Below, one piece after another: positions 1-10,324 of a DNA stretch of 10,324 bases. Below the pieces are notes generated by a model. The model was not told the origin of the DNA, searched no databases, and worked only from the letters and a program-made list of their open reading frames with translations. How positions within the stretch are numbered: the first letter of the stretch is position 1; the number at the start of each line of letters is the position of its first letter. Made by a program: the position numbers and the translations under genes. The DNA comes from a virus: UHGV virus genome UHGV-1724002. One strand, written 5' to 3'.

Positions 1-663
1 CTTGCCGTACCCCTGGTAGTTTTACGCCATTCCCTGAACTGTGTTCTGAATGCCGAAGCTGCGTTTTTCTTCCCGGCTTTCCGCATGCCTGCACACCAGA
101 ATATTTCCTCGAATGCCTTGTCGGTTTCTTCGTGACGGTCATGTGATTTTTCACACTCCGTCCGAACACTTTCGGACATAGTGTTTTTATTATTTCTTTT
201 TTCTTTGTAATAGTTTCTTTTGTGTGTCCCTGTTTTGGTGACAGCGCTGTCACCGTTTTGGTGACACTTTTTGTCACCAATGCAGTGACATTATCACCAG
301 AGTAGTGACACCCTTCTATTTGCCATTCCTCGATGTTCTTGTTAGGCCCGATTTGCTGGCCTTCGCGAAGGATAACCTTCATCGCGATAAGCTCATTCTT
401 GGCCTTGTTTACCTTCTGTCTTGGCAGCCTGGTAATTTGAGCTAACTGACTATCAGAGATGCGATCCATCTTTTTACCGTAGCCGTATGTTTTACGGCAT
501 ATGGCGTGGGCAACCTTGCTCTGATTTTCGTTAAATCTGCGCCGATAAGCTCTTCATACAGGGCATTTGCAAGACGGGTATAACCATCTTCAACTTCTGC
601 CACACGACGCTCCACAGGCCGTTGTGAAGGCCTTAAATGTGTTACGGTTGCAAGATTACTCAT
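1..663 (-). CDS. O: Replication initiator, lambda O family (5' partial at window edge; apparent -1 frameshifts near 525-528 and in the AT-rich stretch ~184-202)
   Basis: N-terminus from ATG 663 reads ...VAEVEDGYTRLANALYEELIGADLTK, matching lambda O (..VADLDDGYARLSNMLLEAYSGADLTK..). After the T4 run at 525-528 the -1 frame continues with lambda-O-like ..CRKTYGYGKKMDRISDSQLAQITRLP..GPNKNIEEW... SD gaaggagaaagg precedes the ATG. Iterons and AT-rich region lie inside the gene as in lambda. Confidence 0.65.
183..310. repeat. Putative replication origin: about four dyad-symmetric iterons built on GGTGACA/TGTCACC (233-310) beside an AT-rich stretch (183-229)
   Basis: Direct reading: GGTGACAgcgcTGTCACC (237-254), GGTGACActtttTGTCACC (259-277), GTGACAttaTCACC, GTGACAcc at roughly 20-bp spacing, then a T/A-rich tract. 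The layout mirrors lambda ori inside O. Confidence 0.55.
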
Positions 664-682
664 GACCTTTCTCCTTCTGTCA

Positions 683-802
683 TCAGCTCACTTTTTCCAA
701 CTCAGCCCGGAATCGACCAGGCTGCTTGAAGCTGGACAGGAAGCGATCACGTAGTATGTGTTTGTGAATTTTGTCCTGGTAAGGACTGAGTTGTTTTGTC
801 AT
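683..802 (-). CDS. Hypothetical 39-aa protein between cII-like and O-like genes
   Basis: ATG at 802-800 preceded by SD caggag at 5-nt spacing; translation [39 protein letters not shown]; stop at 685-683. No homology recognised. Confidence 0.3.
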
Positions 803-834
803 AATGACTCCTGTTGATAGATCCAGTAATGACC

Positions 835-1130
835 TCAGAATTGCATATCAATTTGCTTAAAATCCTCGGTGGCGGCCGGGGATTTTTCTTTGTGATTTCA
901 TCAAGCGCATACTTAAAAGCCCTGCTAATCGGACTGATGTCTGATGCCATTCCGAAAGCACACAAGACCGAAGCAATAAATCTCCAGTCCGTTCTGCTTA
1001 TCTTCGATTCATGACAGCCAATCATCTTTGCCAGACCGCGCTGGGTAAGCGTTGACAGGTTGATGAGTAAATCAGTTTCAGCGCGATCAATTTCTCGCTG
1101 TGTTGGCTTGCTATAACTTGCTTGTGTCAT
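835..1130 (-). CDS. cII: CII-like transcriptional activator (apparent -1 frameshift at T5 run 883-887; reconstructed length about 98 aa)
   Basis: Position right after cro/nutR. HTH region ..[32 protein letters not shown] resembles lambda CII ..ESALLNKIAMLGTEKTAEAVGVDKSQISRWKRDW. In the -1 frame after the run the C-terminus reads [15 protein letters not shown], against lambda ..RPAATERSEQIQMEF*. The track ORF 747..1130 is the unshifted read-through. Confidence 0.65.
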
Positions 1131-1214
1131 TTGTTAATTTTCCAATAGTGAATAGTTAGTTGAAAGGTATGCGTGGAAACGCATATGGCCTTAGTTGGTC
1201 AGATATCTTGGGGC

Positions 1215-1260
1215 TCGCTTTGTCAGCGACGTAGGACGAATGTCCATTGTGAAAAGAGCG
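1215..1260 (-). promoter_or_regulatory. nutR-like site: boxA-like CGCTCTTTT (1260-1252) and boxB-like hairpin UCGCU-GACAA-AGCGA (1229-1215)
   Basis: Read on the minus strand immediately downstream of the cro stop. boxA resembles lambdoid CGCTCTT(T/A)A. boxB is a 5-bp stem with GACAA pentaloop, which I recall as the P22 type, not the lambda GAAAA/GAAGA type. Confidence 0.45.
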
Positions 1261-1267
1261 GTGTTAC

Positions 1268-1477
<210 letters not shown>

Positions 1478-1494
1478 TTAGTACATGCAACCAT

Positions 1495-1561
1495 TATCAC
1501 GCTAGAGGTAAAATAGTCAACACGCACGGTGTTAGATATTTATCCCTTGCGGTGATAGATT
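1495..1561. promoter_or_regulatory. Right operator region: OR1 (1495-1510, 16 bp, atypical), OR2 (1518-1534), OR3 (1541-1557), with PR (-10 rc 1494-1499, -35 rc 1515-1520, leftward) and PRM (-35 1533-1538, -10 1556-1561, rightward, leaderless cI)
   Basis: OR2 CAACACGCACGGTGTTA and OR3 TATCCCTTGCGGTGATA match lambda exactly. OR1 reads TATCACGCTAGAGGTA against lambda TATCACCGCCAGAGGTA. Confidence 0.9.
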
Positions 1562-1564
1562 TAA

Positions 1565-2281
<717 letters not shown>

Positions 2282-2367
2282 GTCCGCAGCAAGAGACTTT
2301 ATACGCATCTAGATGTAGGAAATAAAAAAGAAGATCCCTACAATAAAAATAAGGAAATCATTAAGAT

Positions 2368-3273
2368 ATGTCGATTAACAGCAATAGCGAATCCCTGCAT
2401 CAAATGCAGCTTTTCCCTGTAGTAGAGGTTGTTTCTGATGATATTCCTATGGGCGTTCTCAATGATGGAACTCCTTACCTAACTCTCTACGGTCTCGCAA
2501 AGTTATGCGGCATTGATGACACGCCACTGAGGGTGTTCACATCAAACTGGAACACAGAGAAAAACAAACCCAGAGGTCAAAAAGTAGCTGCGTATTTAGC
2601 TGAGAAAGGGTTTCATAACGTCGAAAAGCTATACACTCGCGTTTTAAATAGCTCAAACGTGGAAACTCATGCTTATCCTGACTATGTTTGCATGGCTATC
2701 CTCCGTTACTACGCTCTAGATGCCACCAATTTTGATAGGTCAGTCGCAATAGGTAATTTTGTTCGCTTGGCTGAGTACACGCTTAAGCGAATGATTTATG
2801 AAAAGTCAAATTACAACCCAAATGCTTCAATAGATATCTCATTCGAGAACTATAGAGCAAGGATTAAGCTAAACGATCAGATACCGACAACTCATTTTGC
2901 AGTATTCAGAGAGATAGCTGACATTGCCATGAACCTGATCGGAGGAGGATTCCCAATGGATGACACCACATCTTTGGATGGAAGTGTTGGAATTCACTGG
3001 GGAAAGTATTGGACAGCTAATGGGCTATCTGAGAAATTCGGGGAAAGGGTGCAGTACCCACATTTATTCCCCGAAAATTACAGGCAGTCAGCTGCAAATA
3101 AGCATATAACAGCTTGGATTTATCCTATTGAGGCACTTGGCGTGTTCAGAAAATGGCTACACGATAATTACGCAATGGAAAAACTGCCAAATTACCTTGG
3201 GAACAAAAAGATTAGTAACGCCTCCGAGCTATTAGAGTCGATAAAAAAACCAGCACTCCCAAATAAGCATTGA
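2368..3273 (+). CDS. Hypothetical 301-aa protein in the rexAB-equivalent slot; possible KilA-N-like N-terminal domain; candidate BstA-like abortive-infection/exclusion protein
   Basis: Single uninterrupted ORF between cI and the tIMM-like terminator, same strand as cI, AT-rich by eye, SD aagga upstream. N-terminal segments DGTPYLTLYGLAKLCGIDD and ..THAYPDYVCMAILRYY resemble the KilA-N/APSES pattern from memory. Not search-verified. Confidence 0.8.
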   Translation: MSINSNSESLHQMQLFPVVEVVSDDIPMGVLNDGTPYLTLYGLAKLCGIDDTPLRVFTSNWNTEKNKPRGQKVAAYLAEKGFHNVEKLYTRVLNSSNVETHAYPDYVCMAILRYYALDATNFDRSVAIGNFVRLAEYTLKRMIYEKSNYNPNASIDISFENYRARIKLNDQIPTTHFAVFREIADIAMNLIGGGFPMDDTTSLDGSVGIHWGKYWTANGLSEKFGERVQYPHLFPENYRQSAANKHITAWIYPIEALGVFRKWLHDNYAMEKLPNYLGNKKISNASELLESIKKPALPNKH

Positions 3274-3284
3274 TCTCCACCACA

Positions 3285-3310
3285 ACCCGGCATCTGCGCC
3301 GGGTTTTCTT
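3285..3310 (+). terminator. Intrinsic terminator (tIMM-like) ending the cI/cargo-gene operon
   Basis: Hairpin ACCCGGC-atctgc-GCCGGGT (3285-3304) followed by TTTTCTTT; flanking sequence resembles the lambda tIMM/OL-proximal region. Confidence 0.6.
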
Positions 3311-3461
3311 TGCCTAACGCCCCCAAAAAACGCATAACCAATTGTATTTATTTCAAAATTAATAGATACAACTCACTAAACATCGCAATTCAGATCTCTC
3401 GATCACCTTCCCAATCCACACAACCCTGCAAAAAATAAATCTATATAAAAAACATACAGAT

Positions 3462-3531
3462 AACCATCTGCGGTGATAAATTATCTCTGGCGGTGTTGAC
3501 ATAAATACCACTGGCGGTGATACTAAGCACA
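3462..3531 (+). promoter_or_regulatory. Left operator region OL3 (3462-3478), OL2 (3482-3498), OL1 (3506-3522) and PL promoter (-35 TTGACA 3496-3501, -10 GATACT 3519-3524, start near 3531)
   Basis: Near-identical to lambda OL/PL: TATCTCTGGCGGTGTTGACATAAATACCACTGGCGGTGATACT. Confidence 0.92.
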
Positions 3532-3563
3532 TCAGCAGGACGCACTGACCACCATGAAGGTGA

Positions 3564-3594
3564 CGCTCTTAAAAATTAAGCCCTGAAGAAGGGT
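3564..3594 (+). promoter_or_regulatory. nutL: boxA CGCTCTTAA (3564-3572) and boxB GCCCUGAAGAAGGGU (3580-3594)
   Basis: Matches lambda nutL except the last boxB stem base is T where lambda has C, giving a G-U closing pair. Confidence 0.85.
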
Positions 3595-3752
3595 AGCATT
3601 CAAAGCAGAAGGCTTTGGTGTGTGTGATACGAAACGAAGCATTGGCCGGAAGTGCGAATCCGGATTAGCTGCCAATGTGCCAATCGCGGGGTGTTTTCGT
3701 TCAGGACTACGACTCCCACACACAACCAAAGCTAACTGACAGGAGAATCCAG

Positions 3753-4079
3753 ATGGATGCACAAACACGCCGCCGCGAACGTCGCGCAGAGAAACAGGCT
3801 CAATGGAAAGCAGCAAATCCCCTGTTGGTTGGGGTAAGCGCAAAACCAGTTAACCGCCCTATTCTCTCGCTGAATCGCAAACCGAAATCACGAGTAGAAA
3901 GCGCACTGAATCCGATAGACCTTACAGTGCTGGCTGAATACCACGAACAGATTGAAAGCAACCTGCAACGTATTGAGCGCAAGAATCAGCGCACATGGTA
4001 CAGCAAGCCACGTAGTGAAATGGGGTTGACTTGTGTTGGTCGCCAGAAAATGAAATTAGGCTGCAAACCACTTATTTGA
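3753..4079 (+). CDS. N: Antitermination protein N
   Basis: MDAQTRRRERRAEKQAQWKAANPLLVGVSAKPVNRPILSLNRKP.. matches lambda N including the arginine-rich motif; SD aggaga before ATG 3753. The track ORF from 3675 is an upstream in-frame extension through nutL. Confidence 0.95.
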   Translation: MDAQTRRRERRAEKQAQWKAANPLLVGVSAKPVNRPILSLNRKPKSRVESALNPIDLTVLAEYHEQIESNLQRIERKNQRTWYSKPRSEMGLTCVGRQKMKLGCKPLI

Positions 4080-4087
4080 GGTGATAT

Positions 4088-4351
4088 ATGGACAAGAAAA
4101 TTAAATCATTGAAGCCAGGAATTGTTATCAGAGACATAAGTGGTGATTACGATACAGAGACATATGATATTTTATATGTGCATGCAGATGGAAAATGTCA
4201 GTATTCGAACGACATTTTTAATAATAAAGGTGGTGCCGAAATTGCTGCCACCACAGTTAATAAAGAGTTAGTAGCTAACGAGTCGTGGGATTATTTTATG
4301 CCATCATCCACTTCTATGAACTGGAAAGTGGTTTTGTACATTCCATCATAA
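4088..4351 (+). CDS. Hypothetical 87-aa protein (AT-rich moron directly downstream of N)
   Basis: SD gaggtga before the ATG; the start lies 8 nt after the N stop; followed by an intrinsic terminator. No homology to lambda Ral or SieB recognised. Confidence 0.7.
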   Translation: MDKKIKSLKPGIVIRDISGDYDTETYDILYVHADGKCQYSNDIFNNKGGAEIAATTVNKELVANESWDYFMPSSTSMNWKVVLYIPS

Positions 4352-4392
4352 TTGTAGCTGCCGTTCAAAAATGAAAGTAAATCTAACATCAC

Positions 4393-4418
4393 AGGCCGCA
4401 TAGTCGGCCTTCTTTTGG
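4393..4418 (+). terminator. Intrinsic terminator
   Basis: Hairpin AGGCCG-catagt-CGGCCT followed by TCTTTTGG. Confidence 0.6.
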
Positions 4419-4512
4419 CATAAACAACAGAGGCTAACATGGAATTTAAAGGTACTAGGAAAAATTGGCGAGAAGCCAATTTGCAGGCTTAATTTTATTT
4501 TCACACCCGGGA

Positions 4513-4695
4513 ATGGCCCTATCCGGTAAAGAAACAGAAGAGGCCGTAGCAAATGGAAGGTTGGCTATGGCTGCACCGGATTTACTTGAAGCACTTCAGT
4601 TATTACTTAAGCAAGCCGAAAATAGAACAACGACAACATATCCAGAATGGTATGGAGCTGTTAATAAGGCTCGCGAAGCTATCAAAAAAGCCTAG
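4513..4695 (+). CDS. Hypothetical small protein (start uncertain; alternative ATG at 4567)
   Basis: The track ORF begins at TTG 4465. The first in-frame ATG is 4513; ATG 4567 has the better SD (ggaagg). Product ..MAAPDLLEALQLLLKQAENRTTTTYPEWYGAVNKAREAIKKA. Confidence 0.4.
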   Translation: MALSGKETEEAVANGRLAMAAPDLLEALQLLLKQAENRTTTTYPEWYGAVNKAREAIKKA

Positions 4696-4705
4696 GTGAT
4701 GAGTA

Positions 4706-4864
4706 ATGAATAAGAGATACATCGTTGAAGTTATAGAGCGAGAAACAAAAGAAGTAATTAAACATTTCGAATTTGATAATTATAGAAAAGCTGACCGAGT
4801 AGAAGAAGGATTGTTGCGACAAAGTAATCTCGAAAAATTTGATGTTGTCATGCGATGCGAATAA
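4706..4864 (+). CDS. Hypothetical 52-aa protein
   Basis: ATG 4706 with SD aggtga about 7 nt upstream; MNKRYIVEVIERETKEVIKHFEFDNYRKADRVEEGLLRQSNLEKFDVVMRCE; below the track length cutoff. Confidence 0.45.
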   Translation: MNKRYIVEVIERETKEVIKHFEFDNYRKADRVEEGLLRQSNLEKFDVVMRCE

Positions 4865-4957
4865 GCGCCTATAGCAGATTTACGAGTCTGCTATGTGAGC
4901 AATGTCGCTCGTAACTAAACAGGAGCCGACTTGTTCTGATTATTGGAAATCTTCTTT

Positions 4958-4984
4958 GCCCTCCAGTGTGAGGGCAATTTTTTT
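4958..4984 (+). terminator. Intrinsic terminator
   Basis: Hairpin GCCCTC-cagtgt-GAGGGC followed by a T7 run (4978-4984), immediately upstream of the SD/ATG at 4997. Confidence 0.65.
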
Positions 4985-4996
4985 GATGGAGGATAT

Positions 4997-5964
4997 ATGA
5001 GTGAAGTAACAGACTTAGTTGTTATTGAAAAAGCAAATGCAATGACTGTATTTCAGTCTGCAGACCAGATTGAAGAAATTCTCCAAAAGGTTGAACGTGA
5101 AGTTATGTCCTTTGTGCCTGATATCACAACGGCAAAGGGCAGAAAGGAGATCGCTTCTCTGGCGTATAAGTTGCGCAGACGAAAACATATCTCGATGGTC
5201 TTGGCAAAGACCTTGTTGCTGAACTGAAGGAAATTCCAAAGCTAATTGATGCCAACCGCAAGACAGTGCGCGATCGCCTTGATGAACTGAAAGCCAAGGC
5301 TCGCCAGCCTCTTACTGATTATGAGGAGGAACAGGCACGGATTAAAGCCGAAGAAGAAGCTAAGGCAGCAGCTGAAGCTCTCGCAAAGCAAATTGAGTCT
5401 GACCATGAAATAGCGATTTTGATGGATCGCGAATTTGACCGCCAAAGAGAAGAGGCAAGACTCAAAGCGGAGCAGGAAAAGCGAGAGCATGAAGAACGCT
5501 TAAAAAGAGAAGCTGAAGAGAAAGCCAGAGCAGAAGCCGAAGCAAAGGCAAAAGCCGAAATTGAAGCAGCAGCAAGGCGAGAAGCAGAAGCTAAGGCCGC
5601 AGCGGAGCGTGCAGAGCGTGAGCGCATTGAAGCCGAGCAACGAGCACAGCGCGAAGCAAAAGAGGAAGCAGAACGAGCTGAAAGAGAAAAGCAGGCAGCA
5701 ATTGAAGCAGAACGCAGAAAAGCACAGGAGGAGGCTGAACGAATCCGTCGCGAGGCTGAAGCAAAAGAGCAAGCCAGAATAGCAGAAGAAAAAAGAATCA
5801 AGGACGAAGAAGAGCGTAGAGCAAAGGATAAAGCTCACCGGAAAGAAGTAAATAACAAAATACTTGCTGACCTTATCAAGGTTGGCGCATCAGAAGATGT
5901 TGCTAAAAATATCATAACAGCCATCGTAAAAGGCGAAGTATTCGCAACAAAAATAACCTACTAA
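4997..5964 (+). CDS. Highly charged coiled-coil protein (E/A/R/K-rich) with short N- and C-terminal domains; apparent -1 frameshift near the A4 run 5182-5185
   Basis: SD ggagga before ATG 4997. N-terminal frame ..KEIASLAYKLRRRK stops at 5227 while the -1 frame is open from 5170 and continues ..TYLDGLGKDLVAELKEIPKL.. into a long EAEAKAKAE-type repeat region, ending ..NNKILADLIKVGASEDVAKNIITAIVKGEVFATKITY. Confidence 0.6.
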
Positions 5965-5988
5965 TAAAACCAACATAAGGAACCACCC

Positions 5989-6120
5989 ATGATTTACGCA
6001 ATCGCGGGAGGCGCTCGCATGGGTGCCTTCCAACTAAATGAATCTTTACTTGAACGAATCACCCGTAAATTACGTGACGGATGGAAAAGAGTTGAGGTCT
6101 TATTATGCGCAATGAAATAG
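5989..6120 (+). CDS. cIII: CIII-like protease-inhibitor protein (43 aa, divergent C-terminus)
   Basis: MIYAIAGGARMGAFQLNESLLERITRKLRDGWKR.. against lambda CIII MQYAIAGWPVAGCPSESLLERITRKLRDGWKR..; SD aagga upstream. Confidence 0.75.
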   Translation: MIYAIAGGARMGAFQLNESLLERITRKLRDGWKRVEVLLCAMK

Positions 6121-6257
6121 CCATCAATCACCAGATGCTTCGTGCAGCACAAAACAAAGCAGTAATAGCCAGATTTATTGGTGATTCAAAAATGTGGCTT
6201 GAAGCAAATAAAGCGATGAAATCAGCTATCAACCTTCCGTGGTATCGCAGGAAATGA
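6105..6257 (+). CDS. kil: Kil-like host division inhibitor (start may be the internal ATG)
   Basis: ..AVIARFIGDSKMWLEANKAMKS.. resembles lambda Kil ..ATFIGDEKM.. from memory; sits immediately after cIII as in lambda. Confidence 0.55.
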   Translation: MRNEIAINHQMLRAAQNKAVIARFIGDSKMWLEANKAMKSAINLPWYRRK

Positions 6258-6361
6258 GTTTTACAGATAACTGGTCAGACGAAGAATTCATTCGTCAGAT
6301 GAACAAAATGCTCAATCAGCACAAAGAACAGGAGAAAGATGATGATTCTGACTCTGAATGA
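6254..6361 (+). CDS. Hypothetical 35-aa acidic protein
   Basis: ATGA overlap with the kil stop; MSFTDNWSDEEFIRQMNKMLNQHKEQEKDDDSDSE; weak evidence only. Confidence 0.3.
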   Translation: MSFTDNWSDEEFIRQMNKMLNQHKEQEKDDDSDSE

Positions 6362-6650
6362 TAAGCGTGAAATATCGCAAATAATCGCAAGTTTTACTGA
6401 TGAAGATTACGAGCGAATCAACAGTGAAGTTGATCGCCTCTGCAAACGTTGCGACCCAATAAGCGAAATGCTTCGCTCATATAAACCAGATGAACACACT
6501 AAGGACGCTATCGACTGGCTGGAAGATGATGACTGTAACTATCAGGAAAAAGCCGCTGAATGGTTCTGGGATGCAATAACCGAAAGAGTTAAGGCTGAAT
6601 ATGCCTTCGCAATATTCAAACGCAGACACATTTTTGGAGAAGCAGCATGA
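6339..6650 (+). CDS. Hypothetical 103-aa protein immediately upstream of recT (occupies the lambda gam position)
   Basis: SD aggag before the tandem ATGs at 6339/6342; its stop overlaps the recT start (ATGA). No homology to lambda Gam recognised. Confidence 0.6.
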   Translation: MMILTLNDKREISQIIASFTDEDYERINSEVDRLCKRCDPISEMLRSYKPDEHTKDAIDWLEDDDCNYQEKAAEWFWDAITERVKAEYAFAIFKRRHIFGEAA

Positions 6651-7557
6651 GCAATATCGTTGAATTCGTTAAACAGCAGGAGCAGTTATTCTGCGGAGCA
6701 TTGACTGAACAGACGGTGACATGGGCTAAGGAAAGCCAGTTTGCAATTCAGTATTTCCAGAAAAATGATTACCTGGCTAAAACAGCACTGGCAAATCCAA
6801 CCAGCGCACAGAACGCCATCATCAATGTTGCGGCGATCGGTATCACCTTAAACCCGGCTAGCAAACTGGCTTATCTGGTTCCGCGCGACGGCATGGTTTG
6901 CCTTGATATCAGCTATATGGGATTGCTACATATTGCAATGGAGTCTGGTGTTATCTCATGGGGTCAGGCAAAGCTTGTTCATGCTAACGATACTTATGAG
7001 TCAAACGGACTTGATAAAGCACCAACCATAAATACAACGCCTTCGGTGATCGTGGCGATATCGTTGGTGTTTACTGCACAGTTAAGACGCCAGCAGGTGA
7101 TTATCTAACGGAAGAGATGAGTCTGGCTGAAATTGAGGCTGTAAGGAAAACAAGCAAGGCGGCATTCAGCGATAAAGGACCATGGGTAAATCACTGGAAT
7201 GAGATGGCGCGAAAGACGGTCGTAAAGCGTGCAAGCAAGTATTGGCCTAAGGCATCACGTCTTGATAGTGCTATTCACGTACTAAACGAAGAAGAAGGTG
7301 TATGGACTGAACCAGTTATGCCGCACAAATCAGAGGAAGATATCCGCGAAGATGAACGGAAACGCCAGCAGGAAATAACGGATAAAGCACAACTTCTTTG
7401 TGATGAAATGGCTCAGGCTGAAAACATGGATGATTTGAAGAGATATTTTGCAGAAGCATATCGCCTGACATCTGGAATGAAATTGCAGCAAAACGTACAA
7501 GCCATTTACGCAGAATGCAAAGCGAAACTGGAGGTTGCCAGTGAGCAAACTGTATGA
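6647..7557 (+). CDS. recT: RecT-family single-strand annealing recombinase (apparent -1 frameshift near 7016-7030)
   Basis: Downstream half contains ..GPWVNHWNEMARKTVVKRASKYWP.., matching the RecT motif GPWVTHWEEMAKKTAIRRLFKYLP. The upstream ORF frame stops at 7108; the -1 frame is open from 7018 and reads ..HKYNAFGDRGDIVGVYCTVKTPAGDYLTEEMSLAEIEAVRK.., joining the two track ORFs 6647..7108 and 7117..7557. Confidence 0.8.
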
Positions 7558-8023
7558 AATTGCCAATGAATACGCAAAATTGATGGATTCAGATTTAGAG
7601 CCAGAGATGATTGCTGACACAATAGAAGGCATGGAAGGAGAATTTACCGATAAAATAGAGCAACTTCTTGCCATTATTAAAAATGAATCTGGTTATGCTG
7701 AACGCCTCAAGGACGAGGCGAAGTCACTGAATGAACGAGCAGCAGTAATTCAAAATAAGATTGACAGCATCAAATCATATATAGCGTCATCGCTTGAAAT
7801 GGTTGGCAAGAAAAAGATTCGAGCAGGTATTCACCAGGTAACAATCCGCAAACCGTCAGAAACCGTAGAAATCATCGACTCAAGCGCCCTTCCTCCTGAA
7901 TACGTTGAGTTTGAAACGACAATTAAAGCCGACAAGTTGGCAATCAAGCACCAACTAAAAGCAGGAATAAATATCCCAGGCGCTCAACTCAAGGTTGGGA
8001 AACCTTCACTTCTTATCAAATAA
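7541..8023 (+). CDS. Hypothetical protein, possibly Gp157-family (recombination-module associated)
   Basis: GTG start 7541 with SD ggagg 6 nt upstream; overlaps the recT 3' end. The family assignment is from memory of recT-adjacent Gp157-like genes, unverified. Confidence 0.5.
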   Translation: MSKLYEIANEYAKLMDSDLEPEMIADTIEGMEGEFTDKIEQLLAIIKNESGYAERLKDEAKSLNERAAVIQNKIDSIKSYIASSLEMVGKKKIRAGIHQVTIRKPSETVEIIDSSALPPEYVEFETTIKADKLAIKHQLKAGINIPGAQLKVGKPSLLIK

Positions 8024-8034
8024 CGGTATCGCCT

Positions 8035-8349
8035 ATGAAAAAGACTCCTTGGGAGAAATGGGAAGTCGATTTCTTGCGCGAAGTAGCGGCAACAATGCCA
8101 GTTGAAGTTATTGCTGAAAAACTGGAAAGGACTGAAAAAGCAGTTATGGCGAAAGCAACAAGGATTGGCGCTGACATTGTTAGCCGACTTCGTGGAAGAC
8201 GCTGGACAAGAGCCGAAGTATCACTTTTCGGTAAGTTCTCCGCAGAAGAAATAGCAATTGCAACCTGCCGCTCAATTTATTCAGTAAGAGCTATGCGATA
8301 CAAGCTAAAAAAACTCGATGAAGAAAGAGCAGGCATACGAATAAATTAA
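8035..8349 (+). CDS. Hypothetical 104-aa protein with an internal tandem repeat of a helix-turn-helix-like motif
   Basis: Two similar segments: WEKWEVDFLREVAATMPVEVIAEKLERTEKAVMAKATRIG and WTRAEVSLFGKFSAEEIAIATCRSIYSVRAMRYKL. Confidence 0.5.
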   Translation: MKKTPWEKWEVDFLREVAATMPVEVIAEKLERTEKAVMAKATRIGADIVSRLRGRRWTRAEVSLFGKFSAEEIAIATCRSIYSVRAMRYKLKKLDEERAGIRIN

Positions 8350-8528
8350 CAAAGAGGAATTTACCATGAGATGACTTGCATACAACCCCGGCATTCTTCC
8401 TGCAGAATGATTATTCGCCAACGCGTAAAGCCAATGCCATCGAGAGAGGAATTGCTTAAGAGAAAGAGTTTCGGTTCTGTTAATGACAACAAATATCTGA
8501 ATGCGATGTTGCGCAAAGGAGGCAACCA

Positions 8529-9224
8529 ATGAGCGAAATTAATTACCAGGCACTGCGTGAGGCGGCACAGAACGCGAAAGATTTAGGTGGGATTAAGAAT
8601 TACAAGCGAGGTGAGCAAGCTGTTGCCGAATTTGAGTCCTTAATAACGCCACACATTGTGCTGGCGCTTCTGGATGAACGGGAAAGAAACCAGCAATACA
8701 TCAAACGCCGCGACCAGGAGAACGAGGATATTGCGCTAACGGTAGGGAAGCTGCGCGTTGAGCTTGAAGCAGCAAAATCAAAACTCAACGAGCAGCGCGA
8801 GTATTACGAGGGAGTAATCGCGGATGGAAGTAAGCGTATTGCTGAACTGGAGAAAAGCGAAGAGCAACTCATCAACGAGCGTGACCATGCTGAGTCTGCT
8901 TTAGCTGATATGTATTTTGCAGCAACCGGGGATAGGCCTGAGTGGAGCAACTGGTTCGGCTTTTCAGATGCTGTCGATGCCGTGGTTGACAGAATTGCTG
9001 ATTTAGAAGCTAAACAGCCATCGCCAGTAGTGCCGGATAATGCATCAGAGTCTCTTGCTTATGCTTACAAAGAGCTTACGCCTGAGATTATGCGCGGTCA
9101 TATCGCTGTATTCGAGCGATATGGAATAGCCCCAAACGATAGCATTACCACAATTCAGGCACTGCGAATCGCGCTGGATGGTATAGAGCGGAGCAACGCC
9201 ATGCTTCAGGGGAAAGGAGAGTGA
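8529..9224 (+). CDS. Hypothetical 231-aa coiled-coil protein, possibly Ead/Ea22-like
   Basis: Strong SD aaaggagg before the ATG; a central region of coiled-coil character; position corresponds to the lambda ea22 neighbourhood. Family call is from memory and weak. Confidence 0.7.
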
Positions 9225-9225
9225 T

Positions 9226-9843
9226 ATGACCACTATTACCAGAGAACAAGCTCTGAAAATTATTGAGGCAGCCGATGAGGTTATTAGTGCGCTTGCCGGA
9301 ACTAACGAGGATGTTCACCCTGGTAGCGATAACATGCTACGCCTGTGGGATGACCTGAATGACCGTTACGCGCCCCCGGAAGTAGTGCGTGAGCTGGCAC
9401 GAATTGTGCTGGCATCGCTGGAAGCGGAGCCTGTTCTGTATCAGTCCTGCACACGCCCCACCTGGAATAGCGGTGTTCCGTGGACGGAATGGAAAGAACG
9501 AAGTCGTGAGTGCTACGAAGACGATTTGCGCTTTACAGACACGCCTGACCATGCCGGTTGGATAAACAAATGCCGAAAACTATATACCACTCCGCCAGCG
9601 CCGGTAATACAGGCTGATGTCGCGCAAGCAATTGAAAATCTCAAGCAGAAGTTAGTGGAATGCAATCGCTATAACTACTGCGCAGATGCAGTTAAAGGCA
9701 TAGAGGTGCCTGCCGTGCTGTTAGCTATAGCCAAGCCGACAATCAACCAGCATCTGGCAACCAGGCTGCCGAATCCAATCGCAGTAATGAGTGGACCGGC
9801 AATCCTGATATTGATAACGCCATCATCATGCTCGACCGCATAG
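9226..9843 (+). CDS. Hypothetical 205-aa protein (C-terminal 35 aa may be out-of-frame read-through)
   Basis: Start overlaps the upstream stop (TGATATG). The tail ..PAILILITPSSCSTA looks non-protein-like, and the next gene's frame is open from about 9736. Confidence 0.6.
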   Translation: MTTITREQALKIIEAADEVISALAGTNEDVHPGSDNMLRLWDDLNDRYAPPEVVRELARIVLASLEAEPVLYQSCTRPTWNSGVPWTEWKERSRECYEDDLRFTDTPDHAGWINKCRKLYTTPPAPVIQADVAQAIENLKQKLVECNRYNYCADAVKGIEVPAVLLAIAKPTINQHLATRLPNPIAVMSGPAILILITPSSCSTA

Positions 9844-10181
9844 ATACGGCGGAAAGTTGCGATGATGACCGTATTGAGGCTGTTAAGGCTGTTTTGCGTA
9901 GACTGGCTGGCAACTATCCGGTAACTCCGGATGGTTGGGTTATAGTGCCGAAGAAACTAACCGCTGAGAACGGCGCTAAGGGTGTGCTATCCGGTGAATT
10001 TTCAGAAACTACGTTTATAAGCTGCCCGGAATGCTTTGGCGATGATGATTGCGATACCTGTGACGGGAGCGGACGAATTGAAATTAAAGTACCAGTCACG
10101 TGGACGACCATAAAATCCATCTGGGATAAAGGTATTGCGCATTTTGCAGCAAAACCGCCGCAGGAGGTTAACCGTGGCTAA
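9828..10181 (+). CDS. Hypothetical protein with a CxxC...CxxC zinc-ribbon-like motif (start may lie upstream, as early as about 9736)
   Basis: Motif CPECFGDDDCDTCDGSGRI; in-frame upstream sequence ..SNRSNEWTGNPDIDNAIIMLDRI is protein-like. Confidence 0.55.
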   Translation: MLDRIDTAESCDDDRIEAVKAVLRRLAGNYPVTPDGWVIVPKKLTAENGAKGVLSGEFSETTFISCPECFGDDDCDTCDGSGRIEIKVPVTWTTIKSIWDKGIAHFAAKPPQEVNRG

Positions 10182-10324
10182 CCTGCAACTTGCCGTCAAA
10201 GGTGAATACTTCGATGCCATGATTCGCGGAGAGAAAACGGAAGAGTATCGCCTGTGTAATGACTACTGGAATAAGCGAATTATGTTCCGCGAGTATGACC
10301 GCCTGATTATCACAAAGGGATATC
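10174..10324 (+). CDS. Hypothetical protein, possibly ASCH-domain (3' partial at window edge)
   Basis: GTG start with SD ggagg 6 nt upstream, overlapping the previous stop. ..KGEYFDAMIRGEKTEEYR fits the ASCH GxKxxExR motif from memory. Confidence 0.4.
   Translation, partial: MANLQLAVKGEYFDAMIRGEKTEEYRLCNDYWNKRIMFREYDRLIITKGY

Follow-up and report, generated by a model that had tools for sequence, protein, structure and literature searches.

Single-base frameshifts in the early region of a lambda-immunity prophage contig are very probably sequencing and assembly errors

The stretch of DNA analysed here (the window, 10 324 nucleotides, UHGV virus genome UHGV-1724002) contains the early region of a lambda-immunity E. 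coli prophage in which many genes are split by single-base 'frameshifts'. We put at roughly 0.93 the probability that these are errors made in sequencing and assembling a metagenome contig of ∼ 2× coverage; they are almost certainly an artefact and not a real feature of the prophage. On this reading, the underlying prophage is an ordinary, intact lambda-immunity prophage with BstA. Coverage and error spectrum were observed directly, as were the lack of the alleles in other data and the intactness of near-identical genomes; the type of instrument, Ion Torrent or 454, is probable. A preliminary description of the window had already favoured homopolymer under-calling in the assembly over inactivation, and this is borne out by the ∼ 2× coverage, the count of 0 substitutions against 12 indels, the absence of the alleles, the success of repair and the indels in sibling assemblies. 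If the frameshifts are read errors, there is therefore no biology left to explain.

The entire window is the SPAdes metagenome contig ena:ERZ504554:NODE_1596_length_10324_cov_2.019516, whose name records a k-mer coverage of 2.02. At ∼ 2× k-mer coverage the consensus would be set by single reads. A read chemistry whose dominant error is the single-base miscall of homopolymer length would then give rise to the 11 under-calls and one stray insertion (∼ 1.2 per kb), placed regardless of function in essential genes, accessory genes and an operator.

Set against 271 related loci, of which a median of 36 cover each position, the window shows no private substitution, but 12 single-base indels (11 deletions, one insertion) are private to it. 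The bias towards deletion (binomial p = 0.006) agrees with the earlier statement that all events run in the same direction. The further statement that they lie in A/T homopolymers holds for seven deletions; the other four are in C/G runs, and the pattern is thus not confined to A/T. All 11 deletions fall within homopolymers of 2–6 bases. Runs of at least two bases hold 47% of the sequence and take 11 of 11 deletions (p = 2e-4), and runs of at least three hold 17% and take 9 of 11 (p = 4e-6). Indeed, the deletion rate per run climbs with run length, from 0 at length 1 and 0.0013 at length 2 through 0.014, 0.010 and 0.029 at lengths 3, 4 and 5 to 0.17 at length 6. Eight genes are affected, namely O (twice), DUF2740, cII, Y8K6 (twice), the TolA-like gene, recT, a DUF2737 remnant and a 318-aa DUF551-like gene, so that the original count of at least five interrupted genes was an understatement. 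The remaining target is the OR1 operator, struck alongside the genes; the indels disregard function.

On the replication side, the O-like gene (1–663, minus strand) is truncated by the contig end and fragmented by two missing bases. The first is in the T3 run at 204–206 (T4 in relatives), which is one base longer in 25 of 26 relatives, the exception (L021) having its own deletion in the neighbouring T6 run. The second is in the T4 run at 525–528, which is T5 in 23 of 27 relatives and T4 in four (L019 and L021–L023). The preliminary description had located the second run exactly; it was right that the gene is shifted once more, but had assigned that shift to the T5/T6 runs at 184–202. Repaired O is open to the contig end over 221 aa and matches Pfam Phage_rep_O over positions 1–95 of 95 (E = 1e-37), at a place annotated in relatives as an 861-bp 'replication protein'. 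In the DUF2740 gene (656–802, minus strand) one T is surplus at 680 and another is lost at 688, which creates a stop codon between them. None of the 36 relatives has the T at 680 and all show TT at 688; once repaired, the product gives a Pfam DUF2740 match over positions 1–43 of 43. The cII-like gene (835–1130, minus strand) is a 127-aa fused ORF as given and encodes 98 aa once repaired, with a match to Pfam Phage_CII over positions 1–90 of 91 (E = 4e-33); relatives annotate a 297-bp CII family regulator. Its deletion is in the T5 run at 883–887, precisely as first proposed, and the repaired protein ends exactly in the 15 residues predicted for its C-terminus. This run is T6 in 39 of 40 relatives. 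The exception, RefSeq strain ET729 (NZ_CP100927.1), is an example of an error-prone finished assembly with 'frameshifted' pseudogene calls. It has the same T6-to-T5 change, and PGAP marks both cII and the neighbouring helicase gene as 'frameshifted'. ET729 is an isolate assembly flagged by PGAP, whereas the window is a low-coverage metagenome contig.

The one intergenic site lies at 1494–1509, which we take to be OR1, overlapping promoter PR, given the lambda OR1 sequence. One C is missing at 1500 (TATCAC-GCTAGAGGTA versus TATCACCGCTAGAGGTA), where 36 of 36 relatives have CC. The suggestion that immunity would have stayed intact had the lesions been real fails because OR1 carries this deletion. 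The same site bears on whether the runs serve programmed frameshifting or phase variation. Such functional recoding would fit the homopolymer context and nothing more, and we consider its likelihood negligible: homologs read through every site in one unbroken frame, conservation extends over the full-length frames, the runs are short (2–6 bases) and one of the sites is intergenic.

Among the accessory and recombination genes, the XkdD/Y8K6-family gene (4439–4706, plus strand) lacks two bases, one in the A5 run at 4460–4464 (A6 in the closest relatives) and one in CC at 4691–4692 (CCC); repaired, it encodes 89 aa identical (100%) to a protein of GCA_005386765.1. The TolA-like coiled-coil gene (4997–5964, plus strand) is cut into 76 and 232 aa by an A missing at 5168–5169, where 137 of 138 relatives have AAA (exception L024). 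The recT gene (6647–7557, plus strand) is cut into 153 and 146 aa by a C missing at 7026–7027, where 132 of 133 relatives have CCC (exception L016, Logan DRR042503); the Pfam RecT match of the repaired protein spans the site. For both genes the preliminary description had recognized the interruption but not the run, naming an A4 run at 5182–5185 and an A/T run at 7016–7024, respectively. In the DUF2737 remnant (8366–8532, plus strand), AA at 8406–8407 is AAA in relatives, the run being one base longer in 97 of them. The TGA at codon 3 of this gene (8372–8374) is natural in the lineage; its T at 8372 is common to the eight closest relatives, and it is therefore off the list of differences. The 318-aa DUF551-like gene (9226–10181, plus strand) is cut into 205 and 117 aa by a G missing at 9705–9706, which is GGG in the closest relatives and one base longer in 12 of 12 relatives. 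One added base per site gives four proteins (Y8K6, TolA-like at 322 aa, RecT at 303 aa and the 318-aa protein) that are 100% identical to those of the isolate GCA_005386765.1. The idea that one added base per site restores the frame was thus correct: the genes are truly split in the contig and each was repaired. The sites at 680/688, 1500, 4460–4464, 4691–4692, 8406–8407 and 9705–9706 are additional to those first noticed.

Several E. coli isolates carry this lineage at the lambda attachment site. GCA_005386765.1, GCA_013984915.1, GCA_003297955.1 and several metagenome scaffolds match positions 1254–10324 at 99.7% and carry the longer allele at all seven window sites within that interval, and comparison of these high-quality relatives with one another over 14–16 kb reveals 0 gaps. 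The sister prophage (in these three isolates and GCA_003300795.1, 99.6–99.7% identity over 1254–10324) is collinear with the window between cro and the 318-aa gene, by way of cI, BstA, N and recT, but unlike the window has every gene intact. The two differ in the replication module, which in the sister prophage consists of a 273-aa O and a DnaB-type helicase and in the window of O and DUF2740, followed in relatives by a toprim-domain protein, with the mosaic junction at about 1254–1310. Comparison of homopolymer lengths with related prophages, proposed at the outset, gave uninterrupted frames and, depending on the site, longer runs in most or all relatives. In 5426 complete E. coli genomes, 40-mers with the shortened alleles match in a single genome, the cII that PGAP flags as 'frameshifted', whereas the repaired 40-mers match in 1316. 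In IMG/VR the shortened alleles were found in 0 of 110 recT sequences (CCC in 110 of 110) and 0 of 121 TolA-like sequences (AAA in 121 of 121).

Real decay would make the window a cryptic, multiply inactivated prophage whose frameshifts gathered under relaxed selection. Many genes are struck, including those for replication and recombination, isolates share one real lesion, the TGA at the third codon of DUF2737, and E. coli commonly harbours defective lambdoid prophages. Rac, DLP12 and Qin, which are truly defective lambdoid prophages of this species, resemble the window in having disrupted replication/recombination genes and a retained repressor; what sets them apart is decay by substitution together with large deletions and IS insertions. 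Neither large deletions nor IS elements occur in the window, its gene order is complete when compared with isolates, and all of its lesions are 1 bp. Neutral decay is expected to produce roughly ten substitutions per indel, against the 0 private substitutions and 12 private indels seen here. Furthermore, 32 of the 36 differences private with respect to the finished-genome panel prove synonymous once the frames are repaired, and this extends to the stretches downstream of the shifts; selection on the window's genes does not appear to be relaxed. One lesion would disable OR1, and the lesions were not found in isolates, the flagged cII being the only shortened allele of any kind in the finished genomes. 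We regard decay as very improbable.

A recent burst of slippage in a mismatch-repair-deficient host, which would make the frameshifts real but very young, is in our view more improbable still. The events are single-base and homopolymeric, with a rate that depends on run length, as slippage would have it. However, transitions still outnumber indels in mismatch-repair-deficient mutators, and the window has no private transitions. The longest runs should also suffer most, but none of the six 7-base runs in the window is struck (∼ 1 expected) and seven events are in runs of 2–3 bases. Slippage would, in addition, leave the different single-base indels of the sibling assemblies unexplained.

These siblings, which belong to the same ERZ accession series, fit better with read error. 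ERZ504479 (cov 0.56) has CCC in recT, yet within 1.3 kb it shows three single-base indels of its own. ERZ504677 (cov 5.9) covers seven of the window's sites, all of them intact; over 20.5 kb it has 10 private insertions of one base each, which strike cI, O, int and a host aconitase-family gene; unlike in the window, these are insertions at long A/T runs and not deletions. Ion Torrent PGM errors are mostly indels, with substitutions about ten times rarer, and runs of at least two bases are mostly under-called (Bragg et al., 2013, PMC3623719). 'High-frequency indel' errors occur at ∼ 1 per kb, the strand-asymmetric ones being mostly C/G deletions in runs of 2–3, and systematic indels repeat at the same sites across runs above chance (PMC3623719). 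The window resembles such flow-chemistry (Ion Torrent/454) miscalls in the dominance of indels, the rarity of substitutions, the under-calling in runs of at least two bases, the dependence on run length, the rate of ∼ 1 per kb, the C/G deletions in runs of 2–3 and some recurrent sites. The link to such instruments is indirect: run DRR042503 carries the same prophage as the window, and its neighbours DRR042402-403 belong to the Japanese gut set of Nishijima (2016), for which 454, Ion PGM/Proton and MiSeq were used. Should the reads be Illumina instead, an error count of 12 indels within 10 kb would be difficult to account for, even at 2×.

Several observations count against an artefact: the AA allele at 5168 and the CC allele at 7026 recur in other assemblies, T4 at 525 is common to four contigs, and the six 7-base runs were all spared where ∼ 1 should have been struck. 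The first two leave room for a mixed case, in which errors account for most of the indels, with AA 5168, CC 7026 or both being real circulating variants; we think this unlikely. L024 (ERZ28597570), a diverged haplotype from another study, shares 98.4% identity with the window (15 mismatches) and has AA at 5168 and no other gap; evidence that its data are error-prone was not found. The CC allele is also present in L016. Real recT-null alleles do exist in the family, since a TAT-to-TAA nonsense codon occurs in two independent metagenome contigs. Against this, L016 and L024 are only ∼ 1 kb each, and these and the T4 contigs are a selected set because they were retrieved by exact look-up of the frameshift products, which favours an identical product. 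The site in L016 is 16 bases from its own contig end, and systematic Ion Torrent indels can repeat at the same sites between runs (PMC3623719). Relatives have AAA in 137 of 138 and CCC in 132 of 133 cases, and neither shortened allele is in any of the 5426 complete genomes searched. The T4 allele at 525 is likewise found in 0 of 5426, and three of the four contigs that carry it have further private homopolymer indels in their aligned part. That the 12 indels are real, wholly or in good part, is very improbable; the window would then represent a very recently and multiply inactivated lambda-immunity BstA prophage of gut E. coli, shaped by an indel-only process without any substitutions, and the recurrent AA (5168) and CC (7026) would be null alleles, of the TolA-like gene and of recT respectively, in circulation.

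With sequencing and assembly error as the preferred reading, the sole importance of the finding is for quality control. Claims of a defective prophage, of novel small proteins or of pseudogene load based on such contigs would be wrong. A simple test separates artefact from decay, namely the number of private indels set against the number of private substitutions, both counted against close relatives. The gene calls of this contig include artificial split and fused ORFs, and the same is probably true of the ERZ5044xx-5046xx assembly series as a whole. The 205-aa, 76-aa and 127-aa products form singleton clusters in protein collections, with members from only this contig or one or two others.

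The window proved, on exact look-up of the products of its ORFs, to be the entire SPAdes metagenome contig ena:ERZ504554:NODE_1596_length_10324_cov_2.019516 (k-mer coverage ∼ 2), and it carries the early region of a lambdoid prophage. Along the window, an O-like replication gene (1–663, minus strand, cut at the contig end) is followed by DUF2740, cII, cro (1268–1468, minus strand), a lambda-type cI (1568–2281), the defence gene BstA (2368–3273, plus strand; PADLOC BstA, E = 1.3e-105; precomputed Pfam BstA_C), N, a Y8K6-family gene, a TolA-like coiled-coil gene, cIII, kil, recT, gp157, a DUF2737 remnant, Ead/Ea22, a DUF551-like gene of 318 aa and the start only of an ASCH gene. BstA, an abortive-infection gene, lies between cI and PL, the position of rexAB in lambda; it is unbroken in the window and its exact protein sequence is found on 645 contigs.

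The window was aligned to finished E. coli genomes and phages, and later to relatives of 99.7% identity. At 11 sites it is one base short of essentially all relatives; an extra T at 680, the only insertion, brings the number of events to 12. The O-like gene has T3 at 204–206 and T4 at 525–528 (relatives T4 and T5), DUF2740 a single T at 688 (TT), cII T5 at 883–887 (T6) and the predicted OR1 operator (1494–1509) a single C at 1500 (CC). The Y8K6-family gene has A5 at 4460–4464 (A6) and CC at 4691–4692 (CCC), the TolA-like gene AA at 5168–5169 (AAA), recT CC at 7026–7027 (CCC), the DUF2737 remnant AA at 8406–8407 (AAA) and the 318-aa gene GG at 9705–9706 (GGG). Comparison with the 99.7% relatives moved the first Y8K6 deletion from the T run at 4480–4482 to the A run at 4460–4464, and turned a missing A after 9706, placed from 95–98% relatives, into a missing G in the GGG run. 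The preliminary description had ascribed breaks in at least five genes to under-calling in A/T homopolymers. Its O site at 525–528 and cII site at 883–887 are exact, and the cII C-terminus that it predicted is exactly the product of repair (one base added back per site, as in the longer allele of relatives). For its other three sites (184–202 in O, 5182–5185 in the coiled-coil gene and 7016–7024 in recT) the gene and the direction were right but the run was wrong, and A/T runs account for only part of the deletions: four of the 11, that in recT among them, lie in C/G runs. Were the deletions real, the base lost from OR1 would mean that immunity is not intact, contrary to what had been supposed.

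Deletions outnumber insertions by 11 to 1 (p = 0.006). Runs of at least two bases make up 47% of the window and contain 11/11 deletions (p = 2e-4); runs of at least three make up 17% and contain nine (p = 4e-6). The hit rate per run climbs with length, being 0.0013 for runs of two bases and 0.17 for runs of six. Event positions, which include an intergenic operator, are compatible with a uniform spread along the contig (KS p = 0.07). Selection was rejected as the cause of cI, cro, BstA and N escaping hits: 12 events spread over 10.3 kb would all miss these 2.1 kb with a probability of 0.08, short of significance.

With the whole window as query, no record among complete E. coli genomes and phages spanned > 55% of it, because the region is mosaic. 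Relatives were used segment-wise at first; those of 99.7% identity came later, once the gp157 and N proteins were looked up by exact match. In a comparison with 271 related loci (median 36 per position), not one of the 10,324 positions has a substitution private to the window, against 12 private single-base indels, whose alleles are near-absent elsewhere. Real decay of the prophage is contradicted by this lack of private substitutions, by the complete gene order and by the absence of the shortened alleles from isolates. It is also contradicted by the differences private to the window relative to the finished-genome panel, which are mostly synonymous in the repaired frames (32/36, with 31 at third codon positions). 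This pattern holds downstream of the shifts too, in recT and the TolA-like gene, and nothing in the 36 differences points to relaxed selection.

Window 1254–10324 is matched at 99.7% identity, in unchanged gene order, by three E. coli isolates and several metagenome scaffolds. Each of them has the longer allele at 7/7 sites within this interval, and these assemblies, compared with one another, show no gaps in 14–16 kb. The repaired Y8K6 (89 aa), TolA-like (322 aa), RecT (303 aa) and 318-aa proteins are each 100% identical to proteins of GCA_005386765.1, and Pfam profile matches of repaired O, cII, RecT and DUF2740 span the former breaks. Programmed frameshifting is contradicted by frames that are uninterrupted in all homologs.

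Repaired 40-mers match in 1,316 complete E. coli genomes, shortened-allele 40-mers in 1/5,426. This sole genome (RefSeq NZ_CP100927.1, strain ET729; locus L025) has the T6-to-T5 change in cII, flagged ‘frameshifted’ by PGAP, and its replicative helicase near cII is frameshifted as well; homopolymer errors probably affect this assembly too. In IMG/VR, recT has CCC at 110/110 loci and the TolA-like site AAA at 121/121, and the remaining sites always have the long form among the loci retrieved.

Two more assemblies of the same accession series contain the same prophage with other single-base indels. ERZ504479 (coverage 0.56) has CCC in recT and three private indels in 1.3 kb. ERZ504677 NODE_76 (L262/L268, coverage 5.87) is unbroken at 7/7 window sites covered; over 20.5 kb, comparison with an isolate reveals ten private insertions of one base each, mostly at or adjoining A/T runs of 6–7, which interrupt cI, O and int and shorten the neighbouring host gene of the aconitase family (725 aa versus 753 aa). 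The whole assembly series looks indel-prone. That sibling assemblies carry different errors contradicts a burst of mutation in a mismatch-repair mutator, as do the lack of private transitions and the sparing of the longest runs.

Since several independent lines agree (substitutions, synonymy, isolates, repair, complete genomes, IMG/VR and siblings), we consider the frameshifts a sequencing or assembly artefact and no biological feature, with a probability of roughly 0.93. This supports the under-calling proposed in the preliminary description. The phenomenon is already known as the homopolymer-length error of flow-based sequencing, persisting in low-coverage assembly. At ∼ 2× coverage the consensus is set by single reads, and read errors therefore persist into the contig. 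The spectrum (indels far in excess of substitutions, under-calls in runs of at least two, ∼ 1 event per kb, C/G deletions in runs of 2–3 and some sites recurring between runs) agrees with published Ion Torrent PGM behaviour (PMC3623719) and resembles that of 454. The Japanese gut data set of Nishijima 2016 was obtained on 454, Ion PGM/Proton and MiSeq platforms, and runs DRR042402-403 are cited as part of it; a Logan contig from the neighbouring run DRR042503 contains the same prophage. From this indirect link we infer, rather than observe, a flow-chemistry platform for ERZ504554. The value of the case is that of a data-quality warning only.

Three shortened alleles recur elsewhere. T4 at 525 is common to four contigs, three of which have further private homopolymer indels; CC at 7026 is also present in the DRR042503 contig (L016), 16 bases from its end, and AA at 5168 in a 954-bp scaffold of another study (L024, ERZ28597570) with 15 differences from the window. 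All these contigs were retrieved because they encode exactly the frameshift product, a choice that favours this very coincidence, and systematic flow-chemistry errors recur at identical sites (PMC3623719). One or two of the three alleles may be genuine rare variants, but this is unlikely. Two metagenome contigs with recT from different studies (L017, ERZ28582837; L018, ERZ27246669) share a TAT-to-TAA nonsense codon, aligned to window 6995–6997, with the CCC run otherwise intact; this looks like a real recT-null allele circulating in this phage family.

Codon 3 of the DUF2737 gene (window 8366–8374) is TGA, whereas most relatives have GGA. Decay or a substitution error at 8372 was rejected because the closest isolates share TGA, which is common to the eight closest relatives; it is natural to the lineage, a genuine inactivation or shift of the start specific to it, and no error. 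Besides the missing C, OR1 has T at 1503 in place of the C of the lambda-type sequence (GCTAGAGG versus GCCAGAGG); several finished genomes also have this T, which is therefore a natural operator polymorphism. The Y8K6-family gene occurs in two natural haplotypes (window 4460–4482; L255 and L027 among the loci), A6/T3 (13 loci, ...RKKLARSQF...) and A5/T4 (seven loci, ...RKNWREANF...). Between the two, run length changes by a single base at two points 20 nt from each other, one change compensating the other. The window, A5/T3, is unlike both.

Relative to the isolate-type locus L255, the window has a mosaic junction at 1254–1310, marked by six clustered differences at 1262–1307. The closest relatives (99.7% from 1254 on), whose isolates have DDBJ-style accessions, carry another cII/replication module with a 92-aa CII, a 273-aa O and a DnaB-type helicase; the window module has a 98-aa CII, DUF2740 and the O type that a toprim-domain protein follows in relatives. 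In the flanks of L255, L264 and L270 the terminal gene of the sister prophage is a lambda-type integrase (Arm-DNA-bind_1) that adjoins a pectinesterase-family gene, beyond which isolates have aconitase-family, transporter and PrpF-family genes. We take this flank to be the ybhC–ybhJ side of the lambda attachment site on the K-12 map.

Follow-up and report, generated by a model that had tools for sequence, protein, structure and literature searches.

A lambda-class N and nutL facing a P22/HK97-class nutR in a lambdoid phage contig from a metagenome

Lambdoid phages need matching N, nutL and nutR, although N and nutL are separated from nutR by the immunity module, which is exchanged more freely than any other segment of these phages. 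The locus described here raises the question of whether the two sides can come to belong to different specificity classes in a real phage, and what this would mean for early gene expression. It lies in the window, i.e. the whole stretch of 10,324 nt that was analysed, which is a complete 10.3-kb metagenome contig (ENA ERZ504554, NODE_1596_length_10324_cov_2.02) with about 2x coverage. An earlier note on this DNA had proposed that nutR is of the P22 class while N and nutL are of the lambda class. This combination was found in the window: the nutR boxB has a GACAA loop, the N motif is identical to that of lambda and nutL has a GAAGA loop (Table 1). On balance, it is probable that the contig represents a real single-crossover recombinant in which the action of N on the rightward operon would be impaired.

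Table 1. Positions of the features discussed in the text, numbered from the first nucleotide of the window
Feature	Position	Strand	Basis and remarks
cII, HK97 type, ATG at 1130	835..1130	-	Alignment to HK97 CII
TTGC-N6-TTGC	1108..1121	+	Direct reading; equivalent site annotated in EF120460
Hairpin UAUGCGU-UUCC-ACGCAUA, 3' of boxB	1185..1168	-	Fold; 7-bp stem
nutR boxB UCGCU-GACAA-AGCGA (DNA TCGCT-GACAA-AGCGA)	1229..1215	-	Direct reading and fold
nutR spacer hairpin GGAC-AUUC-GUCC, between boxA and boxB	1245..1234	-	Fold
nutR boxA CGCTCTTTT	1260..1252	-	Direct reading; 7 nt past the cro stop
cro, lambda immunity type, 66 aa	1268..1468	-	ORF list; Pfam Cro in the gene calls of the source contig; stop 1270..1268
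Crossover interval, inside cro	1308..1378		Informative-site (SNP) mapping; type-B alleles to the left, type-A alleles to the right
cI	1568..2281	+	ORF list
301-aa gene in the rexAB slot, between cI and PL	2368..3273	+	Annotated elsewhere as BstA C-terminal-domain protein
PL and nutL	about 3490-3594	+	
nutL boxA CGCTCTTA	3564..3571	+	Direct reading
nutL boxB GCCCUGAAGAAGGGU = GCCCTGAAGAAGGGT, GCCCU-GAAGA-AGGGU, lambda class	3580..3594	+	Reading, search and fold
N, lambda class	3753..4079	+	Pfam PF11438 (N36), E = 1.6e-26

The rightward (PR) operon is encoded on the minus strand in the orientation of the window. As judged from its sequence, the segment 1131-1267 is an intact nutR of the HK97/H-19B/933W class, consisting of boxA, a spacer hairpin, a GACAA boxB and a hairpin in the tR1 region. 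Its boxA is close to the CGCTCTT(T)A of early transcripts and aligns with the boxA of HK97, mEp234, lambda and P22. The spacer hairpin has 4 bp and is predicted by folding at -5.0 kcal/mol, accounting for 97% of the ensemble. Shortly 3' of boxA, within the cro/cII interval, the boxB folds into a 5-bp stem with a 5-nt loop (-6.4 kcal/mol, z = -2.4), and its GACAA pentaloop, U-A closing pair and G+C-rich stem are those of the P22/HK97 class. A lambda-class boxB has a GNRNA loop with a purine at position 3 and U-A closure, whereas the nutR loop has a C at this position. Going by this class assignment, the boxB would not be recognised by the N of the same genome. The hairpin 3' of boxB (-7.8 kcal/mol, z = -3.1) is kept in HK97, mEp234 and H-19B and has the position of the lambda tR1-region hairpin, which suggests that it may be part of a Rho-dependent tR1.

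A search of the whole window with the lambda boxB GCCCTGAARAAGGGC, allowing up to three mismatches, recovered nutL and one chance site with three mismatches inside a gene (9198..9212). None was found downstream of cro, so that no lambda-type boxB had been overlooked in the cro-cII interval, and nutL is the only lambda-class boxB of the window. A comparison with all Rfam families at E-values up to 1 gave no match at nutR or nutL. The sole Rfam match, Mu-gpT-DE at 404..458(-) inside the O-like gene, was taken as a chance hit (E = 0.64; 20.3 bits, with a gathering score of 49).

The nutR module as such is a known element. Its stretch of 201 nt is 99% identical to HK97 and 92-93% identical to mEp234 and H-19B, and for the segment covering cI, cro, nutR and cII (793..2277) the identity amounts to 98% with HK97 and 97% with both mEp234 and HK106. 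From the cro stop onwards, the window shows 92% identity to the Stx phages H-19B and 933W. In HK97, mEp234 and HK106 (AF069529, EF120460, EF120461), and likewise in H-19B and 933W, boxA, the 22-nt spacer with its hairpin, the boxB UCGCUGACAAAGCGA and the downstream hairpin are the same as in the window, and the HK97-class site is also situated between a lambda-type cro and an HK97-type cII. The hairpin is already annotated in EF120460 and EF120461 as 'putative nutR boxB', with CGCTCTTTT as boxA, and the GACAA nutR 40-mer was found 424 times in complete E. coli genomes, in 416 of the 5,426 searched. Because of this annotation and the occurrence of the same 40-mer in 416 genomes, the boxB is not a chance hairpin. 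For H-19B, two hairpins have been described in nutR, and boxB and the spacer are reported to be protected by H-19B N together with NusA/NusG (PMC3526286).

The difference between the window and these phages lies on the other side of the immunity module. HK97, mEp234 and H-19B encode an N of 127 aa that, like P22 N, belongs to Pfam PF25694 and has the P22-like motif GNSRSRRRERLKAKALANG, and the nutL boxB of this class, GCGCUGACAAAGCGC, equals that of P22. In contrast, the window encodes a lambda-class N and has the nutL boxB GCCCUGAAGAAGGGU. Its N is identical to lambda N at residues 1-64, including the arginine-rich motif MDAQTRRRERRAEKQAQWKAAN at residues 1-22, and the GAAGA loop of nutL agrees with the GNRNA form of the lambda class. 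In the nutL boxB of the window, a T replaces the final C, resulting in a terminal G-U pair. This variant accompanies an N allele whose C-terminal 20 residues are unlike those of lambda N, and was seen in eleven other collected loci, from several E. coli genomes and metagenomes.

The loop of the nutR boxB had been called P22-type in the earlier note, and the P22 record indeed has GACAA at both sites, with the nutL boxB GCGCTGACAAAGCGC (GCGCU-GACAA-AGCGC) and the nutR boxB CCGCC-GACAA-CGCGG. The same loop is found at nutL and nutR of HK97 and mEp234. The P22 nutL boxB shares 13 of 15 positions with the nutR boxB of the window, with only the terminal pair differing, and both have the GACAA pentaloop, the U-A closing pair and a 5-bp stem. 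In terms of these features, 'P22-type' is an accurate label for the nutR boxB RNA. P22 N (gene 24 protein) shares PF25694 and a similar arginine-rich motif with the HK97-class N, and a P22-class N is absent from the window. The P22 sites differ from the nutR of the window in their flanks, their stem ends and their boxA-boxB distance of 8 nt compared to 22 nt.

Lambda nutR (boxA CGCTCTTA, boxB GCCCUGAAAAAGGGC) corresponds to the nutR of the window in position, logic and U-A closure, and the arginine-rich motif of lambda N is that of the window N. The two loops, GAAAA in lambda and GACAA in the window, are only one base apart, at loop position 3, which is a pyrimidine in the window. The stem sequence, the spacer, which is longer in the window, and the downstream cII differ as well. 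CL707-like phages with lambda immunity (EF120459; GCA_005386765.1) have N, nutL with the G-U variant, the BstA_C-domain gene, cI and most of cro in common with the window, and the CL707 record matches it at 98.7-99.0%. Unlike the window, they possess a lambda-type nutR (GCCCUGAAAAAGGGC), a 92-aa cII and a cro-cII gap of 118 nt.

For the mapping of the joint, two matched types were used as references. Type A is E. coli GCA_005386765.1 contig BFPV01000075.1, with lambda N and lambda nutR, and type B is the E. coli MLI106K1 prophage, with HK97 N and a GACAA nutR; both carry a BstA_C-cI-cro module. Over 1..1307, the window and type B agree at 99% identity. Compared to type A, it has no substitution from 1308 to 6412, and all six mismatches fall within 1262..1307. 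By these informative sites, the switch lies between 1307 and 1379, within cro and not within the spacer. The earlier note had placed it in the cro-cII spacer and was thus off by roughly 50-120 nt. Lambda homology through boxA, which it took to mark the joint, merely reflects the universal conservation of boxA. Its boxA-boxB distance of about 22 nt agrees with the measured 22-23 nt, as opposed to 8-9 nt in lambda and CL707, but this spacing was not made by the joint because it is native to the nutR of the HK97/H-19B class. A recombination scar as the origin of the spacing was therefore rejected.

The exact 161-nt haplotype across the junction was not found in IMG/VR or in the GTDB representative genomes, and a 301-nt stretch across the junction (window 1200-1500) had no full-identity match in complete E. 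coli genomes. A metagenome scan with the exact 161-nt haplotype gave one match, the contig OGIO01007513.1 (L250; ENA ERZ1745517 NODE_7513, also ERZ925883 from ERR528735, PRJEB6337). L250 and the window belong to different ENA analyses. It shares the junction haplotype and the nutR scaffold with the window, has a different cI-PL cassette and carries a lambda nutL, the first 28 residues of lambda N and an intact HK97-type cII. Its nutR boxB reads UCGCU-GAAAA-AGCGA, i.e. with a C to A change at loop position 3.

The combination of N and nutR classes was examined in the pool of all fetched loci, of which 198 could be classified. Lambda N occurred with a lambda nutR in 99 loci and HK97 N with a GACAA nutR in 98; the combination of lambda N with a GACAA nutR was found once, in the window, and HK97 N with a lambda nutR did not occur. 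Among 80 IMG/VR contigs fetched by similarity to the window N, all that reach nutR carry GCCCUGAAAAAGGGC. Conversely, an exact 27-mer from the GACAA nutR retrieved 120 IMG/VR contigs, and all 92 with enough upstream DNA had an HK97-class N and a GACAA nutL, with no lambda N among them. No mismatched sibling was found in the E. coli genomes, where every candidate spanning N and cII was matched (lambda/lambda or HK97/GACAA), and N and nutR also matched in the phages PhiR5_2 and vB_EcoP-720R6. An N-protein scan of GTDB genomes returned mostly lambda DNA contamination in unrelated genera. Seventeen such GTDB loci (Shewanella, Pseudomonas, Paenibacillus, Capnocytophaga and others) are on low-coverage contigs of up to 48.5 kb with lambda-type N, nutL and nutR and an N of about 90% identity to that of the window; these look like control-DNA contamination and not like prophages.

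The Cro protein of the window also adjoins further N classes. One is a genuine P22-class N (motif GNAKTRRHERRRKLAIER) with nutL and nutR as in P22, and another is a fourth N class in which both boxBs read CCCGCCGAAAUGCGGG; in the loci of both classes, the motif agrees with the boxBs of both nutL and nutR. At least four N/nut systems have thus been combined with the lambda immunity module by shuffling, and N, nutL and nutR remain matched although they are located on its opposite sides. Ten E. coli genomes with exactly this Cro protein were inspected. In one of them, N is a hybrid that combines a P22 arginine-rich motif with a C-terminus resembling that of lambda N, and another represents the fourth class, with the motif NARNRRRARRQAQREQ and the boxB CCCGCCGAAAUGCGGG at nutL and nutR. 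In four other loci, a remnant of 17-36 residues of the C-terminus of a lambda-class N lies directly 3' of an intact HK97-class N. Such remnants are labelled in RefSeq as a partial 'antitermination protein' or 'regulator', and in type B and one further locus there is a pseudogene annotation alone. They look like an old mosaic scar at the 3' end of N.

Residue 55 of the window Cro is Ile instead of Val. Downstream of nutR, an HK97-type cII is followed by replication genes, and the nin/Q region is outside the window. CII agrees with HK97 CII in 82 of the 83 N-terminal residues, beyond which a 1-base deletion in an A-run (about 882) shifts the reading frame. The TTGC-N6-TTGC repeat overlapping the cII start would be the expected CII-binding site in the -35 region of PRE. 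The BstA_C domain of the 301-aa gene was not recovered by the Pfam scan in this analysis. In L250 (1554-2315) and its relatives, the rexAB slot holds a KilA-N gene and a separate BstA_C-domain gene, and both cassettes of this slot are found with either N class. A further observation is a CC to C deletion at position 1499, between the -35 and -10 of PR and within operator OR1. The extra C is present in both parental types and in lambda; if real, the deletion would damage OR1 and shorten the PR spacer, but another read error is more likely.

The quality of the contig is critical for the interpretation of the mismatch. Compared to its closest relatives, it has at least 11 single-base deletions, all in homopolymers (203, 524, about 680-687, 882, 1499, 4459, 4690, 5167, 7025, 8405 and 9704). 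The O-like replication gene is split twice, and cII, the DUF2740 gene, the PF27050-like gene, the TolA-like gene, RecT and the last gene of 318 aa are split as well; the deletions are most likely sequencing errors and do not mark pseudogenes. A decaying prophage, as might be suspected from frameshifts in cII, O and RecT, was rejected since all of these are single-base homopolymer deletions in a 2x contig. Due to this coverage, the evidence that the two arms are physically joined comes from a single assembly path of low depth.

An assembly chimera is rather unlikely, although it has to be weighed seriously. In this case, a sample with phages of both types A and B would have led a de Bruijn assembler to switch paths within the identical stretch of 71 nt at 1308..1378, and the combination of N and nutR would be unreal. 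This is compatible with a SPAdes-style contig of about 2x coverage, and the switch interval is exactly a run in which A and B are identical and which exceeds the k-mer sizes common in SPAdes-type assemblers. The deletions are also denser on the short type-B arm, with about 4-5 in 1.3 kb compared to 7 in 8.8 kb, as could result from unequal read depth, but this may merely reflect falling coverage near the contig end. Furthermore, the junction haplotype is absent from the complete E. coli genomes, from IMG/VR and from the GTDB representative genomes. Counter-evidence comes from L250, which has the same 161-nt haplotype and the same combination of arms in another ENA analysis. Between types A and B there are nine identical runs with a length of 55 nt or more, and the 71-nt run accounts for about 4% of their length, so that two independent artefacts at this place are unlikely. 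In addition, the right arm of L250 has a lambda-like loop change that was found in no HK97-N phage, which is unexpected for a mis-joined type-B strain. If the window is a chimera after all, it shows that regulatory 'mismatches' can arise as artefacts in metagenome contigs of low coverage when the phages are homoimmune.

For the reading as a real recombinant, the following course is proposed. One homologous crossover inside cro would have joined an HK97-class right arm to a lambda-class left arm supplying lambda N, lambda nutL, cI and most of cro. Its parents would have been homoimmune, with lambda immunity and a common BstA_C-cI-cro module, and both matched parental types exist with this same module (types A and B). 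Since N and nutL are located to the left of the immunity module and nutR to its right, such a crossover parts N from its cognate nutR. On PL transcripts, N would be loaded normally at nutL. On PR transcripts, the lambda motif, which needs GNRNA with a purine at position 3, would face GACAA, leading to poor recruitment of N. The polymerase on these transcripts would not become termination-resistant, antitermination past tR1 and the downstream terminators would be weak, and the expression of cII, O, P and especially Q beyond the downstream terminators would be lowered. Such a phage would show poor lytic growth, yet it could exist as a stable and repressible prophage with intact lysogenic maintenance. 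Provided that the contig is not chimeric, its rightward early gene expression is probably crippled.

Both the weak binding of lambda N to this boxB and the resulting phenotype are predicted from the sequences and from published binding data. Lambda N requires a GNRNA loop and a closing U-A pair, and in deep mutational data a pyrimidine at boxB loop position 3 'dramatically impaired' its binding (PMC12027372). Because of these data, poor use of the GACAA loop by lambda N is expected, and the C to A change in L250 fits as well. The arginine-rich motif of the window N is unaltered from lambda, i.e. there is no adaptation in the protein.

Hence, the only other lambda-N-linked copy of this nutR is changed at exactly the base that is expected to block lambda N in the window, and the C to A change of L250 recreates, in sequence, the loop of lambda nutR on a foreign stem. 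A possible explanation, although a doubtful one, is that the window and L250 represent one real lineage that is re-matching its antitermination after the crossover, with an unadapted (GACAA) and an adapted (GAAAA) state. The 40-mer of the GAAAA variant had no match in the 5,426 complete E. coli genomes or the phage collection, and its 27-mer had none in IMG/VR. L250 has a coverage of 1.4x and several private substitutions, and its C to A change could be a read error at the key base, with a chance estimated here at roughly 0.2-0.5%. If the lineage is real, it would be a natural hybrid incompatibility in phage mosaicism that was repaired by a single-nucleotide switch of RNA-protein specificity. 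If both contigs share the junction by descent, the lineage persisted and diversified, and the mismatch would not be immediately lethal.

It is quite improbable that the recombinant is real but functionally adequate, with lambda N working well enough at this site or the rightward operon needing little N, so that the mismatch would be nearly neutral. Adequate N action could be reached by boxA/Nus-factor assembly, by weak boxB binding or by high N levels. Termination at lambda tR1 is only partial, and lambda with a nin deletion can grow in the absence of N, which counts for this explanation. In its favour are also a boxA near the consensus (CGCTCTTTT), a stem and a closing U-A pair that satisfy the other requirements of lambda N, and the occurrence of the junction haplotype in two metagenomes whose cI-PL cassettes differ, a sign of some persistence. 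However, the 197 other classified relatives are without mismatch, although mismatches would be expected to arise easily from the 2.3 kb of shared homology, which argues for strong selection against them. Moreover, the only other lambda-N-linked copy of the scaffold, in L250, has position 3 changed to A, and this position is among the bases at which a pyrimidine most damages the binding of lambda N (PMC12027372).

What is new at this locus is the heterotypic pairing of nutL and N with nutR, together with a possible one-base natural suppressor; it is a variant within a known system. A single crossover in the immunity module yields a specificity mismatch, as the contig shows, and the emergence of such recombinants is unsurprising. 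Their rarity and the change in L250 make the textbook rule of N-nut specificity a testable natural case. The occurrence of the mismatch in only one of 198 classified loci is direct evidence that N-nut compatibility limits which mosaics survive. Since the classes differ here by one loop base, the mismatch and its possible suppressor in L250 provide a simple, testable system for the change of RNA-protein recognition in the modular evolution of lambdoid phages.

Follow-up and report, generated by a model that had tools for sequence, protein, structure and literature searches.

The shortened OR1 operator assembled in a 10,324-nucleotide stretch of lambdoid phage DNA (here, the window) is very probably a normal 17-bp OR1 of the HK97/mEp234 type, misread in a low-coverage assembly. 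The initial annotation had treated the two departures of this operator from lambda, a single C in place of CC at 1500 and a C-to-T change at 1503, as one lesion. We find that they are separable: the C-to-T change occurs naturally in plaque-forming phages with lambda immunity, and the missing C is private to this contig. From the pattern of events along the contig, rather than from reads, we infer a technical and not a biological origin for the deletion.

An exact protein match to the truncated recT fragment identifies the window as the complete contig ena:ERZ504554:NODE_1596_length_10324_cov_2.019516, which comes from one sample only and has about 2x k-mer coverage (cov_2.02 in the contig name). 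The contig carries the early region, reversed relative to the lambda map, of a mosaic lambdoid (pro)phage that has lambda immunity. Any single phage or Escherichia coli genome covers at most about 55% of the contig, reflecting typical lambdoid mosaicism, and the imm-lambda, N, recT/Gp157 and Ea22 modules each have a different nearest relative.

As assembled, OR1 lies at 1495-1510 on the minus strand and is the 16-bp sequence TATCACGCTAGAGGTA (lambda-strand reading, TACCTCTAGCGTGATA), corresponding to the 17-bp CI/Cro operator annotated in lambda as operator-r1 (NC_001416, 37998-38014), which is TATCACCGCCAGAGGTA, or TACCTCTGGCGGTGATA on the lambda strand. This record bears out the lambda OR1 that the initial annotation had given, and confirms its description of a 16-bp site that is one C short at 1500 and carries a C-to-T change at 1503. 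The assembled operator lacks the 17-bp pseudo-symmetric form of the site, and in place of the consensus half-site TATCACCGC the window reads TATCAC-GC, one C of the CC being absent; we attribute the missing length to assembly, not biology. The location is that of OR1, over the spacer and -10 hexamer of the PR promoter, beside OR2 and OR3 and between the divergent cro and cI genes, and the homologous site in mEp234 (EF120460) is annotated as 'operator oR1, Cro; CI' inside the 'immunity region'.

PR, for which mEp234 also carries a homologous annotation, occupies 1493-1520 on the minus strand, with a -35 hexamer TTGACT at 1520-1515 and a -10 hexamer GATAAT at 1498-1493. OR1 covers the promoter-proximal part of the spacer between these hexamers, together with the first four bases of the -10; its earlier placement between the -10 and the start was wrong. 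Because the missing base falls within the overlap of OR1 and the spacer, the assembled PR spacer measures 16 bp, compared with 17 bp in lambda. On the lambda strand the contracted CC is a GG at positions 6/7 of the consensus half-site. Among the values tabulated in PMC2194778, substitutions at G13/G14 (consensus-half positions 7/6) cost 2.9-3.7 kcal/mol, the largest in OR1. The earlier expectation that a shortened OR1 would weaken repression of PR is thus sound in principle for a position of that cost, but it missed the accompanying change in the PR spacer.

At 1503 the window has T for the C of lambda, which on the lambda strand is a G-to-A change at 8' of the non-consensus half-site. This base marks a natural OR1 allele, shared with phages HK97, mEp234, HK106, CL707 and PhiR5_2, and the window has it on an otherwise lambda-identical OR region, together with the linked CI haplotype (T2A, K70N). 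Of 557 matching records of complete E. coli genomes, 82 contain an exact 65-mer that combines the T allele with a 17-bp OR1; an exact 96-mer that has the T allele and extends from OR1 into cI is present in at least 124 out of about 620. In crystal-structure numbering this base is G10; according to the Sarai and Takeda values as re-tabulated in PMC2194778, its change to A costs 0.4 kcal/mol of CI binding, an approximately two-fold change in Kd that ranks among the smallest effects in the operator. The C-to-T half of the supposed lesion is an ordinary, already known and widespread natural allele, and we reject it as part of any lesion given its identity with the HK97/mEp234 allele and its exact matches in the E. 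coli genome records.

The T allele of OR1 occurs with Ala2 of CI in 124 E. coli genome records and with Thr2 in 0, and canonical OR1 occurs with Ala2 in 38, counts that come from non-independent records and include clonal strains such as O104:H4. The pairing of OR1-T with Ala2 agrees with plain nested descent and with linkage across about 70 bp. We do not claim co-adaptation of the OR1 G-to-A change with CI T2A, as only three of the four haplotypes exist.

The missing C is different in kind, a private one-base homopolymer contraction. Alignment to the OR1 of lambda-immunity relatives, a check that the initial annotation had proposed, shows a 17-bp operator with CC in all 11 relatives aligned, and the OR regions of the E. 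coli 503440 and AVS0969 prophages are base-for-base the same as that of the window except for CC. A second example of the 16-bp OR1 was sought by megablast with queries of 66 bp and 261 bp: the 66-bp query around the operator has no 100% match in 556 E. coli records (complete genomes), and the 16-bp OR1 has none in 34-36 phage records. Exact 26-mer and degenerate 22-mer patterns, in scans that also accepted the canonical C at the polymorphic position, returned none in GTDB representative genomes, IMG/VR or JGI metagenomes.

The contraction in OR1 has company. Alignment of the window to 13 related loci, with reading frames compared by tblastn, reveals seven private one-base deletions, each shortening a homopolymer of 2-6 bases, at about 1 per 1.5 kb; six of the seven put out of frame genes that every relative checked has intact. 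Two of them fall in the O-like replication gene (window 1-663), where TTTT is reduced to TTT at 204-206 and TTTTT to TTTT, causing a second frameshift, at 525-528. A third, TTTTTT to TTTTT at 883-887, is private by comparison with mEp234, the closest relative in that stretch; after it, the match to cII (region 747-1130) breaks off near residue 82 of 99, with the open reading frame continuing to 747. The reduction of AAA to AA at 5168-5169, which could be compared with one relative only, divides a 322-aa gene into open reading frames at 4997-5227 and 5266-5964, the private loss of one C from CCC at 7026-7027 splits recT into 6647-7108 and 7117-7557, and a further private AAA-to-AA contraction at 8406-8407 frameshifts a DUF2737 gene (8366-8532). 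The genes between the contractions are intact, namely cI, cro, N, DUF2740, Gp157 and two hypothetical genes. The frameshifts in the O-like gene, cII, the 322-aa gene, recT and DUF2737 are best read as low-coverage assembly errors.

The sole private insertion is one half of a compensated +T/-T pair at 680/687, 7 bp apart within the DUF2740 open reading frame. The pair leaves the DUF2740 frame intact while altering a few residues, and may reflect either natural variation or two separate errors.

Elsewhere in the immunity region, the other operators are unchanged. OR2 (1518-1534), OR3 (1541-1557), OL3 (3462-3478), OL2 (3482-3498) and OL1 (3506-3522), all on the minus strand, have 0 mismatches each to lambda, as the initial annotation had stated. 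The cro gene (1268-1468, minus strand; Pfam Cro) is intact and encodes 66 aa, and cI (1568-2281, plus strand) is likewise intact at 237 aa, with the natural variants T2A and K70N relative to lambda, the former giving an N-terminal arm of SAKKK. Between cI and OL, in the slot where lambda has rexA/rexB, lies a plus-strand open reading frame of 301 aa at 2368-3273. It encodes an abortive-infection defence protein of the BstA family (PADLOC BstA, E = 1.3e-105; Pfam BstA_C on the source contig), and has no match in a local Pfam copy. Downstream of this gene, a tract of C and A runs at 3319-3329 (CCCCCAAAAAA) varies in length among all relatives by gaps of 1-3 bases; the tract is naturally variable or error-prone, and lies close to the expected immunity-region terminator.

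Collectively, the events that break conserved sequence in this 2x contig are deletions only and fall in homopolymers only, and they therefore carry the signature of consensus error rather than of natural divergence. Low coverage, repeated gene-breaking events of the same type and absence of the variant from independent sequences coincide here. On this basis we propose that OR1 is in reality most likely a 17-bp operator, the allele of HK97/mEp234 type TATCACCGCTAGAGGTA (TACCTCTAGCGGTGATA on the lambda strand), from which the assembler consensus would have dropped one C of the CC, as in the six other contractions. Such an operator would be a functional CI/Cro site, one low-impact base from lambda at 8' of the non-consensus half, and the switch would operate as in lambda or HK97, with CI dimers filling OR1 and OR2 cooperatively and occluding PR, and nothing virulent-like about it. 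Seven random contractions would have a chance of about 7% of striking at least one of the six operators, and one operator hit among seven is unremarkable. Two points tell against an artefact: CC is the shortest possible homopolymer, and a decaying prophage could likewise gather one-base homopolymer deletions. The first had been taken to make the missing base less easily dismissed than the losses in long runs, a view that does not hold because three of the other events are in three-base runs (AAA, CCC and AAA), which places a contraction in a two-base run in character. The sequencing platform of ERZ504554 was not found in the literature; were it Illumina, a count of seven indels in 10 kb would be high even for 2x coverage.

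The second point leads to the reading in which the deletion is real and belongs to a decaying, defective prophage, the OR1 lesion being a further neutral mutation in an element already dead, with no regulatory consequence that matters as replication is already lost. Multiple frameshifts in essential or conserved genes do resemble a cryptic prophage, and pseudogenes and IS insertions are also seen in other relatives in complete genomes. Decay of this kind is nonetheless unlikely in the window, where all seven events are of one type, and neither nonsense mutations nor larger deletions nor IS elements occur; cI, cro and N are perfectly preserved, as is every other operator; and coverage is 2x. 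Private indels are also numerous relative to private substitutions, seven compared with no more than about 20 across 5.4 kb (3-11 relatives), with 2 such substitutions in the 1028-bp cro-cI region (11 relatives). Moreover, established lambda biology suggests that a prophage with a dead OR1 and intact cro and PL/kil would be unstable or toxic.

A real deletion in a wild lambda-immunity phage, leaving OR1 without CI/Cro dimer binding and PR with a 16-bp spacer, is very unlikely. The initial annotation had offered a virulent-like lesion or a sequencing error; the latter is favoured, and the former sits poorly with a unique deletion, about 2x coverage and six other contractions. Were the deletion real, the half-sites would lie one base closer and be rotated relative to each other, and binding of CI and Cro dimers at OR1 would be essentially lost. 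OR2 would then have to fill cooperatively without its nucleating site, and PR, weakened by the 16-bp spacer, would be repressed through OR2 and OL-OR looping rather than through OR1-nucleated cooperativity. This natural rewiring of the switch would make the phage a rare wild example with lambda immunity that lacks the operator nucleating cooperative repression, and would inform how well the switch withstands losing OR1.

That a viable phage carries the deletion as a selected regulatory mutation (for instance as a virulent-like, clear-plaque or PR-down variant), with an operator-dead OR1, a 16-bp PR spacer and the other frameshifts as errors, is extremely unlikely: the lost base is among the two most CI-sensitive positions of OR1 and a one-base change in half-site spacing would be expected to abolish dimer binding, but the proposal requires one real contraction beside six identical-looking errors, the OR2 and OL hits that classical lambda virulence needs are both absent, these operators being wild type here, and the 16-bp OR1 is absent from more than 590 related OR regions. 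For the contig as a whole, the lesson is one of quality control, in that its single-base indels, regulatory or genic, need read support before biological interpretation.

Like low-coverage homopolymer miscalls, the window combines one-base contractions in runs, broken conserved open reading frames and coverage of about 2x, a likeness of pattern rather than of reads. Operator-constitutive or virulent OR1 mutations of lambda, such as v3 of lambda vir, are laboratory-selected base substitutions that lower the affinity for CI, and in lambda virulence they are combined with mutations in OR2 and OL. The deletion in the window, if real, would likewise lower CI affinity at OR1, but it is a one-base deletion rather than a substitution, it also changes the PR spacer, and it stands beside wild-type OR2 and OL; we reject a classical lambda vir genotype, as OR2, OR3 and OL1-3 are identical to wild-type lambda. 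Compared with lambda itself, the window has OR1 in the same place in PR and with the same consensus half-site bar the missing base, and identical OR2, OR3 and OL1-3; lambda has C at the equivalent of 1503 and CC at the equivalent of 1500. The closest counterparts are wild phages. Records of this kind, that of mEp234 among them, come from a 2007 study by Degnan et al. of wild phages with lambda immunity specificity. In HK97, mEp234, HK106 and CL707 (EF120459-EF120461, NC_002167), OR1-OR2-OR3 and their flanks are the same as in the window, the T allele included, and the CI variants, an SAKKK arm and K70N, are common to both; these phages have the full 17-bp OR1, from which the window, as assembled, differs by one C.

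What the first reader, a model, noticed from the sequence alone, without database searches (positions are those of the whole stretch)
2282..3310. rexAB slot holds a single AT-rich 301-aa gene with a KilA-N-like N-terminus: candidate BstA-like exclusion system
Lambda homology is near-perfect through cI and resumes at the tIMM/OL region, but the roughly 1 kb between them, where lambda carries rexA-rexB, holds one unrelated AT-rich ORF. It is co-oriented with cI, 86 bp downstream, with no terminator between, so it is probably co-transcribed from PRM in the lysogen, the expression pattern of prophage exclusion genes. Its N-terminal region resembles the KilA-N/APSES pattern. Salmonella BTP1 BstA is, as I recall, about 300 aa, KilA-N-fronted and immediately downstream of the prophage repressor. 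If it is BstA-like, a cis-acting self-immunity DNA element (aba) may lie inside or beside the gene.
Basis: partly seen in the sequence, partly recalled or inferred. Interest (0 to 1): 0.85.

Follow-up and report, generated by a model that had tools for sequence, protein, structure and literature searches.

The report
Known BstA phage-defence gene replacing rexAB
The gene that replaces rexAB downstream of the lambda-type repressor is the already characterised prophage defence gene bstA (identical to the tested E. coli version), and comparing about 80 related loci pinpoints where its still-unmapped DNA self-immunity element most likely lies.

Summary
Window 2282-3283 replaces lambda rexAB. It holds one ORF (2368-3273, 301 aa), 86 bp after cI, with no terminator between them. 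The ORF matches the BstA profiles over its full length (PADLOC 1.3e-105, PHROG 6e-133). Its protein is identical to BstA-Ec of E. coli NCTC10963. Window 2282-3333 is base-for-base the fragment that Owen et al. 2021 (PMC8585504) showed to confer phage defence and cognate aba self-immunity. The same ORF was deposited in 2007 in wild lambda-immunity phage CL707.

What is added here concerns aba. In 78 non-redundant bstA loci, short direct repeats spaced 56-57 bp and straddling the start codon occur in 43 loci, against about 5 expected. They sit in the same register as the mutationally validated CCCGCC repeats of BTP1 aba. The window's copies are GATCCCTACAATAAA (2333-2347) and AATCCCTGCATCAAA (2390-2404), which predicts aba-Ec at 2333-2404. 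[quoted passage not shown] KilA-N likeness is only weakly supported.

The parts
1568..2281 (+). cI repressor, lambda immunity type. It is the upstream gene of the operon and is transcribed from PRM/PRE.
   Evidence: 237-aa ORF. 97.9% DNA identity to lambda 38255-37227. Annotated as cI in the identical CL707 record.
2282..2367 (+). 86-bp cI-bstA spacer. It is AT-rich (GC 0.326), contains the bstA ribosome-binding site (AAGGA, 2351-2355), and has no terminator or promoter-like site.
   Evidence: Sequence, scan, GC. It is the start of the segment with no lambda homology.
2368..3273 (+). bstA, encoding the abortive-infection / phage DNA-replication inhibitor BstA. The protein is identical to BstA-Ec of E. 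coli NCTC10963 and to CL70704 of phage CL707.
   Evidence: PADLOC BstA 1.3e-105. PHROG 6287 6e-133. Exact protein found on the NCTC10963 contig. DNA identity. Precomputed Pfam hit PF26567 BstA_C on the identical protein.
2407..2817 (+). Coding region for the N-terminal DNA-binding-type domain (about residues 14-150; beta-hairpins plus helices). Its first ~100 codons are the part that differs between the two E. coli alleles.
2818..3270 (+). Coding region for the C-terminal BstA_C domain (about residues 151-301). Its biochemical activity is unknown. It is ~100% identical between the two E. coli alleles.
2333..2404 (+). Predicted aba-Ec, the anti-BstA DNA self-immunity element. It consists of two direct repeat units 57 bp apart that straddle the bstA start codon, separated by an AT-rich spacer that holds the RBS and ATG.
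   Evidence: It has the same register relative to the invariant MGVL codon (copy 1 at -115/-116, copy 2 at -58/-59) as the CCCGCC repeats of BTP1 aba, which are essential by point mutation. The signature is family-wide. It lies inside the fragment shown experimentally to carry aba-Ec.
2333..2347 (+). aba repeat unit, copy 1 (GATCCCTACAATAAA). It lies 21-35 nt upstream of the ATG.
2390..2404 (+). aba repeat unit, copy 2 (AATCCCTGCATCAAA). It lies in codons 8-13, which encode the disordered, non-conserved N-terminal tail.
   Evidence: pLDDT is below 50 for residues 1-13.
3284..3312 (+). tIMM intrinsic terminator that ends the cI-bstA transcript. Lambda homology resumes here.
   Evidence: Hairpin AACCCGGC-ATCTGC-GCCGGGTT followed by a T-run. 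Annotated as Timm in CL707. Lambda alignment.

Best explanation
Window 2282-3283 is a bstA-aba cassette occupying the moron slot between cI and tIMM, where lambda carries rexAB.

Shown in the sequence: bstA follows cI on the same strand with no terminator or promoter-like site between them.

Inferred: it is therefore made constitutively in the lysogen from PRM.

Published for the identical protein: BstA-Ec blocks a range of incoming phages.

Published for BstA-BTP1: the protein gathers at replicating phage DNA, stops phage DNA replication, and the infected cell dies without releasing progeny (abortive infection).

Published at the resolution of the 1052-bp fragment: when the prophage itself replicates, it escapes because its own DNA carries the cognate aba element.

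My inference: aba-Ec is the pair of direct repeats at 2333-2347 and 2390-2404, 57 bp apart across the start codon. These repeats would be binding sites for the N-terminal winged-helix-type domain of BstA. Many copies on replicating DNA would titrate or switch off the protein. Allele specificity would be set jointly by the variable bases of the repeat unit and by the first ~100 residues.
For: Identity of the gene:
- PADLOC and PHROG BstA profiles match over the full length.
- The exact protein and identical DNA are found in NCTC10963.
- Owen et al.'s primers and fragment coordinates map to window 2282-3333.

Operon layout.

aba prediction:
- BTP1 aba is 63 bp, running from -29 to +34 of the ATG, with terminal CCCGCC repeats. 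A single-base change in either repeat abolishes function.
- In 78 non-redundant bstA loci, exact direct repeats of >=6 nt at spacing 56/57 occur in 43. Block shuffles give 5.1+-1.9 and other spacings give 5.7+-2.7.
- For repeats of >=8 nt the count is 22 against 0.4. Control regions inside the gene or further upstream give 5-6 and 0.
- Copy 1 lies upstream of the start codon and copy 2 within the first codons, in one register across the family.
- Unit sequences differ between lineages, with both copies changing together: CCCGCCA, GATCGCCA, GGTCACCAC, AAGGAAATC, TAGGCCCA, GGCGGCACCCCT.
- The three experimentally distinct systems have three different units in the same place: BTP1, Ec, and a close relative of the Kp locus.

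Link to the N-terminal domain:
- The second E. coli allele is 52-85% identical over CDS nt 1-300, unrelated upstream, and ~100% identical from nt 301 onward.
- Unit similarity tracks N-domain identity (partial r 0.45) more than C-domain identity (0.15).
- The N-domain model resembles DNA-binding domains.
Against: - No experiment has mapped aba-Ec below the 1052-bp fragment.
- The window's own repeat is short: 6 nt exact, 9/10, or 11/15. Taken alone it would not be significant (2 matches against 1.85 expected in the whole window).
- 35 of 78 loci lack an exact >=6-nt repeat at this spacing. Some have imperfect repeats, such as the CP53 allele at 8/10.
- Owen et al. saw no loss of BstA foci with high-copy aba, so direct titration is not established.
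- Binding of the N-domain to the repeats is an inference.
- The covariation statistics use non-independent pairs.
- Co-transcription from PRM is inferred from layout only.
Confidence: 0.9

Rival explanations
1. The conserved start-straddling repeats are primarily an autoregulatory operator, or a translational control site, through which BstA represses its own expression. Self-immunity would be a side effect or would be encoded elsewhere in the fragment.
For: The repeats bracket the RBS and start codon in nearly all loci. The spacer is AT-rich, like a promoter or operator region (GC 0.35 against 0.49). Many loci are not downstream of a repressor and need their own control.
Against: In BTP1 the same repeats, in the same register, are necessary for aba function, both in trans and on the phage. 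A promoterless, terminator-flanked copy works. Autoregulation and immunity are not mutually exclusive.
Confidence: 0.25
2. In this particular window the cassette is a domesticated remnant. The prophage is decaying, so BstA still protects the host but aba no longer has a role, because the prophage cannot replicate.
For: Single-base indels relative to near-identical prophages disrupt O (windows 206, 524) and cII (880), and recT is split over two frames. bstA is intact.
Against: The indels could be assembly errors. The bstA-aba region is base-identical to that of NCTC10963 and to several other prophages, so there is no sign of relaxed selection on aba.
Confidence: 0.3
3. The ORF is a KilA-N/Bro-N/Ant-type regulator, such as an antirepressor or transcription factor, rather than a defence protein.
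Against: The identical protein was shown to confer phage resistance. Pfam KilA-N does not match at E<=10. Full-length matches are to BstA profiles only.
Confidence: 0.03

Closest known systems
BstA-Ec / aba-Ec of E. coli NCTC10963 (Owen et al. 2021, PMC8585504)
   Same: The protein is identical. The DNA is identical over window 2282-3340. The position after a lambda-type cI and before tIMM is the same, and the tested fragment equals window 2282-3333.
   Different: The cassette itself does not differ. The surrounding prophage does: there are 6 substitutions in cI, and the genes beyond N are different.
BstA-BTP1 / aba-BTP1 of Salmonella phage BTP1
   Same: 42.5% identity over 99% of the length. 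It lies downstream of the repressor. Its direct repeats are in the same register and straddle the ATG.
   Different: The repeat unit is CCCGCC(A) at 56 bp spacing, against (G/A)ATCCCT(A/G)CA at 57 bp here. The aba elements are not cross-active between homologs.
ORF CL70704 of wild lambda-immunity phage CL707 (EF120459; Degnan et al. 2007)
   Same: 100% DNA identity over 2282-3310, with the same immunity-region layout.
   Different: It was deposited as a 'hypothetical protein', and its function was not known at that time.
Lambda RexAB
   Same: It occupies the same slot between cI and tIMM, shares the PRM-driven lysogenic expression logic, and is also an abortive-infection type of exclusion.
   Different: There is no sequence similarity. 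RexAB is two proteins (a sensor plus a membrane channel) against one DNA-associated protein here, and no DNA-based self-immunity element is known for it.
Second E. coli bstA allele (e.g. strains CP53, ZH063; 23 of 5426 complete genomes)
   Same: The slot is the same, the C-terminal ~200 residues are about 100% identical, and the repeat register is the same.
   Different: The upstream region is different, the repeat units are GATCTCAG / GATCGCAG, and the first ~100 residues are diverged. It is predicted to be a separate immunity specificity.

Membership tests
BstA (prophage abortive-infection protein family) | Full-length sequence homology to BstA | tested here: met
   PADLOC BstA 1.3e-105 over residues 8-286 of profile positions 4-281/292. 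PHROG 6287 6e-133. 42.5% identity to BstA-BTP1. Identical to BstA-Ec.
BstA (prophage abortive-infection protein family) | Two-domain build: an N-terminal KilA-N(-like) DNA-binding domain plus the BstA C-terminal domain | tested here: met
   PF26567 BstA_C is recorded on the identical protein. The model has two domains with a boundary near residue 150. The N-domain resembles DNA-binding winged-helix type folds. Whether it is specifically KilA-N remains weak; see the KilA-N row.
BstA (prophage abortive-infection protein family) | Typical position directly downstream of, and co-oriented with, the prophage repressor | tested here: met
   It lies 86 bp after cI on the same strand, with no terminator between them. 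The layout is the same in BTP1 and in 10 other E. coli prophages.
BstA (prophage abortive-infection protein family) | Cognate aba DNA element at the 5' end of the locus, with terminal direct repeats | tested here: met
   The sequence signature is present at 2333-2347 and 2390-2404, in the BTP1 register. The signature is family-wide. Function is known only for the whole 2282-3333 fragment.
BstA (prophage abortive-infection protein family) | Phage resistance by abortive infection and block of phage DNA replication | not testable with these tools
   Resistance is published for the identical protein. Abi and replication block are published for BstA-BTP1.
KilA-N domain (Pfam PF04383) / APSES | Match to the KilA-N profile or a clear KilA-N/APSES fold | tested here: inconclusive
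RexAB exclusion system | Homology to rexA and rexB | tested here: not met
   There is no blastn alignment to lambda 35827-37226. PADLOC returns only BstA and a marginal HTH hit at E 0.0015. Only the slot is shared.

The most novel reading that the evidence does not exclude
aba is not a peculiarity of BTP1. It would be a family-wide bipartite DNA site: two ~10-15-bp direct repeats 56-57 bp apart across the bstA start codon, separated by an AT-rich spacer.

The repeats would be read by the N-terminal winged-helix-type domain of BstA. Immunity specificity would be set by co-varying bases of the repeat unit and the first ~100 residues. New immunity types would arise by swapping this 5' module while keeping the effector domain.

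This window would then carry aba-Ec at 2333-2404. I found no description of this in the papers I could search.
Probability: 0.55. Interest if true: 0.55.

Novelty: already known. Interest (0 to 1): 0.3.

Why it matters
The gene adds nothing new to the catalogue. It is the published BstA-Ec, in the slot that the original paper already compared with rexAB.

The useful output is a sharper, testable picture of the one part of the system that remains unexplained, namely how a short DNA element switches off its cognate defence protein. The 56/57-bp repeat rule does three things:
- It gives a 72-bp candidate for aba-Ec.
- It offers a way to predict aba elements in any bstA locus.
- It identifies a natural pair of E. 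coli alleles, with the same effector domain but different 5' modules, that can be used to map the specificity determinants.

Tried and rejected
- Pfam and NCBIfam scans of the protein returned nothing. The local Pfam copy appears to lack PF26567 BstA_C, which is precomputed on the homologs and on the identical protein. The empty result is therefore not evidence against BstA.
- Sequence searches of the PDB, with the protein and with a 101-sequence profile, found no solved relative.
- The afdb50 fold library was not available.
- A generic repeat search in the window did not list the aba repeats, because longer chance pairs outranked them.
- Folding 2325-2415 as single-stranded DNA showed no unusual structure (z -0.87), so I did not pursue a hairpin-based aba.
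- The motif RATCCCTRCA occurs nowhere else in the window, but two matches is what chance allows. The case for aba therefore rests on comparative data, not on the window alone.
- Literature searches for later mechanistic work on BstA or aba found none.
- A search for the nature of PDB 4ye7 (baculovirus Orf22 N-domain) was uninformative.
- I rejected the reading that the ORF is a KilA-N antirepressor, because the identical protein has a published defence phenotype.

Full report
**1. What is in the sequence**

The window is an immunity region of the lambda type, oriented so that cI reads on the + strand. Its features are:
- cro at 1268-1468 (-) and cI at 1568-2281 (+).
- A 301-aa ORF at 2368-3273 (+).
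- A terminator hairpin at 3284-3305.
- PL/OL at about 3460-3524.
- N at 3753-4079.

Against lambda, window 1254-2281 aligns at 97.9% and stops exactly at the cI stop codon. Homology resumes at window 3284 (lambda 35826) at 92.9%. The 1002 bp in between replace the 1400 bp of lambda that hold rexA and rexB.

The ORF starts 86 bp after cI. The consensus scan finds no terminator-like site and no + strand promoter-like site in the gap.

The ORF's GC content (0.419) is only slightly below that of the window (0.446), and is like lambda rexA/rexB.

**2. What it is**

The protein matches the PADLOC BstA model at 1.3e-105 over essentially its whole length. It matches PHROG 6287, 'BstA abortive infection system, replication inhibitor', at 6e-133. 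It is 42.5% identical to BstA of Salmonella phage BTP1 over 99% of its length.

Pfam and NCBIfam returned nothing. The homologs and the identical protein carry a precomputed PF26567 (BstA_C) hit, so the local Pfam copy appears to lack that newer model.

**3. It is the published protein**

An exact-sequence look-up finds this protein on contig CAADJH010000002.1 of E. coli NCTC10963 (L092). That is the strain from which Owen et al. 2021 took BstA-Ec.

Window 2282-3340 is identical in DNA to that locus. The only 6 differences between 1568 and 3340 lie in cI.

The 3' parts of their primers NW_761 and NW_762/763 match window 2282-2305 and the reverse complement of 3312-3333. The fragment they inserted into P22 (NCTC10963 1520919-1521970) maps to window 2282-3333.

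For that protein and fragment they showed two things:
- Resistance to Salmonella phages, and somewhat weaker resistance to coliphages.
- Immunity of P22 carrying the fragment, specifically to BstA-Ec.

Their discussion already points out that lambda has rexAB at the corresponding site and cites the wild-phage survey of Degnan et al. 2007. The same 1029 bp are 100% identical to phage CL707 from that survey, where the ORF is a 'hypothetical protein'.

The cassette occurs in 33 of 5426 complete E. coli genomes. The exact protein is seen on several hundred contigs. It also occurs behind a non-lambda repressor (L090).

**4. Where is aba?**

In BTP1, aba is 63 bp running from -29 to +34 of the bstA ATG. 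It has terminal CCCGCC direct repeats, and a single-base change in either repeat abolishes function. It acts as DNA and only at high copy number. For BstA-Ec the element was not mapped below the whole fragment.

In the window, GATCCCTACA (2333-2342) and AATCCCTGCA (2390-2399) are direct repeats 57 bp apart, on either side of the ATG at 2368. The similarity extends to 11 of 15 bases, GATCCCTACAATAAA against AATCCCTGCATCAAA.

Measured from the codon of the invariant Met of the MGVLNDGTPYL motif (window 2449), copy 1 starts at -115/-116 and copy 2 at -58/-59 in both the window and BTP1.

On its own the window's repeat is weak evidence. The 10-mer pattern with one mismatch allowed is expected 1.85 times in the window and is found twice.

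**5. Comparative test**

I fetched 80 bstA loci from one-genome-per-species contigs, ranging from Enterobacterales to Alphaproteobacteria, Verrucomicrobiota, Planctomycetota and others. I anchored each on the MGV codon.

The test covered the 200 nt upstream of the anchor in 78 non-redundant loci. Exact direct repeats of at least 6 nt occur at spacing 56 in 31 loci and at spacing 57 in 12, against about 3 per other spacing.

| Minimum repeat length | Loci with repeat at 56/57 (of 78) | Composition-preserving shuffles | Other spacings |
|---|---|---|---|
| >=6 nt | 43 | 5.1+-1.9 | 5.7+-2.7 |
| >=8 nt | 22 | 0.4+-0.6 | 0.5+-0.8 |

Control regions inside the gene or 400 nt further upstream give 5-6 loci at >=6 nt and 0 at >=8 nt.

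Further features of the signature:
- The first copy lies upstream of the start codon and the second in the first codons.
- The spacer is AT-rich in 46 of 50 loci, GC 0.35 against 0.49 for the gene.
- The units are related, with a common core near GGTCACCAC / GAGCACC / GATCNCC.
- Units differ between lineages, with both copies changing together: CCCGCCA, GATCGCCA, AAGGAAATC, TAGGCCCA, GGCGGCACCCCT, CGCGATCACCCC.
- A Klebsiella phage locus whose upstream region matches the BstA-Kp primer at 23 of 24 bases has GGTCATCACC / GGTCACCAGC 57 bp apart around its ATG.

The three systems shown to be non-cross-immune thus carry three different units at the same place. I conclude that the terminal repeats of BTP1 aba are one instance of a family-wide feature, and that aba-Ec is most likely window 2333-2404.

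Copy 2 falls in codons 8-13. These encode a tail that is not conserved and is predicted to be disordered, with pLDDT below 50 for residues 1-13. That explains how a DNA signal can sit inside the coding sequence.

**6. What reads aba?**

A second E. coli allele, found in 23 complete genomes, aligns only from window 2421 onward. Compared with the window allele:
- Its upstream region is unrelated.
- Its repeats at the aligned positions are GATCTCAG / GATCGCAG.
- CDS nt 1-300 are 52-85% identical.
- From nt 301 to beyond the stop codon it is ~100% identical.

The 5' module, meaning aba plus the first 100 codons, has therefore been exchanged as a unit on a constant effector domain.

Across 50 loci, similarity of the repeat units follows identity of residues 20-100 (partial rank correlation 0.45) more than identity of residues 151-290 (0.15). 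This statistic uses non-independent pairs and is only supportive.

Foldseek against viral models gives weak matches to Bro-N, KilA-N and Ant-N proteins. The domain is thus plausibly DNA-binding, but the specific KilA-N label is only weakly supported here. It rests mainly on the remote-homology result reported by Owen et al..

**7. Mechanism, with status of each step**

Shown in the sequence:
- The cassette layout, the intact gene and the repeat signature.

Published for the identical protein or fragment:
- Phage resistance and cognate immunity.

Published for BstA-BTP1 only:
- Constitutive expression in the lysogen.
- Foci at phage DNA.
- Block of phage DNA replication.
- Abortive infection.
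- The DNA nature and copy-number dependence of aba.

Inferred here:
- Transcription from PRM.
- aba-Ec at 2333-2404.
- Recognition of the repeats by the N-terminal domain.
- Specificity encoded by repeat unit plus N-domain.

Unknown:
- What the C-terminal domain does. No solved relative was found by sequence, and no fold match was attributable to it.
- How aba binding would inactivate the protein. Owen et al. saw BstA foci persist with high-copy aba.

**8. Verdict**

As a discovery it scores low.

The comparative result on aba is, as far as the searchable literature shows, not described. It gives direct experiments on an open question, which is why the interest score is not lower.

Noticed in passing
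window 1-1130 and 6647-7557: Several phage genes look frameshifted by single-base indels relative to near-identical prophages. O (442-663, -) keeps only the first 31 profile positions, with 1-nt gaps at 206 and 524. cII (747-1130, -) has a 40-aa out-of-frame tail, with a gap at 880. recT is split into 6647-7108 and 7117-7557 in different frames. This is either an error-prone assembly or a decaying prophage; bstA is intact.
   Followed up: partly
window 2395-2409: A small hairpin, CTGCAT-CAA-ATGCAG followed by CTTTTCC, overlaps repeat copy 2 inside the first codons of bstA. It is listed by the terminator scan, but the number of such sites is within chance (4 found against 2.3+-1.5), and the region folds no better than shuffles.
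   Followed up: partly
window 2333-2336; L003/L004, L007, L017 repeat units: Many enterobacterial aba-type units contain GATC, the Dam methylation site. In the window this is copy 1 only; in CP53, Yersinia L007 and Serratia L017 it is both copies. Whether methylation state (hemimethylated replicating DNA against the resident chromosome) affects recognition is untested. Units in most Alphaproteobacteria lack GATC.
   Followed up: no
L090 (E. coli PK12, CP074031) 2219-3906: The same bstA-aba cassette (1 mismatch in the 86-bp spacer) sits behind a repressor that is called at 231 aa. It is paired with a different cro-like gene, although the last ~180 bp of that repressor are nearly identical to lambda cI. 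The cassette, with the repressor's 3' end, moves between immunity regions.
   Followed up: partly
L003 (E. coli CP53) 827-1807: An IS5 element is inserted in the cro gene of a prophage carrying the second bstA allele. This is another case of a disabled prophage that retains an intact bstA.
   Followed up: no
alphaproteobacterial loci, e.g. L065, L070, L073, L084, just 3' of repeat copy 1: A short inverted repeat, TCAAC-N5-6-(G)TTGA, follows copy 1 in many alphaproteobacterial bstA loci, and a TGAAAA block is conserved mid-spacer. This may be a promoter or operator, or a further part of aba.
   Followed up: no
window 5266-5964: A 232-aa ORF that is very rich in E, A, K and R (a charged, probably coiled-coil protein; RefSeq neighbours call similar genes 'TolA'-like) lies among the early-left genes. 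It has no Pfam match.
   Followed up: no
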